NCBI GenBank assembly: GCA_963737905.1
Contig: CAVTUQ010000026.1
Location: 1-64,000, forward strand
Length of the DNA: 64,000 nt
Reading direction: 5' to 3'
DNA from: an uncultured delta proteobacterium
GTDB lineage: Bacteria > Desulfobacterota > Binatia > UBA9968
In this document: piece after piece, positions 1 through 64,000 of the stretch
Layout: every line of letters starts with the position of its first letter
How positions within the stretch are numbered: the stretch's first letter is position 1
Translations under genes and position numbers: made by a program
The notes under the pieces: model-generated
What the model saw: only the letters and a program-made list of their open reading frames with translations
What the model was told of the DNA's origin: nothing
Database searches by the model: none

Positions 1-115
1 GTCTCAAAAGCTCCTTCTCAAACCCACCACCCATCCACGATACCGGAGTCTCCTTTTACTGAAATAGTTTCAGTAATCAAGCGGGCGGTCAGTTAGGGTC
101 GAGCGATATTGACGG

Positions 116-1096
116 CTAGATAGCGGCGGGCTGGTCGAGCTCGAAGCCGAGATCTTCGATCATCCGGTGCGCGTCGGAGGCTTCTTGACCGGGTGTCGTT
201 AGATAGCCATTCACGAAGATCGAATTTGCGGGGTAAAGACTTAAAGGCTGCAGCGAGCGCAGGTTTACTTCTCTTCCGCCGGCGACACGAATTTCCTTGT
301 TTGGATTGACGAAGCGGAACAGACAAAGGGTCTTCAAGCATTTTTGCGGGGTAAGCTGTTTCTTGGCTTCGAAGGGAGTCTTGGGAATGGAGTGAAGAAA
401 GTTAACGGGAATGGATTCGATATCCATGGCTCTTAGCGTCAGCGCTAGATTAATGATGTCGTCGTCGCTTTCACCCATGCCGATGATGCCGCCCGAGCAG
501 GTGCCCACGCCCGCCGATTTGACGTTCTGAACGGTGGTCACACGGTCGTCAAAGGTGTGGGTGGTTACTATCTCCGGGTGGTGCTCGCGGCTGGTATTAA
601 GGTTATGATTGATCCGGCCGACGCCCACCTCTTTGAGGGTGCGGATTTTATCCTCGCTCATCAAGCCAAGGGAGCAGCAGATGTTGATGCCGACTTTTGC
701 GCGTATTTCTTTGACGGCTTCGGCGATTTCTTGAATTTCTTTGGTCGTCGGTCCGCGCCCGCTGTTGACGATACAGTAACGTACGGCGCCGGCTTCTTTC
801 GCGCGCTTAGCACCTTCCAAGAGTTGTTCCTTTGAAAGGAATGGGTATCGGTCGATGGTGGCTTCAGATACGGAAGATTGAGAGCAGTAGTGGCAGTCCT
901 CCGGACACAAACCGCTTTTCGCGTTTTGCAGCACGTGGATCTGCACCCGTTTGCCGAAGTAGTGATGACGCACTTTGAAGGCCGCGCTGACAAGTTCCGG
1001 GATCTCTTCATCCGACGCGTTGAGCACGGCTTTCATTTCCTCGCGCTCGGGAATGATGCCTTGAAGAGCTTTGTCTGCTAGTAGCTGAAAATCCAT
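116..1096 (-). CDS. bioB: biotin synthase (radical SAM)
   Basis: CPEDCHYCSQS radical-SAM motif, NHNLNTS, CSGGIIGMGE, IPVNFL, AGGRE and YLTT motifs; 326 aa. Confidence 0.96.
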   Translation of the reverse strand: MDFQLLADKALQGIIPEREEMKAVLNASDEEIPELVSAAFKVRHHYFGKRVQIHVLQNAKSGLCPEDCHYCSQSSVSEATIDRYPFLSKEQLLEGAKRAKEAGAVRYCIVNSGRGPTTKEIQEIAEAVKEIRAKVGINICCSLGLMSEDKIRTLKEVGVGRINHNLNTSREHHPEIVTTHTFDDRVTTVQNVKSAGVGTCSGGIIGMGESDDDIINLALTLRAMDIESIPVNFLHSIPKTPFEAKKQLTPQKCLKTLCLFRFVNPNKEIRVAGGREVNLRSLQPLSLYPANSIFVNGYLTTPGQEASDAHRMIEDLGFELDQPAAI

Positions 1097-1150
1097 TCGG
1101 TCCTCCCGGGTCGTTCGCTTTTACCATGCGCCCGCCAAGCGTTCAATGCT

Positions 1151-4100
1151 CTAGTTGCTAGGTTTATTACCTGTCTTTTCCACCGCTAGCCGTGTAACGT
1201 GCTTTAGATCAACTTTTCCCGATCCCAGCAGCGGAATCGAATCGATGCAGTGAATATTCTCGCGTTTCGGAATCCAGAGCTTGGGCAGATCCGACTGATT
1301 GAGTTTTTCCCACAATTCATCTGGAGCCATCCCATTCCGGCTGTAAAAAGCGATCAGTTTTTCACCTCGTTGTTCATCGGGTACAGCGGTCACCACGCTT
1401 GCCGCGTCGCCGAGGAACTTGTTGATGGCTTCCTCGATTACCATGTGGGGGATCATTTCCCCGCCGACCTTACTGAAACGCGATATCCGGTCCGTGATGG
1501 TGATGAAACCGTCTTCGTCCAGGGAACCGATATCCCCGGTAACATACCAACCGTTGCGCAGCGCCTGTTCAGTGAGCTCCGGCTGGCCGAGGTAGCCGAG
1601 CATGCGGTTGGCTCCATTGGCGATGAGCATACCCTCCTGCCCCGGCGGGAGGGTATGACCGGTGTCGGGGTCGACCGCTTTAACCGCTACACCCGGAATC
1701 GGGTGACCCACGGTGCCCGGCTTATGACCAGTCTGCGGCTCTGGCGCGTCGACTACGTCCGGTAGGTTGACGGAAACAACCGGCGCCAGCTCGGTGCAGC
1801 CGTAGCCTTGTAATAGCTCGATCCCATATTTTTCCTTGAAGGCTTTGCGAATCTGATCTCGCAGTTTCTCTGCGCCGGCGATGACGTAACGCAACGTGGC
1901 AAATTCCTCGACCGTGCATCGCCTCATGTATCCGGCGTAGAACGTCGGTGTGCTGATCAGGATAGTGGCTCGGTATTTCTGTACGGTTTCACCGATCGTC
2001 TTAGCGTCCATAGGATTGGGATGATAGATGGCTCCAAAGCCGACGATCAGCGGAAGCCACAATGAAATGCTGAAACCGAAGGAGTGAAAAAACGGAAGAA
2101 CGCCCATGACTCTGTCGCTGCGATTAAAATGGATCACCTGGCAAACGCTTTCGATGTTGGTGAGTATGTTGTGGTGCGATAGCATGACGCCCTTCGGGGT
2201 TCCGGTGCTGCCGCTGGAGAATATGACGGTCGCTAGGTCCCCGGTTTTTTGATTCTTGCCGTAGTGGTGTTCTAAGACACGGCTTGGAAGCAAAAAGGCA
2301 CTGATGAACGCGAGCAGTTTGTGAGGCGAGGTGAAACTCTTTCGGATCTCTTCCAAAAAGACCATCCCGGGTATTTCAGTAATGTTCGCCTTGGACAAGA
2401 AGAGCCGGGACGTAATGATCGTCTTGATTCCGCATTGCTGAATCGCGGTATTCATCGTTTCCGGCCCCGCTGTGAAATTCAGATTGACCGGAATTTTTCC
2501 GGCCAACACGACGGCGATATTGGTCAGCGCTCCGCCAGCAGAGGCGGGAAGTAGGATTCCAACCATTGAGTCGTTTGGCCGATGCTTTCGCACCCAGCGG
2601 GAAAGCAGCATGCTGCCGATCAAGGTTTTCCCAAAGGACAATTCGGTGCCGGTGGTGTCCGCCATGCAGAAGGAGGACCAAAGACGCTTCGCCGTCCGGA
2701 TAAACCTAGTGTGAAGCAAGCCCTGTGTGGCGCGGCGATAGTCAAACGCTTGGCTTTCGAGTTCCAACACGGCTTGGCGGACTTCCTGTACCGTCGCGGT
2801 AGACGGGAGCGGTGCTCCGAAAGAGACGGTTACGGGGTAGGGCCGCAGCTTCGGCCGTTTCCAAAAGAAGCGGCCTTCTTTGAAACTAAAGATGCTGCCC
2901 CAGAGCTGGTCCAAATGAACGGGAATGATCGGAAAGTCTGTCCCCTGGACGATCTTTTCGAAGCCACGCTTGAAAGGCAGCAGATGCCCAATGCGGCTGA
3001 TGGCGCCTTCGGCGAAAATGCAAACCACCTGGCCTTGTTGCAATTCTTTTCGAGCACTTCGCAACGCACGAACGATATCGCGCGGGTTGGTCGCTGTGAT
3101 CGGAATGGACTTCATGAGGCGGAAAAGCCAGTTGAGCCCTCGGATATCGTAGTATTCACGGTCCAGCATAAACCGAACGAACCGCGGCACGGAAGCGCCG
3201 ATAGGAAGCGCATCGACGAAGGAAACGTGATTAGAGACCAGCAGGGCTGGACCGTTGAGCGGAATATTCTCCTGCCCGACGATTCGAATGCGATATAAAG
3301 TGTGGGTGAGTATCCAGAGAATGAAGCGAACGAAGAAGTCGGGCAAAACGTATAGGGCATAAAGCGTCAAAACAAAAGTCAGGAGTCCCAGAATCAGAAT
3401 GATTTGATCCGCCTGAAAATGGAGCCAGGTGGCTAATCCCCACAGCATGGCAGAAGCTAGCAGTACGCCTATAGTGTTGAACACGTTGTTCGTCGCGATG
3501 AGCCGGCCCTTGTCCTCCCGTCCGCTACGTTGTTGCAATAGGGCATTGAGGGGAACCGCGAAAAATCCGCCTGCGAATCCTATGAGCACCAGGCAAATCG
3601 CTGCTAAATCGAAGGAAGGCTGAGAAAGAAAAAGCAACACCGAGAATGCGCCCATTCCTACGGAACCCAGCGGCACCAGCCCCAGTTCGATCTTGTCGCC
3701 CGACAAACGACCGGCCGCGAGGCTGCCGACACCGATGCCGACGGCGGCGAAAGTCCAAAGGAGTCCGATGCGAGTCTCGCCTAGTTGCAATATCTCTTTT
3801 CCAAACAGGGGAAGAACCATCTGAAGAAACGCGCCGAGAAACCAGAAGTAAGAGATTCCCATCACGGTAAGCCAGAGGGGTCGGTCCATATAGAGTCGTT
3901 TAGTGCCGTCCCAGATTTCAGCGACCGGGTTGATCACGAATTTCTTAGTCGAGCCGGAGGCGGGAACCCGGGTGATCCCCCAGCTCGTGATCGTTCCAAG
4001 TACGGCAATCGCAATCAGAACGACACCGATCCAACCTAGACGATCTTTCCAAGCTTCATAGATCGTACCGCCGAACGAAGTCCCAAGGATGATCGCCATG

Positions 4101-4555
4101 AAAGTACTCATTTCAAGCAGCCCGTTGCCGCGGGAAAGATCTTTTTCAGGGAGCATTTCGGGAAGGATCCCGTATTTTGCCGGACTGAAAAACGTCGAGT
4201 GCAAGCCCATGAGAAATACCACCGCTAACATTGGCTCCAGACGATCCGTAAAAAACGCCAGCAACCCCAGCGCCATGGCGAAGATTTCAAAAACTTTAAT
4301 TGCGATTAAAATTTTTCGCTTGCTGTGAACGTCGGCGAGGTACCCTGCATAACCCGAAAAGAGCAGGAAAGGTAAAATAAAAAGGCCCCCGATCAAGGGT
4401 ATATATTGGATTCCGCCACTTGCCGGTATGTCTAAGGCGACTAATGTGACGATGATCTTGTAGAAGTTATCGTTGAAGGCGCCGAGGAACTGTGTCCAAA
4501 AAAAACAGAAAAAGCCTCGGTCTTTCAGGATGTCGATGTATTTCCCTGTGGCCAT
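1151..4555 (-). CDS. aas: acyl-[ACP]--phospholipid O-acyltransferase: MFS (LplT-like) + PlsC acyltransferase + AMP-binding acyl-ACP synthetase fusion
   Basis: N-terminal multi-TM MFS (TQFLGAFNDN, FFSPAKYGILPE), NHVSFVD and FAEG acyltransferase motifs, FSSGSTGTPKG and GYGCTE AMP-binding motifs. Start placed at ATG 4555 (MATGKY); the ORF extends to 4663. Confidence 0.92.
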   Translation of the reverse strand: MATGKYIDILKDRGFFCFFWTQFLGAFNDNFYKIIVTLVALDIPASGGIQYIPLIGGLFILPFLLFSGYAGYLADVHSKRKILIAIKVFEIFAMALGLLAFFTDRLEPMLAVVFLMGLHSTFFSPAKYGILPEMLPEKDLSRGNGLLEMSTFMAIILGTSFGGTIYEAWKDRLGWIGVVLIAIAVLGTITSWGITRVPASGSTKKFVINPVAEIWDGTKRLYMDRPLWLTVMGISYFWFLGAFLQMVLPLFGKEILQLGETRIGLLWTFAAVGIGVGSLAAGRLSGDKIELGLVPLGSVGMGAFSVLLFLSQPSFDLAAICLVLIGFAGGFFAVPLNALLQQRSGREDKGRLIATNNVFNTIGVLLASAMLWGLATWLHFQADQIILILGLLTFVLTLYALYVLPDFFVRFILWILTHTLYRIRIVGQENIPLNGPALLVSNHVSFVDALPIGASVPRFVRFMLDREYYDIRGLNWLFRLMKSIPITATNPRDIVRALRSARKELQQGQVVCIFAEGAISRIGHLLPFKRGFEKIVQGTDFPIIPVHLDQLWGSIFSFKEGRFFWKRPKLRPYPVTVSFGAPLPSTATVQEVRQAVLELESQAFDYRRATQGLLHTRFIRTAKRLWSSFCMADTTGTELSFGKTLIGSMLLSRWVRKHRPNDSMVGILLPASAGGALTNIAVVLAGKIPVNLNFTAGPETMNTAIQQCGIKTIITSRLFLSKANITEIPGMVFLEEIRKSFTSPHKLLAFISAFLLPSRVLEHHYGKNQKTGDLATVIFSSGSTGTPKGVMLSHHNILTNIESVCQVIHFNRSDRVMGVLPFFHSFGFSISLWLPLIVGFGAIYHPNPMDAKTIGETVQKYRATILISTPTFYAGYMRRCTVEEFATLRYVIAGAEKLRDQIRKAFKEKYGIELLQGYGCTELAPVVSVNLPDVVDAPEPQTGHKPGTVGHPIPGVAVKAVDPDTGHTLPPGQEGMLIANGANRMLGYLGQPELTEQALRNGWYVTGDIGSLDEDGFITITDRISRFSKVGGEMIPHMVIEEAINKFLGDAASVVTAVPDEQRGEKLIAFYSRNGMAPDELWEKLNQSDLPKLWIPKRENIHCIDSIPLLGSGKVDLKHVTRLAVEKTGNKPSN

Positions 4556-4692
4556 AAGTATTGACGGTGTCCGGCGGCCTATTTTCGGGCGAAAGGGGAG
4601 CACAATGCAAGAGTTGTCCCGCATTTTTGCGGGCGCAGGAAAGTCTTGCCATCGAGGTTGCATAGTGTCGAGGATATCAACATAATTTAACC

Positions 4693-5463
4693 ATGGAATT
4701 CACGTGGCTCAAGGTTCCTGAGTGGGACAGATATGAAGATTTGCTGCACGGCTTCATGGGACGGCAGGGCGGCCAGAGCACGGGTCCCTACGCCGGACTC
4801 AATGTTTCCTATCGCGTCGGCGATGATGCCAAGATCGTCAGCCAAAATGTCTGCGATATGAAGCAGGCCGTGGGTATTCACGATGGGCGCATTATCACGA
4901 TGAGGCAGGTTCACGGCGACCAGATTATCGGAGTGAAGGACAAAAATACTAAAGAAGCCGGAGAGGCTGACGGCATGCTCACGCGAGAGATGGATGCCTT
5001 TCTCGGAGTCCTCACCGCCGATTGCGTGCCGATCCTTTTTGTTGCCCCCGATAAAAAGATTGTGGCGGCGGTTCATGCCGGTTGGCGCGGTACTTTGGCG
5101 GGCATCGCGGCAAAGATGGTCCGACTTTTGAACAGCCAACAAGGCATTTCGTCCGATGCGGTCGAAGCGGCCTTGGGGCCGGCAATCGGTCCGTGCTGCT
5201 ACGAGGTTAAAGAAGATGTTTCGCGTCCCCTAATCGAGGGGTGGGGACAGCTCGCCGAGCCGTGTATCGAGATTCGGCACGGCAAGACGTACTTCAATTT
5301 GCGCCGTCTCAATCGCGCAATACTAGAGCAAGCCGGCCTGCCTTCGAAGCAAATCTATGACGTTGGCCCTTGCACGAGCTGTGCGCCGGATGAGTTCTTT
5401 TCATATCGGCGCGAAAAAAAAGAAACCGGCCGCCAGATTAGCTTTATCGGTTGGGCGTCCTAA
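4693..5463 (+). CDS. pgeF: peptidoglycan editing factor / purine nucleoside phosphorylase YfiH family
   Basis: QVHG, TADCVPIL, HAGWRG, GPAIGPCCYEV, CT and FFSYRR motifs. Confidence 0.93.
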   Translation: MEFTWLKVPEWDRYEDLLHGFMGRQGGQSTGPYAGLNVSYRVGDDAKIVSQNVCDMKQAVGIHDGRIITMRQVHGDQIIGVKDKNTKEAGEADGMLTREMDAFLGVLTADCVPILFVAPDKKIVAAVHAGWRGTLAGIAAKMVRLLNSQQGISSDAVEAALGPAIGPCCYEVKEDVSRPLIEGWGQLAEPCIEIRHGKTYFNLRRLNRAILEQAGLPSKQIYDVGPCTSCAPDEFFSYRREKKETGRQISFIGWAS

Positions 5464-5527
5464 AGATCGACGTTGCTGCGGTTTTGCTTGCCGTTATTTA
5501 TCGATACTAAAAAAATCGATTTTCTAA

Positions 5528-5556
5528 TTGACAGTTAAGGACCATTTTCCTAAACT
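5528..5556 (+). promoter_or_regulatory. sigma70-type promoter driving the sORF/sRNA unit
   Basis: TTGACA (5528-5533), exact 17-bp spacer, TAAACT (5551-5556). Confidence 0.75.
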
Positions 5557-5588
5557 ACGATTCAGCAGGGAAAGGAGGTGGTCCAGAC

Positions 5589-5633
5589 ATGAATGATGAT
5601 AATTGTACTGTCTGCGAGGTGGCTGAGACTTAG
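5589..5633 (+). CDS. 14-aa sORF MNDDNCTVCEVAET (CxxC), or the coding part of a dual-function sRNA
   Basis: ATG..TAG preceded by an extended SD (GAAAGGAGGTGGTCCAG, 5570-5586), lying between a consensus promoter and a terminator. Confidence 0.55.
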   Translation: MNDDNCTVCEVAET

Positions 5634-5700
5634 GCTCTAGGCGGGATCTTTGACGGGGGTTCAGGCCTGGAGCCTGGGAATCCCCCTCAGTCCACCTAGG

Positions 5701-5751
5701 GGTCCGCTCCAACGGTCGCGTTAGCTACCGGATGGAGCGGACCTTTTTTTT
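5701..5751 (+). terminator. Rho-independent terminator
   Basis: GGTCCGCTCCA...TGGAGCGGACC perfect 11-bp stem followed by a T8 run; overlaps the 3' end of the convergent HEAT gene. Confidence 0.8.
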
Positions 5752-6446
5752 AGGATGTCAAAGGCGGTGAGTGCGGCTTTTTTTAGTTGCACATTGTCGC
5801 TCGCGCTCGCTTTCTCCAGTTCACTTAGAAACTTTTCCGACGGAGATCCCAGCTGCGCTAGAATAACTGCTGCGCTGTTGCGAACTCTAAGATCCTCGTC
5901 CTTTAAGAATAGTAACAATAATTCGTTCTTCCCATTCTCACTAAGGCCAGGCTGCATTTTTAGACTCGTGGCGGCGGCTACCCTAACCGTTGGATCAGGG
6001 TCGCGCAGGGAATTCAAAAGCGCCTGTACGCTCTCTTCATCCGTCAGTCCCACGTCGCGTAGAGAATAAATCGCCATCCTTCTCTGGTTGGCTGTTCCTT
6101 TTGAAGCGAGCTGGATGAGTAGTTTTGAGACTTGTCTGTCCGTGTGTGCCAAGCGAATAAGGATCAGAGCGACGGCCCAACGAATATCCGGATCCCGATG
6201 GTCGAGTGTTTCTATTAAAACCTGAATGCTGGATTGAGGGGGTGAGGGGAGGCTAGCCAATATGTAGGCGATAGGCCAACGATTCTTACGGGTCGGGTCG
6301 TTCAGCAAGTCAATGAGAGTTGTTGTTATTTGAGCATCATCGGCTGCCATGCCTATGAGCGCATCGACCAGTTTCCGCAATGTGGGCTTGTCCGACGTCT
6401 CTAGGTCGGCGATCAGGGTAGCGATCTTGTTATCGCCACGATCCAT
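5721..6446 (-). CDS. HEAT repeat (PBS lyase-like) protein
   Basis: repeated LxDxDPxVRxxAAxxL units (LDHRDPDIRWAVALIL, LRDPDPTVRVAAATSL, LKDEDLRVRNSAAVIL); alternative start at 6458. Confidence 0.85.
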   Translation of the reverse strand: MDRGDNKIATLIADLETSDKPTLRKLVDALIGMAADDAQITTTLIDLLNDPTRKNRWPIAYILASLPSPPQSSIQVLIETLDHRDPDIRWAVALILIRLAHTDRQVSKLLIQLASKGTANQRRMAIYSLRDVGLTDEESVQALLNSLRDPDPTVRVAAATSLKMQPGLSENGKNELLLLFLKDEDLRVRNSAAVILAQLGSPSEKFLSELEKASASDNVQLKKAALTAFDILKKRSAPSGS

Positions 6447-6485
6447 GAGGTTGCGCAATAGCTAGCCGAGCGGTTGAGGGGAAGA

Positions 6486-7685
6486 CTAAATCTCAAGAAA
6501 TTGCGGGCAGTCCGTCAGATTGCGGTTTCCCTTTTCCGTTACAAGCACAACATCTTCAAGACGCACGCCACCGACGCCCAAATAATAGAGTCCAGGTTCC
6601 ACGGTGACCACATGTCCCGTTCGCAGAGTTGCCTCAACCGGGGCGATCCGCGGGGGCTCGTGGATATCCAAGCCCAGCCCATGTCCTGTGCCGTGAAAGA
6701 ATCCTTGCATCCTCCCCTTGATCCTTCCCGTTGGAAAGCCGCGTGTCTCGAACGAATCTAGAATCTTTTGGTGAACCTCTCTGCCATTGATGCCGTCGCG
6801 AATCATATCGAAACCGATTTGTTGACCCGCTTGGACCGTGGCATAAATCTCTTTGAGCTTGTCGGTGGCACGCCCACGTACCACCGTTCGGCTGAGATCG
6901 CCGAAGTAGCCATTCTTCTGGGAACGGGGAAAGATGTCGAAGATAATCGATGTGTGTGCTTTGATCGGACCTGTCCCTTCGTGGTGGGGATCGACACACT
7001 GATTGCCCGAAGAAATGATGGTATGGCTGGGGAGCCATCCCTGCGCCATGATCGTCGTATTGACAGCGGTCTTCAGGGTTTCCGAAGTCAGCCTTGAGCC
7101 GTTGAGGTAGAGGTACCCATCCCGCCCAAACTTTGTCCTCTTGAGTACTCGTAGGCCCGCCTCCAGCCCCAGTTTCGCGACCCGCAAAGATTCAGTGATG
7201 TGTCTGACCTCGTCAGCGGCTTTGGTTTCTCGCTCGGCGAAAAAAGGATCCCGTTTGATTTGTATGGTGAACCCCTTGGCTCTTAACTGATCGGCCAACA
7301 GCGCGGAAAAATTCGCGGGAACGATGAGGGAGCGGATGCCTCTTTCGCGGAAGAGCAGATCGAGAACATCGATCATCGCCGGGCTTGCGGTTCCCTTCTT
7401 GCGCAACTTCTTCTGATAGAGCGAAAGGGACAAAACTCGATCCACATGGGCCTGTTTTTTGGCCCGGTCGACCTCCAGGTCGCTCATGACGACGTAGGTG
7501 GTTTTCTTATGTTGAAAAAAGATAAACGGATCTGGAACGAAAAAACCGGCCGCGTAGAGCATGTTGGAGTCGCCTTCGCTGGCGGAAACGAGGAGAATCG
7601 CCTGATCGCTTCTGAGCTCGCGGGTATTATGTTCGGGAGACGAGAGGCTTTTCGCTTTGGGCCGATTGCTTTTGGTTTCGAACAT
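6486..7685 (-). CDS. Xaa-Pro peptidase family (M24B) protein
   Basis: PH, DxxP..YFGD, HGTGHGLGLDIHE, TVEPGLY and GVRLEDVV metal-binding motifs. Confidence 0.92.
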   Translation of the reverse strand: MFETKSNRPKAKSLSSPEHNTRELRSDQAILLVSASEGDSNMLYAAGFFVPDPFIFFQHKKTTYVVMSDLEVDRAKKQAHVDRVLSLSLYQKKLRKKGTASPAMIDVLDLLFRERGIRSLIVPANFSALLADQLRAKGFTIQIKRDPFFAERETKAADEVRHITESLRVAKLGLEAGLRVLKRTKFGRDGYLYLNGSRLTSETLKTAVNTTIMAQGWLPSHTIISSGNQCVDPHHEGTGPIKAHTSIIFDIFPRSQKNGYFGDLSRTVVRGRATDKLKEIYATVQAGQQIGFDMIRDGINGREVHQKILDSFETRGFPTGRIKGRMQGFFHGTGHGLGLDIHEPPRIAPVEATLRTGHVVTVEPGLYYLGVGGVRLEDVVLVTEKGNRNLTDCPQFLEI

Positions 7686-7880
7686 GACCTGTCGTTAGGC
7701 GCGGGATATCGGGCGTTTATTCGTCCGTGGAAGTGTCAAGCTAGCAATTTCACGGCAGAACTTCAAGGCTTCTAGAGAGCGCAACGGGCAAATTCTGTTG
7801 ACACACTAGGCGCTTTTGTTATGATCGGCGGACTCACTTGTGATTTCAAGCCTGACTCCGCATCTAAGGAAACTTTCTTC

Positions 7881-9431
7881 ATGACCACGACGAGCAATTT
7901 CGACAAGCTTCGCGACTTCAACCAAAAAGCCGAAGCCGGCGGCGGAGCGCAACGGGCGCAGCGCCAACATGAACAGGGAAAGTTGTTGGCGCGGGAGCGT
8001 CTCGACATTCTCCTCGATAACGGGAGCTTCGTTGAATTGGACCGGTTTCGGACCCATGAATGTAGCGATTTCAGTATGGATCAACAAAAGTTTTTGGGCG
8101 ATGCCGTAGTCACCGGGTATGGCGCCATCGATGGCCGCCTGGTGTATGTCTATTCGCAAGACTTTACGGTTTTCGGCGGCAGTTTGAGCGGGGTCGTGGC
8201 GGAAAAGATCTGTAAGGTAATGGATATGGCGGTGAAGAACGGCGCGCCGATCGTCGGCATCAACGACTCCGGCGGCGCTCGCATTCAAGAAGGCGTCACG
8301 AGCCTTGCGGGATATGGAGAGATCTTTCAAAGAAACGTCATGGCTTCAGGGGTCGTGCCGCAAATTTCCGCGATCATGGGGCCTTGCGCGGGCGGAGCCG
8401 TCTATTCGCCGGCGATCACGGATTTCATCTTCATGGTGAAAACCAACAGCTATATGTTCATTACCGGGCCCGAGGTGATCAAGGCGGTAACCCACGAGGA
8501 GGTCACGAAGGAGGATCTGGGCGGTGCCGAGACCCACAGCGCCAAGAGCGGGGTAGCCCATTTCACCGCGAACACAGAAAAAGATTGTTTGTTGATGATC
8601 CGAGAACTGATCAGCTTCTTGCCCAGCAATAACCAGGAAGATCCGCCGTTTCATCCGACCAATGACGACCCATTGCGGCGCGACAAGAAACTTCGCGACT
8701 TGGTGCCCGACAATCCAAACCGCCCTTACGACATGAAAGAGTTGATTGCCGCCGTTGTCGACGAGAGCTATTTCTATGAGGTGCAGCGCGAATTCGCGCC
8801 GAATATCCTGGTCGGCTTCGCGCGCTTGGGTGGCCGTCCGGTAGGAATCGTCGCCAATCAACCTGCAAACCTGGCGGGATGTCTCGATATCAATGCCTCC
8901 GTCAAAGCCGCGCGATTCATTCGGTTCTGCGATTGTTTCAATATACCCGTCGTGACTTTCGTCGACGTACCTGGTTTCTTGCCGGGCACGTCCCAGGAAT
9001 ACGACGGTATTATCCGGCACGGGGCGAAGTTGCTTTACGCCTATGCCGAGGCCACGGTGCCCAAGGTGACGGTTGTGACGAGGAAGGCCTATGGCGGCGG
9101 CTATATCGTGATGTCGAGCAAGCATCTTCGCGGCGATATCAACCTGGCTTATCCGACCGGAGAGATTGCGGTCATGGGTCCGGAGGGCGCCATCAGTATC
9201 GTTTTTCGCGACGCACTCAAAAAAGCCACGGATCCTCTCAAAGCCCGCGACGAAATGGTCCAGCAATACCGTGAGACTTTTGCCAACCCATTCAAGGCGG
9301 CGGAGTCCGGCTACGTCGATGCCGTGATCTATCCGGAGGATACTCGGCCGACACTCATTCGATCCTTGGAGATGCTCAAAAATAAGCAGGATCATAATCC
9401 CGCTAAGAAACACGGGAATATACCGCTCTAA
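7881..9431 (+). CDS. pccB: acyl-CoA (propionyl/methylmalonyl-CoA type) carboxylase, carboxyltransferase beta subunit
   Basis: [53 protein letters not shown]; start at ATG 7881. Confidence 0.93.
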
Positions 9432-9458
9432 AAACGAACGGAACCTCAGCAGAAACGG

Positions 9459-9497
9459 GTTCAAGCCGTTCAAAAGGTTCAAAACGTTCAAGACGTT
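9459..9497 (+). repeat. 9-bp period tandem repeat (GTTCAAnnn)x4, dispersed family copy 1
   Basis: gttcaagcc gttcaaaag gttcaaaac gttcaagac. Confidence 0.8.
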
Positions 9498-9510
9498 TTT
9501 TGGACTCCAA

Positions 9511-11052
9511 ATGTTTAAGCGCATTCTGATCGCCAATCGCGGGGAAATAGCCGTTCGAATCACCCGTGCCTGTCGCGAGCTGGACATCGAAACCGTGGCG
9601 GTATACTCGGAAGCCGACCGCGAGTCCCTCCATGTGAAATATGCGGACCATGCCTATCCCATCGGTCCAGCTCCATCCGCGCAAAGCTACTTGGCTATTG
9701 ATCGGGTCATCGAGGTGGCGAAGAAAAGCGGCGCCGATGCCATTCATCCGGGCTATGGTTTTTTAGCCGAAAACAGCCAATTTGCGCAGCGTTGCCAAGA
9801 GGAAGGCGTGGTTTTTATCGGCCCTTCTCCCCAGGTTATCGATCAGATGGGCGATAAAGTTAAGGCACGGCAAATAATGAAAACTGCCGGCGTGCCCCTT
9901 GTCCCGGGCTCCGATGGAGTGTTGGGGTCAGAACAGGAAGTGCTCAAAACTGTCGAGGTCATCGGCTACCCGTTTATGTTAAAGGCCGTGGCCGGCGGCG
10001 GCGGCAAGGGGCTGAGGCTCGTTCGTTCTTCTCGAGAAGTTTCGTCAGCCTATCGTGCGGTTCGATCGGAGGCTGCCTCTTCCTTCGGCGATCCGAGGCT
10101 CTATGTAGAAAAATACATTCAAAAACCGCGGCACGTGGAGATCCAAATCTTAGCGGACAAATATGGCCGGGTGATTCATCTCTATGATCGAGAATGCTCC
10201 ATCCAACGACGTCATCAGAAAATCATCGAAGAATCTCCCGCGCCCGGGTTGGATGACCGAACCCGGCGGCGTATCGGGCGCATCGCGATCCAGGGAGCCC
10301 GAGCGGTTGGCTACGTCGGCGCCGGGACTCTCGAGTTTCTTTTGGACCAGGACAAGAACTTCTATTTTCTCGAAATGAATACCCGGCTCCAGGTCGAGCA
10401 CGCGATCACGGAACGGGTGGTCGGGATCGACCTGGTCAAAGCCCAGATCGAGGTGGCTGCCGGGGGCTACTTGCCGTGGCGACAACGTCACATCACACAG
10501 ACCGGTCATGCCATTGAATGCCGTATTTACGCCGAGGATGCGGAGCACGATTTCATGCCTTATCCGGGCAAAATCGAGGGGCTCCGGTTGCCCGAAGGGC
10601 TCGGCGTGAGGAACGACTGCGGCGTCTATGAGGGAGCCGAGGTGCCGATTCACTACGATCCGATGATCGCAAAGCTGATTGTATGGGGCGAGAATCGTGT
10701 GGAAGCGATCCTCCGGATGCGGCGCGCGCTACGCGAATATCAGGTGCGGGGCATAAAGACCAATATCTCCTTTCACCAGTGGATCCTAAGGCACCCTCGT
10801 TTCATGGCTGGAAACTTCAGCACGGGCTTCATCGATGAGGAATATCACTCCATGAGTAAAGCAGAACTCTATCCGCACAAGGAAATCGCCTTGGCTTCGG
10901 CAGCGATTGCCGCCATACATCGCGAGCATGAGTTCACGCTGGGGCTCCTTGCCAAGGGTGCCGCTGAGCCGTCGAAATGGCGAGAACAAGGAAAGCGGAC
11001 CTCTCTGCGAGTCGTCCCGACGTTTCCCGGCCGCGGCTGGCGGCGTTCTTGA
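9511..11052 (+). CDS. accC: biotin carboxylase subunit of acyl-CoA carboxylase
   Basis: ANRGEIA, HPGYGFLAEN, GGGGKG, RECSIQRRHQK, EMNTRLQVEH, YDPMIAKL. Confidence 0.94.
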   Translation: MFKRILIANRGEIAVRITRACRELDIETVAVYSEADRESLHVKYADHAYPIGPAPSAQSYLAIDRVIEVAKKSGADAIHPGYGFLAENSQFAQRCQEEGVVFIGPSPQVIDQMGDKVKARQIMKTAGVPLVPGSDGVLGSEQEVLKTVEVIGYPFMLKAVAGGGGKGLRLVRSSREVSSAYRAVRSEAASSFGDPRLYVEKYIQKPRHVEIQILADKYGRVIHLYDRECSIQRRHQKIIEESPAPGLDDRTRRRIGRIAIQGARAVGYVGAGTLEFLLDQDKNFYFLEMNTRLQVEHAITERVVGIDLVKAQIEVAAGGYLPWRQRHITQTGHAIECRIYAEDAEHDFMPYPGKIEGLRLPEGLGVRNDCGVYEGAEVPIHYDPMIAKLIVWGENRVEAILRMRRALREYQVRGIKTNISFHQWILRHPRFMAGNFSTGFIDEEYHSMSKAELYPHKEIALASAAIAAIHREHEFTLGLLAKGAAEPSKWREQGKRTSLRVVPTFPGRGWRRS

Positions 11053-11064
11053 GAACGACTTTCT

Positions 11065-11568
11065 ATGGCCTTTGTTGCGAAACTCGGAGAACAGACATAC
11101 ACGGTGGAGATCGAGGAGATCGGCAGGGGTCTTTATCGGGTCTCCGTCGATGGCAACGAGTTCCTCGTCGATGGTAAAAAGACGGGGCGTACCAATTATT
11201 CCTTGATCGTCGACAACCGCTCCTTTGAAATCGAAGTCGATAACGCCGAGGACGAGTACCAGGTTTTGGTGGACGGCAGAAACTATCATGTCAACCTGGT
11301 CGACGAGCGACGGGTACGCGTCGGCGGCGCGCAGTCGGACGTCCAGCTCCAAGGCCGCCAAAAGGTTTCGGTGCCAATGGCGGGAAAGGTGATCGAGGTG
11401 CTCGTCTCGGAAGGGGACAGCGTTGAAAAAGGACAGGGGCTGGTTATCGTTGAAGCGATGAAAATGGAGAATGAGGTCCGTAGTCCGATTGCCGGCGAGG
11501 TCAAGGAGATCAAAGTGAAACCCGGTGACACCGTTGAGGGAGGCACCGTTCTTGTCATTGTCGAGTAG
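11065..11568 (+). CDS. biotin carboxyl carrier protein with N-terminal BT-like domain
   Basis: EAMKMENE biotinylation motif; follows the biotin carboxylase. Confidence 0.92.
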
Positions 11569-11642
11569 CGACTTTAAAAGAGACCTTTTCTGTCAAAATT
11601 TTCTTGTCACGATTTTTTTTTCATGCTATAGACCACCGCACA

Positions 11643-12221
11643 ATGATCCCGAAAAAGTGTTTCTTTACTAAAGGAGTGGGGGTTCATAAGGAGAGACTGG
11701 CGTCATTTGAGTTGGCCCTGAGGACCGCAGGATTGGCCTATTGCAATCTGGTGCTGGTCTCCAGCATTTACCCACCGTTTTGCAAAAGGATCTCTAAGGA
11801 AGAGGGAACGAAGCTCTTGCGGCCCGGCGAGATTGTCTTCTGCGTCTACGACCGCGAGAGCACCAGCGAGCCCAACCGCCTCGTGGCGGCTTCCGTCGGT
11901 GTAGCGATCCCGTCCGATGAAAGCCAGTACGGTTACCTTTCCGAGCACCATTCCTTTGGCGAGACCGATGAAAAAGCGGGAGACTACGCGGAGGATCTCG
12001 CCGCCAGTATGCTCGCGACAACCTTAGGCATTGAATTCAACCCCGATACCGCTTGGGACGAGCGTGAACAGCTTTTCAAAATGTCGGAAAAGATAGTTCG
12101 CACATCCAATATCACGCAATCCGCCATCGGCAATAAGGACGGACTGTGGACCACCGTCTTTGCCGCCTGCGTTTTCATCAATGACGATAGCCTGGACGTT
12201 CGAAACGACAAGCCGTCTTAA
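11643..12221 (+). CDS. pdaD: pyruvoyl-dependent arginine decarboxylase
   Basis: [25 protein letters not shown] self-cleavage site, [17 protein letters not shown]. Confidence 0.9.
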
Positions 12222-12249
12222 CGCCGCTAACCAGAACCCGAGACCCCCG

Positions 12250-13008
12250 TCAGCGAGACCCGCCTCTTTGCCGTGCAAAGAAGGCCACCAGGATGCTCAC
12301 CGCGTAGAGCAAGGCGAGGGGTACCATGAAGAGCACCTGAGATACGAGATCCGGCGGGGTTAGAAGCGCCGCAAGGATGGCGATGCCGATGACCGCATAG
12401 CGAATATGGCGGATAAGAAAGCGGTGATCGATCAGACCGACGCGTGAAAGAAAAAAGGCGACGACCGGAAGCTGGAACATCACTCCAAACGCCAGGACCA
12501 GCCGCGAGGCAAGAGAAAAATAGTCTGCCATCTGGATCAACGGCTGAACCTGGATGGCTTCATACCTGCGCAGCAGAAACTCGAGTCCGAACTGCAAGAA
12601 AACTTCATAGCAAAAAGCTATCCCCGCGAGAAAAAAAAGCGATCCAAAAAAGACGAAGCTCCGAGTGTAGCGTTTTTCGTGTTCATAAAGGCCCGGGGCA
12701 ACGAACTGCCAAGCGTGCCATAAAAGGACCGGTAGGGCGACGATAATGGCTGCTGCAAACGAGACCTTCATCTTTGTAAAAAAGGCCTCGGAGACTCCCG
12801 TGCCGATGATAGTAAGTCCGGAAACGTGAACGCGCCGTATAGGAGCCGTGAGCAGAAAGAATATCTGTTCCGCAACGGCAAAGCAGCCCAGAAACGCAAT
12901 ACCGATGGCGAGACAGCACTTGATGAGGCGAGAACGGAGTTCTGCCAGGTGAGAGGTAAAGGGCATCTGCACATCAGCCGCGGGCCCGTTACCTTGGCTC
13001 TTGCTCAC
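12250..13008 (-). CDS. tatC: twin-arginine translocase subunit TatC
   Basis: [42 protein letters not shown]. Confidence 0.95.
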
Positions 13009-13289
13009 TTTTTTTCTTCTGAGACGGTTACCGGGGATGGGGAGGTTGTGTCGGTGTCGGTTGGTTTGTCCGGCAAAGGATCATCCTTGCTCGTGGCGCC
13101 GGGGGAGGAACTCTCGTCGATCTCGTGCTCCATCTGCCGGAGCTCGTCTTTAAGGTCGTCGGTGGCCCGACGAAATTCCGCCATTCCTTTGCCGAGCGCG
13201 CGTGCGAGTTCGGGGAGCTTTTTGGGGCCGAGTACTATGAGCGCCAGAGCCAGAATCAAAAGCAGCTCGGGCATGCCGATGCCGAACAT
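13005..13289 (-). CDS. tatA: twin-arginine translocase TatA/TatB subunit
   Basis: [42 protein letters not shown]; overlaps the tatC start. Confidence 0.9.
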
Positions 13290-13497
13290 GAGCATAAACT
13301 ATTCGATTTTATTTACCTTATCAAGTTAAGTTACGCGCTATCGCGAAAATTGCTCATCTCGGAAAGAAAGCCTTCCGGTATAGGCGCCGGGAACCGCTTT
13401 CTTCCCGCGACTCCTTATTCACTTTCAGTCAGGCCATCACAGCCATGAAGTTCGGCTGTGTTTTGCAGCGTGGTGGTCTAGGTGGTAGGCTGTCGGT

Positions 13498-14523
13498 ATG
13501 CTTCCTTCCGCGGTCGTAGTCGATGCCGAGTACCTGAGACATGATCCCGGTGAGTTTCATCCGGAAAGGCCGGAGCGAATTCGTGCCCTGCTCAACCTCG
13601 CGGAAAAACTCGATAATCAAAGATTCCAGATTTTGCCGCCCCGGGCCGCGAGCCGATCGGACATCGAGTCTTGCCACGGCGCTGACTATGTCAAATTGGT
13701 AGAATCGACTTCGAAGACCAATCACTACGCCCTGGACGGCGATACGATTACCTGCCGCGATTCTTTTGGTGTGGGGTTGCTAGCGGTTGGGGGATTTTTA
13801 CGCCTCATTGATTCCATTGCCGCTGGCGAATCGAAAAATGGGTTTGCTTTGGTGCGCCCGCCGGGACATCACGCGCTCAAAAATCGCGCAATGGGTTTCT
13901 GTTTGTTCAACACGATCGCGATCGGCGCGCAGCACCTAAAGAGAACCTACGATTCCAAGCGGGTCATGATCATGGATTGGGATGTCCATCATGGGAATGG
14001 AACGCAGGATTCCTTCTACGAGGATCCTTCGGTCTTGTTTATTTCGACCCATCAGTTCCCCTACTACCCGGGAACCGGTGCAGTCAATGAAGTGGGTGTG
14101 AACGCAGGCGAAGGCTATACGTTAAACATTCCTCTTCCAGCCGGGTGTGGTGATGCTGAATACATGCGGGTCTTTTATGATGTGATAGTCCCGGCGGCCA
14201 AGAAATTTGAACCCGAATGGATTCTTGTTTCTGCCGGCTTCGATCCGCACCGGCGGGATCCTTTGGGTGGGATGGAAGTGACGGAGGCGGGCTTTGCCGG
14301 CATGGCGCGGCTGCTTCTCCAATTGGCGGATGAATACACGGGAGGCAAAATCGCTTTCTTGCTCGAAGGCGGATACGATCTTGGTGCGCTGAGCAATTCC
14401 GTTTCGGCGGTGCTCGAAGCTATGAAAGAAGACTCATGGACAATGGAAAGCGCGAAGCCGGCCGGCGACAGCATCGAAACTTTGATTCGGCGAATCCTCC
14501 AAGTTCGCGAAAAATATCGCTAA
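13498..14523 (+). CDS. histone deacetylase family (class II-like Zn-dependent) amidohydrolase
   Basis: HPERPER, RPPGHHA, GFCLFN, DWDVHHGNGTQ, SAGFD, LEGGY. Confidence 0.93.
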   Translation: MLPSAVVVDAEYLRHDPGEFHPERPERIRALLNLAEKLDNQRFQILPPRAASRSDIESCHGADYVKLVESTSKTNHYALDGDTITCRDSFGVGLLAVGGFLRLIDSIAAGESKNGFALVRPPGHHALKNRAMGFCLFNTIAIGAQHLKRTYDSKRVMIMDWDVHHGNGTQDSFYEDPSVLFISTHQFPYYPGTGAVNEVGVNAGEGYTLNIPLPAGCGDAEYMRVFYDVIVPAAKKFEPEWILVSAGFDPHRRDPLGGMEVTEAGFAGMARLLLQLADEYTGGKIAFLLEGGYDLGALSNSVSAVLEAMKEDSWTMESAKPAGDSIETLIRRILQVREKYR

Positions 14524-14590
14524 AGTAAAAATACTATTGACCCTCTCATCAGACTGTTTTATCTATTAACCTCACCATCGGAGACAGACT

Positions 14591-15844
14591 GTGGCAGTAG
14601 CTGAACAACGCAGAGTTGTGGTGACAGGCCTGGGGCTGGTCACACCATTGGGAATCGGTCTTGAAAAAAATTGGCACGCACTCGTCGCCGGACGGTCGGG
14701 CATTCGGAAAATCGACCGATTTCCGAATATCGATGCCTTTGCTTCGCGTATCGCAGGCCAAGTTCCTGATTTTCACGCCGAAGACTTCATCGAGCCGAAA
14801 GAGATCAAGAAAATGGATCTCTTCATCCAATACAGCGTCGCGGCCGCCAGTATGGCGATGGAGGATAGCGGGTTCAAGATTGATCCCCAGGAGGCCGAAA
14901 GCGTTGGCGTTATTATCGGTGTGGGACTTTGCGGGATCGACACGATCGAAGCAACGGAGAGGGCCTATCTTGACGGCGGGCCGCGCAAAATTTCCCCCTT
15001 CTTTATTCCGAAGGTCATTTCAAATCTCGCGCCGGGCCAGATTGCTATTCGACATGGCGCGAAGGGAGTCAATTGGACACCTACGTCAGCATGCGCATCG
15101 GGAACTCATGCGATCGGAGAGGCATTTCACTTGATTCGGCGCGGCTTGCAGGAGGCCGTGATCGCTGGTGGGGCCGAATCGGCCATCACGCCTCTTGGGG
15201 TCGGGGGGTTTAGCGCGATGAAAGCGCTTTCCACCCGCAACGACGAACCCGAACGCGCCAGCCGCCCTTTCGACAGAGGCCGTGACGGTTTCGTCATCGC
15301 GGAAGGTTCAGGAGTTTTGATCTTGGAAGAAAGGGAGCGGGCGCTAAAGCGCGGGGCGAAGATTTATGCGGAGGTCATTGGATATGGCGCCAATGGAGAC
15401 GCGTATCATATGACGGCGCCCGCTCCCGAGGGCGAAGGGGCTGCGCGCTGCATGGGACTATCGCTTAAGGACGCGGGAATCGCGCCCACTGAGGTTGACT
15501 ATATCAACGCCCACGGGACTTCGACGGAATACAACGATGCCAATGAAACACAGGCAATCAAGAAGGTTTTTGGCGAGCAGGCCCTCAAGCTGGCCGTGAG
15601 TTCGACCAAATCAATGACCGGCCATTTGCTTGGCGCGGCCGGCGCCGTGGAAGGCGTATTTTCGGTGCTGGCGTTGCTTCACGGAACCATTCCACCGACT
15701 ATCAATTACGAGAATCCCGATCCCGAGTGCGATCTCGACTATGTGCCGAACCAGGCGCGCAGAGCCGATATACGCGTTGTGCTGTCAAACTCATTCGGTT
15801 TTGGTGGGACAAATGCGTGTGTGATTTTCAGGAGGCCTGAATGA
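14591..15844 (+). CDS. fabF: beta-ketoacyl-ACP synthase II
   Basis: [42 protein letters not shown]. Confidence 0.96.
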
Positions 15845-16836
15845 GCGGAACGCAACGGCGAAGTGTGATCCTCGGTACCGGTTCTGAACTCCCCGTTAAA
15901 GTTGTTACCAACGCAGACCTGGAGAGGATGGTCGATACCAGCGACGAGTGGATTACGGTTCGCACCGGCATCAAGCAACGACGAGTGCTGGAAGAGGGAA
16001 AGGGCAATGCGGACATGGCCCTTCACGCCGCCCGGCGTGCGCTCGACGATGCGGGGATGGAAGCCAAAGATTTGAACGCGATCGTCATGGCAACCTGCAC
16101 AGCAGACTATCTTATGCCGAGCTCCGCGTGCGTTCTCGAAGATATGCTGGGGGCCAGGAACGTTTTTTCCTTCGACGTGAATTCGGCTTGCTCGGGTTTT
16201 CTCAGCGCGTTGTCGGTGGCCGACTCCTTTATCCGGACCGGACAAATTGGTAACGCCTTGGTTGTCGGTTCCGACGTGCTCAGTCGGCTGCTGAACTGGC
16301 AAGACCGTACGACGTGTATTCTCTTCGGCGACGGGGCGGGTGCGCTGGTGCTGGGGGCGTCCGAAAATGGTCACGGCGGCATTCTCAGTACGAAGCTCCG
16401 TACGGATGGCTCCTACGCTAAGGCTCTCTATGTACCGGCAGGCGGATCGTTGAAGCCCGCCAGGCTGGAAACCGTCAAGAAGAATGAGCATACGATCACC
16501 ATGAACGGCAAAGAGGTCTTCAAGGTCGCCGTTCGCTCCATGGAAGAGATCAGCCGCCAGGCGCTCGAAGAGGCCGGAGTGAGAATCGAACAAGTTTCAT
16601 TGGTCATTCCGCACCAAGCCAATCGAAGGATCATCGTCGCTTTGGCCGACCGTCTCGGTATTTCTATGGACAAGGTCGTGGTCAACGTCGACAAGTATGG
16701 CAATACTTCTGCCGCATCGGTCCCCGTTGCTCTCGATGAAGCCAGACGGGAAGGCCGGATCCGAAAGGGCGATATCGTGCTCTTGAATGCTTTCGGGGCG
16801 GGTTTTGCCTGGGGGGCTGCGGTGGTGCAGTTCTAG
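15841..16836 (+). CDS. fabH: beta-ketoacyl-ACP synthase III
   Basis: [38 protein letters not shown]. Confidence 0.96.
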
Positions 16837-16963
16837 CAGGTTGCTGAAAAAGACTCATATGCTTCGTTGCGCTCAATCGCCTCGCTCCAACGTACCGGTT
16901 AAGTACGCCTCCGCTCCTCGATTTTTCGCGCGCCTTGCCTCTGAGTCCTTTTGAGCAGCCTGC
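16836..16963. mobile_element. 128-bp MITE-like element with 21-bp terminal inverted repeats
   Basis: left GCAGGTTGCTGAAAAAGACTC versus reverse complement of right end GCAGGCTGCTCAAAAGGACTC (3 mismatches); no ORF; begins in the fabH stop codon. Confidence 0.6.
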
Positions 16964-17093
16964 AAACAGAGTTTTTTAGCGACTGCCCGCTTTCGCGGCA
17001 TCCGCGGGAGCCTACCGATTTCTCTCTTGGGAACTGATCCGCTAGTGCTATCGAGTCTCGACCCGCTTGATTGTTTGACGTCTCCCGCAAAAA

Positions 17094-18446
17094 TTACTGT
17101 GAGCGACTTACCTGTTGCTCGACGCTGATGCAGTGTTCCTGCAATCTGGCGCTATGTTCGACGAGATAATGGGCCGGATCTCGGATGGCCTTGATCGGTT
17201 CGGGAAGTCTTGCAAACTCGGACAAGAAAACGGACCTGATCTCTTCCAGAGATGGAAGGGGTGCGGTGATCTTTCCTTCGGTCATTACTTTCTTTAACAA
17301 GGGCTCGGCGCCGGCAATGGCTTCGCCGCGCAACGTGATGATGTCTTTCTGTAGTTTGCCTTGCTTATCGCATAACCTGGCCACCTGCTTCTTGCCGGGC
17401 AAAGAGACTTTCGCCGGGCTCAACTTGAGAACCGGCCGATTATCGTACTCAACCAACTTGTAAGCTATGTCCGACCAAGGAGCATCCGCGGAGACTCCCA
17501 TTTTGGTTCCGACGCCATAACTGTCGTAGGGGATATGGGCGTCGGTAAACTCAGCCAGATCGTGCTCGTCCAATCCGCCGCTGCCGATGATCTTGACGTC
17601 TTTTAGTCCGGCTTCGTCAAAGATTTGTCGAACCTCGACGGCAAGCTTCGCCAGATCGCCACTATCAATGCGCACACCTTGAAGTCGCTCGCCTCGGGCG
17701 CCCATTTCTCTGGCGACCTGCACAGCTTTGCGTGCCCCTGTCGCCGTGTCATAGGTGTCGATCAGCAAAGTCGAATGATTGGGAAAACTCGTGACGAATG
17801 CGCGAAAGGCGTCGATCTCGTGTTCGAAACTGGAGACGAAAGAATGAGCCATCGTACCGACGATGGGAATGCCATAATACTGTCCGGCACGCACATTGCT
17901 GGTTCCCGCAAAACCGGCGAGGTAGCTGGAGCGAGCGACCTTCATTCCGGCGTCGATGCCGTGGGTACGCCGCAGTGAAAAATCCACCACCGATCGCGCA
18001 CCCGCCGCATAGACGCAGCGAGCCGCTTTGGTGGCGATGAGCGACTGAAAGTTGATCTGATTGATGATAAAGGTCTCGACGATCTGGGCCTCGACGATGG
18101 GAGCGGTGACTTCCATAACCGGTTCGTCCTTGAAAAACAGACGGCCTTCCGGTATGGCCCAGACCTCGCCCGTAAATTTCAGCCCCATCAGAAAATCAAG
18201 AAAATCGTCCGTAAACATCCGTCGCGAGCGCAGGTAGTCGATGCCGGCAGAGTCGATCTTGAATTGCTCGAGGAACTCCAAGACGTCTTGCAGGCCTGCG
18301 GAAACGAAGTAACTGCGATTCGGAGGATAGGAACGGACAAAAAGACTAAAAGTCGCTGGCGCCAGCCTTTGGCTCTGGAAATAGCTCTGCGCCATAGTGA
18401 GCTGGTAGAGGTCCGTCAGCAACGCCAGGGTTTCTGTCGTAGACAC
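17094..18446 (-). CDS. pncB: nicotinate phosphoribosyltransferase
   Basis: LLTDLYQLTM, DFSLRR, GTSNV, GTMAHS, LIDTYD, RIDSGD, GVGT. Confidence 0.95.
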   Translation of the reverse strand: MSTTETLALLTDLYQLTMAQSYFQSQRLAPATFSLFVRSYPPNRSYFVSAGLQDVLEFLEQFKIDSAGIDYLRSRRMFTDDFLDFLMGLKFTGEVWAIPEGRLFFKDEPVMEVTAPIVEAQIVETFIINQINFQSLIATKAARCVYAAGARSVVDFSLRRTHGIDAGMKVARSSYLAGFAGTSNVRAGQYYGIPIVGTMAHSFVSSFEHEIDAFRAFVTSFPNHSTLLIDTYDTATGARKAVQVAREMGARGERLQGVRIDSGDLAKLAVEVRQIFDEAGLKDVKIIGSGGLDEHDLAEFTDAHIPYDSYGVGTKMGVSADAPWSDIAYKLVEYDNRPVLKLSPAKVSLPGKKQVARLCDKQGKLQKDIITLRGEAIAGAEPLLKKVMTEGKITAPLPSLEEIRSVFLSEFARLPEPIKAIRDPAHYLVEHSARLQEHCISVEQQVSRSQ

Positions 18447-18587
18447 AAAAGACTCCGCGCTAAAAAACTGAGCGGAGTTTAGTGTACAATTAGCCTTAAG
18501 TAAAGGCGAACGAACGCCTGTTCGCTATTGATTTATCTAGGCCGTTTTGTTAAGAAATCCTTGTTAACTAGTTAAAAGGAGGGCTCG

Positions 18588-19310
18588 ATGTTTACCGACA
18601 AAGTAGAGGTTAAGGATTTCGAAAAACAAGATCCGGAATACCAGGATCTTTTGCGCCGAGTTCTCGCTATTCAGGCGGACTGTGAGATCGGCGGCCCGAA
18701 CCTATATGTTAAGGATATCTTGCCCAATGCGCCCACCAAGTTGGATCAGCTTATCGTCGCCCGCACGGCGGCCGAAGAGATGGATCACTTCAGAAAAATG
18801 GCGCGCCTGGCTGGTGATATTGGTGTCGATGTTTCTTATACCCTCAGCCGGCCCAATCAAGAACGATACGTCGAAGCCTTTCGCGGCCAGATCAAAACCT
18901 GGGAAGATTTTGCCGTGTTCGGATTCCTCATCGACCGCGTAGGTCGCTTCCAGCTCGAGGAGTTTATCGATGCTACGTATCTGCCTCTCGCCCGTGTGGT
19001 CGAGGATCCGGACATTATCCGAGAAGAAGAAGGACACGTCGATTTCGGCACCAACTCGACCGCCGAATTTGCCGCCAAAGGTGGGGAGTCCAAAGAGCGA
19101 ATTCAAAAAGCGGTGGACTACTGGTATGCCAAAGGGCTCGACATGTTCGGTAACAGCAAGTCGTACCGTTCGGAGCGCTACATGTTCTGGGGATTGAAGC
19201 GGCGGCCCAACGCGGTGGCGCGCCAGCAATATAAAGACGAGATTGACGCTCTAATTTTGAAAATGGGTCTGCAGCTCCCGGATCCCAACAAGGGACGGCT
19301 TTACACTTAA
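18588..19310 (+). CDS. PaaA/PaaC-family ferritin-like diiron protein (phenylacetyl-CoA epoxidase subunit A-like)
   Basis: QADCEIGG, EEMDH, TWEDFAVFGFLIDR, REEEGHVDFG, QKAVDYWY..LDMFG; SD AAAGGAGG. Confidence 0.8.
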   Translation: MFTDKVEVKDFEKQDPEYQDLLRRVLAIQADCEIGGPNLYVKDILPNAPTKLDQLIVARTAAEEMDHFRKMARLAGDIGVDVSYTLSRPNQERYVEAFRGQIKTWEDFAVFGFLIDRVGRFQLEEFIDATYLPLARVVEDPDIIREEEGHVDFGTNSTAEFAAKGGESKERIQKAVDYWYAKGLDMFGNSKSYRSERYMFWGLKRRPNAVARQQYKDEIDALILKMGLQLPDPNKGRLYT

Positions 19311-19325
19311 CTAGAGGTGGTAACG

Positions 19326-19517
19326 ATGCAGCCAGCACCCAATACTGATGCTTTAGATCAGCAGTTTAAAGAGTTTATCCAAGCGCTGAAGGGCGCGGTA
19401 GGCTCGGCCATGCCACATCTCAAAGACGATCCCAAAATCGTCGACAAGGCGATCGCGGATTGTAAAGAGATTCTGGACGTGGTGATGGAGGGTGACGTCA
19501 AGGAATGGTTGTCATAG
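19326..19517 (+). CDS. small helical hypothetical protein
   Basis: GAGGTGG SD then ATG; 63 aa directly after the PaaA-like gene. Confidence 0.6.
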   Translation: MQPAPNTDALDQQFKEFIQALKGAVGSAMPHLKDDPKIVDKAIADCKEILDVVMEGDVKEWLS

Positions 19518-19637
19518 ATTTTTCCGCGACGAATTTTTAGTTGGCAAATTAGATTTTCGAGTTGACGAGGCGCCCAGACCCTGACGGCGCCTTTGTCATG
19601 TCTGTAGCTACAGAATTCACTTGAGGAAGAAGAGCCC

Positions 19638-20417
19638 GTGAACATCGTTGTCTGCGGTAAGGTGATTCCCGCCAGCTCGGTGACGATCGAGATTGATGCC
19701 AACACCAAGCGGATGGTGCGCAAGGGTGTTACCCACGAGCTGGACCCGGCCGCTGCCAGCGCCGTGGAAGAAGGATTGCGCCTCACGGAAAAGCACGGGG
19801 GCACGGTGACCCTGATCACGATGGGGATCAGCGACGTGACGATCGGTATTCGCAATGCCTTGGCCATGGGAGCGACCTCCGCCGTTCATATTCTCGATGA
19901 TGCCGTGGCGGGATCGGACACCTTGGGAACCGCTAAATTGTTGGCTGCGGCCATCAAGAAGCAAGAATTTGATCTGGTCATCTGCGCGACGGAAAGCAGC
20001 GACAGTTATTCCGGCATCGTGCCCGGGCAGATCGCTCATTTTCTTGGCGTGCCACCGGTGACTTTCGCCAAAGAAATTAACGTCGATGGAAACAAGATTA
20101 CGATCAAACGGCAAAGTGAGAGCGGCTTCGATATTGTCGAATCATCGTTGCCGGCGTTAGTCGCTGTCAGCAGCGGGATCAACGAGCCGCGTTATCCTCA
20201 ACTCAAAGGGATCATGGCGGCCAAGAAAAAGGAGATCAAAGTTTACACCGCCGCAGACCTCGGTTTGGTGCCGGATCAGGTGGGGGAGAAAGGCGCGCGA
20301 GAAAAAGTCTTAACCATCGGCAGGCCCCCTAAGCGGCAGGCCGGGAAAGTCGTGACCGACGAAGGTGAAGGCGGTAAACAGATCGCGGATTTTCTTGCAG
20401 AAATCAAGGTGATTTAG
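19638..20417 (+). CDS. etfB: electron transfer flavoprotein beta subunit
   Basis: IVVCGKVIP, AVEEGLRL, ALAMGA, DTLGTAKLLA, NEPRYP. Confidence 0.94.
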   Translation: MNIVVCGKVIPASSVTIEIDANTKRMVRKGVTHELDPAAASAVEEGLRLTEKHGGTVTLITMGISDVTIGIRNALAMGATSAVHILDDAVAGSDTLGTAKLLAAAIKKQEFDLVICATESSDSYSGIVPGQIAHFLGVPPVTFAKEINVDGNKITIKRQSESGFDIVESSLPALVAVSSGINEPRYPQLKGIMAAKKKEIKVYTAADLGLVPDQVGEKGAREKVLTIGRPPKRQAGKVVTDEGEGGKQIADFLAEIKVI

Positions 20418-21385
20418 TGGCAGATGTAATCTGGGTCTATGCCGAGCTGAACGAAGAGCGGTTTACTCCCACGACTTTGGAGATGCTCACCAAGGCAGCC
20501 GAAGCGGGAAAGGCTGAGGCCGTACTGCTCGGTCCTGCTCCGGACGATGCCGCGCAGATCCTGTCGAATTACGGTGCCAGCAAAGTTTATCGGTCCGCAG
20601 ATCCGGTATATCGTGATTACCTGACACTCCCTGCGGCGGAGACCGTTGCAGGACTTATTCAGAAACACAGTCCCTCCGTGATGCTCTTCGCTTCCAGCTA
20701 CACGGGACGTGACATCGTCGCCAACTTGAGCGCCAGACTCGACTGTGGCGCTATCAGCGACGTCGGGGATTTCATTCTGAAGGAGGGCTCACTGGAAGCG
20801 ACCATTCCCGCGCTCGGCGCCAGTTACCAGAACACCAGTACCTTGGTTAGTCCAGGAACGAAACTGTTGCTGGTGCGGCCGAAGGCGTTCGAAGCCAAAA
20901 CCAACGAACAACCCCTGTCCGTTGAAGAAGTACCGGCCGCCACAGCAGAAGCGCTTCGTACGGTTCACATGAAAGAGCGTGTAGCGGTGAGGCGCGAGGG
21001 ACCGCAACTGGAAGGCGCCAAGACGATTATCTCCGGCGGTCGTGGACTCAAAGGTGAAGAAAACTTCGCGATGTTGAAAGATCTGGCCGACGTGCTCGGC
21101 GGTGCCGTGGGCGCGACCCGAGCGGCCGTGGATGCAGGCTGGGTTCCCTACGCGATGCAGATAGGTCAAACAGGAAAGACGGTCAAGCCGGATATCTATA
21201 TCGCCTGCGGCATTTCCGGCGCCGTGCAGCATCTGTCGGGAATGAAAACTTCCAAGTTCATCATCTCGATCAATAAGGATGCCGAAGCGCCAATCTTCCA
21301 GTACTCCGACTTCGGCGTCGTCGGCGACGTTTTTAAAGTTGTCCCCCAGCTCATCGAAGAAATCAAGAAACGCAAAGGCGCCTAG
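20417..21385 (+). CDS. etfA: electron transfer flavoprotein alpha subunit
   Basis: SGGRG, GATRAAVDAGW, QIGQTGKTV, GISGAVQH, INKDAEAPIF. Confidence 0.95.
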   Translation: MADVIWVYAELNEERFTPTTLEMLTKAAEAGKAEAVLLGPAPDDAAQILSNYGASKVYRSADPVYRDYLTLPAAETVAGLIQKHSPSVMLFASSYTGRDIVANLSARLDCGAISDVGDFILKEGSLEATIPALGASYQNTSTLVSPGTKLLLVRPKAFEAKTNEQPLSVEEVPAATAEALRTVHMKERVAVRREGPQLEGAKTIISGGRGLKGEENFAMLKDLADVLGGAVGATRAAVDAGWVPYAMQIGQTGKTVKPDIYIACGISGAVQHLSGMKTSKFIISINKDAEAPIFQYSDFGVVGDVFKVVPQLIEEIKKRKGA

Positions 21386-21422
21386 TTTACCGCTCGGCGC
21401 CGGTGCTTCATATCTCGGCGAC

Positions 21423-22961
21423 TTATCTGATGGTCTCGTCTCGGGTTTCGGTGAATGCGAGCCATTGATTTCTTAGCCCGGTTTGCCAAATTTGATTAGC
21501 CTCTTCAAGGTCTTTCAAGCCGGCGATTTCTACCCGATGCAACAAGAGATTGTCCGAAACCCTTCTGGGTGTAATCGTGACTTGATAGCCTTTGTTCCTC
21601 AGCAGTCGGGCGTGTTCATCGGCTCCGGTTCGGCGACGAAATGATGCGACGATGAGATCATACGAACCGTCGGGTTGTTGGCGTAGCAATGTCTCGCGCG
21701 TTAGGGAAGGGAGCAAGAGGTCTTGCCCTGCGGACACCCTATTAAGATCCTCGATTTGAGGGTTGAACTCTTTGATGAGGTCCATGCCGAGTACAGTATT
21801 CGCCCCATAAGTATCAATCGCGATTTGATAAATGGTAGCTCCGTCCTGAATCGTAACCCGCTGGTCTTTTCGCTTGAACTCGACTTCGGCATTGGCCTTT
21901 CTCGGAACGGTTTCCTGGTCTAGATCGTTTTTGGCGGCTTCGAGACTTCTCCCGCCCATGTTGAGTAAATTTTGCGGAGCGATAACGGAGGCCACGCCGA
22001 CAAAAGCCAGGATTCCCAGCAGAGTCCCAACTCCAGTCCTTAGCGTGAGTTTCATTTTGTGCCCAGCAGTCTCCTCAGACGCTTCACGGATGAGTGTTTG
22101 TGTCTCACGTGCGAAGATGGAAGCTGTGGGTTCCGCCTTTGTCATCTTGATTGCCGATTCTATCCTGAGATCTCTGGCCACTTCCTTGATTGTATTCGCG
22201 GAAACAGTTTGTTTAGACTCCGCATAGACGATGAGCAGGGCATTGTCGCAGATCATGTTCATGAGCCGCGGAATCCCTTTAGAGTAGAAGGCGATTTGCC
22301 GGACAGCATCACGCTGAAACAAACCTTTATCCGCGTAGCCGGCAACACGAAGCCTAAAATCGATATACGGAGCCGCTTCCTCGTCCTTCAAGGGATTCAG
22401 CCGGCATTGAACGGCCACCCGCTGTTTAAGCTGCCGGAGACCCGGTTGATCAAGTTTTGCTTGAAGCTCCGGTTGGCCCACCAAGACAATCTGGATCAGC
22501 TTTTCCCGATCGGTCTCCAGATTCGAGAGCAGTCTTAAGTCTTCGAGAACATCATCGCTTAGATCTTGGGCTTCGTCGATGAGTGCGGCGACGGTGTGGC
22601 CTTGCTTGAGCTCCGTGATCAGATAATCATACAGCTGCTGGAGCATGCTTACCTTGCTTGTGTCGTGGGGGGCCAGGCCCAGATCGTGAAGGGTGGTTTG
22701 GAGTAATTCCACGAAACTTAAATGGGTGTTGAAGATAAAGACCGAATGGACGCTGTCCTCGAGGTTGTGCATCAATTTACGTAGCAGGGTAGTTTTTCCG
22801 GTGCCGACCTCTCCGGTAATCACGATGAACCCCTTTTTGGCTTCGATCCCATAGCGCAGGGCAGCATAGGCCTCCTGGTAGACGGGATTGGTGTAAAAGA
22901 AGCGTGGATCAGGAGTAACGCTAAAGGGCGATTCGCGGAAACCAAAGTAGCTGTTGTACAT
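21423..22961 (-). CDS. ExeA/GspA-like AAA ATPase with TM segment and C-terminal LysM-like and SPOR-like domains
   Basis: MYNSYFGFRESPFSVTPDP, GEVGTGKT Walker A, LIDEAQ Walker B, LVGQPEL, GIPRLMNMICD; one TM helix; C-terminal LysM-like (IQDGATIYQIA..NPQI) and SPOR-like (VASFR..A..L..KGY) segments. Confidence 0.85.
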   Translation of the reverse strand: MYNSYFGFRESPFSVTPDPRFFYTNPVYQEAYAALRYGIEAKKGFIVITGEVGTGKTTLLRKLMHNLEDSVHSVFIFNTHLSFVELLQTTLHDLGLAPHDTSKVSMLQQLYDYLITELKQGHTVAALIDEAQDLSDDVLEDLRLLSNLETDREKLIQIVLVGQPELQAKLDQPGLRQLKQRVAVQCRLNPLKDEEAAPYIDFRLRVAGYADKGLFQRDAVRQIAFYSKGIPRLMNMICDNALLIVYAESKQTVSANTIKEVARDLRIESAIKMTKAEPTASIFARETQTLIREASEETAGHKMKLTLRTGVGTLLGILAFVGVASVIAPQNLLNMGGRSLEAAKNDLDQETVPRKANAEVEFKRKDQRVTIQDGATIYQIAIDTYGANTVLGMDLIKEFNPQIEDLNRVSAGQDLLLPSLTRETLLRQQPDGSYDLIVASFRRRTGADEHARLLRNKGYQVTITPRRVSDNLLLHRVEIAGLKDLEEANQIWQTGLRNQWLAFTETRDETIR

Positions 22962-23241
22962 GACGCCCAGCCTCTCTTGCACTTGAGTTGATGAAGTCGG
23001 TGGCCTGCCAAAGCAAGGACCAATCTGCTCTTGGCCTCGGCTTTACTGCGCAACTTGGACCGAGTCAAGGAATTTACAGGAATTTAATTGATATCGATGC
23101 GACCAAGTTGAACAGGATTAGACAAAAGTTGACAATCTTTGAATTGTGTTCACAACCGAGCTATGGGGAACACTGCGGAAAGCAATAAGGTCTCGCGAGG
23201 TCACGGAGAGAAAGTAACGGGAACGATTATTATGCGTTGCG

Positions 23242-24006
23242 TTACATGGGAAACGAAGTTTCAGCCGCGGTGCCGCTGATGCCGAGCCGGGTCCCCTGTA
23301 CGACGTAGGCCATGTAGATCGCATCGGCCATGACGCGGCGCATGTTGTTTTTCATAAGCTGGGCACTGATGCAATCTTCTTGAAGCTCTTTTGTGTTGGC
23401 ATATTTCTTTAGAATTTCTTTTCGGATGAGTCCGTGTTCCACATCGACCCCGGCGTGCAGCTTGTAAAACTCCAAAGCATCGTCATTCACCCACGGATAA
23501 CGTTTGCGGAACACATCGAGATCGCGCGCCATGGCGCGAGCCGTATCGTCGCCTTCGGAGACGGCGACGCCCAGCAGCCAGGAGGTTTTGAAGGCGGCGT
23601 TGGCAAAACTATCGACGGCGAACTTTACGCCAAAGAGCGGCTCGGAGTCGATCACGTATTCGCGGGTGAGGCCCAGGGCTTCGCAGAGCTTGAGCCAGTA
23701 CTCGGGATGAGGTTTGCCCGGCTTCCCAATCAAATCTTCACCCTCCTCTTCGATGGCTTTTGGGAGCCACATCCGGCGCACCTCGGCGTAAGGGCAATTA
23801 TAAAGGATCGAGTATTCCTTCGTCGGGACGTTTTTGACGAAGTAATAGCGTTCCTTGGCCCAGCCTTGGAGTTGTTCCTTCGTGCATTTCCCTTCGCGAA
23901 ACAGAGTCTCCCAAGGGTGGGGTGGCCGCTGGTGATCCTTTTTGTTGACTTCGGAAAATGTCTGGATGAATTCATCGGGGCTGAGCATGTGGTCGAGCTT
24001 ATACAT
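23242..24006 (-). CDS. heme-oxygenase-like (TenA/PqqC/CADD) iron-containing redox enzyme family protein
   Basis: HPWE, LQGWAKERYY, EEEG...H..W and FYKLHAGVDVEHG motifs; AAGGAG SD before ATG 24006. Confidence 0.8.
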   Translation of the reverse strand: MYKLDHMLSPDEFIQTFSEVNKKDHQRPPHPWETLFREGKCTKEQLQGWAKERYYFVKNVPTKEYSILYNCPYAEVRRMWLPKAIEEEGEDLIGKPGKPHPEYWLKLCEALGLTREYVIDSEPLFGVKFAVDSFANAAFKTSWLLGVAVSEGDDTARAMARDLDVFRKRYPWVNDDALEFYKLHAGVDVEHGLIRKEILKKYANTKELQEDCISAQLMKNNMRRVMADAIYMAYVVQGTRLGISGTAAETSFPM

Positions 24007-24059
24007 GACGCTGATCTCCTTGTTCAATGTGGGAGGGCCATTTAGGAAAGTCGCGCATG

Positions 24060-24120
24060 CTTCGACAAGCTCAGCATGAACGGAAAAACTTCAATGCCGT
24101 TCGCCCTGAGCCTGTCGAAG
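24060..24120. repeat. REP-like palindrome pair (CTTCGACAAGCTCAG...CTGAGCCTGTCGAAG)
   Basis: 24-bp imperfect inverted arms at 24060-24083 and 24097-24120; related copies at 37794, 48675, 60113 and 61111. Confidence 0.7.
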
Positions 24121-24143
24121 GGTTCTTTGACAGCGCCTTAAAG

Positions 24144-25160
24144 TCAGTCGGCCTTGGCGTCTTCGCGGTAATGGCCGATGGCGTCCATCAGCGGCTTGTC
24201 GGACATCACGAAAAATACCGCGGGGTCTTTGGACGTATTCTCGTGGCTGTGAAAATTCCAGAGCGGCACGACGAAGGAGTCGCCTTGTTCCCACTCGTAG
24301 CGTTTGTCGCCGATGGAGCTGACGCCGCTTCCCCTCCAGACATGATAAATGGTCGAACTTGTGTGGCGATGGCTCTTGGTTTTTTCTCCGCCGCGAAGCA
24401 TCTGGATCTGGCAAGCCATCGTTGGCAGTGTCGGTCCGCCGGTCAATGGATTGGCGTAATCCAATACGATCCCATCATAGGGATCCCCAGGCTGTTCACC
24501 CACTTTGCTCAAAGCGCGCTCGGTATCTGCCCATTTGTAGCAAAAGGCGGGCGGCTGGATTGCATTCGGCTTCGTCCAGGCAGGCCGCAGCGGTCCGGCG
24601 GTCGCGAGCGTGTAACCCTCGGGTTTCGTCACCGTCTGTTTCCTGCGCGGATCGGGCTCATGAAAATCGGTTTCCAATAATCTGACTAGAGGCGAGTCCA
24701 GTCCATCGAGCCACATCATCGTCTCGCCGCGGTTTTCGTGGTCGTGCCAGGTCCAGCTGGGCGTCGTGACGAAATCACCTTCGCCGATCTCGAATGATTC
24801 GCCTTCGACGATGAGGCGCGTGCCATGGCCTTTCAGAATGAAACGAATCGCTCCGGCCATATGGCGGTGCGACAGCGCATCCTCACCGGGCTTGAGCATC
24901 TGAAGATTCAAAACCAGGGTGCGCGAGGTGCCGTTCTTCAGCGATGGATTCCACATCTGGAGTACGCGCCGGAAAGATACATCCAAGCCGACCACATCGC
25001 CGGCTTTTTCCATGGCGGCGAAAAGATCTTTTCCCTTCCAGTGGCAAGGCTCGAACGAAGGTACCGGCTCGCGGTAGAGATCGCCCTGAACGTTTTGCCA
25101 ATAGCCCTTAAAATTCTTATTTTCGAGTTCTGCCTCAAAAGCCTTGAGTGCGTCAGCCAT
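24144..25160 (-). CDS. bicupin dioxygenase, gentisate 1,2-dioxygenase-like
   Basis: RRVL, LQMLKPGE..SHRH...AIRF, TPSWTWHDH, WLDGLDSP, YANPLTGG..PTM, HRHTSS. Confidence 0.85.
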   Translation of the reverse strand: MADALKAFEAELENKNFKGYWQNVQGDLYREPVPSFEPCHWKGKDLFAAMEKAGDVVGLDVSFRRVLQMWNPSLKNGTSRTLVLNLQMLKPGEDALSHRHMAGAIRFILKGHGTRLIVEGESFEIGEGDFVTTPSWTWHDHENRGETMMWLDGLDSPLVRLLETDFHEPDPRRKQTVTKPEGYTLATAGPLRPAWTKPNAIQPPAFCYKWADTERALSKVGEQPGDPYDGIVLDYANPLTGGPTLPTMACQIQMLRGGEKTKSHRHTSSTIYHVWRGSGVSSIGDKRYEWEQGDSFVVPLWNFHSHENTSKDPAVFFVMSDKPLMDAIGHYREDAKAD

Positions 25161-25229
25161 AAAATGATCCTCCTGTTAACCGACTTCTAGACTATTTCTA
25201 CCCAGGGTTGCAACAGTTCGTCTCCGGGC

Positions 25230-25307
25230 AATGGATGGAGTGTACTGGAGTATTGGGTTCTAAAACGCATTACTCCATTGTTCCATCACTCCAGTACTCC
25301 AGTCTTC
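25230..25307. repeat. 8-bp period palindromic repeat element (GGAGTA../..TACTCCA), copy 1
   Basis: ggagtgtactggagtattgg ... cattactc cattgttc catcactc cagtactc cagtcttc. Confidence 0.75.
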
Positions 25308-25308
25308 G

Positions 25309-26718
25309 TCACTCGATCGGCTTGACCGTGATCATATTCGTCGTGCCCGCTTGTTGGAGCGGCAGCCCGGCCGTGATCGCGACCAAATCGCCCCGTTTGA
25401 CGAACCCCAGCTTTAACGACTTTTTTTGGGCGTCCCGCAACATGGCGTCCGTACTGTGGAAAGCCGGGACTCCCACCGGATAAACACCCCAAACCAGGCA
25501 AAGAGTCTTCAAAGTCGGCTTTTCCGGAGTGAAAGCGATGATTGGATGTTGCGGGCGATAACGGGCGATCATCCGAGCCGTACTGCCGGAAGACGTGGGT
25601 ATAAGAAAAGCTTCCACTTTCAAATCCCGCGCCAGCGAGATAGCAGCGAAACTAATCGCTTCGGGCACACTCTTTGTTTGTCCGATGGATTGATATCGCG
25701 GCTCCAGGATGGTCTCTGTTTCTTCGGCGACCTGGGCCATAGTTTTCACCGCCTCGATGGGATAATCACCCGCGGCGGACTCTTCTGAAAGCATCAAAGC
25801 ATCGGTGCCGTCCAGAATCGCGTTGGCGATATCGGCGACCTCGGCGCGGGTCGGGCGTGGATTTTGAACCATGGAGCGCAACATCTGCGTCGCCGTGATC
25901 ACGGGCTTGCCCAAAACGTTGGCCTTTCGAATCATCATCTTTTGCATCGCGGGAATTTTTTCGGGCGCGATTTCGAGTCCGAGATCGCCGCGGGCCACCA
26001 TGATCCCGTCGACTTCCTTCAGGATTGCGTCGATATGATCGAGGGCCTCATGTTTCTCGATCTTGGCGATAATCGGGACCAAAGCGCCGCGTTTTTTCAT
26101 TTCCCGACGCGCGTAGACAATGTCGTCGCTGCTGCGGACGAAGGAGAGGGCAATCATATCCACTTTGTGCTCGATCCCGAAGGCAAGGTCCTCTTTGTCG
26201 TGGGTCGTCAGAGCGCGAATGTTGAGGCTCGTTTGCGGAAAGTGAATGCCCTTGTGCGAGCCTAGGATACCGCCAACAACCACTCGACAAGTGACGGAGC
26301 GATTTCCCACTTTTACGACTTCGAGCTCGATCTCCCCGTCACCCAGTAGAATCGGGTCACCTTTCTTGACTGATCGGGTGAGCCCCTTGTAGTTGACGGA
26401 GATCATCTCTTGATTGCCGACGACCTCGCGAGTGGTCAATACTAAAGGCTGGCGGGTTCGGAGGCGTACGTGATCGCCTTCCACGGCGCCGATCCGGATC
26501 TTGGGACCGGGCAGGTCTTGGAGGATCGCGACCGGCCGGCCGAGTTTACGTTCGAGTCGCCGGATCATGTGGATAACGCGACGATGAAACGCATAGTCGC
26601 CGTGACTGAAGTTGAGACGCGCAACGTCCATGCCGGTCTGGATAAGCTGTTTGAGAACCTTTTCAGAAGCGCTGGCGGGACCGATGGTGCAGACGATTTT
26701 TGTCCTTCGCATTTTCAT
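25309..26718 (-). CDS. pyk: pyruvate kinase
   Basis: RTKIVCTIGP, RLNFSHG, DLPGPKIR, IAKIE, MVARGDLG, ATQML, PTRAE. Confidence 0.97.
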   Translation of the reverse strand: MKMRRTKIVCTIGPASASEKVLKQLIQTGMDVARLNFSHGDYAFHRRVIHMIRRLERKLGRPVAILQDLPGPKIRIGAVEGDHVRLRTRQPLVLTTREVVGNQEMISVNYKGLTRSVKKGDPILLGDGEIELEVVKVGNRSVTCRVVVGGILGSHKGIHFPQTSLNIRALTTHDKEDLAFGIEHKVDMIALSFVRSSDDIVYARREMKKRGALVPIIAKIEKHEALDHIDAILKEVDGIMVARGDLGLEIAPEKIPAMQKMMIRKANVLGKPVITATQMLRSMVQNPRPTRAEVADIANAILDGTDALMLSEESAAGDYPIEAVKTMAQVAEETETILEPRYQSIGQTKSVPEAISFAAISLARDLKVEAFLIPTSSGSTARMIARYRPQHPIIAFTPEKPTLKTLCLVWGVYPVGVPAFHSTDAMLRDAQKKSLKLGFVKRGDLVAITAGLPLQQAGTTNMITVKPIE

Positions 26719-26762
26719 TAATCTACACGAGTCAATGGGAGAATCAAAGAAAGAGGAAAGAG

Positions 26763-26869
26763 ATTGGAGTAATAGAATGATGGAATATTGGAGTGTTTGG
26801 TTGGACTAAGGAAGTATCGCGTTTGACTGCATCAATCCATTACTCCATTGCTCCAGTACTCCAGTCTTC
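26763..26869. repeat. 8-bp period palindromic repeat element, copy 2
   Basis: attggagt aatagaat gatggaat attggagt ... cattactc cattgctc cagtactc cagtcttc. Confidence 0.75.
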
Positions 26870-27777
26870 TATATTCCCGAGCCCGTTCGTTTCAAACGCG
26901 GATCGAGAAGGTCACGCAGCGCGTCGCCGAGAAGATTAATGCCGAGCACGGTGACGAAGATGCAGAGACCGGGAAAGAGGGGCAGCCACCATGCGGTGCT
27001 GATATAGATCCGCGCGTCGGCGAGCATGGTGCCCCAGGTGGGAATTTCAGGTGGAACCCCGACACCCAAAAAGCTGAGACTGGCTTCCGCGATGATGGCC
27101 GATGCCATCGCAAAGGTGCCGATGACTAGGGATGTCTGGATCACGTTGGGAAGGATATGACGCAGAATGATCTGCGCGTTACGGGCTCCCAAACATTGGG
27201 AAGCGACCACAAATTCGCGCGTGCGCAAACTCAATGCCTGTCCCCGGACCACACGACAATAGGGAATCCACCGTTGCACCACCAAGGCCAGAATCAGATT
27301 GAACAGGCCTTGGCCGAGAAACGCCATGATCGTGATGCCGAGCAAGAGCGGCGGAAACGCCCACACGACCTCCACGAGCTTCTGGATCATGAAGTCGGTC
27401 TTGCCGCCGAAGTAGCCCGAGATGGCGCCGAGACTGATGCCGACGAATCCTGAGATGAAGACCACCGCAAACGCCACCAAAAGAGAAACGCGGGCGCCAT
27501 ATATGACGCGGCTAAAAACGTCGCGGCCCAAGTTGTCGGTCCCCAGCACATGAAGAGAGCCGATGCCTTCGGGTGGTTTTGTCATCGCGGTGAGTTCCTG
27601 CTGGTTGGGATTGTGCGGCGCGAGGGCCGGACCGAGGATGCCGACCACGATGAACGTTAGCACGATCAAGCCTCCCGTAAAGGCTTTGGTGTGCAGTCGT
27701 GGCGCCAATCGGCTCACCAGACCGGGCGCTCTTTCAGTAGCGGATTCGAGGGTCAATGACTGCATAAAGTCCGTCAA
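26869..27777 (-). CDS. peptide/nickel ABC transporter permease (DppC/OppC family)
   Basis: LGTDNLGRDVFSR, RHILPN, EASLSFLG, NLLGDALRD. Confidence 0.93.
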   Translation of the reverse strand: MTDFMQSLTLESATERAPGLVSRLAPRLHTKAFTGGLIVLTFIVVGILGPALAPHNPNQQELTAMTKPPEGIGSLHVLGTDNLGRDVFSRVIYGARVSLLVAFAVVFISGFVGISLGAISGYFGGKTDFMIQKLVEVVWAFPPLLLGITIMAFLGQGLFNLILALVVQRWIPYCRVVRGQALSLRTREFVVASQCLGARNAQIILRHILPNVIQTSLVIGTFAMASAIIAEASLSFLGVGVPPEIPTWGTMLADARIYISTAWWLPLFPGLCIFVTVLGINLLGDALRDLLDPRLKRTGSGI

Positions 27778-28735
27778 TAATCAGATTAATGATGACAAAT
27801 GCCGCTGTGTAAGTCATGACGATTCCGGTGACGAGAGGATAATCGCGGGCATTCAGGGCCGTGATCAGAAGACTACCAATGCCCGGCCACGCAAACACGG
27901 TTTCAACGATGATAGAACCGCTCAAGAGCGTCCCCAGCTCCAACCCGACAACCGTAATGACCGGTATCAGGGCATTCGTGGTCACGTGACGCCACACAAT
28001 GTTTTTTTCCGCGAGTCCCTTGGCGCGTGCGGTGACAACATATTCTTCGTTCATGACCTCTAAAACAGAAGAGCGAGTTACCCGCATCAAAATGCCGAGC
28101 ATATTCACGCCGAGGGCCAATGCCGGCATGCAGATGTGGGTCAACGCATCCCACACGGCCTTCCAATTTCTCTGGAAGAGGCTGTCGACCAAATAGAAAC
28201 CGGTATTTTCGGGTCCGGCGATTCCGTAAGTGCTGCGGCCGGCGGTGGGAAGGATGTTTAAAACGCCGGCGAGCAAGAGAATCAACATGATGCCGAGCCA
28301 GAAACTAGGCATGCTGATACCAAAGAGTCCGAAGGTGGTTCCGACATTGTCGAGCCATGAGTTTGGCTTCGAGCCGGCCCAGACGCCCAACGGTATTGCC
28401 AAAACCATGGCGATGATAATCGAGAAAATCGCCAGTTCGATCGTAGCCGGTAAGCGGGCCTTGATGACCCTGGTCACGGGCTCGGCGTACTTAAACGACT
28501 TGCCGAATTCTCCGGTAAGGGTTGAAGCCGCGAACTTCAAGTATTGAATGTAGAGTGGGCGATCCAGCCCCCACTGCGCCTTGGCCTTGGCTACCTCGGC
28601 GGCGTTTGTCTCCTCGCCCAGGAGCATGAGTGTGGGATCGCCGGGAGCGGCGTGAATCAACAAGAAGACGAGCAAGCTGATCAGCAGCAGAACAGGGACC
28701 GTTCCTACCAGACGTTGAACGAGATACCCCGTCAT
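27734..28735 (-). CDS. peptide/nickel ABC transporter permease (DppB/OppB family)
   Basis: PGDP, GLDRPLYIQY, TARAKG, ETVFAWPGIG, RDYP, DPRIRY. Confidence 0.93.
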   Translation of the reverse strand: MTGYLVQRLVGTVPVLLLISLLVFLLIHAAPGDPTLMLLGEETNAAEVAKAKAQWGLDRPLYIQYLKFAASTLTGEFGKSFKYAEPVTRVIKARLPATIELAIFSIIIAMVLAIPLGVWAGSKPNSWLDNVGTTFGLFGISMPSFWLGIMLILLLAGVLNILPTAGRSTYGIAGPENTGFYLVDSLFQRNWKAVWDALTHICMPALALGVNMLGILMRVTRSSVLEVMNEEYVVTARAKGLAEKNIVWRHVTTNALIPVITVVGLELGTLLSGSIIVETVFAWPGIGSLLITALNARDYPLVTGIVMTYTAAFVIINLIIDGLYAVIDPRIRY

Positions 28736-28739
28736 TTCA

Positions 28740-30270
28740 TTATTTCTTCACCGCCATATCGAGCGCATAAATGCGAGCATCGGGTAGCGGTTTATACTCC
28801 ACCCGGTTGTTTATGCCCCAGAGCAGTTTGTGCCTCCACATAAAACAGGCTGGAGCATCCTCGGTAAGGATGCTCATCGCTTGCGAGAGGTATTGTTTGC
28901 GTTTCTTCGGATCGAACTCCGCCTGTTCCTTGTCCAAGAGTTCGTCAAACTTGGGATTGGAGTAGCCGATGCGCGGGGTTTCCCGGGTGTAAAAATATTG
29001 GTGCAGAGCCGCGCTCGGGTCTTGGACCGAACCGCGACCCATATAATAGAAGGGAACCGTGCCCTTTTGCACATTGGCCCACAACGTCGGCCATTCCGGG
29101 GTCATTAGCTTGGCGCGAAAACCCGCGGCATTCAGCATCGGGATCATTGCCTCGGTTAGCTGTTTGTCCAGCGTGTAACGTCCCACGGGAGTCTGCAGTT
29201 CCACATCGACACCATTTGGATAACCGGCCTGCGCCAAAAGCTTTTTTGACATCTCGGGATCGTAGTTCATTTTCGGCTTGAGGTTCGGATCATAGCCATA
29301 TTGACCGGGTCCGATGGGGCCGTCGAGGCGACCGGCGAAACCTTCGAGGAGCGTCGCAATAATTTGATCGCGATTGATAGCGTGGCAAACCGCCTGGCGG
29401 ACTTCTTTCTTGTCGAAGGGCGGTTTCGGCTGCATGGCCAGAAACATGATCTCTATGGAGTCCGTTCCCGTGATCCGCGCGTTCGGCGTTTTCTCCACGC
29501 GCTGGCGCAAATGGGGCGGAATGAACTGGGCGATCTGAATTTCATCGTTCAACAACGCCGTGACCCGTTGTTCAGTTTCACGCATCACGCGAAACACAAC
29601 TTCGTCCGGCGCGTTTCGATGTTTTTTCGCTTCAGGATGGTCCGGCCTCTTGGCGATGACGAGGCGCTGGCCGGGGATCAATTCCTTGAGCTGGTAAGGG
29701 CCTCCGCCCATCATGTGCTCCTTGTCCGCTGCCTCGCGGCCGTATTTATCGAAGGCGGCTTTGCTGGTGATGATTAATCGGTCGCAAACAAAACCGAGAA
29801 GCGGGCGCTGCCGGTTTGTCGGTGATGAACTTGACGGTGAACTTGTCCACGGCCTCGGCTTTGATGATCGGACCGGCGACTGAGGCTTTTTGCTTTGACT
29901 GCGGATCGTTGATGACCCGGTTCATCATCGAATGGACAACGTCATCGGCCGTCACGGGCGAGCCATCGTTGAATTTGTAGTTCTTATTTAGATAGAAGAT
30001 CCAAGTTGTTGGATTTTCTACCTTCCAGCGCTCAGCGAGACGACCCTCGAAGTCTCCCTTTTGGTAGTTGTAGGTACAGAAAGGCCCGGTAATCTCGCTC
30101 CAGATTCCGTACAACAGCGACACGCTGTCACCGTAAGGATTGGCGGTTTCGATGGTTTCGGTTACGCCAATAGAGACCCGGGTTTGGGCCTTTGCGACCA
30201 CGTTATTGGCGAGTAAGAAGGCTAGTGCAAAAAAAACAATCGCGCATCGTTTCTTATGCCGGTAGAGCAT
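28740..30270 (-). CDS. ABC transporter substrate-binding protein, family 5 (split by one frameshift near 29803)
   Basis: ORF 29746-30270 has the signal peptide and LAERW..FNDGSPVTADDV; ORF 28740-29714 has GGGPY and VRQAVCHAINR. Removing one base from the GGG at 29803-29805 joins them (..APLLGFVCDRLII..). Confidence 0.85.
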
Positions 30271-30432
30271 TACAACCTCCCCGTAGATTGATGCGAAATC
30301 TTTTACAGCTCCTTCTCAAGATGTCAAGGTTGTTTTCAACAGGTTCAGACAACTCTAAGCAGGTAGTTTTTCTATTGACAGGAGTGAGGCCTGATACTAA
30401 GCGTGGTAGGTGCCGGGTAGAAACAGGAGGAC

Positions 30433-31590
30433 ATGGCAATGGCAAGAGACGGATTTAAGATTCTCGATAGCGATATGCATGTTTTCGAACCCCACGATCT
30501 CTACTTGAGATATATGGACCCGAAGTGGAGCGATCGGATCCCGCGAGGGGAGCCGAGAAAAAAGCATGGGCAGATCAAGTTTGCGTTTGCCAACGGCAAG
30601 CCGATCAGGCCATCGGGCGTTCAGGTGCTTGCGAGTACAACCCCAAAACCGATTCCCGGTGAGTCGGCTCCAGGAGAGGAGGCGGTAGCCAGCCGGTACG
30701 AAAAGCCGTTGCAGCGTGGTTATGACGCAGTGTCGCAACTGGAAGCGATGGATGAAGAAGGCTTGGATGTGGCCGTATTATTCAGAACTTTTCCGCTGCA
30801 CTGCGACGATAGCTTGGAAGCCGAGTATGCCAACGATCTCTGCCGGGCATGGAACAGCTGGATGGCGGATTTTTGCAAGGCCAATCCAAAGAGGCTGCGG
30901 CCGTCGGCGTTGATCACCCTGCATGACGTCGATTTGGCGATCGACGAGACGCGCCGGGCGATCACCGAGTTGGGCGCGATTGGTCTATGCCTGGTGCCGG
31001 AGCCGGCCAATGGCCGTCACATTCACGACCGCTACTATGACCCCGTTTGGCGTGAAGCCGAAAAGATGGGCGTGCCCATTTGTTTCCACCCGGCGGCGAA
31101 TCCCAACACCGATCAGGTTGTCCACCGGTTCAAAGGGCACGCCAACGAAGCGGTACTGATTAATGCCTTTCGCAATCCCATCGAGCTTATGCTCGCCGTG
31201 GGTAGTTTCTGCGCGGGTGGGGTCTTGGAGCGGTTTCCGAAACTGCGCGTTGCTTTTCTCGAGGGCAACTGCAGCTGGCTGCCGTGGGTACTGTACCGCC
31301 TGGACGAGCGCTGGGATCTGCGCAAAGATTATGCGAACGAACCGTTGAGCATGCGGCCCAGCGATTACTTCCTGCGCCAGTGTTTCATTTCCGTAGACGT
31401 GGAAGAGGAACTGGTTACGGATGTCATAAAGAGAATCGGCGACGATAACGTCGTGATCTCGACGGACTACCCCCACGCGGATTCCCACTGGCCGAATGCC
31501 ATCAATCACTTCATGGCGATGGAAATGCCGAGCGCCGCCAGGAAAAAGATTTTGTGGGACAACTGCGCGCGACTGTATGGAGTCGAATAG
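30433..31590 (+). CDS. amidohydrolase family protein (Amidohydro_2, decarboxylase/hydratase-like)
   Basis: DSDMHVFEP, MDEEGLDVAVLF, FHP, RFPKLRVAFLEG, STDYPHAD. Confidence 0.9.
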   Translation: MAMARDGFKILDSDMHVFEPHDLYLRYMDPKWSDRIPRGEPRKKHGQIKFAFANGKPIRPSGVQVLASTTPKPIPGESAPGEEAVASRYEKPLQRGYDAVSQLEAMDEEGLDVAVLFRTFPLHCDDSLEAEYANDLCRAWNSWMADFCKANPKRLRPSALITLHDVDLAIDETRRAITELGAIGLCLVPEPANGRHIHDRYYDPVWREAEKMGVPICFHPAANPNTDQVVHRFKGHANEAVLINAFRNPIELMLAVGSFCAGGVLERFPKLRVAFLEGNCSWLPWVLYRLDERWDLRKDYANEPLSMRPSDYFLRQCFISVDVEEELVTDVIKRIGDDNVVISTDYPHADSHWPNAINHFMAMEMPSAARKKILWDNCARLYGVE

Positions 31591-31605
31591 GGGACTTGCG
31601 CAAGC

Positions 31606-31646
31606 GTTCACAAAGGGTTCGAAGCCGGTTCAAATCGTTCAAAAAC
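31606..31646 (+). repeat. degenerate GTTCAA 9-bp period repeat, copy 2
   Basis: gttcacaaagg gttcgaagccg gttcaaatc gttcaaaaac. Confidence 0.55.
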
Positions 31647-31749
31647 GATATCCGGATGTTCGACAAGGCTTGAATGACTGGGACCTGATGCGATCTTTGC
31701 GTTGTTTTGCTTGCTTGATAAGGATATTTTATATGGAGCGGCTAATTTC

Positions 31750-32683
31750 ATGACGATAACTCATTTACCTTGCGGTATCGAGCTTCCTCAGGTTTTTTTC
31801 GATGGTCCTACGGATATGGAGCATATCCGTAGGTTCGCCACCAAGGCTGAGATGTTTGGGTTACGATAGTCTTTGGCTCCAGGAGCGGATCATCGGCGAT
31901 TTCATCATGCTCGAGCCTGTGACCCTACTCAGTTACGTGGCGGCGATCACGACAACGTTGAAATTAGGAACATCCGTTATTCTGCTGCCATTGCGAAATC
32001 CTTTGCAGCTGGCGAAAGCCTACTCGACACTGGATGTGATGAGTGGCGGTCGTGCGGTTATGGGTGTTGGGCTCGGTGGCGGTCATCTTGGGTCGCATGA
32101 AGATGTCTTCGGTTACACGCGCGAGGGGCGAGTAACCCGCTTTACTGAGGCTGTGCAAATCATGAAGCTCCTCTGGACCGAACCAAAGGCGAGTTTTCAA
32201 GGACGCTATTGGAATTTTAGAGATGTTTCGATGGAACCGAAGCCGATGCAGAAACCACATCTGCCGATCTGGTTCGGGGGTCATCATGAGAACGCTCTGA
32301 GACGCGCGGTCAAGTACGGTAACGGCTGGATGGGAGCCGGTTCTTCATCCTCGTCGGCGTTTATCCGCGACTCGGGGAAAATTCGTGACTTCCTAAATGA
32401 GGCGAAGCGCGATCCGGCGACGTTTCATTTTGCCAAACGCGTGTATCTGGCCATCGACAACGATGAGGCGCGCGCGGAGCTGCGGATACGTGAGTGGTTT
32501 GGCCGACGCTATAAGAATTCGGACGTCGGCCCGAAGGTATCCATCTGGGGCAGCGCTCCCAAGTGTACGGAAAAAATCCAGGAAATCGTACGAGCCGGCG
32601 CGCAGCAGATTGTGTTCAATCCGATGTTCGACGAGATGGACCATCTCGAGATCTGCGCAAAAGAAATCATGCCGCATCTATAA
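31750..32683 (+). CDS. LLM-class flavin-dependent oxidoreductase (frameshift near 31855)
   Basis: ATG 31750 MTITHLPCGIELPQ..ATKAEM joins LGYDSLWLQE if one T is removed; LGTSVILLPLRNP, SGGR, PKP..PIWFGG. Confidence 0.85.
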
Positions 32684-32695
32684 ATAAGGAGGAAA

Positions 32696-32731
32696 GTTCA
32701 AGCCGTTCAAAGCGTTCAAGTCGTTCAAGAC
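32696..32731 (+). repeat. GTTCAA 9-bp period repeat x4, copy 3
   Basis: gttcaagcc gttcaaagc gttcaagtc gttcaagac. Confidence 0.8.
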
Positions 32732-32856
32732 GATTGATCATTGAAACGCGCGGACCGGCACCCAAGGAAAAACGCTGAGCCACAACGGAGGGCGCCGAGT
32801 GAACTGGTGAAGTAGGAAACGCATAAATAGCGGGGATCGGAAAAAGGAGCGATCAT

Positions 32857-33270
32857 ATGAAAGTCATTTACCACAAAGACCGGCCGCTGTTGGAATTTCC
32901 CGACGAACCGTGGCGCCAGTCTTTACGGTTGGCGGTGAACCGATCTGCCGGGTCGAATTCTTTGTCTGTCTGGCTAGCTGAGATGGGAGATCACCACCGA
33001 ACACCGTTGCATTGGCACGACACTGAAGAAGTATTGGTCTTCCTCGAAGTCGATGGCGATGGCTTTGCGCGTGTCGGCGACGAGGAGCTTAAGATCGAAA
33101 CTCAAACCAGCGTAGTTGTCCCGCCCGGAACGGTTCATGCGTTCGGTCTCCGAGACGGACGTTTGCTGAAATCCATATCGATTCTGCCCGATGCCGACGC
33201 CGTGCCCGGGCACCGACTTCTGGAGAAGGGCGAAGAGAGCTTTGAGATGCCGGACCTGAAGAAGAAATAA
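32857..33270 (+). CDS. cupin domain protein
   Basis: PLHWHDTEEVL and VPPGTVHAF cupin motifs; AAGGAG SD. Confidence 0.85.
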   Translation: MKVIYHKDRPLLEFPDEPWRQSLRLAVNRSAGSNSLSVWLAEMGDHHRTPLHWHDTEEVLVFLEVDGDGFARVGDEELKIETQTSVVVPPGTVHAFGLRDGRLLKSISILPDADAVPGHRLLEKGEESFEMPDLKKK

Positions 33271-33451
33271 CGACAGAGCATAGAAAGTATCGGGGGACGA
33301 AGCTACGCGCATCGGAGTTCCTCTTTAGAGCCAGTCGCACAGAAACCCGCGCCATCACGCACAGAAAGAATCCTATTTACTGTGCGGTCACAAGCCAAAT
33401 GGCGTACAACCTTCCGGCCACGGAGACCTTCGCGACTAGCATAGTTGTAGG

Positions 33452-33601
33452 GGTGTATCCTTTCGGTTACACCAGTGTCTACAAAGTTACCTACTCGCGT
33501 TCTTCTGGAACGCGACTATGCGTCGTACAAGAAGAAATCTCCTTTAGTTCATTACATCCGGTCACTCTGTCAGACGTTCTGGTTATGGCATCGCTATTGC
33601 G
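33452..33601 (+). promoter_or_regulatory. sigma54 promoter with upstream enhancer-like palindrome
   Basis: TGGCAT-CGCTA-TTGC at 33586-33600 (-24/-12 consensus); GGTGTA-N10-TACACC at 33452-33473. Confidence 0.6.
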
Positions 33602-33672
33602 CATCCCTGTGGCGATGCGCATGACCGCGGCCAGCTCACTTGTGGTACCAGGCGGGAAGAAAGGGGGGAAGA

Positions 33673-34152
33673 ATGTCGGCTAGGGCTAGGGTCTATTTAC
33701 ACGGCGTTATAGCAGGCATCATCGGAGCGGCAATCATCGCCATTCTGTTCCTATTCCTGGACGCAGTCGCTCGACTCCCCTTTTACACGCCTACCGTACT
33801 AGGAGCAGGACTTTTCGTGGGAGCAGAAGATCTCGCCGCGACTGAAGGAGTGGAGGTTTCTCTGAAGCTAGTTCTGATGTACACCTGGGTTCATTGGTTG
33901 GCCTTCATAGCCCTGGGTGTGATTGCGTCGCAGTTGCTTTCATTGACCAAGAAAAATCTCAATCTGGGCTTATCGATCTTTCTGCTTTTTCTCATTTTGG
34001 AATTTGGCTTTGTCGGCACTTGGTTTGTTTTAGCTGAGCCGGTTCTCGATGAGCTTGCGTGGACAACGGTGCTGCTCGGAAACCTTCTAGCCGCAATTGG
34101 GATGGCAATCTATCTTCAGTTTCGAAATCCTCGCCCGGCCCTCTCAGCCTGA
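33673..34152 (+). CDS. uncharacterised 4-TM membrane protein
   Basis: four hydrophobic helices; TPxxLG and YTWVH motifs; purine-rich SD. Confidence 0.75.
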   Translation: MSARARVYLHGVIAGIIGAAIIAILFLFLDAVARLPFYTPTVLGAGLFVGAEDLAATEGVEVSLKLVLMYTWVHWLAFIALGVIASQLLSLTKKNLNLGLSIFLLFLILEFGFVGTWFVLAEPVLDELAWTTVLLGNLLAAIGMAIYLQFRNPRPALSA

Positions 34153-34244
34153 TGGCAGCGACACGGCGAAGGGCTTCTCCCAGTGGGCTCAGATTGCGGG
34201 CCACCGGATTAACGTAAAACATAAGGCTAACACAGGATTGCGTT

Positions 34245-35486
34245 ATGACAGGAGCCACGGAGCAAGTTGAGACGGTCATCATAGGCGGCGGCCACGCAGG
34301 GCTGACGATGAGCTGCTATCTCAGTCAAGCTGGACGCGAGCATGTGATTCTCGAACGAGCCCGAGTGGGGGAGCGCTGGCGCAGCGAGCGCTGGGATTCT
34401 TTTTGTTTCCAATTTCCCAACTGGACGATCGAATTGCCCGGCTACAAATATCAATGCGACGATCCAGATGCCTTCGCGCCGGGTCGAGAGGTCGTGCGCT
34501 TCATCGAAGACTACGCGGCCTTTATCCAAGCACCGACGCGCTGCGGATGGAAGTGACTTCGCTGGAGCGAGCAGCAGATTCCAGCCGGTATCTACTCACG
34601 ACAAACAACGGCGCGATTGAAGCCGCGAATGTAGTGATCGCTACGGGTCCTTATCAACTGCCTGTAATACCGGCCATGAGCGCGCATATTCCGAAGGATA
34701 TCTTCCAGGTGCATTCCAGCGCCTATCGCAACGCGGCCCAGTTGCCCCCGGGCGCGGTGGTTGGTTGTGGGGAGCGGGGCTTCGGGCTGCCAGATCGCGG
34801 ACGATTTAAATCAATGCGGCCGCCAGGTCTATCTCTCGGTTGGCCGCCATAGCCGTAGGCCGAGAAAATATCGCGGCAAGGACTTCGCCTATTGGGTGTC
34901 TGCGCTGGGGACGACCGAGCAGATCGTCGATACGGTGCCGGCGGAGCTTAGGAAAGGATCTGAAATCTTACTTACCGGCGCCAATGGCGGTTACGATGTC
35001 GATTTACGAGCTATGGCCGCGACGCGGAGTAGACTTGCTAGGTCATTTACAAGGGATCAACGATAGTGAGTTGATACTTAGCAGATGATCTCACGCAGAA
35101 TCTCGCCAGAGGCGACGAGTCGCTGGAAAATTTCAAACGGGCCGCGGACGACTACATAACGAAGAATGGCTCGGAGTTTCCGGCCCAGCGGGAGCCAGCC
35201 GTAAAATCAGAGGTTCCGAGTCCGGTCTCGCGACTGAATCTTAAAGACGCGGGCGTGAGCGCCATTGTCTGGGCGAGCGGGTTTCGCTGCAATTTCGAAT
35301 GGGTGAAGCTGCCTATCTTCGACGATGGCGGCCAGCCGCTGCATCGTCGCGGTGTGACTCGATTGCCCGGCATCTATTTTCTTGGATTGCGCTGGCTCTA
35401 CAAGCGGAAATCAGCTTTTCTGCGTCAGTGCCTCAGGCGCGGAGGACGCGGCCTATCTGGCGGAGCAGATCGCGGCTCGGAACTGA
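34245..35486 (+). pseudogene. flavin-containing monooxygenase / NAD(P)-FAD oxidoreductase, multiply frameshifted
   Basis: IIGGGHAGL, GERWRSERWDS, VIATG, HSSAYRN, VVGSGASGCQIA, WASGF and GIYFLGL spread over several frames (shifts near 34547, 34760, 35025, 35080, 35425). Confidence 0.8.
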
Positions 35487-35650
35487 GATACAAAATTCCG
35501 TCACGCAATGAGTGATAAGAGTAAACCTAGGAATAGGCATGCCATGGCGCGACGCACTTGAACGGTAGCGTGATTAAGTTCGCCAATGCATGCGAAGAAG
35601 TATGTAAATGCTCGGGCATAACTGACGGATATGTGAAGGAGAGATAAATT

Positions 35651-36697
35651 ATGAACGAGCCGCGACAAAACACCGGTCCTGAATTATCGTACGCCGCGGC
35701 GATGCTCCATTTGATTATGGGGTTTCGGGTATCGCGAACCATCTTCGTAGCCGCCAAACTTGGACTTGCCGATCTTTTGCAAGATGGGCCGAGAACAAGT
35801 GAACAACTGGCGCGAACCACGGGAACCCACGCGCCATCGCTGTATCGCGTACTCCGCGCGCTGGTGAGTATCGGTGTGTTTTCCGGCGACGATGAACAAG
35901 GCTTTGCCCTCACATCGCTTGGCAACACTTTGCGGAGTGATGCGCCAGGATCGCTGCGTTATTGCGCGATGCTAGTTTTGGGCGATGAGCACTATCAAGC
36001 CTGGGGCGATCTCGCGCACAGTGTGCAAACGGGTGCGAGCGCGTTTCGCCATATCTTCGGAGCAAACACGTACGAATACGTTTCCCAACATCCGGAGCAC
36101 GCTAAGATTTTCAACGAGGCAATGGCGAATCTCACGGGATTTTACAATGCCGCGGTGCGGGACAGTTATTCCTTTTCCGGCATCGGTAAGGTTGTCGACG
36201 TAGGAGGCGGCGATGGCAGCCTTGTTATTGCGTTGCTTCGGGCTAATCCGGGAATGAAAGGAATCGTTTTCGACTTGCCCCAGGTTACGGAACGAGCGAA
36301 GCAACGAATCCGCGAGGCGGGGTTGGAGGAGCGCTGCGAAGTAATCACCGGCGACCAATTTGTCTCGGTGCCGAGCGGTGGCGATATGTATATTCTGTCG
36401 CGTTGCTTGGGCGCCTTTGATGACGCTCGCGTGATTCAACTGCTTAAGAGCTGTCGCGCGGTGATGCCTGAAAAAAGCAAACTAGTGCTCGTCGAACGGG
36501 TTCTTCCGGCTCGGTTAGGGGACTCAATCACGGCTCATCATGCCTTCATGTCGGATCTCAACATGTTGGTGAATACAGGCGGACAAGAGCGCACAGAGAC
36601 GGAGCACTGCGCGTTGTTGAAAGCGGCAGGCTTTCGGGTAACTAGCGTTGTCCCGACGCAATCCGAAATGAGCGTGGTGGAGTGCGTGCCGGCGTAG
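35651..36697 (+). CDS. O-methyltransferase (dimerisation + Methyltransf_2 domains)
   Basis: AAKLGLADLL, LYRVLRAL, VVDVGGGDG, FDLP, DLNMLV..GGQERT. Confidence 0.9.
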   Translation: MNEPRQNTGPELSYAAAMLHLIMGFRVSRTIFVAAKLGLADLLQDGPRTSEQLARTTGTHAPSLYRVLRALVSIGVFSGDDEQGFALTSLGNTLRSDAPGSLRYCAMLVLGDEHYQAWGDLAHSVQTGASAFRHIFGANTYEYVSQHPEHAKIFNEAMANLTGFYNAAVRDSYSFSGIGKVVDVGGGDGSLVIALLRANPGMKGIVFDLPQVTERAKQRIREAGLEERCEVITGDQFVSVPSGGDMYILSRCLGAFDDARVIQLLKSCRAVMPEKSKLVLVERVLPARLGDSITAHHAFMSDLNMLVNTGGQERTETEHCALLKAAGFRVTSVVPTQSEMSVVECVPA

Positions 36698-36733
36698 CGT
36701 AATCTATATGCCCAAAACGTACGATATAGAAAG

Positions 36734-36958
36734 TCCGTCCGTGCCGCTCCTATACCGCGACGGTTTCCGTCCGCCGCCGCGGCTGTTGGAAACATGAAGA
36801 AAGCCACCGCCGGTGATATTGGGGAGCTGATGAACTGTTTGAAAGAAGCAGATCGTGACCGAGCTTGGGCCGAAATCGAGGAAAAGCTTAAGCGGTTTGA
36901 AGGACCGAACGGCTTTGAGGCGCCGGGTGAGGTGCTGCTTGGGGTCGGGACCAAGTAG
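36734..36958 (+). pseudogene. C-terminal remnant of a class I methyltransferase (paralogue of 44511-45349)
   Basis: translates SVRAAPIPRRFPSAAAAVGNMKK..DRAWAEIEEKLKRFEGPNGFEAPGEVLLGVGTK*, matching the end of the 44511-45349 gene. Confidence 0.75.
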
Positions 36959-37005
36959 GTGAGACTTTCCTGATCAATCACACCAGATGAAAGAGGAGCA
37001 AGGCA

Positions 37006-37698
37006 ATGGATTTCCAACAAGAAAGATATGCCCGGGGCGCGGCGGGCTACGATGAGCGGATACGCAAAACGTTTCCTTTCTACGAAACAATTCACACAGC
37101 AATCAACGCCGTGCTTCGTGTCTACTTGAAACCCGAAAGTGAGCTATTGATTGTCGGTGCCGGTACCGGGGCAGAGATCCTTGAACTCGGCAAAACAAAT
37201 CCGGGCTGGCGGTTTCTAGGCGTAGATCCGGCAAAGCCCATGCTGGATCTCGCGATGGAAAAGATCGAGGCCGCGGGACTTACTGATCGAGTCAGTTTGT
37301 TTAACGGCCTTGTCGGGGATCTCCCGATCGGCAAACTCTGCGACGGCGCCACTTCAGCGATGATCATGCACTTTGTTCCGGACGATGGTGGAAAAGTGGA
37401 ATTCCTTCGCGCCATAGCGGCACATCTAAAACCCGGCGCACCGTTCGTTCTAATGGATGCCCATGGTGATTTGAATGCACCAGAATCAGAGCTGATGATC
37501 GAGGCTTGGAAGCAACAGCAAGTTCTCGCCGGTATCAAACGGGAGGAAGTTGAAAGCGGTATGAAGGAGCGTATGAAGACTATTCAATTTGTATCTCCCT
37601 CGCGAATGGAAGAATTATTGGCCGAGGCCGGATTTCACCGGATTCAACGTTTCTTTCAGGTTTTCATATTGGGAGGCTGGATAGCATTTAAAGCTTAA
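37006..37698 (+). CDS. class I SAM-dependent methyltransferase
   Basis: LLIVGAGTGAE, GVDP..PML, MHFVPDDGGK, LKPGAP. Confidence 0.9.
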   Translation: MDFQQERYARGAAGYDERIRKTFPFYETIHTAINAVLRVYLKPESELLIVGAGTGAEILELGKTNPGWRFLGVDPAKPMLDLAMEKIEAAGLTDRVSLFNGLVGDLPIGKLCDGATSAMIMHFVPDDGGKVEFLRAIAAHLKPGAPFVLMDAHGDLNAPESELMIEAWKQQQVLAGIKREEVESGMKERMKTIQFVSPSRMEELLAEAGFHRIQRFFQVFILGGWIAFKA

Positions 37699-37793
37699 GA
37701 GAAAAGAAGCAGCGCCACGAACATTGCGGTCTACTGCGGGGTCAGACGGATCATTAGGGACTGTAACACTTGATTCGGGTCTAAGTTTAGGAA

Positions 37794-37864
37794 CCCTTCG
37801 ACAGTCTCAGGGTGAACGGTCTAAACACGAGCCGTTCGTGGTGAGGCTCTCGAACCATGAACGG
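37794..37864. repeat. REP-like palindrome (CCCTTCGACAGTCTCAGGGTGAACGG...CCGTTCGTGGTGAG)
   Basis: same family as 24060-24120. Confidence 0.65.
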
Positions 37865-37966
37865 CGAACACTATGAAGCTGTTAGGGTTCACTAGGAGTG
37901 TTGCATCTAGGCCACAGGCATAAAGAGATCATAGACCGAAGACACGACATCAACAGCAGGTGACGT

Positions 37967-39586
37967 ATGAACCAAACGTCTTCCCTCGCGGACTTTCTGG
38001 ATCGGTACAGTCGTCAGTATCCAGAGGACGTGTTTTTCGTCGATGCCGAAGTAGACGTCGAATACGAGTCCACGGCTTACTACAAACTTCTCGAAGAGGA
38101 AAACCCGCTCATTTGGTTTTCCAAAGTCAAAGGCTACCCGGACTTCCAGCTTGTGACCAACGTCATGGGCTCAAAACGACGAATGGCTTTTGCGCTAGGA
38201 CTGGACTCCGAATCCAAGCTTTACGAAACCTGGAATGAAACTTTGAACTCAAAGGGCGAAATACGAATATCCGACGAGAATCCGCCAATCAAAGAACGAA
38301 TTTTCCAAGGGAAGGATGTCGATCTCTACAGCCTTCCTGTGATTAAGCACTATTCCGGTGACGGCTCTCACACCGGCTTCGGGCGATACATCACTGCTGG
38401 GCTGGCCGTCGCAAGAGACCCGCTATCTCCCGAAACGATCAACATGAGCTTCACTCGAATCCAGATTATCGATAGGGATAAGTACGCCTTTGATATGGGA
38501 AGCAGAAGCCATTTCTCGCGCTACGTGCAATCTGCGGCCCAAAAGGGGGATTCGTTGCAAGTGTCCGTGATCGTCGGTGCCCATCCAGCATTCTACCTGC
38601 TCGCCGCCTCGTTCATTGAGAATGAATATTCCATTGCGGCAAAACTAATTGGCTCAACCTTCACAAACGGGGTGACAAACCATGTGCCTGTCCCCTCAGA
38701 AGCGGAGATTGTCATCGAAGCTGAGGTTGTCCCCAACGAGTACTATCAGGAAGGACCTTGCGGTGAATTCACCGGGTACATGGCAGCGAGAACGACGGGC
38801 AGTGTCGCCAAAGTAAAGGCGATCTTGAGAAGGGCGAGGCCGATCTACTATGACATCCAGCCATCCAATTCATACGAACACATCGGCCTCTTCACGACGA
38901 CACGCAAGGCAAAGATCAGCAGGATGCTGGCTGAGGTTTTGCCGCCCGGCGCAAGATATAAAATCGAATGGCCGCTGATTTCCGCGACTTTTCTGGCACT
39001 CTGCTCGTTACCGAATCCTGAACCTGGTATTGCCAAGCAGGCGGGCTTGGGGCTCTTGGCCTTAAATGCGTTGCTTTCGAAAATAGTCATGGTCAACGAA
39101 GGCGATTGCGAGCTGGAGCTGGAAAGATTTCTGGCCAACCTCTCGATCACGGGAGCACGAAACGGGGAAAACGTGCACATTATTACTGATGTCTTTGTCA
39201 TAAAACTCGATCCGACCGCCACTACCGAGGGAACCAATGGGAAATTGATCATCGTAACGAAAAACTCCGGCCTCCCCTTTCACAAATTGGTAACGACAGA
39301 CTGTGTGAGATTAGTATCGGGGAATTCGGAAGTGGTCATTTCCCATAAGCCGACGACTGAAGGGAGAGTAAATGTTGTAGTAGGCGACGACATCGACCTG
39401 CAAAATTCCAATCAGATCGTCTGGGCGCTTTCGACCAGACTCCGACCTGACAAAGATGTTGAATTCAGTGACGATGGCAAGATTTTGTTTGATACCACCC
39501 GAATTGAGGAAAAGCTCGAAGTGCCTACATTACCTCAGGAGGTAATCGAAAGAGTTGCGAATAAATTGCGAGAGGCTGCTCAATGA
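37967..39586 (+). CDS. UbiD family (prFMN-dependent) decarboxylase
   Basis: VDLYSLP, GRYITAG, NMSFTR (conserved Arg), VPSEAEIVIE, EGPCGEFTGY, DDIDL..IVWALSTR. Confidence 0.88.
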   Translation: MNQTSSLADFLDRYSRQYPEDVFFVDAEVDVEYESTAYYKLLEEENPLIWFSKVKGYPDFQLVTNVMGSKRRMAFALGLDSESKLYETWNETLNSKGEIRISDENPPIKERIFQGKDVDLYSLPVIKHYSGDGSHTGFGRYITAGLAVARDPLSPETINMSFTRIQIIDRDKYAFDMGSRSHFSRYVQSAAQKGDSLQVSVIVGAHPAFYLLAASFIENEYSIAAKLIGSTFTNGVTNHVPVPSEAEIVIEAEVVPNEYYQEGPCGEFTGYMAARTTGSVAKVKAILRRARPIYYDIQPSNSYEHIGLFTTTRKAKISRMLAEVLPPGARYKIEWPLISATFLALCSLPNPEPGIAKQAGLGLLALNALLSKIVMVNEGDCELELERFLANLSITGARNGENVHIITDVFVIKLDPTATTEGTNGKLIIVTKNSGLPFHKLVTTDCVRLVSGNSEVVISHKPTTEGRVNVVVGDDIDLQNSNQIVWALSTRLRPDKDVEFSDDGKILFDTTRIEEKLEVPTLPQEVIERVANKLREAAQ

Positions 39587-39700
39587 AAAACGTAACCTTC
39601 CTTCGTTTGATATTTCAGGAAGGTGCGATCGCGGCCTCGGAACGGGCGATCCGCTATCGATACATGTGAGATAGGGGCATCATCAAGGAAGGATTCTTCT

Positions 39701-40120
39701 ATGAGCCAGAAACCCGTCGTCACCATCGAAGACATCACGAACATGGCGCTCGAGGAACGCCGGCCGGGCTGCGACAAGGGAATGTTACACGAGGATGCGC
39801 CGGTGCAGACGGCGGTCTACCGAGTCCAGCCAGGGAGCGGCGTGCCGACGCACCTGCATGCGCGGGTCTACGATCTTTTCATCGGCGTGAAGGGGAATCT
39901 CGAAATTCGCTATGAAGGCGAGCACGGCAATGACATGTTCGTGCTCAAGCCCGGCGCGTTTTGTAGAGTGCCGCCCGGTGTGCGGCACGAATTATCGAAC
40001 CCGAGCAAGACAGAGGAAACGGTTTTCCTGCTCGTGCAAGCATCGCAGGAAAGTTTCGATTACGTCCCGGCGCCGTTCCGCACGATTGAGGCGGCGCTGC
40101 CGTTTTCGCCACGAAGCTGA
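39701..40120 (+). CDS. cupin domain protein
   Basis: PTHLH..YDLF and VPPGVRHE motifs. Confidence 0.8.
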   Translation: MSQKPVVTIEDITNMALEERRPGCDKGMLHEDAPVQTAVYRVQPGSGVPTHLHARVYDLFIGVKGNLEIRYEGEHGNDMFVLKPGAFCRVPPGVRHELSNPSKTEETVFLLVQASQESFDYVPAPFRTIEAALPFSPRS

Positions 40121-40186
40121 GCTGGGCCAGCTTCACACACTCGCGAGCAACTTGTCTCAGTAAATAAATAAGGAGGCAAAGGACAG

Positions 40187-41314
40187 ATGCCATACGTCGA
40201 GCAACATAAGGTTAAACGTTCGGGCATTGGACTGCGTGCTTGCGATCGCGATCGAGTCTTTGCCGGCTTTACGATGTTCGCGCCGCTGAGCGGCGACGGC
40301 AAGGTTTACCTGATCGATCTCGATGGCGAGGTCGTCCATACTTGGCAGATGCCTTATCCGCCGGGCCAGTATGGCTATCTCACGGAAAGAGGCACCTATT
40401 TCTATAACGGCAAGACCTCCGAGGACTCGACCCGTTTCATAACCAACAAACCCTGGAAAGGCGGCGCGGTATTGGAAGCTGACTGGAACGGCCGAGTCCT
40501 TTGGGAGGTGCGTCATCCAGACCATCACCACGATGGCATCAGACTGAGAAATGGTAACGTCTTGTTGATTTGTCTCGCTCAGTTGCCGCGCGATCTCATC
40601 TCCAGAATCAAAGGCGGATTGCCCAGTACAGAACATCACGGTGCAATGTACGGAGATTATCTTGTCGAAATGACGATCACGGGAGAAATTGTCTGGGAAT
40701 GGCGCACGTGGGAGCACCTCGATCCGGCGACAGATTGCATCACGGCTATGCAAGACCCGCGCGAGGCGTGGACGCATGCCAACGGTCTGGCGGAGTTCCC
40801 AAACGGAGACATCGCGTTGAGTTTTCGTCACATTTCAACGGTCATCATCGTTGAGCGCAAAACGGGGCAAATCATCTGGAAGCTCGGAGCGCCGCCTTTA
40901 TCGGGACAGCATGCGCCGACGCCGCTTCCCAATGGCAATCTTTTGCTCTTCGACAACGGCCCGCACCGGTTAGACCACTCGATGCCGTTCTCGCGTGTGT
41001 TCGAAGTCGAATTGGCGACCAAAGAGATCGTTTGGAAGTACCAGGAGCGGCGCGAATATGAATTTTTCAGCCCGCGTATGTCTAACGCTCAGCGATTACC
41101 GAACGGCAACACTTTGATCTGCGAGGCCGACTTTGGCCGGCTGTTCGAAGTGACGGCTGGAGGTGAATTGGTTTGGGAGTACGTCAACCCGTATTTCAAC
41201 GAAGGGCCAAACGGGTTAAATAATCGTGTCTTCCGCGCGTACAGATACAGTGCAACCGAGATCGCTAGAGCCAAAGCCACAGGCACTCTGGGCACTCCTG
41301 GCGGAGTCTCTTAA
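40187..41314 (+). CDS. arylsulfate sulfotransferase-like beta-propeller protein
   Basis: HHHDG, WTHANG, GQH, LLFDNG, SRVFEV, NAQRLPNGNTLI, GELVWEYVNP. Confidence 0.88.
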   Translation: MPYVEQHKVKRSGIGLRACDRDRVFAGFTMFAPLSGDGKVYLIDLDGEVVHTWQMPYPPGQYGYLTERGTYFYNGKTSEDSTRFITNKPWKGGAVLEADWNGRVLWEVRHPDHHHDGIRLRNGNVLLICLAQLPRDLISRIKGGLPSTEHHGAMYGDYLVEMTITGEIVWEWRTWEHLDPATDCITAMQDPREAWTHANGLAEFPNGDIALSFRHISTVIIVERKTGQIIWKLGAPPLSGQHAPTPLPNGNLLLFDNGPHRLDHSMPFSRVFEVELATKEIVWKYQERREYEFFSPRMSNAQRLPNGNTLICEADFGRLFEVTAGGELVWEYVNPYFNEGPNGLNNRVFRAYRYSATEIARAKATGTLGTPGGVS

Positions 41315-41493
41315 CCATTTAAATCGGCCGTATAATATTCCTCGAAAAGAAAATGCTGGCAAATTTGGTACGCTGCTGTACACAGCGCCGCCGTAACTAA
41401 ACGCTCCAGCAAAGGCTGACCGCGAGATCAGAACAAAAATTTCCATGAAAATACACTTAGCCTTAGCAGAGGAATGACATAGGAGGTGATGCA

Positions 41494-41928
41494 ATAAGCG
41501 ATGTCCATGAGGGTGGTTGTCTTTGTCAGGCAATACGGTATCGCGTTAGGGGCGACCCGATGCGAGTCTCAACGTGTTACTGCACGTTTTGTCAACGCCG
41601 TACCGGCGGTGCGTTGAGCATTCATGCTTTCTTCGATGAGCAAAATATCGAGCTAAACGGCGATGGCCTTACTACGTACGAACATCACTCTGACGAAAGT
41701 GGTCTCTGGTTGCGACTACACTCCTGCAACCGGTGCGCAACAACTTTGATGTTGACTCTGGAAAAGTTTCCAGGCGTCCGAATCATCGCGGGCGGGACAT
41801 TCGACGACCCGAACTGGATCAGGATAGTTAAGCACGTCTGGACACGGTCGGCCCAGCACTGGATGATGTTTCCGCAGAATGTGGATTGCTTTGAGAAAAG
41901 CTGTCAGGGAGCTAGAACAACCCCATGA
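41494..41928 (+). CDS. GFA/CENP-V family Zn-binding protein
   Basis: HEGGCLC upstream of and in frame with ATG 41560, then CYCTFCQRRTG and CNRC; apparent start is ATA 41494 after SD AGGAGGTG. Confidence 0.8.
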   Translation: MSDVHEGGCLCQAIRYRVRGDPMRVSTCYCTFCQRRTGGALSIHAFFDEQNIELNGDGLTTYEHHSDESGLWLRLHSCNRCATTLMLTLEKFPGVRIIAGGTFDDPNWIRIVKHVWTRSAQHWMMFPQNVDCFEKSCQGARTTP

Positions 41929-41979
41929 AGTGGATTTGTATCACATGCGCCAGATTCCCCCTTCTGCTCGACTGATGCG

Positions 41980-42037
41980 GCTAAACCATTGGGTTGAAAG
42001 GGAGCGGGCGGACCACGCGCCTCACTCAATCTAAGGC
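41980..42037 (+). other. degenerate attC-like site A
   Basis: GCTAAAC ... ATTGGGTTGA / TCACTCAAT imperfect inverted repeat; R' box decayed (CTAAGGC); similar to site B. Confidence 0.4.
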
Positions 42038-42065
42038 GACGATACGCGAAGGAGAATTAAATGAT

Positions 42066-42861
42066 ATGAAGTGGCTATCGAGGTTTATTGTTTTTGCAGT
42101 CGCGTCTGGTACCGGAGTAGGGGCTCAAGACGTCCCTTCACAGGCTCGGGTAGAACTCGCGCCTACAGGCAAGCTTAGGGTTGCTCTCTTGCCGCTACCG
42201 CATATCGCCGTCCGCGATAAAGATACGGGAGACTTCAAGGGAGTAGTCGTCGATCTCAGTCGGGAACTGGCCAAACGGCTCAACGTGCCGGTCGAGTTCG
42301 TGACGGTGAACTCGAATATGGTTGCCGTCGATCAGGTCAAGAATGGCCAGGCGGATTTTACCTTCCTGGTTGGCTTACCGGCGCTGGCTAGCTCAAATCG
42401 ACTTTGGGGCGGCCTACATCGAATATGAGACGAGCTTTCTCGTGCCAGCAAACTCTCCGATTCGCGGAGTGGACGACATCGATCTTCCGGGATTCCGAAT
42501 CATTGTACCTGAGAATGGCGTAGCCGAGGCGAAGCTCAGCCAAACACTCAAGAACGTCAAACTCATTGGCGCGCCGATCGCGATTGGTTCTGCGAACCGG
42601 GTGGTCGAAATGCTCAAGAACGGCGAGGCGGACGCCTACAGTAATCTCACTCACCTGCTCTCGCTCACGCAAACTGAGCTGCCAGGTTGGCGTATTGTGC
42701 CTGGAAGCTACATGATGACGGTGTTTTCAATAGGCTATCCAAAAGGTAGGCCGGCCGGCGCTACCTACGCGAATCAATTCATCGAAGAAATGAAAAAGAG
42801 CGGCTTCATTCAGCAGGCGATTGAGCGGGCCAATCTCAAGGGTGCGGTGGTGCCCAAATAA
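42066..42861 (+). CDS. ABC substrate-binding protein, family 3 (frameshift near 42388)
   Basis: signal peptide, ELAPTGKLRV, GVVVDLSRELAKRL; second frame IDF..Y..LVPANSPI and IGYPKGRP. Confidence 0.82.
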
Positions 42862-42906
42862 CGTATTGCTTTACACGGATTTTGCCGTGTATTTAGCAGA
42901 TACCCG

Positions 42907-42963
42907 GCCCAACCGTTGGGCGGAGACGGACGCTCGACGCGTCGCTCACCCAAAACGTCAGGC
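42907..42963 (+). other. attC-like site B (57 bp)
   Basis: R'' GCCCAAC; TTGGGCGGAG / CTCACCCAA arms with one unpaired G; inner GACGC/GCGTC stem; R' GTCAGGC (one mismatch to GTTRRRY). Confidence 0.6.
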
Positions 42964-43031
42964 GTCATAGCTCAGCTTATGAGGCTAGTATTGGTCAAGC
43001 AGTGGTCCACAATGTCACGGAGGCAAAACGC

Positions 43032-43478
43032 ATGTCTACACAAGGGTATGTGCTAGGCCCCACTGAGGGCGAACATCTCATTCGGAATGCTGGAAGCTAT
43101 ATTATCAAGGTAGACCCCAGCAGGGGTTCAAACAACATGGCCCTGGGAACACAGCAGGTGCCGATCCGCACCGGCATCCAAGTCCATCAGCATCAAGAAG
43201 CAGATGAAGTGCTTTTCGTTCTGGAAGGCACCGGTTTTGGCATATTGGACGATTCACGCATGCCAGTCGAAAAAGGTTCGGCAATTTATATCCCTAAGGG
43301 TGTTTGGCATGGACTTGAGAATCCCGACAGAGAACTATCGCTGCTTTGGGTCGTGGCACCACCGGGACTCGAAACGTTTTTTCGTGAGGTAAGCAGCGCT
43401 CCTGGAGCACCGCCCAAGCAACTTAATCGCGAACAATTGAACGAAATTGCCCAGAAACACGGAATTCAGTTGAAGTAA
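43032..43478 (+). CDS. cupin domain protein
   Basis: VHQHQEADEVLFVLEG and IPKGVWHG motifs; GGAGG SD. Confidence 0.88.
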   Translation: MSTQGYVLGPTEGEHLIRNAGSYIIKVDPSRGSNNMALGTQQVPIRTGIQVHQHQEADEVLFVLEGTGFGILDDSRMPVEKGSAIYIPKGVWHGLENPDRELSLLWVVAPPGLETFFREVSSAPGAPPKQLNREQLNEIAQKHGIQLK

Positions 43479-43576
43479 CGAGAAGTCGGCCAAGGTGGGT
43501 AAAGTTGCCCCAAGGCATTGCCACCACCTACGCGTACATGAGTCGAGGCTAACAACCATACGGGTGAACGGAGCTC

Positions 43577-43658
43577 GCTGAACAAGGCCATGCATCGGAC
43601 GTTTCAACAGCGATCCTTCGCACAGCTGTTACCCAGCGGCTGATGGCCGGCGTTAGAC
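43577..43658 (+). other. attC-like site C (82 bp)
   Basis: R'' GCTGAAC; GGCCATGCA / TGATGGCC arms with extrahelical G; inner AACAGC/GCTGTT stem; perfect R' GTTAGAC. Confidence 0.65.
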
Positions 43659-43717
43659 CGCCTGAGCTACGCCGGAGCCGATAAACATGGCTTGATTGAC
43701 AATCCAACGGAGAGCTT

Positions 43718-44482
43718 ATGTTCGAAGTCGCGGAAGCCTATGAGCGGCAGAGAGGGCGATCAAGCAAGATATTGGCGCCGTTGTTCGTCGATTTTGCCGG
43801 TGTCCGAGGCGAGGTGCTCGACGTCGGTTGCGGCACGGGCGCGCTTACGTTCGCGATTGCGCAGCATGAGGCGGTGTCGAAGATCGTCGGCCTGGACTTG
43901 TCCGAGGCGTTTCTCGCTTACGCGCGGTCGAAGAGTGACGATCCGCGAATTCATTTCGAGCAAGGAGATGCTCAGGCGTTGCCATACCCACATGGTTTTT
44001 TCGATTGCTGTCTGGGATTACTCGTCATGAGCTTTATCCCGGACGCATCCAAGGCCGCCAGTGAAATGCGCCGTGTGACCCGACCGGGCGGAGTGGTCGC
44101 TACAGCAATGTGGGACACCACCGGGGGAAACCAGTTGAATGACGCGCTAACTGAGGCTGCAACTGTCATTGATCCCGAAGCTAAACTGCTCAGTGGCACT
44201 CATGGCACTATAGAGGAACTTTTATCTTTATGGACCTCTGCCGGCCTCACAAATATCGAAGTGAACGGTATCGTGTTCCCCTGCGGCTTCGACTCCTTCG
44301 ACGGTTATTGGCAACCACTTACCGAAGGCCAGGGACCTGCCGGCGTTTATCTTCGTCGGGTTGCGGAAGATCAGCGAAGCGCATTGCGCGAGCGGCTGCG
44401 GCAGAATATTTTTGGCGACCGCATTGACGGGCCATTTACACTTCAGGCCAAAGCGTGGGCGGTTAAAGGAATCGTGCCTTGA
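43718..44482 (+). CDS. class I SAM-dependent methyltransferase
   Basis: VLDVGCGTGA, GLDLS, GDAQALPY, EMRRVTRPGG. Confidence 0.92.
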   Translation: MFEVAEAYERQRGRSSKILAPLFVDFAGVRGEVLDVGCGTGALTFAIAQHEAVSKIVGLDLSEAFLAYARSKSDDPRIHFEQGDAQALPYPHGFFDCCLGLLVMSFIPDASKAASEMRRVTRPGGVVATAMWDTTGGNQLNDALTEAATVIDPEAKLLSGTHGTIEELLSLWTSAGLTNIEVNGIVFPCGFDSFDGYWQPLTEGQGPAGVYLRRVAEDQRSALRERLRQNIFGDRIDGPFTLQAKAWAVKGIVP

Positions 44483-44510
44483 TACGCAGGGCGTAACAAA
44501 CGGAGGTCGT

Positions 44511-45349
44511 ATGGCGGACACTCTCACACCTAAAAAATGGGGACGCAAAGAGAGCGCTGATTGGTGGAGCGCTGGGCAAGCGCGGCGTCAGCAAATCTAT
44601 GGAGCTGCAACTGAGATGATGCTTGAAGTGGCCGGTGTCCAACCGGGCAGCCGAGTGCTGGACGTTGCCGCGGGTACAGGTGATCAACGCTCATGGTGGC
44701 TCGACGCGTCGGACCAACAGGCAATGTACTGGCCACAGACGATTCCGCCAGCATGCTAAAGGTTGCTGCCGAGGCGGCGCGCAAAGAGGGCCTCACGAAC
44801 GTCGAAACCCGCGTAATGAACGCTGAGAATATTGAGCTCGACTCGGACTCGTTTGACGCGGTGATATGTCGGATTGCTCTGATGCTATTTCCGAACCCAG
44901 GGAAAGCGCTAACCGAGATGCGCCGCGTAGTGAAGCCTGGAGGCAAAGTCGCAGTGATGGTGTATTCCGCCGTAGAAAGAAATCCGCACCATGGGATTCC
45001 CTTCGCAATTATTCGCCGCTTAGGAAACATACCCCCTCCAGCGCCAGGAGAACCCTGGATGTACGCCCTTGGGGAGTCAGGGGCGCTTGAAGACGTCTAC
45101 AGTCGGGCCGGTTTTCTGAAAGTGTCGGTTCACGCCGTTCCTATACAGCGACGTTTGCCATCCGCTGCTGACGCTGTTAGAAACATGAGAAATTCTGCAG
45201 GTGATATTAGCGAACTCATGAGCCGACTGAATGACGCTGATCGTGAGCTGGCTTGGGCAGAAATTGAACAGTCAATGCGCCAGTTTGAGGGACCGAACGG
45301 CTTTGAGGCGCCGGGCGAGGTGCTGATTGGGGTCGGGACGAAGCAGTAG
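44511..45349 (+). CDS. class I SAM-dependent methyltransferase (UbiE-like; frameshift near 44686)
   Basis: GGAGG SD, VLDVAAGTGDQ, then one missing A restores TLMVARRVGPTG; FDAVICR, RRVVKPGG. Confidence 0.85.
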
Positions 45350-45486
45350 GAGTGGAGAACGGAGATAATCCAATTAGCTATCCATTGCGATAGCGCCGTC
45401 GAGCACAGGAAAAGGGTCCAGAGGTCTATTGCATACACGTGTGTTGGTTGCGGTCCGCGAAGAATTTTTGACGAGCGGAGGACAAC

Positions 45487-45933
45487 ATGTCGATTGCATC
45501 CCATAAAGCAATCGTGCGTCGCTACTTTGAGGAAGCCCTCGATAAGAGAAGGCTGGATGTTCTTGACGAAATCGTTGCGAGAGATTGCATCATACATCGA
45601 CCGGAGGCTCCGGAACCGATCCGAGGACTCGAAGCGTTCAGGCTCACGCTCGAAAGGATTCTCCAGGTGTATAGCGAATTCAAAACAAACATCCACGATT
45701 TAATCGCCGAGGAAGATCGCGTCGTATGTAGATTGAGCCACCAGGCGGTGAATCGGGGAGAATGGAAGAGTCGTGTCGGAACCCACGCGGTGGCGGGAAA
45801 GACGGTTACCTGGCCAGCAATCGCAATTTTTCGACTTCACGATGGCAAGATTGCGGAAGAATGGGTTAGTCGGGACGAGCTTGGCATGCTGATCAAGCTC
45901 GGGGTCTTGATATCTAGCGAGAAGTCAAAGTGA
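45487..45933 (+). CDS. SnoaL-like / ester cyclase family protein
   Basis: KAIVRRYFEE, DLIAEEDRV, FRLHDGKIAEEW. Confidence 0.88.
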   Translation: MSIASHKAIVRRYFEEALDKRRLDVLDEIVARDCIIHRPEAPEPIRGLEAFRLTLERILQVYSEFKTNIHDLIAEEDRVVCRLSHQAVNRGEWKSRVGTHAVAGKTVTWPAIAIFRLHDGKIAEEWVSRDELGMLIKLGVLISSEKSK

Positions 45934-46090
45934 TTAAATGACCCTGTTAAGGACTGATTCTTTCGCGGACCAACACAAGCGAGCAAAACCGTTTCGGCGG
46001 GGTACGAAAGGAAAAAGTATCAAAGACCATTTTTTCGGGGTTCAAGAGTGCGCGAATATCAATGTAGCGGCGAGCGGGGAGGAAAATCCG

Positions 46091-46857
46091 ATGGATTTGG
46101 GATTACAGGGAAAGGTGGCGATTGTGACGGGGTCCAGCGACGGGATCGGCTACGCATCGGCGCATGCTCTGGCGAAAGAAGGAGTCCGTGTTGTGTTGTG
46201 CGCCAGACGGGAGGCTCCTCTCGCCAAGGCTCGGGAAACCGTTGCGATGGAGACTGGCGCCGAGGTGCTCGCGGTGCCGTGCGACGTGCAACAGCTTCCC
46301 GACGTTCAGCGACTGGTCAGAGAAACCATGGAGAGCTTCGGCGCCATTCATATATTGGTTAACAACGCCGGCAGCGTTCCGAGCATGCAATTCGCCGAGG
46401 TGGACGATGCGCAGTGGCATCAGATGCTGGAGGGAAAGCTGCTCAATTATATCCGCGTCACGCGCGAGGCCGGCTGGGGAAGAATCGTCAATATCGCGGG
46501 TGGTGGCGGAAGGCAGCCGACCGCCACGGGGATGGCGGTCGGTGTCAATAATGCGGCAGTAATCAATGGACCAAGTCCCTGTCGTTACAGTATGCGGCGG
46601 ACGGCATTCTGGTGACGACCATCGCGCCCGGCAAGATTGACACGCCGCGCCAAATTCGAAACCGTGAGCGAGAGGCAGAGATACGAGGTATGAATCTCGA
46701 GGTACTCCAGGAGGACGGTGTGCGTGATATCCCGCTAAAGCGAGTCGGCCGCCCGGAGGAGGTGGCGAGCGTGGTAGTTTTCCTGGCATCGGAGAGGTCG
46801 AGTTACATGACCGGCACCTGTGTGACGGTGGACGGCGGCTCCACGCGCGCGATATGA
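46091..46857 (+). pseudogene. SDR family oxidoreductase (frameshift near 46567 plus an apparent short in-frame deletion)
   Basis: TGSSDGIG, LVNNAG, GRIVNI, then second frame IAPG..TP, GRPEEVA and VDGG; TRE|AGWGR lacks the usual helix residues. Confidence 0.75.
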
Positions 46858-46879
46858 CGCCGAGAATTCCGAGGGGATC

Positions 46880-47380
46880 ATGGTAAACGGAAATGTCGTT
46901 GCAATATTTGTCTCGCCCATTGCCGGCGGGAAAATGGAAGAGGTGGAAATAGCGGAAGCCATTGCCGGCGCCGGTCTCGGGGGAGACCGTTACTCGAAGG
47001 GCGAGGGTAGCTTCAATCGAAAACAGCCGGGAAGGCGGCAAGTGACTCTTATCAATTCCGTTTTCTTTCAAAGCAGTGGCTTTGAATATGTCGAGAGCCG
47101 CCGCAATATTGTGACCCAGGGCATCGAACTGATGTGGCTCATTGGCCGCGAGTTTCAAATTGGGAAGGCGCGTTTCCGCGGACAGCACTACTGTGATCCC
47201 TGTTTGCGGCCTACTCGCCTCTCCGGCAAGACGGAGAAGTTCTTGGAAGCGTTCAGCGATCGCGGCGGTCTTGTGGCAGAGATCATCGAAAACGGCACGA
47301 TAAGAAAAGGCGATCCTATCAGCCTCAAAGCGCTAGCGGAGGATGCCTACTATTACCGAAATCGCGAGGCAGATAAATAA
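46880..47380 (+). CDS. MOSC domain protein
   Basis: GLGGDRY, RQVTLI, RRNIVT.G, CDPC, RGGL.A.I...G.I..GD. Confidence 0.88.
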   Translation: MVNGNVVAIFVSPIAGGKMEEVEIAEAIAGAGLGGDRYSKGEGSFNRKQPGRRQVTLINSVFFQSSGFEYVESRRNIVTQGIELMWLIGREFQIGKARFRGQHYCDPCLRPTRLSGKTEKFLEAFSDRGGLVAEIIENGTIRKGDPISLKALAEDAYYYRNREADK

Positions 47381-47400
47381 GAATCTGAGACACCGATTAC

Positions 47401-47583
47401 TATTATGGTATACCTTACGAGGTGCAAGCCACTCGGAACGGTCTCTGCGCGGGGTCGCCGGAACAGTGTATCGGATGGCTCAACGCGTTTATTGCCGCCG
47501 GCGCACAGACGATCGTGGTCCGATTCGGGAGTCCGGATCAGACTGGACAACCGGTGCGATTCGCCAGTGGGGTTTGCCACACC
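47401..47583 (+). pseudogene. 3' remnant of an LLM oxidoreductase (paralogue of 51517-52464)
   Basis: YYGIPYEVQATRNGLCAGSPEQC..FIAAGAQTIVVRFGSPDQ, closely matching ~52267-52450. Confidence 0.8.
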
Positions 47584-47706
47584 TGCGGACAGGTTGAGAG
47601 TGAGGTCTGTGAATTTCAATGCAAGCCTCAACATCTCCGACGGAGCCTTGTTGGCTGTTTTTGACGAGGGAAAGTTGAGCAATGCTGAAATCAAACGAGG
47701 CTTTCT

Positions 47707-48627
47707 ATGGTCCATGTCACGAGGCTTAAACTGATTCAATTCAGGGCAGGTTATAATCTTCCCGTCCACGCCGGCCGGGAGAAGGGGATCTTCGAACGGT
47801 ATGGTCTCGACGTCGAAATAACCTATACGCCGGGCTCGCTGTACACTAGCGAAGCACTGCGCAAAGGGGAATTCGAGATCGGCCACACGGGAGCTGATGA
47901 TATCGTCGCCGATGTGGAGGATTTCGGCGGCGGCCCCTCGGGTCTGTTTATTTTCATGGGACTTCATAGTGGCCTTCTGAGCATCGTTGGAGCACCAGGT
48001 ATCGCGACGGTCGAGTCGCTTCGCGGCAAAGAACTGGCCGTCGACGCGCGCGCGAGCGGGTTTGTTTTTATTCTCGAAAAATTCCTGCGCACGAAGGGCC
48101 TTGGCCCCGACGATTACCGCTTCGTCGAGATCGGCGGCGTCGATAGGCGCTATCAAGCGCTGTTGGAAGGCAAGGTCGCCGGCACCTTGCTTTTGCCGCC
48201 TTTTGCGGGTAACGCCGTGGCGCGTGGCTGCCACGTGCTTGCGCGTGGGGATCAGATCGTTCCCTGCTATCAGGGAACTGTGGGAGCAGCGAAGCGCTCT
48301 TGGGCTGAAAAGAATCGGGATTCGCTGGTCAACTATATAAGCGCTTACGTCGAGGCGACAACGTGGTGTTTCGACATTCAAAATCGCGCGTCCTGTTTGG
48401 AGCTTCTGGCCAAACACAACGGCCTGCAAGGGAAAGCGGCGGACGAGACCTTGGATGCCGTGCTAGATTCAGACTACGGCATGTATCCAAAAGCGGAAGT
48501 GAATCTTCCCGGGGTAAAGTCCGTTCTCGAATTGCGCGCCGAGATGGGCTTTCTCAAGCAGCCGCTGCCGCCGGTCGAGAAGTATATCGATCTGTCTTAT
48601 TACGACCGGGCGGCGGGTAAGAGTTAA
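47707..48627 (+). CDS. NMT1/SsuA-like substrate-binding-fold protein, no signal peptide
   Basis: EKGIFERYGLDVE, LRGKELAVD, RYQALLEGKV; in-frame stop at 47686. Confidence 0.85.
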   Translation: MVHVTRLKLIQFRAGYNLPVHAGREKGIFERYGLDVEITYTPGSLYTSEALRKGEFEIGHTGADDIVADVEDFGGGPSGLFIFMGLHSGLLSIVGAPGIATVESLRGKELAVDARASGFVFILEKFLRTKGLGPDDYRFVEIGGVDRRYQALLEGKVAGTLLLPPFAGNAVARGCHVLARGDQIVPCYQGTVGAAKRSWAEKNRDSLVNYISAYVEATTWCFDIQNRASCLELLAKHNGLQGKAADETLDAVLDSDYGMYPKAEVNLPGVKSVLELRAEMGFLKQPLPPVEKYIDLSYYDRAAGKS

Positions 48628-48757
48628 AGTTGTTCCAGACGGGAAAAGAATTCGGATAAGAGTATCTGGCGCAAAGCATGTCCTGAGCAGCTTAGTCGAA
48701 GGGAACGTAAAGGACGCCAAGGTTCGGAGAAGTTAGGGATAGCACGGGGAAGAGGGC

Positions 48758-49675
48758 ATGCTTATAGCCGTTCCTGATTTTGTCTCGAGTACGTTTTTTC
48801 CATTGATCGCAGCGAAGGCGCTGGGAATCTTTGAGGAGGAAGGTCAGGAAGTGGAGATCGTGCATTCCAATGCACTCAAAGCTGTGGAAGCGCTGCGCAG
48901 CGGAACGGTGGATTTTTCTGCCGGTCCAGCGCATGCCCCGATGATGTTTTTTCCTGAGTGGCGTGGGGTGAAGCTCGTGGCGGCGGTATCGCAAGGCACA
49001 CCTTGGATGCTGGTCATGAAAACAGGTCTGGCAAAACGCGGTGAGATTGCCGCAGTTCAAGGCCGCCGCATTGCCGCGAATGGTGGTCCCGACCTTGTCT
49101 TCAAACATTTGCTTCGGGAAGTTGGCATCGATGTGGAGAGGGACAGAGTGGGCATTGGCCAGCTTCGAGGGGCAAACGAGCCCGGCATTTCCTTCGGCGT
49201 CACCGCCGCGAAGGCGCTTTCGGAAGGACGGGTGGATGGGATCTGGGCCAATGTGTTGGGGTGCGAAGTTGCGGTTCACTTGGGGGCCGGCTCCGTGGTG
49301 GTCGATACGAGGGTCGGCGACGGTCCAGCGGGAGCGCGGAATTATTCATTCATCGCCTTGGCCACGACGGAATCGAAGATCGAAACCGAGCCGGAGCGTA
49401 TCGAGTCCGTTATACGGGCGGTAGTTCGAGCGCAGTCCGTGATTCGACGTGATCCCGGACGCGCCGCAGAGGTAGCGCGGAAGTTGTTCCCGCCCGTCGA
49501 AGCCGAGCTCATGGACCGAATCCTTGTGCGTGACGCGATTTTCTATCGGCCGTCCATATCGAAAAATGCTATTGCCGAGATGAATCAATTTGTCACAGCG
49601 GCTGGCCTGCTCACGTCTCCGGTTCCCTACGAACAAGTGGTTGCCACCCGGTTTCAAAGCCTCTGGTCGGAGTAA
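48758..49675 (+). CDS. NMT1/SsuA-like substrate-binding-fold protein, no signal peptide
   Basis: FPLIAAKALGIFEEEG, GRRIAA..GP, AL.EGRVDG; in-frame stop at 48740. Confidence 0.85.
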   Translation: MLIAVPDFVSSTFFPLIAAKALGIFEEEGQEVEIVHSNALKAVEALRSGTVDFSAGPAHAPMMFFPEWRGVKLVAAVSQGTPWMLVMKTGLAKRGEIAAVQGRRIAANGGPDLVFKHLLREVGIDVERDRVGIGQLRGANEPGISFGVTAAKALSEGRVDGIWANVLGCEVAVHLGAGSVVVDTRVGDGPAGARNYSFIALATTESKIETEPERIESVIRAVVRAQSVIRRDPGRAAEVARKLFPPVEAELMDRILVRDAIFYRPSISKNAIAEMNQFVTAAGLLTSPVPYEQVVATRFQSLWSE

Positions 49676-49742
49676 GATCACCGACGATTAGGCGTAGGAT
49701 GCTCGGACTCGCAGGGAAAGCGTTGCCGCTGGCTGGAAAAAG

Positions 49743-50027
49743 CTACGCTGCAATTTTTCGAACGCGAAGCTTCTTACGGCCCTGCTCGGCATGCCAGAGG
49801 TCATACTGGGTTTGCTGAGTAAGCCAACTTTCCGCGGATGTACCAAAAGCAATGGACAGACGCACCGCCATCTCGGGACTAATCCCGGCCCGACCATTCA
49901 GAATCGCCGATAACGTTTTGCGACTTACCCCCAGGGCTTTTGCTGTTTCGGTGATGCTTAGATTCAAGGGTTCGAGACATAGAGTTTTCAGAACTTCTCC
50001 CGGGTGGGGAGGATTATGCATGCGCAT
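49743..50027 (-). CDS. higA: HigA family antitoxin (HTH)
   Basis: [40 protein letters not shown]. Confidence 0.93.
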
Positions 50028-50035
50028 AGTGCACC

Positions 50036-50314
50036 TCAGTGATAGTCTTCGTAATCGACGTCATCGGCATCTTTCCCGACGAAAGTGAAGGTGATTCGCC
50101 AGTTTCCGCTAACCTTTACCGCACATGTGCCCTTACGATCGCCCTTGAGTGGGTGAAGATCCAGGCCGGGAAGGTTCATATCATTGGGAGTTATGGACAC
50201 ATTTAAACGGCCGAGAATGATCCGCAGCCGATCCGCATGCTGGGCCTGGATACCTGCTTTGCTTCCGGTGGCAAAGAACTGCTCAAGCCCTTTGTGCTTG
50301 AAGCCCCGGATCAT
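50036..50314 (-). CDS. higB: HigB (RelE/ParE superfamily) toxin
   Basis: [31 protein letters not shown]; upstream of higA. Confidence 0.93.
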
Positions 50315-50324
50315 GTCGGCCACT

Positions 50325-50341
50325 GTAACCTACCTGGTTAC
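50325..50341. promoter_or_regulatory. putative HigA operator palindrome
   Basis: GTAACC-N5-GGTTAC immediately upstream of higB. Confidence 0.55.
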
Positions 50342-50650
50342 GCGGCGCAAGACGACGATTTCTGAGGCGTGCGGGAAAAGGGGTCCGGAGTCTTTTGCAT
50401 ACTCGCGTATTCTTGTGTCCGCATCGCACCGGAGGCCGGCTGAAATGGAAGTATTGAGCGCCGTCGCGATGCGCCAGGTTATGGAAAACCTCGGGCCGAA
50501 GTTTGAGCAGAGCGACAATTGGAAAGGAAGCATGGCCGAGCGATTGAGCTCGACTTATGCTCTTTTGCGGGTCGCTTGGCGCCGCAGGAAAGCAGCGCCA
50601 AGAACGCGAACGATTCGCACGAGATAGTTATGGTTGGATAGAATGGCGGT

Positions 50651-51067
50651 TTACTCAACAGACAGAATTGCGATCCCAAGTGACGCTCGGAGCAGTTCGA
50701 AATCCGAAGTGTTTGTTGTAGCAACCGTTGCTCCGTGGCGCCGCGCAGTGAGCGCAATCAACGCGTCGTTTTGAAAATCTCGGCGCTTGTTTATGTCCCA
50801 GTGCTGCCTGTCACCGATGTGTCGCACGAGTCGGCCAGCCTCCCACCAGTCGGACACCGAGGGCTCCCATCGCACGGTGGCCAATTCGAAGAGCTTGGCG
50901 ACAAGTTGCTCGGCGTCACGGCCGCGAGCGCCGCGACGAAGTTCCGATAGGACCACTGCCGAATGGCGAATAATATACGCTCGCCTGAGATCATCGAGTG
51001 TGTCTTCGTATAACCCGCGCTCCCAGTGATCGATATAAACGCTGGTATCCAGAATGGCTACGGCCAA
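50651..51067 (-). CDS. vapC: PIN-domain (VapC-like) toxin
   Basis: ILDTSVYID, VVLSEL, NDALIA, T.N..DF acidic PIN residues. Confidence 0.88.
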   Translation of the reverse strand: MAVAILDTSVYIDHWERGLYEDTLDDLRRAYIIRHSAVVLSELRRGARGRDAEQLVAKLFELATVRWEPSVSDWWEAGRLVRHIGDRQHWDINKRRDFQNDALIALTARRHGATVATTNTSDFELLRASLGIAILSVE

Positions 51068-51068
51068 C

Positions 51069-51272
51069 CTAAGATTTCTCCACGCTTCCAGGCTTAAGCG
51101 AACGACGAGTTTTCTTCATGAACTCCCAAAATTTCTCCATTTCGGCCACGCGCTCGACCGATATACGAATGACCTCGGCCTCGGTCTTTACTCCAAGTGC
51201 TTTTTTCGCGCGGTCGAGCGCCCGCTCGTCAATGAAATAGGACTTGCGCTTCAATTTCGCCCTTCCTGCCAT
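51069..51272 (-). CDS. VapB-like antitoxin
   Basis: RKSYFIDERALDRAKKALGVKTEAEVI RHH-like pattern; GGAGGT SD; immediately upstream of the PIN gene. Confidence 0.75.
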   Translation of the reverse strand: MAGRAKLKRKSYFIDERALDRAKKALGVKTEAEVIRISVERVAEMEKFWEFMKKTRRSLKPGSVEKS

Positions 51273-51516
51273 TTTTACCTCCAAACAAGCACCGGCGGAT
51301 GTGCATACATAATAAACAATTCAGGCATATGTCTCAAGTTCTGGCTTCGGCAATCAATTTCCTCGGCGGACCCCCAAATCTTTGCAGGGAAAGAGCTGGA
51401 AGAGAGGTAGGGGATCAGTTCAGTTATTGAAATTCGTAAGCGTCTTGGAATATGGTGCCACGGCAATCTGATCGTGGCCGAGATCGCTCAATTAACATTT
51501 GAGAGGAGACAAGCAC

Positions 51517-52464
51517 ATGACCGCTTTTGGACTCCTACTGCCGACACGGGAAATCGTCATGAACCAAGAGATCCCTGACTTTGGTCAGATTGTTGATCTG
51601 GCGGAGCAAGCAGAAGCGTTGGGATTCGACTCCGTCTGGGTGGGCGACAGCATCCTCGCCCGTCCGCGATTCGAGGCGTTGACCACACTGGCCGCCATCG
51701 CGGCGCGAACTCAGCGGGTACGATTGGGGACTGCCGTGCTCCTCCCCGTGCTCCGTCAACCGGTCGTGCTAGCCAATCAGGTCGCGAATCTCGACCTTGT
51801 TGCCAATGGGCGGCTCATCCTCGGTGTCGGTATCGCCGGCAATAACGCTTCCGTCGCCGCGGAATTCGCCGCTTGCGGGGTGCCGATCGCCCGCCGCATC
51901 GGAATGTTCGAAGAAACCCTCACGCTCATGCGCCGGTTGTGGACTGAACCAGAGGTGACGTTTCAGGGGCGCTATTTTAAGGTCCAGTCGGTGCGGCTGG
52001 GCCTGCGTCCTCTCCAACCGTCGGGTGTCCCGCTTTGGCTCGCTGGGAGTGGGGATAACGCGCTCCGGCGGGTGCTGCGGCTGGGAGATGGCTGGTTGCC
52101 CATTTCCTCGCCCCAGGCCTTTACAGCGGATTGGGAGCGTCTCAAGGTCTTAGGGCAAGAAATGGGACGCGACGCCCGGGACCTCCACCGCTGTTTGTAT
52201 ACCACGCTCAACGTTAATCCCGATGTCGCCCAAGCGCAGCGCGAGCTGCGCGCGTTCATTGAAAGCTATTACGGGATACCCTATGAGGTGCAAGCCACTC
52301 GGAACGGTCTCTGCGCAGGGTCGCCGGAACAGTGCAGTGCGTGGCTTCAGGCGTTTATTCACGCCGGCGCGCAGACGATCGTGATTCGGTTCGGCAGCCC
52401 CGATCAAAACGGACAACTGATGCGATTTGCCGAGGAGGTTCTGCCACACTTCCGGCCAGGATGA
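51517..52464 (+). CDS. LLM-class flavin-dependent oxidoreductase
   Basis: AEALGFDSVWVGD, LGTAVLL, GRLILGVG, PLWLAG, DGWLP. Confidence 0.92.
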   Translation: MTAFGLLLPTREIVMNQEIPDFGQIVDLAEQAEALGFDSVWVGDSILARPRFEALTTLAAIAARTQRVRLGTAVLLPVLRQPVVLANQVANLDLVANGRLILGVGIAGNNASVAAEFAACGVPIARRIGMFEETLTLMRRLWTEPEVTFQGRYFKVQSVRLGLRPLQPSGVPLWLAGSGDNALRRVLRLGDGWLPISSPQAFTADWERLKVLGQEMGRDARDLHRCLYTTLNVNPDVAQAQRELRAFIESYYGIPYEVQATRNGLCAGSPEQCSAWLQAFIHAGAQTIVIRFGSPDQNGQLMRFAEEVLPHFRPG

Positions 52465-52688
52465 AATACCAAATTGGGCTGCGAGGGTTGTGCGCGTCGG
52501 GTGCTTGCAAGGTATATGAGAGGAAAGAAAATGGCATAAAGGGTGCCAGCCAAACAAGCAGGCACATAGCCTCCAACTGATCCTTGACGGCAGTACTTCA
52601 ATTCAACTAAACATAGGCGACCATTCGAGTGGAATTTTAGACTGGACGAAACAATCCCGTGTTGCGGCGCGGCCGATGAGAGCTACAT

Positions 52689-53000
52689 GTGGATATTGAA
52701 GATATCAGGCGTAAGGTTACTGAGGGAAGGTACCCTATCTCTTTTACTCACACTGAAAAATTACGATTGAGAAGAATAAAAGCCGTGGACATTGAGCAGG
52801 CGGTAAAATCGGGTAATATCATCGAAGACTATCCCAATGATCCGAGGGGAGCCAGTTGTTTAATCCTTGGCCGTGTCGGCAACAGACCTTTACATATTCT
52901 CTTTGCCCAATTGGAAGCGCAAGAGATTCTTGTTGTCACTGCGTATGAGCCTGATCCGGAAGAGTGGGAAAATGATTGGCAAACAAGGAAGGCGAGGTGA
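52689..53000 (+). CDS. DUF4258-like putative toxin
   Basis: IIEDYPNDPRGASCLILG, RPLH, VVTAYEPD..W. Confidence 0.8.
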   Translation: MDIEDIRRKVTEGRYPISFTHTEKLRLRRIKAVDIEQAVKSGNIIEDYPNDPRGASCLILGRVGNRPLHILFAQLEAQEILVVTAYEPDPEEWENDWQTRKAR

Positions 53001-53004
53001 GTTT

Positions 53005-53244
53005 ATGATTACGGAATGTTACTTCTGCAAGGGTAAAGTGGTCGAAGTGAAAACTGAAGTCGATTTTCGCTGGGGTAAGAAGCTCAAGGTTCTGAAAAAT
53101 GTTCCGGCGCGCGTTTGCCAACAATGTGGAGAGAAATACTTTGAAGCGACTATTTACAAGGCAATGGAGAGGCTTGTCATCCGTCGAGTAAAACCATCGG
53201 CCCGTATGAGTGTGGATGTAGTTCAATTTAAAGAAGCCGTATGA
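53005..53244 (+). CDS. YgiT/MqsA-type zinc-finger protein (putative antitoxin)
   Basis: CYFCKG ... NVPARVCQQCGEKYF. Confidence 0.85.
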   Translation: MITECYFCKGKVVEVKTEVDFRWGKKLKVLKNVPARVCQQCGEKYFEATIYKAMERLVIRRVKPSARMSVDVVQFKEAV

Positions 53245-53420
53245 AGCCAGAAACGCAAGAGTTGACCACCCAATGTTTACCGCTTGACGCTGACCCAACA
53301 CCTCCAATAGATATTACATGCAACCGTTGAGCTCATGAAAGCCGACGGGGTCATGACATCCGTTGAGAGCTAACTCTAAAGACTAGGCCCGGACTGGGTT
53401 TCCCCAGCCGGGCTTGCTTT

Positions 53421-56400
53421 ATGAAAACTCCCTCTAAAAAACTTGCGCAGAAACCAAACACGAAGGTCCGCGCTACTTCAAACGCGGTGTCTATTGCGGA
53501 ACTAAAGAAGACCATCGCCGCGCAGGTGCAAGAGTTGCAACAGGCTGCTAAGCAGCAAGACGCGACCAGCGAAGTCTTGCGCATGATCGCCACCGCACCG
53601 GGGAACCTGCAGGGGGTGCTGGATGCTCTCGCAGAACGTGCCGCGCGTCTTTGCGAGTCCTACGACGCCGTTATCCAGCGTGTCGATGGTGATTTCTTGT
53701 TCCGGGCAGCCCATTTTGGTCCTGTGCCGGTGGGTGAAATTCGACCAATACCACTCACTCGCGAGCTCCCGTCCGGGCGGGCCATTGTCGACCGGCAGAC
53801 GGTTCATGTCGACGATGTTGTGTTGGAGATCGAGACTGAGTACCCAGATGTCGCAGAGATCCAAAAACGTAGCGGAAGTCGGACAGTCCTTGCCACGCCC
53901 TTACTGAGCCGGGGTGTTCCCATCGGGGTTATTAATGTCCGCCGCATGGAGGTTCAACGCTTCTCGGACAAACAGATCAAACTGCTCGAAACCTTCGCTG
54001 ACCAGGCCGTCATTGCCATCGAGAACGCGCGGCTTTTCCGAGAATTAAAGGAATCGTTGGCGCAGCAAACGGCGACGAGTGAAATATTGGGCGTCATCGC
54101 TAGCTCGCCGACGGATATTCAGCCGGTATTGGATGTCATTGCTGAGAACGCCGCGCGCATTTGTGGAACGTCTGATGTCTCCATCGTTCGCGTCGAGGAT
54201 GATGGCTATAGGGTCGTCGCGACTTACGGCTCTGCGCCCAACTGGACGTCCGGAGAAACCCGTCCCCTCGATCGCGGTTCCGTGGTTGGCCGTGCGATTG
54301 TCGACTCTGAGACGATACATATCGATGATGTCCGAGCAGTCGAAGAGGACTTTTGGAGCGCGGGTGCGGCACGAGCGGGTTTAAGAACCCTGGCCGCGAT
54401 TCCACTACTGCGCGAGGGAATCGCGATCGGTGCAATCTCGATCCGCCGCACGGAGGTTCGTCCTTTCTCAGAAAAACAAATCGGTCTTCTAAAAACCTTC
54501 GCCGACCAGGCCGTGATCGCCATCGAGAACGTGCGACTGTTCAAGGAACTGCAAGAGCTTAACGCAGAATTGCGCGAAGCCCTGGAGCACCAGACGGCAA
54601 CGTCCGAAGTGCTCGGCATCATCAGCCGCTCGCCGACCGACGTGCAGCCGGTGCTCGACGCCATCGTCGAGAGCGCCGCTCGGGTTTGCGGGATCGATGA
54701 TTTAGTGCTGCACATTCAGGAAGGGGACCGTCTTGTTTCGCGTGCTCATTTTGGCTCCATACCTGTGCCAAGCGGCCGCCTCGACATCGGCATGGATGAT
54801 TTACAATTTCGCTGGATGCGCGAGCACGGCACGCTTCACATTCCCGACGTTAACGAGCAGAACGACTTTCAAATCGTGAACATCAGTGGGTGGCGCAGTT
54901 TTTTGGCCGTTCCCCTACGTCAGCAGGAGGAACTCATTGGAGGATTGACCGCACGTCGCATCGAGGTGCGTCCCTTCACGCCGGCGCAGATCCGGCTACT
55001 TGAGACCTTCGCTGACCAGGCCGTCATCGCCATTGAGAACATACGGTTATTTCAAGAACTCAAAGAATCGTTGGAGCAGCAGACTGCAACAAGCGAAATT
55101 CTGGGCGTCATTGCCAGCTCGCCGACGGACATTCAACCGGTGTTAGACGTCGTCGCCGAAAATGCTGCACGACTGTGCGATGCCAGCGACGCGTTAATAT
55201 TTCGGGTGGACGGGGATATTCTTCGATTCGCGGCAAAATACGGTACCATGCCGGTCGCGGAGGCTAACCGTCCGATCGTTCGTGACACCCCAGGAGGTCG
55301 AGCCGTTGTTGACCGACAAACAATTCATGTCCGAGACCTCGCAGCTGAGATCGAAACTGAGTACCCGCAGTATGAGAACAGGAGTACTCGTACCGCACTC
55401 GCCACGCCTCTGCTTCGCGAGGGCATCCCGATCGGACTAATTTTTATTCGGCGGACCGAGGTACGGCCGTTTTCAGACAGACAGATCGCCTTGCTCAAGA
55501 CCTTTGCTGCTCAAGCGGTCATCGCCATTGAGAACGTGCGGTTGTTCAAGGAGATCCAGGAGCGCAACGCAGAATTGCGTGAGGCCCTGGAGCATCAGAC
55601 CGCAACCGCCGAGGTGCTGGGCATCATCAGCCGCTCGCCGACGGACGTGCAGCCGGTGCTCGACGCCATCGTCGAGAGCGCGGCGCGGGTTTGTGGAATT
55701 GATGACGTGATGCTGCGACTCCGCGAGGGGAACACAATGGTGTGCGCGGGCCCATTTTGGTCCTATACCTAACGTCCGTGCGTCGAGATCAGTAGTGAGG
55801 ATCCACGGTTTCACTGGATGCGTGAACATGGCACACTGCATATTCCTGACGTCCGCGCGCACAGAACGATTTTCTAACGTTGGGTTCCGTTACTGGCTTC
55901 CGCACCTACTTAGGCGCTCCCCTTCGCCAGCATGGGGAATTATTGGAGGATTGGGCGCGCGTCGGATCGAAGTGCGTCCCTTCACTCCGGCGCAGATCAA
56001 GCTCCTCGAAACCTTCGCTGACCAGGCGGTCATCGCCATTGAGAACGTGCGGCTGTTCCAGGAACTTAAGGAGTCGTTGGAGCAGCAAACCGCGACGAGT
56101 GAAATATTGGGCGTCATCGCTAGCTCGCCGACGGACATTCAGCCTGTGTTGGATGCGGTCGCGGCGAATGCCGCGCGGCTCTGCGATGCGAGCGATGCTT
56201 TGATTGATCGCGTCGATGGTGATGTCTTTGAGCATGTAGCGGTGTATGGCGCAATGCCGGTCGCGGGAAGCCGACGGCCTCTAACTCGTAGCACGCCCGC
56301 CGGCCGAGCCATCATCGACCGCAGAACCATTCACATTCATGATGTTGTGCCCGAGCTTGAAACAGAGTACCCGGAAGCCAAGGCGCGCCAGCAAGTTACA

Positions 56401-59400
56401 GGCACGCGCACTGTTCTTGTTACGCCATTGCTTCGTGAAGGAGTTGCGATCGGCACAATTCAGATTCGCCGATCGGAAGTTCGTCCTTTCTCGGAGAAGC
56501 AAATCGCCCTGCTCAAAACCTTCGCCGACCAGGCAGTGATCGCGATCGAGAACGTGCGGCTGTTCAAGGAGATCCAGGAGCGCAACGCAGAATTGCGCGA
56601 GGCGCTGGAGCATCAGACCGCAACGGCCGAGGTGCTCGGCATCATCAGCCGCTCGCCGACGGACGTGCAGCCGGTGCTCGACGCTATCGTCGAAAGCGCG
56701 GCAAGGGTTTGCGGGATCGATGATATGATCTTGCGACTCTGCGAGGGCAACACCATGGTCGCGCGCGCACATTTCGGTCAGATGGCCCTTCCTGAAGGCG
56801 AAATTGGTACAGATGCGCCGCCGGTTCTGTTGGGTGCGGGAGCACGGCACGCTCCACGTTCCTGATATCCGTACGCAGAATGATATTCCCGTTTGTGTTT
56901 CCTGGCACGTTGCGCACTTTTTTAATAGTTCCCCTTCGTCAGCATGGACAACTCATTGGAACCCTGACGGCGCGTCGCATCGAGGTGCGTCCTTTCACCC
57001 CGGTGCAGATTAAGCTGCTCGAAACCTTCGCCGATCAAGCCGTCATCGCCATTGAGAACGTGCGGCTGTTCCAAGAACTAAAAGAGTCTTTGGAGCAGCA
57101 GACGGCGACGAGTGAAATTCTGGGCGTCATCGCAAGCTCGCCGACGGATATCCAGCCCGTATTGGACACCATCGCTGAGAATGCTGCGCGCGTGTGCGGC
57201 TCATACGACGCGCTGATTCGACTAGTCGAGGGGGATAAGCTGCGACTGGTGGCGCACTATGGCCCCTTGGAACCGGGTTTCGATCTCGAGCAAGCCTTGA
57301 CGCGCGACTCCGTCGGCGGCCGGGCTGTCCTTGATCGCGAGCTAATCCACATTGAAGATTTGATGGCCGTTGCTGCAACCAAGTTTCCAGAGGCGGTCAG
57401 CGCTGTCGAGCGTATGGGTGGTCGCACGATACTTGCCGCGCCCTTACTACGCGAGGGCGTTGCGATCGGGGTGATTTTTATTCGTCGAACCGAGGTACGT
57501 CCGTTTACGGACAAGCAGATCGCGCTTCTCAAAACCTTTGCTTCTCAGGCGGTGATCGCTATCGAGAACGTGCGATTGTTCAAGGAGATCCAGGAGCGCA
57601 ACGCAGAATTGCGCGAGGCCCTGGAGCATCAGACCGCAACAGCCGAGGTGCTCGGTATCATCAGCCGCTCGCCGACGGACGTGCAGCCCGTGCTCGACGC
57701 CATTGTCGAAAGCGTGGCAAAGGTTTGTGGGATTGATGACGTGGGGCTGCGACTTCACGAGGGGAACACTATGGTTTCGCGGGCACATTTTGGTCCCATG
57801 CCCATCGTCCGCGTCGAGATCAGCATTGATGAGCCACACTATCGCTGGATGCGCGAGCGTGGCACGCTCCATATTCCTGACATCCGCGCGCAGAACGATT
57901 TCCCGACCGTAGGCTCCGCCGGCGGCTGGCGCACCTATTTAGCCGCTCCCCTTCGTCAGCAGGGGAAACTCATCGGCGCACTGAACGCGCGCCGCACCGA
58001 AGTACGCCCCTTCACGCCGGCGCAGATCAAACTACTTGAAACCTTCGCTGATCAAGCCGTCATAGCCATTGAAAATGTCCGCCTGTTCAAGGAACTGCAG
58101 GAACGTAACCACGACCTCACCGAGGCGCTGGAGCAGCAGACCGCCACGAGCGAGATTCTGCGCGTGATCGCCAGCTCGCCGACCGATGTGCAACCGGTGC
58201 TAGATGTCGTGGCGGAGAATGCAGCGCGACTTTGCGACGCGTCCGACGCTTTGATCCTTCGCGTCGCTGGCGACACCCTTCAGACGGTGGCGAGATTTGG
58301 ACCAATTGCAAGTGCTGCTTCCAGGGTAATCAGTCGCGGCTTTCCAGGGGGCCGCGCTGTGATCGACCAGCAGACCATACATGTCCATGACATGGCTGCA
58401 GCAGTCGAAACCGAGTTCCCGGAGGCTCGTATCCTTCAACAACTTTCGAGCGCTCGAACTGTTCTCGCTACACCATTACTCCGAGAGGGTATTGCAATCG
58501 GCTGTATTACGATTCGACGACCCGAGGTCCATCCCTTTAGCGACAAGCAAATCTCCCTGCTTAAAACCTTCGCCGACCAGGCCGTGATCGCCATCGAGAA
58601 CGTGCGGTTGTTTAAAGAATTGGATGAGCGAACCAACGAATTGACACGCTCGGTGGGCGAGCTCAAAGCCCTCGGCGAAGTCGGTCAAGTGGTAAGCTCG
58701 ACTCTGGATCTCGAAACCGTGCTGACGAGAATCGTCTCCCACGCGGTTCAGTTGAGCGGCACCGACGGCGGGGCGATTTACGAATACGACGAGCAATCGG
58801 AAGAGTTTCTTCTGCGTGCAACCGATCATATGGAGGACGAACTCATCAACGCGCTGCGTGCTAATCCGCCTCGGCTAGGAGATGGTGTAGTCGGACGGGC
58901 AGCGGCCAGCTCGTGAACCGGTCCAGGTCCCCAATATCTTGGAGGAGCGCGGCTTACGCGCCGCGCATGCGCCAATTGCTGGAACGTTTCGGTTTCCGCG
59001 CCAGCCTGGCCGTTCCGTTGCTGCGCGAAGACCACATCATCGGTAGTCTAGTGGTAAGGCGAAAATCGATTGGCGACTTTCGCCCCGAAGTTATCGAGCT
59101 TTTGAAAACCTTCGCCACCCAGTCAGTGTTAGCGATCCAAAACGCGCGGCTGTTCCGTGAGATCGAGGATAAGAGCCGCCAGATCGAGGCCGCTAACCGG
59201 CACAAATCTGAATTCCTGGCCAACATGTCCCACGAACTACGCACCCCGCTCAATGCGATTATCGGGTTCTCCGAAGTCTTGGGAGAGAGGCTTTTTGGCG
59301 AGCTGAACGAGAAACAAGCCGAGTACACAGACGACATTCTCACTTCCGGTCGCCATCTTTTGTCCCTCATCAATGAGATTCTCGATCTCTCAAAGGTCGA

Positions 59401-59887
59401 GGCCGGGCGCATGGAGCTGGAGCTGGCTACATTCGATCTGCCGCTGGCGATAGACAATGCGCGAACCTTCGTACGCGAGCGCGCCACCAGGCACGGCATT
59501 AATCTCGACGTTACAGTCGACGAGCGCCTTGGGGATTTCAGCGGCGATGAGCGCAAGATCAAGCAGATTCTACTCAATCTGCTTTCCAATGCCGTTAAGT
59601 TCACGCCGGAGGGGGGACGGATCGGCATTAACGCCAGGCAGACCGACGGCGTAGTGGAAATCTCCGTCACTGACACAGGTATTGGCATCGCCCCGGAGGA
59701 CCAGCCCAAGATCTTCGAGGAGTTTCGCCAGGTGGGCTCCGACTATGTTCACAAAAGCGAGGGGACAGGACTGGGGTTAACCTTGGCCAAGAAGTTCGTC
59801 GAGCTGCACGGAGGAAGGATTTGGGTAGAGAGCGAAGTAGGGAAGGGCTCCACCTTTATCTTCACCCTACCTATCAACCTGGTGTGA
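53421..59887 (+). CDS. cytoplasmic sensor histidine kinase with 11 tandem GAF domains + HisKA + HATPase_c (~2150 aa, interrupted by several frameshifts)
   Basis: 11 occurrences of the TFAxQxVxAI(E/Q)NxRLF GAF-exit motif across ORFs 53421-55772, 55795-56865, 56880-58916 and 58913-59887; H-box [15 protein letters not shown]-box [11 protein letters not shown]1 DTGIGI, G2 GTGLGL. Confidence 0.88.
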
Positions 59888-60085
59888 AGGGTGAGGGGTA
59901 AGGGGTGAGGAGAAAAACTGCAGAAATCCGAAGCACGAAATCCGAAATTCGAAACAAATTTAAAACGAGAAAGAAACGAGACAATGTTCCAAAGAGAGTG
60001 ATCGGATTCCGAGTTTTGGATTTTCTTCGTTTTCCGGTTTTGGGTTCCGTTTGTTTCGGATTTCGAAATTCGGATTTCGGAATTT
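59885..60085. repeat. 7-bp period repeats: (TGAGGGG)-type tract, then inverted (CGAAATY)n arms
   Basis: tgaaggg tgagggg taagggg; left arm aaatccgaagcacgaaatccgaaattcgaaac (59924-59955), right arm gtttcggatttcgaaattcggatttcggaattt (~60053-60085). Confidence 0.75.
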
Positions 60086-60271
60086 TAGTACGGGGACTTG
60101 GCGCCTTAGCGCCCCTTCGACGGAGTTTATCCTGAGCTTAGCCGATGGACTCAGGACATGCTTAGCGGGAGAAAAATCCGAGTCCGAAAATGAATGATCG
60201 CGCGCAAAGCATACCCTAAGCGAAGTGCGCTCTGCTATGAAGTTGGAACGTCGAATCGGAGGAAACATAAT

Positions 60272-60502
60272 ATGTCGCAAACGATAGCTATTAAATTGTC
60301 GGTGCCGGATGATCTAGCCCGTTTTTGTTTACCAGACGGTGTTAACGCCCGACTCCAAGAACTGTTAGACCGCCAAGATAGGGGCCAGCGACTGACCCCG
60401 GCGGAGCGAAAGGAAGCAGAGGGTCTGGTGAATCTGGCCGAGCTGCTTTCGCTGCTGCGGCTGCGCGTTGAACGAATCGGCAGTCGGCGGACAAAGAGCT
60501 GA
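60272..60502 (+). CDS. small helical protein, putative antitoxin partner of the HNH nuclease
   Basis: GGAGG SD; RLQELLDRQ..LTPAERKEAEGLV; TGATG overlap with the HNH gene. Confidence 0.7.
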   Translation: MSQTIAIKLSVPDDLARFCLPDGVNARLQELLDRQDRGQRLTPAERKEAEGLVNLAELLSLLRLRVERIGSRRTKS

Positions 60503-60918
60503 TGAGCGATGTTCCCGCTCGATTGCGCCGCTTGGTCTTGCGACGTGCGGGTGCCCGATGCGAATACTGTGGATTGTCACAGGAAGGCCAAGAGGCAAGT
60601 TTCCACGTGGATCATATTGTGCCCAAGGTGGCAGGGGGTCCGACTCTTGCGGACAACCTGGCCCTTGCCTGCGTCTCGTGTTCCTTACGAAAGGAAGCGC
60701 GACGCTCCGCCGTCGATCCGATGACCGGTCGCAAGGTCGCTCTATTCCATCCGCGCCGTCAGCGATGGCGACATCACTTTCGCTGGGCGGGCGTTCGTAT
60801 CTTGGGTTTGACTCCGACCGGGCGGGCAACTGCTTCCGCTTTGCGGATGAATCGTCCGCTCATTCTATCAATACGCGAGGAGGAGGCACTGCGTGATCGG
60901 CATCCTCCACCGAACTAA
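60502..60918 (+). CDS. HNH endonuclease
   Basis: RAGARCEYC, FHVDHIVP..GG, NLALACVSC, LFHPR..W..HF, GLTPTGRAT. Confidence 0.9.
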   Translation: MSDVPARLRRLVLRRAGARCEYCGLSQEGQEASFHVDHIVPKVAGGPTLADNLALACVSCSLRKEARRSAVDPMTGRKVALFHPRRQRWRHHFRWAGVRILGLTPTGRATASALRMNRPLILSIREEEALRDRHPPPN

Positions 60919-61009
60919 ACGAGGCGATCTACGGGTGAGTCAGGTTTTCTCAGGCAACTTTCCATTGAGAGGTTTCCTGGTAAAGCCAGTAAGATTGATG
61001 GTAGGTTCG

Positions 61010-61226
61010 CGCAAAGACGCAAAGGGGTGCCAAGTTCGGAGTATTAGGAAAAAGAATTTTACTTTGCGAGGTTAGCGTGCTGGGCGCGAGATAAATCCGA
61101 ATCCGCAAAACATGTCCTGAGACCAAGTCGAAGGGACGCAAAGACGCTCATTTGTGACAGAGAGTGAAATTAGCAAGATCATCCTTAAGTCTTATAAACT
61201 TTGCGCCTTAGCGTCTTTGCGGGAGA
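61010..61226. repeat. composite intergenic repeat: CGCAAAGA/CTTTGCG arms with an embedded REP-like half (61111-61135)
   Basis: cgcaaagacgcaaag (61010-61024) versus ctttgcgccttagcgtctttgcg (61199-61221); catgtcctgagaccaagtcgaaggg. Confidence 0.6.
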
Positions 61227-61241
61227 ATTATCCGAACTCTT

Positions 61242-61622
61242 ATGGCTAACGAACTTATTTTGATCATCGAAGATAACGAGAAGAACCGGAAGCTCGTGCG
61301 CGACGTGCTCCAGGTCAAGGGCTACAAAACCATCGAGAGCGAGACGGCTGAAGATGGTCTCAAGCTCGCGCTGGAAAAATCTCCTGCCCTCGTCCTCATG
61401 GACATCCAGCTTCCCGGAATGGATGGAATTACGGCTCTGAAGGAGCTCCGGGCCGACTCACAAACGAAGAGTATACCTGTCATTGCGATCACCGCATCGG
61501 CCATGACCAACAACCGCCAGGCGATGTTGGCTGAAGGGTTTGACGGCTATCAGAGTAAGCCGATCAGCGTTAAGGACTTTCTCGGAGAAGTAGAAAGAGT
61601 GCTCGCTAGCCACGCAAACTAA
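61242..61622 (+). CDS. single-domain response regulator (DivK-like receiver)
   Basis: ILIIEDN, LMDIQLPGMDG, IPVIAITA.AM, GFDGY.SKP. Confidence 0.93.
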   Translation: MANELILIIEDNEKNRKLVRDVLQVKGYKTIESETAEDGLKLALEKSPALVLMDIQLPGMDGITALKELRADSQTKSIPVIAITASAMTNNRQAMLAEGFDGYQSKPISVKDFLGEVERVLASHAN

Positions 61623-61722
61623 AAAATTCTAACTTGCGCAAGATCTAAGCGTAAAAAACGGATTGTGAAACTCGATAGCTTCAATCCAGAATCTAGGTCG
61701 AAGTCGAAAATCCAAAGTGGAA

Positions 61723-62001
61723 CTACTGCATCCCTAGCCGTTGCTCGATATGATCCAGGCGGTCCTCGAGAATCCGCTGTTTGAAGATAGCTGCGCGTAA
61801 GCATTGATTAATGAGCGTCTGGTACTTGCCGCCCTCTTGCTTCGCTTTTTCTTTGAAATAGTTCACGACATCCCCGTCCAAGCGAATATGAACATTGATC
61901 TTAACATTGGGCATTGCAATGTCTTCCTCCTGATAGGTACGGGGGCGTGGAATTTGGCGGAATCGACTGCTAGTCACTTTTTTCCTTTTTTGCTTTCTCA
62001 T
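61723..62001 (-). CDS. brnA: BrnA family antitoxin
   Basis: IRLDGDVVNYFK...GGKYQTLINQCLR; overlaps brnT. Confidence 0.85.
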   Translation of the reverse strand: MRKQKRKKVTSSRFRQIPRPRTYQEEDIAMPNVKINVHIRLDGDVVNYFKEKAKQEGGKYQTLINQCLRAAIFKQRILEDRLDHIEQRLGMQ

Positions 62002-62260
62002 ATTCCCTCCGTTCACGGCGTCGTTCTTGCGCCGAAATTAGCCTGAGTCTGTCAACCGAAAGGGTATAAACGACGGTTATAATACGACCGCTTTTCATTT
62101 TGCCGGTGCGCCAAAGACGCTGCTCGGTGCGCGACGAATGAGCCAGATCCTCCTTTTCGATCCCATCAGTGTCGGTGAAGACCTGTAAAGCCTCCGCAAA
62201 GGAGATTCCGTGTTTCTCGGTGTTGGTCGCGTCTTTGGCATCGTCCCATTCCCATTCCAT
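61970..62260 (-). CDS. brnT: BrnT family toxin
   Basis: EWDDAK..N.EKHGISF.EA..VF, HS..E.R, VVYT, RLISA. Confidence 0.9.
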   Translation of the reverse strand: MEWEWDDAKDATNTEKHGISFAEALQVFTDTDGIEKEDLAHSSRTEQRLWRTGKMKSGRIITVVYTLSVDRLRLISAQERRRERREYEKAKKEKSD

Positions 62261-62270
62261 CTATGTACAT

Positions 62271-62299
62271 ATTGTATCCATGCGGACGACGGGATACAA
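62271..62299 (-). promoter_or_regulatory. brnTA promoter with overlapping operator
   Basis: minus strand TTGTAT-17bp-TACAAT; perfect 8-bp inverted repeat TTGTATCC (62272-62279) / GGATACAA (62292-62299). Confidence 0.6.
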
Positions 62300-62560
62300 G
62301 CAATCGGTTTTTTTGCATTTCCTTTGTGTCGTTCGCCTTTGCCGGTAACCGCGACGAGTGAGACGCTCAAGCACCCGGCCATCGCTCACACGCTCCTTTA
62401 TGCACGTTACGGCCGGCCTCTGGATCGTAACCTTCTGCAGGGTTTCCTTGACGACCGTAACCACCTGGCGTAAAAGACAGCTCAGCCGCTGGGTGAGCCA
62501 TCTGCGATCGCTCACATGGTAAGTTGGCCGTGCGGCGCATATCGATCTCCGTCATTTTTT

Positions 62561-64000
62561 ATGGCTTCCACCACCAAAAAGGACACTAAGAAATCAAAGG
62601 CAAAACCGCAGCGCCCCTCCGTTAAAGAGGCCAAGCTGGTCCGGGAGAACAAGGAAATAAGGCGGGAGCGCGACGAGTCGCTCGAACGGGAAGCAGCGAC
62701 CAGCGACATCCTTCGGATGATCGCCAACTCGCCAGCGGAACTTCAGCCAGTGCTCGATGCAATTGCCGAGCGAGCTGCAAGACTGTGTGAAGCAGAAGAT
62801 GCTGCCATTTTTCGAGTGGATGGCAATTCTTACCGCCGTGCAGCCCACTTTGGACCAGTTTCCATGGCAACTGTTTTCGGTGAGGGCCGCGTTATTGATC
62901 GCGATACGCCACCGGGTCGAGCGATTGCCGACCGGCAAACGATCCACGTCCACGACCTTCAGGCCGCCGGAGCTGAATTTCCGGGTGCCAAGACCCGTGG
63001 AATTGCAATGGGCCTCCGTACGGTGCTCTCCGCACCGTTACTCCGTGAAGGTATTGCCATTGGTGCTATTCATATCCGCAGACGAGAGATCCGTCCGTTC
63101 TCGGATAAGCAAATTAAATTGCTGGAAACCTTTGCCGCCCAGGCCGTCATCGCCATCGAAAATGCCCGGCTGTTCCAAGAGTTTAAAGAGTCGTTGGAGC
63201 AGCAGACAGCCACGAGCGAGATTCTCGGTGTCATCGCCAGTTCGCCGACGGACATCCAGCCGGTGCTGGACGCCATCGCTAAGAGTGCCGGACGCTTGTG
63301 TAACGCAAAAGACGCAGTGATTCGATTCGTCGAAGGGGATGTGCTCCGATTGGCAGCTCACCAAGGACCCATTCCATTTTTTGGGGCGGCCCAAATACCG
63401 ATTAACCGTGCTTCAGTAACAGGCCGAGCCGTTGTCGAGGGTCTACCGGTTCATATTGAGGACTTTCTGTCTGTAGCCGCGACTGAGTTTCCCGAGCTTC
63501 TCAACGCCGGCGTTGAGCGAGAAGGTGATCGAACCCAACTGGCTGTCCCACTTATGCGCGAAGGTGTTGCGATTGGAGCGATTCTCATTCGCCGAATCGA
63601 AGTTGATCCTTTCACCGAAAAACAAATCGCTCTCGTAAAAACCTTCGCCGCTCAAGCCGTAATCGCCATCGAGAATGTCCGGTTGTTCAAGGAGATCCAG
63701 GAGCGCAATGCGGAATTGCGCGAGGCTCTTGAGCATCAGACCGCAACCTCAGAGGTGCTCGGCATCATCAGCCGCTCGCCCACAGACGTGCAGCCGGTTC
63801 TCGACGCCATCGTCGAGAGCGCGGCGCGGGTTTGTGGAATCGATGATGTGCTACTGCGACTCCGCGAGGGCAACGCTACGGTTCCGCGGGCTCATTTTGG
63901 TCCCATAGCCATTGGCCACCTCGAAATCAGCATTGATGCGCCGCAGTATCGCTGGATGCGCGATCATGGCGCGCTCCATATTCCCGATGTCCGCGCGCAA
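62561..64000 (+). CDS. second multi-GAF sensor protein (5' part, runs off the window)
   Basis: open frame from ATG 62561 (MASTTKKDTKK..) to the window end; two complete GAF domains and most of a third, with the same linkers as the 53421 kinase. Confidence 0.88.
   Translation, partial: MASTTKKDTKKSKAKPQRPSVKEAKLVRENKEIRRERDESLEREAATSDILRMIANSPAELQPVLDAIAERAARLCEAEDAAIFRVDGNSYRRAAHFGPVSMATVFGEGRVIDRDTPPGRAIADRQTIHVHDLQAAGAEFPGAKTRGIAMGLRTVLSAPLLREGIAIGAIHIRRREIRPFSDKQIKLLETFAAQAVIAIENARLFQEFKESLEQQTATSEILGVIASSPTDIQPVLDAIAKSAGRLCNAKDAVIRFVEGDVLRLAAHQGPIPFFGAAQIPINRASVTGRAVVEGLPVHIEDFLSVAATEFPELLNAGVEREGDRTQLAVPLMREGVAIGAILIRRIEVDPFTEKQIALVKTFAAQAVIAIENVRLFKEIQERNAELREALEHQTATSEVLGIISRSPTDVQPVLDAIVESAARVCGIDDVLLRLREGNATVPRAHFGPIAIGHLEISIDAPQYRWMRDHGALHIPDVRAQ

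Follow-up and report, generated by a model that had tools for sequence, protein, structure and literature searches.

A conserved small RNA of Binatia with an extended Shine–Dalgarno sequence and a micro-ORF is a divergent relative of Ms_IGR-5

The DNA analysed here is a window of 64,000 nt from contig CAVTUQ010000026.1 of a Binatia assembly (GCA_963737905.1). At positions 5528–5751 of its + strand it contains a real, conserved and autonomous RNA of approximately 190 nt that combines a very long ribosome-binding site with a tiny reading frame (Table 1). This RNA does not represent a new kind of element but is a divergent member of a family that has already been described. When the whole window was searched against Rfam at the gathering thresholds no match was returned, and a scan of the window for tRNA and tmRNA genes found none. 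Below threshold, RF02471 (Ms_IGR-5, 'Actinobacteria sRNA') aligned end to end with the element, model positions 1–184 of 184 corresponding to 5564–5752, with a score of 26.2 bits against a gathering cut-off of 45 bits; the E value was 3.7e-4 in a search of 451 nt and 1.3e-3 in a search of the whole genome. The aligned blocks are GGAAGGAGGUGGUCC, UGYGAGGUGGCUG, AAUYCCCC..CAGUC.ACC and the terminator. The initial annotation, made from the sequence alone, had recognised no described family, a view that neither this full-length match nor the resemblance to the rreB/rreR RNAs described below supports. What it observed is confirmed, and its interpretation is partly supported.

Table 1. Features of the small RNA element, in window coordinates
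Feature	Position	Strand	Basis
Sigma-70-type promoter: TTGACA 5528–5533, 17 nt spacer, TAAACT 5551–5556	5528–5556	+	−35/−10 pair conserved
Complete predicted transcript, small mRNA/sRNA of the Ms_IGR-5/rre kind (~189 nt)	5563–5751	+	RF02471 alignment, BLAST, metatranscriptome contigs
P0 5′ strand GCAG, pairs with CUGC 5612–5615	5565–5568	+	Covariation
Extended SD GAAAGGAGGTGGTCCAG, 17 nt complement of own 16S 3′ tail, G·U at G5581	5570–5586	+	16S gene of the genome
sORF MNDDNCTVCEVAET*, 14 codons and stop; ATG 5589, TAG 5631–5633	5589–5633	+	Frame conservation
P0 3′ strand CUGC, includes second Cys codon	5612–5615	+	Covariation
Internal SD-like GAGGUGG (Glu-Val codons), ends 9 nt before stop codon	5616–5622	+	Conservation
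P1 5′ strand AGGUGGCUGAG, within sORF	5617–5627	+	Covariation
P2: GGCUCUAGGC 5633–5642/GCCUGGAGCC 5665–5674, starting at last base of stop codon	5633–5674	+	Covariation
P3: GGGGGUUC 5655–5662/GAAUCCCC 5678–5685	5655–5685	+	Covariation
P1 3′ strand CUCAG-U-CCACCU, immediately 5′ of terminator	5686–5697	+	Covariation
Intrinsic terminator, 10–11 bp G+C-rich stem with inner stem, then T8	5700–5751	+	Stem covaries across phyla

RF02471 was also used to scan 20 loci of the family, and returned a match at E≤0.01 in 16 and none in the remaining four. Eleven loci exceeded the cut-off, among them the non-actinobacterial L056, L135 and L143 (67.7, 59.9 and 47.5 bits), and five, three of them from Binatia, scored 27–40 bits. 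The scores are graded, from 61.8–175.8 bits in actinobacteria through 67.7 in Methylomirabilis, 59.9 in Dehalococcoidia and 47.5 in Ignavibacteriales to 27.3–40.3 in Binatia, and bona fide members of RF02471 are connected to the Binatia RNA via intermediates from other phyla (27–68 bits). In both Ms_IGR-5 and the Binatia RNA a leader, GGAGGUGRUCC and a frame of 11–14 codons ending C-E-V-x-x-x-stop occur in the same order, followed by inner hairpins, AAUYCC..CAG..CACC and then the terminator. They differ in the inner domain, where the Binatia RNA has two crossing helices, P2 and P3, and the structure printed by Rfam includes neither P0 nor P1. Rfam types RF02471, which was found in M. smegmatis, as an sRNA gene with a name restricted to Actinobacteria, and neither that name and type nor the passages on Ms_IGR-5 in papers that mention it refer to an mRNA or a long SD. 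Significant ribosome-protected reads are, though, reported for Ms_IGR-5 homologues in M. abscessus and M. smegmatis (PMC4974804). The placement proposed here links the Rfam 'Actinobacteria sRNA' family to extended-SD small mRNAs, which had earlier been described only in α-proteobacteria.

A second Rfam family, RF01867 (CC2171), scored 21.3 bits in the window, short of its cut-off of 75, and returned no match at E≤0.01 on the 20 family loci. Elsewhere in the genome this model matches only the strand opposite the 16S 3′ end, from which we conclude that the SD block alone drives such weak matches. Matches to RF01867 and RF02471 in control genomes are not usable as evidence of distribution.

BLAST detected the element in 40 of the 41 genomes of the order, mostly as a single copy; order genome G016, which is 99% complete, returned no match. 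An element missed by both gene callers and Rfam thresholds is present in nearly every genome of the order. A pattern scan of species representatives extended the range, and the matches listed, at least 120, came from Actinomycetota, Binatia, Thermodesulfobacteriota, Acidobacteriota and Methylomirabilota/Rokubacteria, and also from Nitrospiria, Dehalococcoidia, Ignavibacteriales and Entotheonella. The family spans many phyla, with look-alikes in at least nine phylum-level groups, which is a new finding. Among 400 other genomes of the phylum, the exact pattern was found in four, one from the same family and three of 12 from other orders of the class; the count elsewhere in the phylum was 0/387, which does not amount to absence as the exact pattern misses variants. 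Covariance model R1 found 0/150 in other genomes of the phylum, in a weak scan where members from outside the order score 13–40 bits and scoring was confined to 17 candidates per genome.

The promoter recognised in the initial annotation is at the position given for it and matches the consensus at 10 of 12 positions. Shuffled sequences yield a mean of 0.9 such sites, so the presence of one is about as expected. The −35/−10 pair, spaced by 17–18 nt, is however found 16–18 nt before GGAGG in 26/26 relatives examined, and the sequence of the spacer varies. Transcription would start at approximately 5563–5565 (CAGCAG), the leader being conserved as CA(G/C)CA. The terminator is likewise as first described, with a stem at 5701–5710/5734–5743 extended by G5700·U5744 and followed by T8 at 5744–5751, and all 10 stem pairs change on both sides across phyla. 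Metatranscriptome contigs from two studies, of 178 nt (5573–5750) and 151 nt (5586–5736), are identical to the window, though contigs from RNA libraries may contain DNA and give neither transcript ends nor strand. In four RNA runs there was no contig over 5338–5545 or 5808–6000, a lack of cover that proves nothing, and one relative's contig (run X18) reaches upstream across the promoter region of that relative.

As had been noted, no + strand gene lies downstream of the element. The next gene, at 5721–6458 on the − strand, is convergent and encodes a HEAT-repeat protein; its last 10 codons and stop are antisense to the terminator at 5721–5751, an overlap of 31 nt. Of 29 loci of the order, 26 have a HEAT-repeat gene next to the element and 18 a pgeF-like gene (24/27 and 16/27 without two loci from unpublished genomes). 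Such an arrangement could be taken to indicate an element acting in cis, whether as a leader or attenuator, as a piece of the 3′-UTR of the pgeF-like gene upstream or as an antisense control on the HEAT gene. However, the element has its own conserved promoter and nothing to regulate downstream on its own strand. In L030 and L031 it is inverted between the same two neighbours, while L029, a locus from the same genus, shows the orientation found here, and in L155–L157, from other orders of the class, neither neighbour is present within 1.5 kb. The context of the rre genes is likewise not conserved beyond one family (PMC5711450). As the orientation flip largely refutes a role in cis, we regard such a role as very improbable, and the earlier description of a self-contained unit of approximately 190 nt that is not an attenuator leader stands.

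The 16S gene of the same assembly ends ...GGCTGGATCACCTCCTTTCT, and GAAAGGAGGTGGTCCAG is therefore complementary to 17 nt of it, with 16 Watson–Crick pairs and one G·U, which bears out the complementarity that had been claimed. The 13-mer AAGGAGGTGRTCC has two occurrences in the 6.7 Mb assembly, one in the element and the other antisense to the 16S gene. The predicted duplex between the SD and the 16S tail is −33.7 kcal/mol, compared with −8.7 kcal/mol for GGAGG alone. The internal GAGGUGG is invariant in 26/26 sequences from the order, is given in upper case in the RF02471 consensus and has a predicted duplex with the 16S tail of −12.8 kcal/mol.

Ribosome-binding sites of this length are known from rreB and rreR of α-proteobacteria, small mRNAs with a 17 nt SD and an sORF of 14–18 aa that bind 30S subunits tightly and are weakly translated (PMC5711450). 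A literature search on rreB and Shine–Dalgarno found only Hahn et al. 2016, and no follow-up. Like the rre RNAs, the Binatia RNA is short and autonomous (~189 nt as predicted, compared with 165 nt), has an RpoD-type promoter and a terminator, and is complementary over 17 nt to the 16S 3′ end of its own genome (16–17 nt in the rre RNAs, with at least 16 nt as the criterion). Further resemblances are an sORF straight behind the SD, of 14 codons here and 14–18 there, and an SD/start region partly able to pair within the RNA. The two differ in that the last base of the complement in the rre RNAs is the G of a GTG start, whereas here the ATG is 2 nt past the stretch, and in that the complement here includes one G·U; the GTG overlap of the rre type is present in sister orders of the class (GATCCAGTG; L155–L157). 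In B. japonicum, rreB is mainly 30S-associated, its co-sedimentation depends on the 5′ extension of the SD, and the extended SD lowers translation (PMC5711450). By likeness to rreB, 30S binding, weak translation and translation-dependent decay may be expected of the Binatia RNA. The docking on 30S subunits via a long SD that the initial annotation envisaged is thus a property with experimental precedent in an analogue, while the very efficient peptide production it offered as an alternative would run against the behaviour of rreB.

An in-frame start lies 4–16 nt past GGAGG in all 143 unique sequences of the family, compared with 2/143 and 58/143 for the other frames. The stop is exactly 18 nt past the Cys codon, three codons after GAGGUG, in 143/143 and is TAG in 127, TGA in 10 and TAA in 6. 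The reading frame is retained in 27/27 sequences from the order, and the 14 aa sORF is at the position reported earlier. Such regularity tells against a purely non-coding sponge or decoy that titrates 30S subunits or maturing 16S 3′ ends. That reading accords with a complementarity that spans the whole 16S tail and with the SD-dependent co-sedimentation of rreB, but it makes the frame incidental, and an incidental frame would not persist in every sequence with three interchangeable stops at a fixed position. The rreB RNA is moreover stabilised ~3.7-fold when its start codon is replaced by a stop, its 20-fold overexpression produced no growth phenotype, and it is, as Hahn et al. argue, far scarcer than ribosomes (PMC5711450). 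We consider a sponge quite unlikely.

The minimum free energy (MFE) of the RNA is −93.1 kcal/mol (z = −5.4 versus shuffles). For the helices listed in Table 1, 87.7% of cells are paired in 26 Binatia sequences, compared with at most 50.5% when the partners are slid, and 14 pairs change on both sides, compared with 6.2 ± 1.6 in shuffles, a value reached by 0/500. In 96 multi-phylum sequences, in an alignment fitted to the model structure, 87.9% are paired compared with at most 44.3%. P0 is 100% paired in the 26 Binatia sequences, and across phyla its outer pair is A-U in 62 sequences, G-C in 18 and G-U in 7. In P1, five of five inner pairs change on both sides across phyla and 93.8% of cells are paired. 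The length of a contiguous P1 helix distinguished poorly between a sequence's own downstream region and those of other sequences (mean 8.6 versus 7.6 bp), the strands being shared and the region G+C-rich, and this control was replaced by the column-wise counts. Together, these two covarying helices, which are newly described, tie the 3′ half of the sORF to the 5′ leader and to the pre-terminator CACC, so that in this covariation-backed fold the micro-ORF is itself part of the structure. The P1 3′ strand contains CCACC, which resembles the 16S anti-SD.

Both-side changes were also found in 4/10 pairs of P2 (93.3% paired) and 3/8 pairs of P3 (89.4% paired). P2 and P3 cross, and form either a pseudoknot or alternative folds. 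As only 3 nt separate their 3′ strands, we doubt that full P2 and full P3 form simultaneously; in a classical H-type pseudoknot, those 3 nt would have to cross a 10 bp helix. The imperfect stem-loop that had been drawn at ~5637–5699 survives in part, in that its GGGGGUUC/GAAUCCCC pairing is backed by compensatory changes. Its outer stem, CTAGGCGG/CCACCTAG, was rejected, as the relatives support P1 (CCACC 5692–5696 with GGUGG of the sORF) and P2 (CUAGGC) instead. The covariation-supported fold, at −90.2 kcal/mol, is ~3 kcal/mol from the unconstrained MFE fold, in which CCACCU is paired with the 5′ SD rather than with the sORF.

A wide set of 116 sequences was gathered with a pattern requiring TGYGAGGTG, and the invariance of Cys-Glu-Val in the peptides of this set is therefore circular. 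Free of this bias are the 27 BLAST-gathered sequences from the order, the Rfam consensus and one further set. The order consensus, M-I-D-K-C-x-D-C-E-V-A-E-T, is fairly stable. Its N-terminal I-D-K-C varies rather little, and some of the codons have been exchanged for synonymous ones (ATT/ATA, GAT/GAC), so that the peptide may have a lineage-specific role within the order. Taken with the strict retention of frame, start and stop, and with the conservation of RreB and RreR within their respective clades (PMC5711450), this could mean that the micro-peptide, for example a CxxC metal- or redox-binding 14-mer, is the product that matters, and that the RNA features merely control its amount. We find this unlikely. 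The first Cys is missing in some members of the order (MITKSSDCEVAET, MIEKTSDCEVAET), and sequences closely related to the Methylomirabilis-type and Terriglobales-type copies have Gly or Ser in place of the second. Across the family the peptide ranges from 11 to 19 aa, and its N-terminal halves are unrelated between phyla. Where residues vary, the nucleotides persist: W, R or G before Thr preserves GGAC (NGG-ACN), C, G or S before Glu preserves GU-GAGGUG (NGU-GAG-GUG), and the three C-terminal residues vary together with the P1 3′ strand. As these changes preserve nucleotides, the constraint would appear to act on the RNA rather than on the peptide, and the metal-binding CxxC peptide that had been suggested is unlikely. 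Synthetic RreB and RreR are unstructured, and growth was unaffected when RreB was putatively overproduced from a construct with a truncated 5′-UTR that supports translation (PMC5711450). Words from the peptide gave no match in the literature.

The reading that we favour, and hold to be reasonably probable, is of a ~189 nt RNA of the Ms_IGR-5/rre kind, transcribed from a sigma-70 promoter, that docks on 30S subunits and is unfolded by translation, its peptide being most likely a by-product. As the covariation shows, P0 (5′ leader with Cys codon) and P1 (Glu-Val-Ala-Glu codons with the pre-terminator CACC) clamp the folded RNA, leaving the 17 nt SD in a large loop, free to form a duplex of up to 17–18 bp with the whole single-stranded 16S tail. 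Through this SD the RNA would dock on 30S subunits, as rreB does. The micro-ORF is in all likelihood read, as the conserved frame, start and stop and the footprints reported on family members in M. abscessus and M. smegmatis indicate. To do so, a translating ribosome would have to melt P0 and P1, and it would then stop with GAGGUG ~8 nt behind the P site. Translation would in this way open up the closed RNA and, by likeness to rreB, would probably set its lifetime. The nucleotide-preserving amino acid changes make the peptide most likely a by-product, and we argue that what matters is ribosome passage rather than the peptide. For the cell, the RNA could serve to monitor free 30S subunits or translation capacity, or could release a trans-acting segment.

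This last option is close to a further alternative, a trans-acting base-pairing or dual-function sRNA with a seed, such as the P1 3′ strand or a P2/P3 loop, and with an activity that is gated by translation. Attenuator-derived dual-function RNAs exist, rnTrpL/peTrpL being a precedent, and the autonomy of the unit, its strong terminator hairpin, its two near-isoenergetic folds and the conservation of a 3′ motif (AAUYCC..CAG..CACC) would suit such a function. The conserved single-stranded stretches are, however, mostly the SD itself, and the family is kept across phyla of very different gene content, which makes a trans-acting role improbable. Both in the trpL-type attenuators, rnTrpL/peTrpL included, and, as proposed, in the Binatia RNA, translation of a very short frame remodels the pairing further downstream, an intrinsic terminator comes after the frame, and ribosome passage is of greater importance than peptide sequence. 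They differ in that here there is no regulated downstream gene and no regulatory codon run, and the element is autonomous and invertible in place. In the STAB-SD of Bacillus mRNAs a strong SD-like sequence near the 5′ end also holds a 30S subunit, but this is on long mRNAs and is not known to start a frame, whereas the SD of the Binatia RNA has a start codon and a conserved frame behind it.

Ms_IGR-5, CC2171, rreB/rreR and the Binatia RNA could represent a single ancient class of ribosome-docking switches that extends across phyla. In such a class, the 17 nt SD would capture the 16S tail, reading of a functionless micro-ORF would melt two clamp helices, in one of which an internal copy of the SD (GAGGUG) is paired with an internal copy of the anti-SD (CCACC), and the open or closed state would report free 30S subunits or translation capacity. 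We put this forward tentatively and think it rather doubtful. The 14 aa and 18 aa peptides most often encoded by 120 metagenome loci that have the GTG overlap (MSYTKRCHLAGIAR-like and MSRVILER...-like), which we infer to be RreB and RreR, are unrelated to CEVAET. E-V-x-x-x-stop is present in only 19 of the 120, and the link to the rre RNAs rests on the shared features. CC2171, a Caulobacter sRNA (RF01867) whose expression in Methylorubrum was confirmed by Northern blot (bioRxiv 10.1101/2022.01.24.477521), has in common with the Binatia RNA the 5′ GAAAGGAGGUGAUCCAG, a terminator and a helix in which early codons of the sORF pair over a long range with a segment immediately ahead of that terminator. 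It differs in its longer frame, which is mostly 20–25 aa and begins MSHC..., and in a closing helix that involves other codons (CAUUGUC/GACAAUG). In addition, the SD extension of CC2171 pairs with a copy of the 16S end, CUGGAUC, inside the RNA.

The 5528–5751 region contains every part of the miniature transcription unit described in the initial annotation: promoter, complement of the 16S rRNA 3′ end, short open reading frame (sORF), helices and terminator. The core observation was therefore real. The 16S rRNA gene in the same assembly (G000:C5:168563-170120) ends in ...GGCTGGATCACCTCCTTTCT, and thus the extended Shine–Dalgarno (SD) motif complements the last stretch of the organism's own 16S rRNA over 17 nt, with one G.U pair (G5581). 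In the 6.7 Mb assembly, the 13-mer AAGGAGGTGRTCC occurs only in this motif and in the antisense of the 16S gene. The predicted RNA has a minimum free energy (MFE) of −93.1 kcal/mol (z −5.4 relative to shuffles).

Features of the element and its neighbours (positions in the window)
Feature	Position	Strand	Details	Basis
Cu-oxidase_4 (PgeF/YfiH-type) gene	4693–5463	+	upstream neighbour	
Promoter	5528–5556	+	TTGACA, 17-nt spacer, TAAACT	sequence
Helix P0	5565–5568 with 5612–5615	+		
Extended SD	5570–5586	+	GAAAGGAGGTGGTCCAG	sequence
sORF	ATG at 5589, stop TAG 5631–5633	+	MNDDNCTVCEVAET	sequence
Helix P1	5617–5627 with 5686–5697	+	U5691 bulged	
Helix P2	5633–5642 with 5665–5674	+		
Helix P3	5655–5662 with 5678–5685	+		
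G+C-rich helices	between sORF and terminator	+		sequence
Terminator	stem 5701–5710 with 5734–5743, then 5744–5751	+	T8 after the stem	sequence
HEAT-repeat gene	5721–6458	-	convergent downstream neighbour	

Six RNA-library runs from five studies contained 0.20–0.24 of the sampled words of 5300–6000, and contigs from four of these runs were compared with the window. Two are identical to it, a 178-nt contig from run X15 (5573–5750) and a 151-nt contig from X16 (5586–5736). The X20 contig covers 5597–5751 and then continues into a relative's downstream sequence, and that from X18 is a relative's copy with 17 differences that also reaches upstream. The contigs show that the sequence is present in RNA libraries; they define neither the strand nor the ends of a transcript, and may stem from DNA carry-over.

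When 5520–5760 was used as a BLASTN query against 41 genomes from three families of the order (the organism's own assembly and 40 relatives), the element was matched in 40, in most as one copy. The sole genome with no BLAST match, G016, belongs to the same family and is 99% complete (8.3 Mb). The 41 include two unpublished genomes, G012 and G006, which were excluded from the alignments and on which no statement rests. The core that remains conserved in the most distant relatives is 5563–5638, comprising SD and sORF. A −35/−10 pair with 17–18 nt spacing lies 16–18 nt upstream of GGAGG in all 26 sequences aligned, and its spacer sequence varies.

In most order loci the element lies between a pgeF-like and a HEAT-repeat gene; within the approximately 1.5 kb covered on each side, several loci being cut by contig ends, these genes were found in 18/29 and 26/29 loci, respectively. 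Between these two genes, the element has the opposite orientation in L030 and L031, while L029, a locus from their genus, has it as in the window, a difference that corresponds to local inversion of a unit of about 160 nt, promoter and terminator included. These opposite orientations rule out reading the element as a leader or a 3′ UTR. The initial annotation had likewise argued against an attenuator leader, and no + strand gene follows the element. The last 10 codons and stop codon of the HEAT-repeat gene are antisense to the terminator hairpin and T-run (5721–5751, both strands), so the two transcripts must overlap by at least 31 nt. Further upstream, a single 1170-aa frame (1151–4663, - strand) combines MFS_1, Acyltransferase and AMP-binding domains, and resembles a fused lysophospholipid transporter and acyltransferase/acyl-ACP-synthetase of the LplT-Aas type.

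The structure was written from the window and tested on the alignment of 26 order sequences, in which 87.7% of cells are paired versus 36.6–50.5% with slid partners. Changes on both sides were found in 14 pairs, versus 6.2 ± 1.6 in shuffles (reached by 0/500). Compensatory changes occur in both P2 and P3, which cross; as only 3 nt separate their 3′ strands, a full pseudoknot may not form and the two may be alternative folds. Of 100 pattern loci (L035–L134, from the at least 120 described below) given to a covariance model built on the nested part, 96 were matched. In the resulting alignment, which leans towards the model because it was fitted to it, 87.9% of cells are paired (37.8–44.3% when slid), five of five inner P1 pairs vary on both sides, and the outer P0 pair, between a base of the leader and position three of the Cys codon, is A-U in 62 sequences, G-C in 18 and G-U in 7. 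With these P0 and P1 pairings, the two helices closing the molecule have the 3′ half of the frame as their 5′ strand, and the stop codon lies at the P1/P2 junction.

The frame was analysed in 143 unique sequences (27 found by BLAST and 116 by pattern, unpublished genomes excluded). A start codon 4–16 nt past GGAGG is followed by an open frame to the Cys codon in 143/143, versus 2 and 58 for the other two frames, and a stop codon lies exactly 18 nt past the Cys codon in 143/143, versus none at shifted positions. The frame is therefore conserved. Starts are ATG (65), TTG (57) or GTG (21), stops TAG (127), TGA (10) or TAA (6), and lengths 11–19 aa. Several comparisons argue against a functional peptide. 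Its N-terminal halves are unrelated between phyla, and the residue before Thr varies (W, R or G) over constant GGAC nucleotides. C-E-V is invariant in the 116 sequences found by pattern, but the pattern imposes this. In a pattern-independent set of 120 metagenome loci with GAAAGGAGGTGATCCAGTG, copies closely related to the Methylomirabilis and Terriglobales types have Gly or Ser instead of Cys, with the GU-GAGGUG nucleotides retained. Among members of the order, I-D-K-C is fairly stable and shows a few synonymous changes, and the first Cys of CxxC is absent from some. The absence of one or the other Cys speaks against the metal-binding CxxC peptide proposed initially; from these comparisons, the frame is real and the peptide looks secondary.

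GAGGUGG occurs twice in the element, in the SD and in the Glu-Val codons, and CCACC is anti-SD-like. In the unconstrained MFE fold, CCACCU of the P1 3′ strand pairs with the 5′ SD. Enforcing P0, P1, P2 and the terminator, the fold supported by covariation, gives −90.2 versus −93.1 kcal/mol and is predicted to leave the SD in a large loop. Two folds separated by only about 3 kcal/mol would make a switch possible. Predicted duplexes with the 16S tail have energies of −33.7 (5′ site), −12.8 (internal site) and −8.7 kcal/mol (GGAGG alone). Read from the sequence, a stop codon in the A site would place GAGG 8 nt behind the P-site codon, a normal SD spacing.

No Rfam family was reached at gathering scores. 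In a relaxed search, two families align end to end over 5562–5752, RF02471 (Ms_IGR-5; 26.2 bits, cut-off 45) and RF01867 (CC2171; 21.3 bits, cut-off 75), and both start GAAAGGAGGUGRUCC. The consensus frame of Ms_IGR-5 ends ...TCEVAAR-stop; that of the element similarly ends CEVAET-stop. Scanning one genome per prokaryote species for AAGGAGGTGRTCC, 10–40 nt, then TGYGAGGTG returned at least 120 loci. By record title, the matches listed include Actinomycetota (Mycobacterium, Mycolicibacterium, Streptomyces, Kitasatospora, Brachybacterium, Gordonia, Saccharopolyspora and others), Candidatus Binatia and 'Deltaproteobacteria' MAGs, Thermodesulfobacteriota, Acidobacteriota, Methylomirabilota/Rokubacteria, Nitrospiria, Dehalococcoidia, Ignavibacteriales and Entotheonella. 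Within the element's own phylum but outside its order, the exact pattern was present in 3/12 genomes from other orders of the class and was not found, which is not evidence of absence, in 387 further genomes. Among 20 pattern loci scored with RF02471, actinobacterial loci gave 61.8–175.8 bits, Methylomirabilis 67.7, Dehalococcoidia 59.9, Ignavibacteriales 47.5 and Binatia 27.3–40.3, with no match in four. From these graded scores, we conclude that the element is a new member of the Ms_IGR-5 family, divergent, non-actinobacterial and beyond the Rfam cut-off. It is also an rre-type small mRNA with an extended SD. Both family and type have been described, and the element does not represent a new kind, although the initial annotation recognised no described family.

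Two of the matches are unusual. L094, from a record titled as an uncultured gammaproteobacterial MAG, carries a copy, LVDLWTCEVAAS, of mycobacterial type, which points to mis-binning of the contig and not to a true gammaproteobacterial copy. In L077 (Saccharopolyspora rosea), an unrelated, coding-start-like sequence replaces the usual structured domain directly after the stop codon and may reflect insertion into the sRNA gene.

Ms_IGR-5 and CC2171 are catalogued as sRNAs with no assigned function, and significant ribosome-protected reads are reported for Ms_IGR-5 homologues in M. abscessus and M. smegmatis (PMC4974804). Among functionally described RNAs, the closest is rreB from Bradyrhizobium (Hahn et al. 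2016; PMC5711450). This 165-nt RNA complements the 3′ end of 16S rRNA over 17 nt and contains a frame of 14 codons. According to that account, rreB requires the 5′ extension of its SD to co-sediment with 30S subunits, is weakly translated because of the long SD and GTG start, and gives no growth phenotype when overexpressed; a start-to-stop mutation lengthens its half-life from 10 to 37 min. Docking on 30S subunits, as initially proposed, would agree with rreB by analogy, but efficient translation would not. Hahn et al. describe rre genes from four alpha-proteobacterial orders only (PMC5711450). In our literature search, rre genes were not taken up again after 2016 and the element's peptide words appeared in no paper. 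Nor did the search show that three points had been published: how widely the family is distributed, that the 'Actinobacteria sRNA Ms_IGR-5' is an rre-like small mRNA, and that the clamp is built from the frame itself.

Among the same 120 metagenome loci, which have the GTG overlap, the commonest frames are of 14 aa (MSYTKRCHLAGIAR-like), 18 aa (MSRVILER...-like) and 20–25 aa (MSHC...); from their lengths, we infer that the first two are putative RreB and RreR. TVICEVV-type copies are also present. E-V-x-x-x-stop is found in only 19/120, with Glu encoded by GAG in 19/19 and Val by GTG (11), GTC (7) or GTT (1). A second subtype, in L155–L157 (other orders of the class), L086, L096, L146 and L154 (records from the same class or Methylomirabilota-like), has a frame ending TVICEVV(A/P)(S/P)-stop and, like rreB, an SD, GGTGATCCAG, that runs into the GTG start. 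The element and the alpha-proteobacterial RNAs are the same kind of RNA, and common descent is plausible. The MSHC type follows the same plan of extended SD, codons pairing with a pre-terminator segment, and terminator, but with other sequences: its closing helix is CAUUGUC/GACAAUG, and the SD extension pairs with an internal CUGGAUC. In four CC2171-like MSHC-type loci (L163, L174, L207 and L216), the W-I-L codons are CUGGAUCCUC, which nearly reproduces the 16S 3′ end. As this can pair with the SD extension, these RNAs possess an SD together with a sequence resembling the anti-SD.
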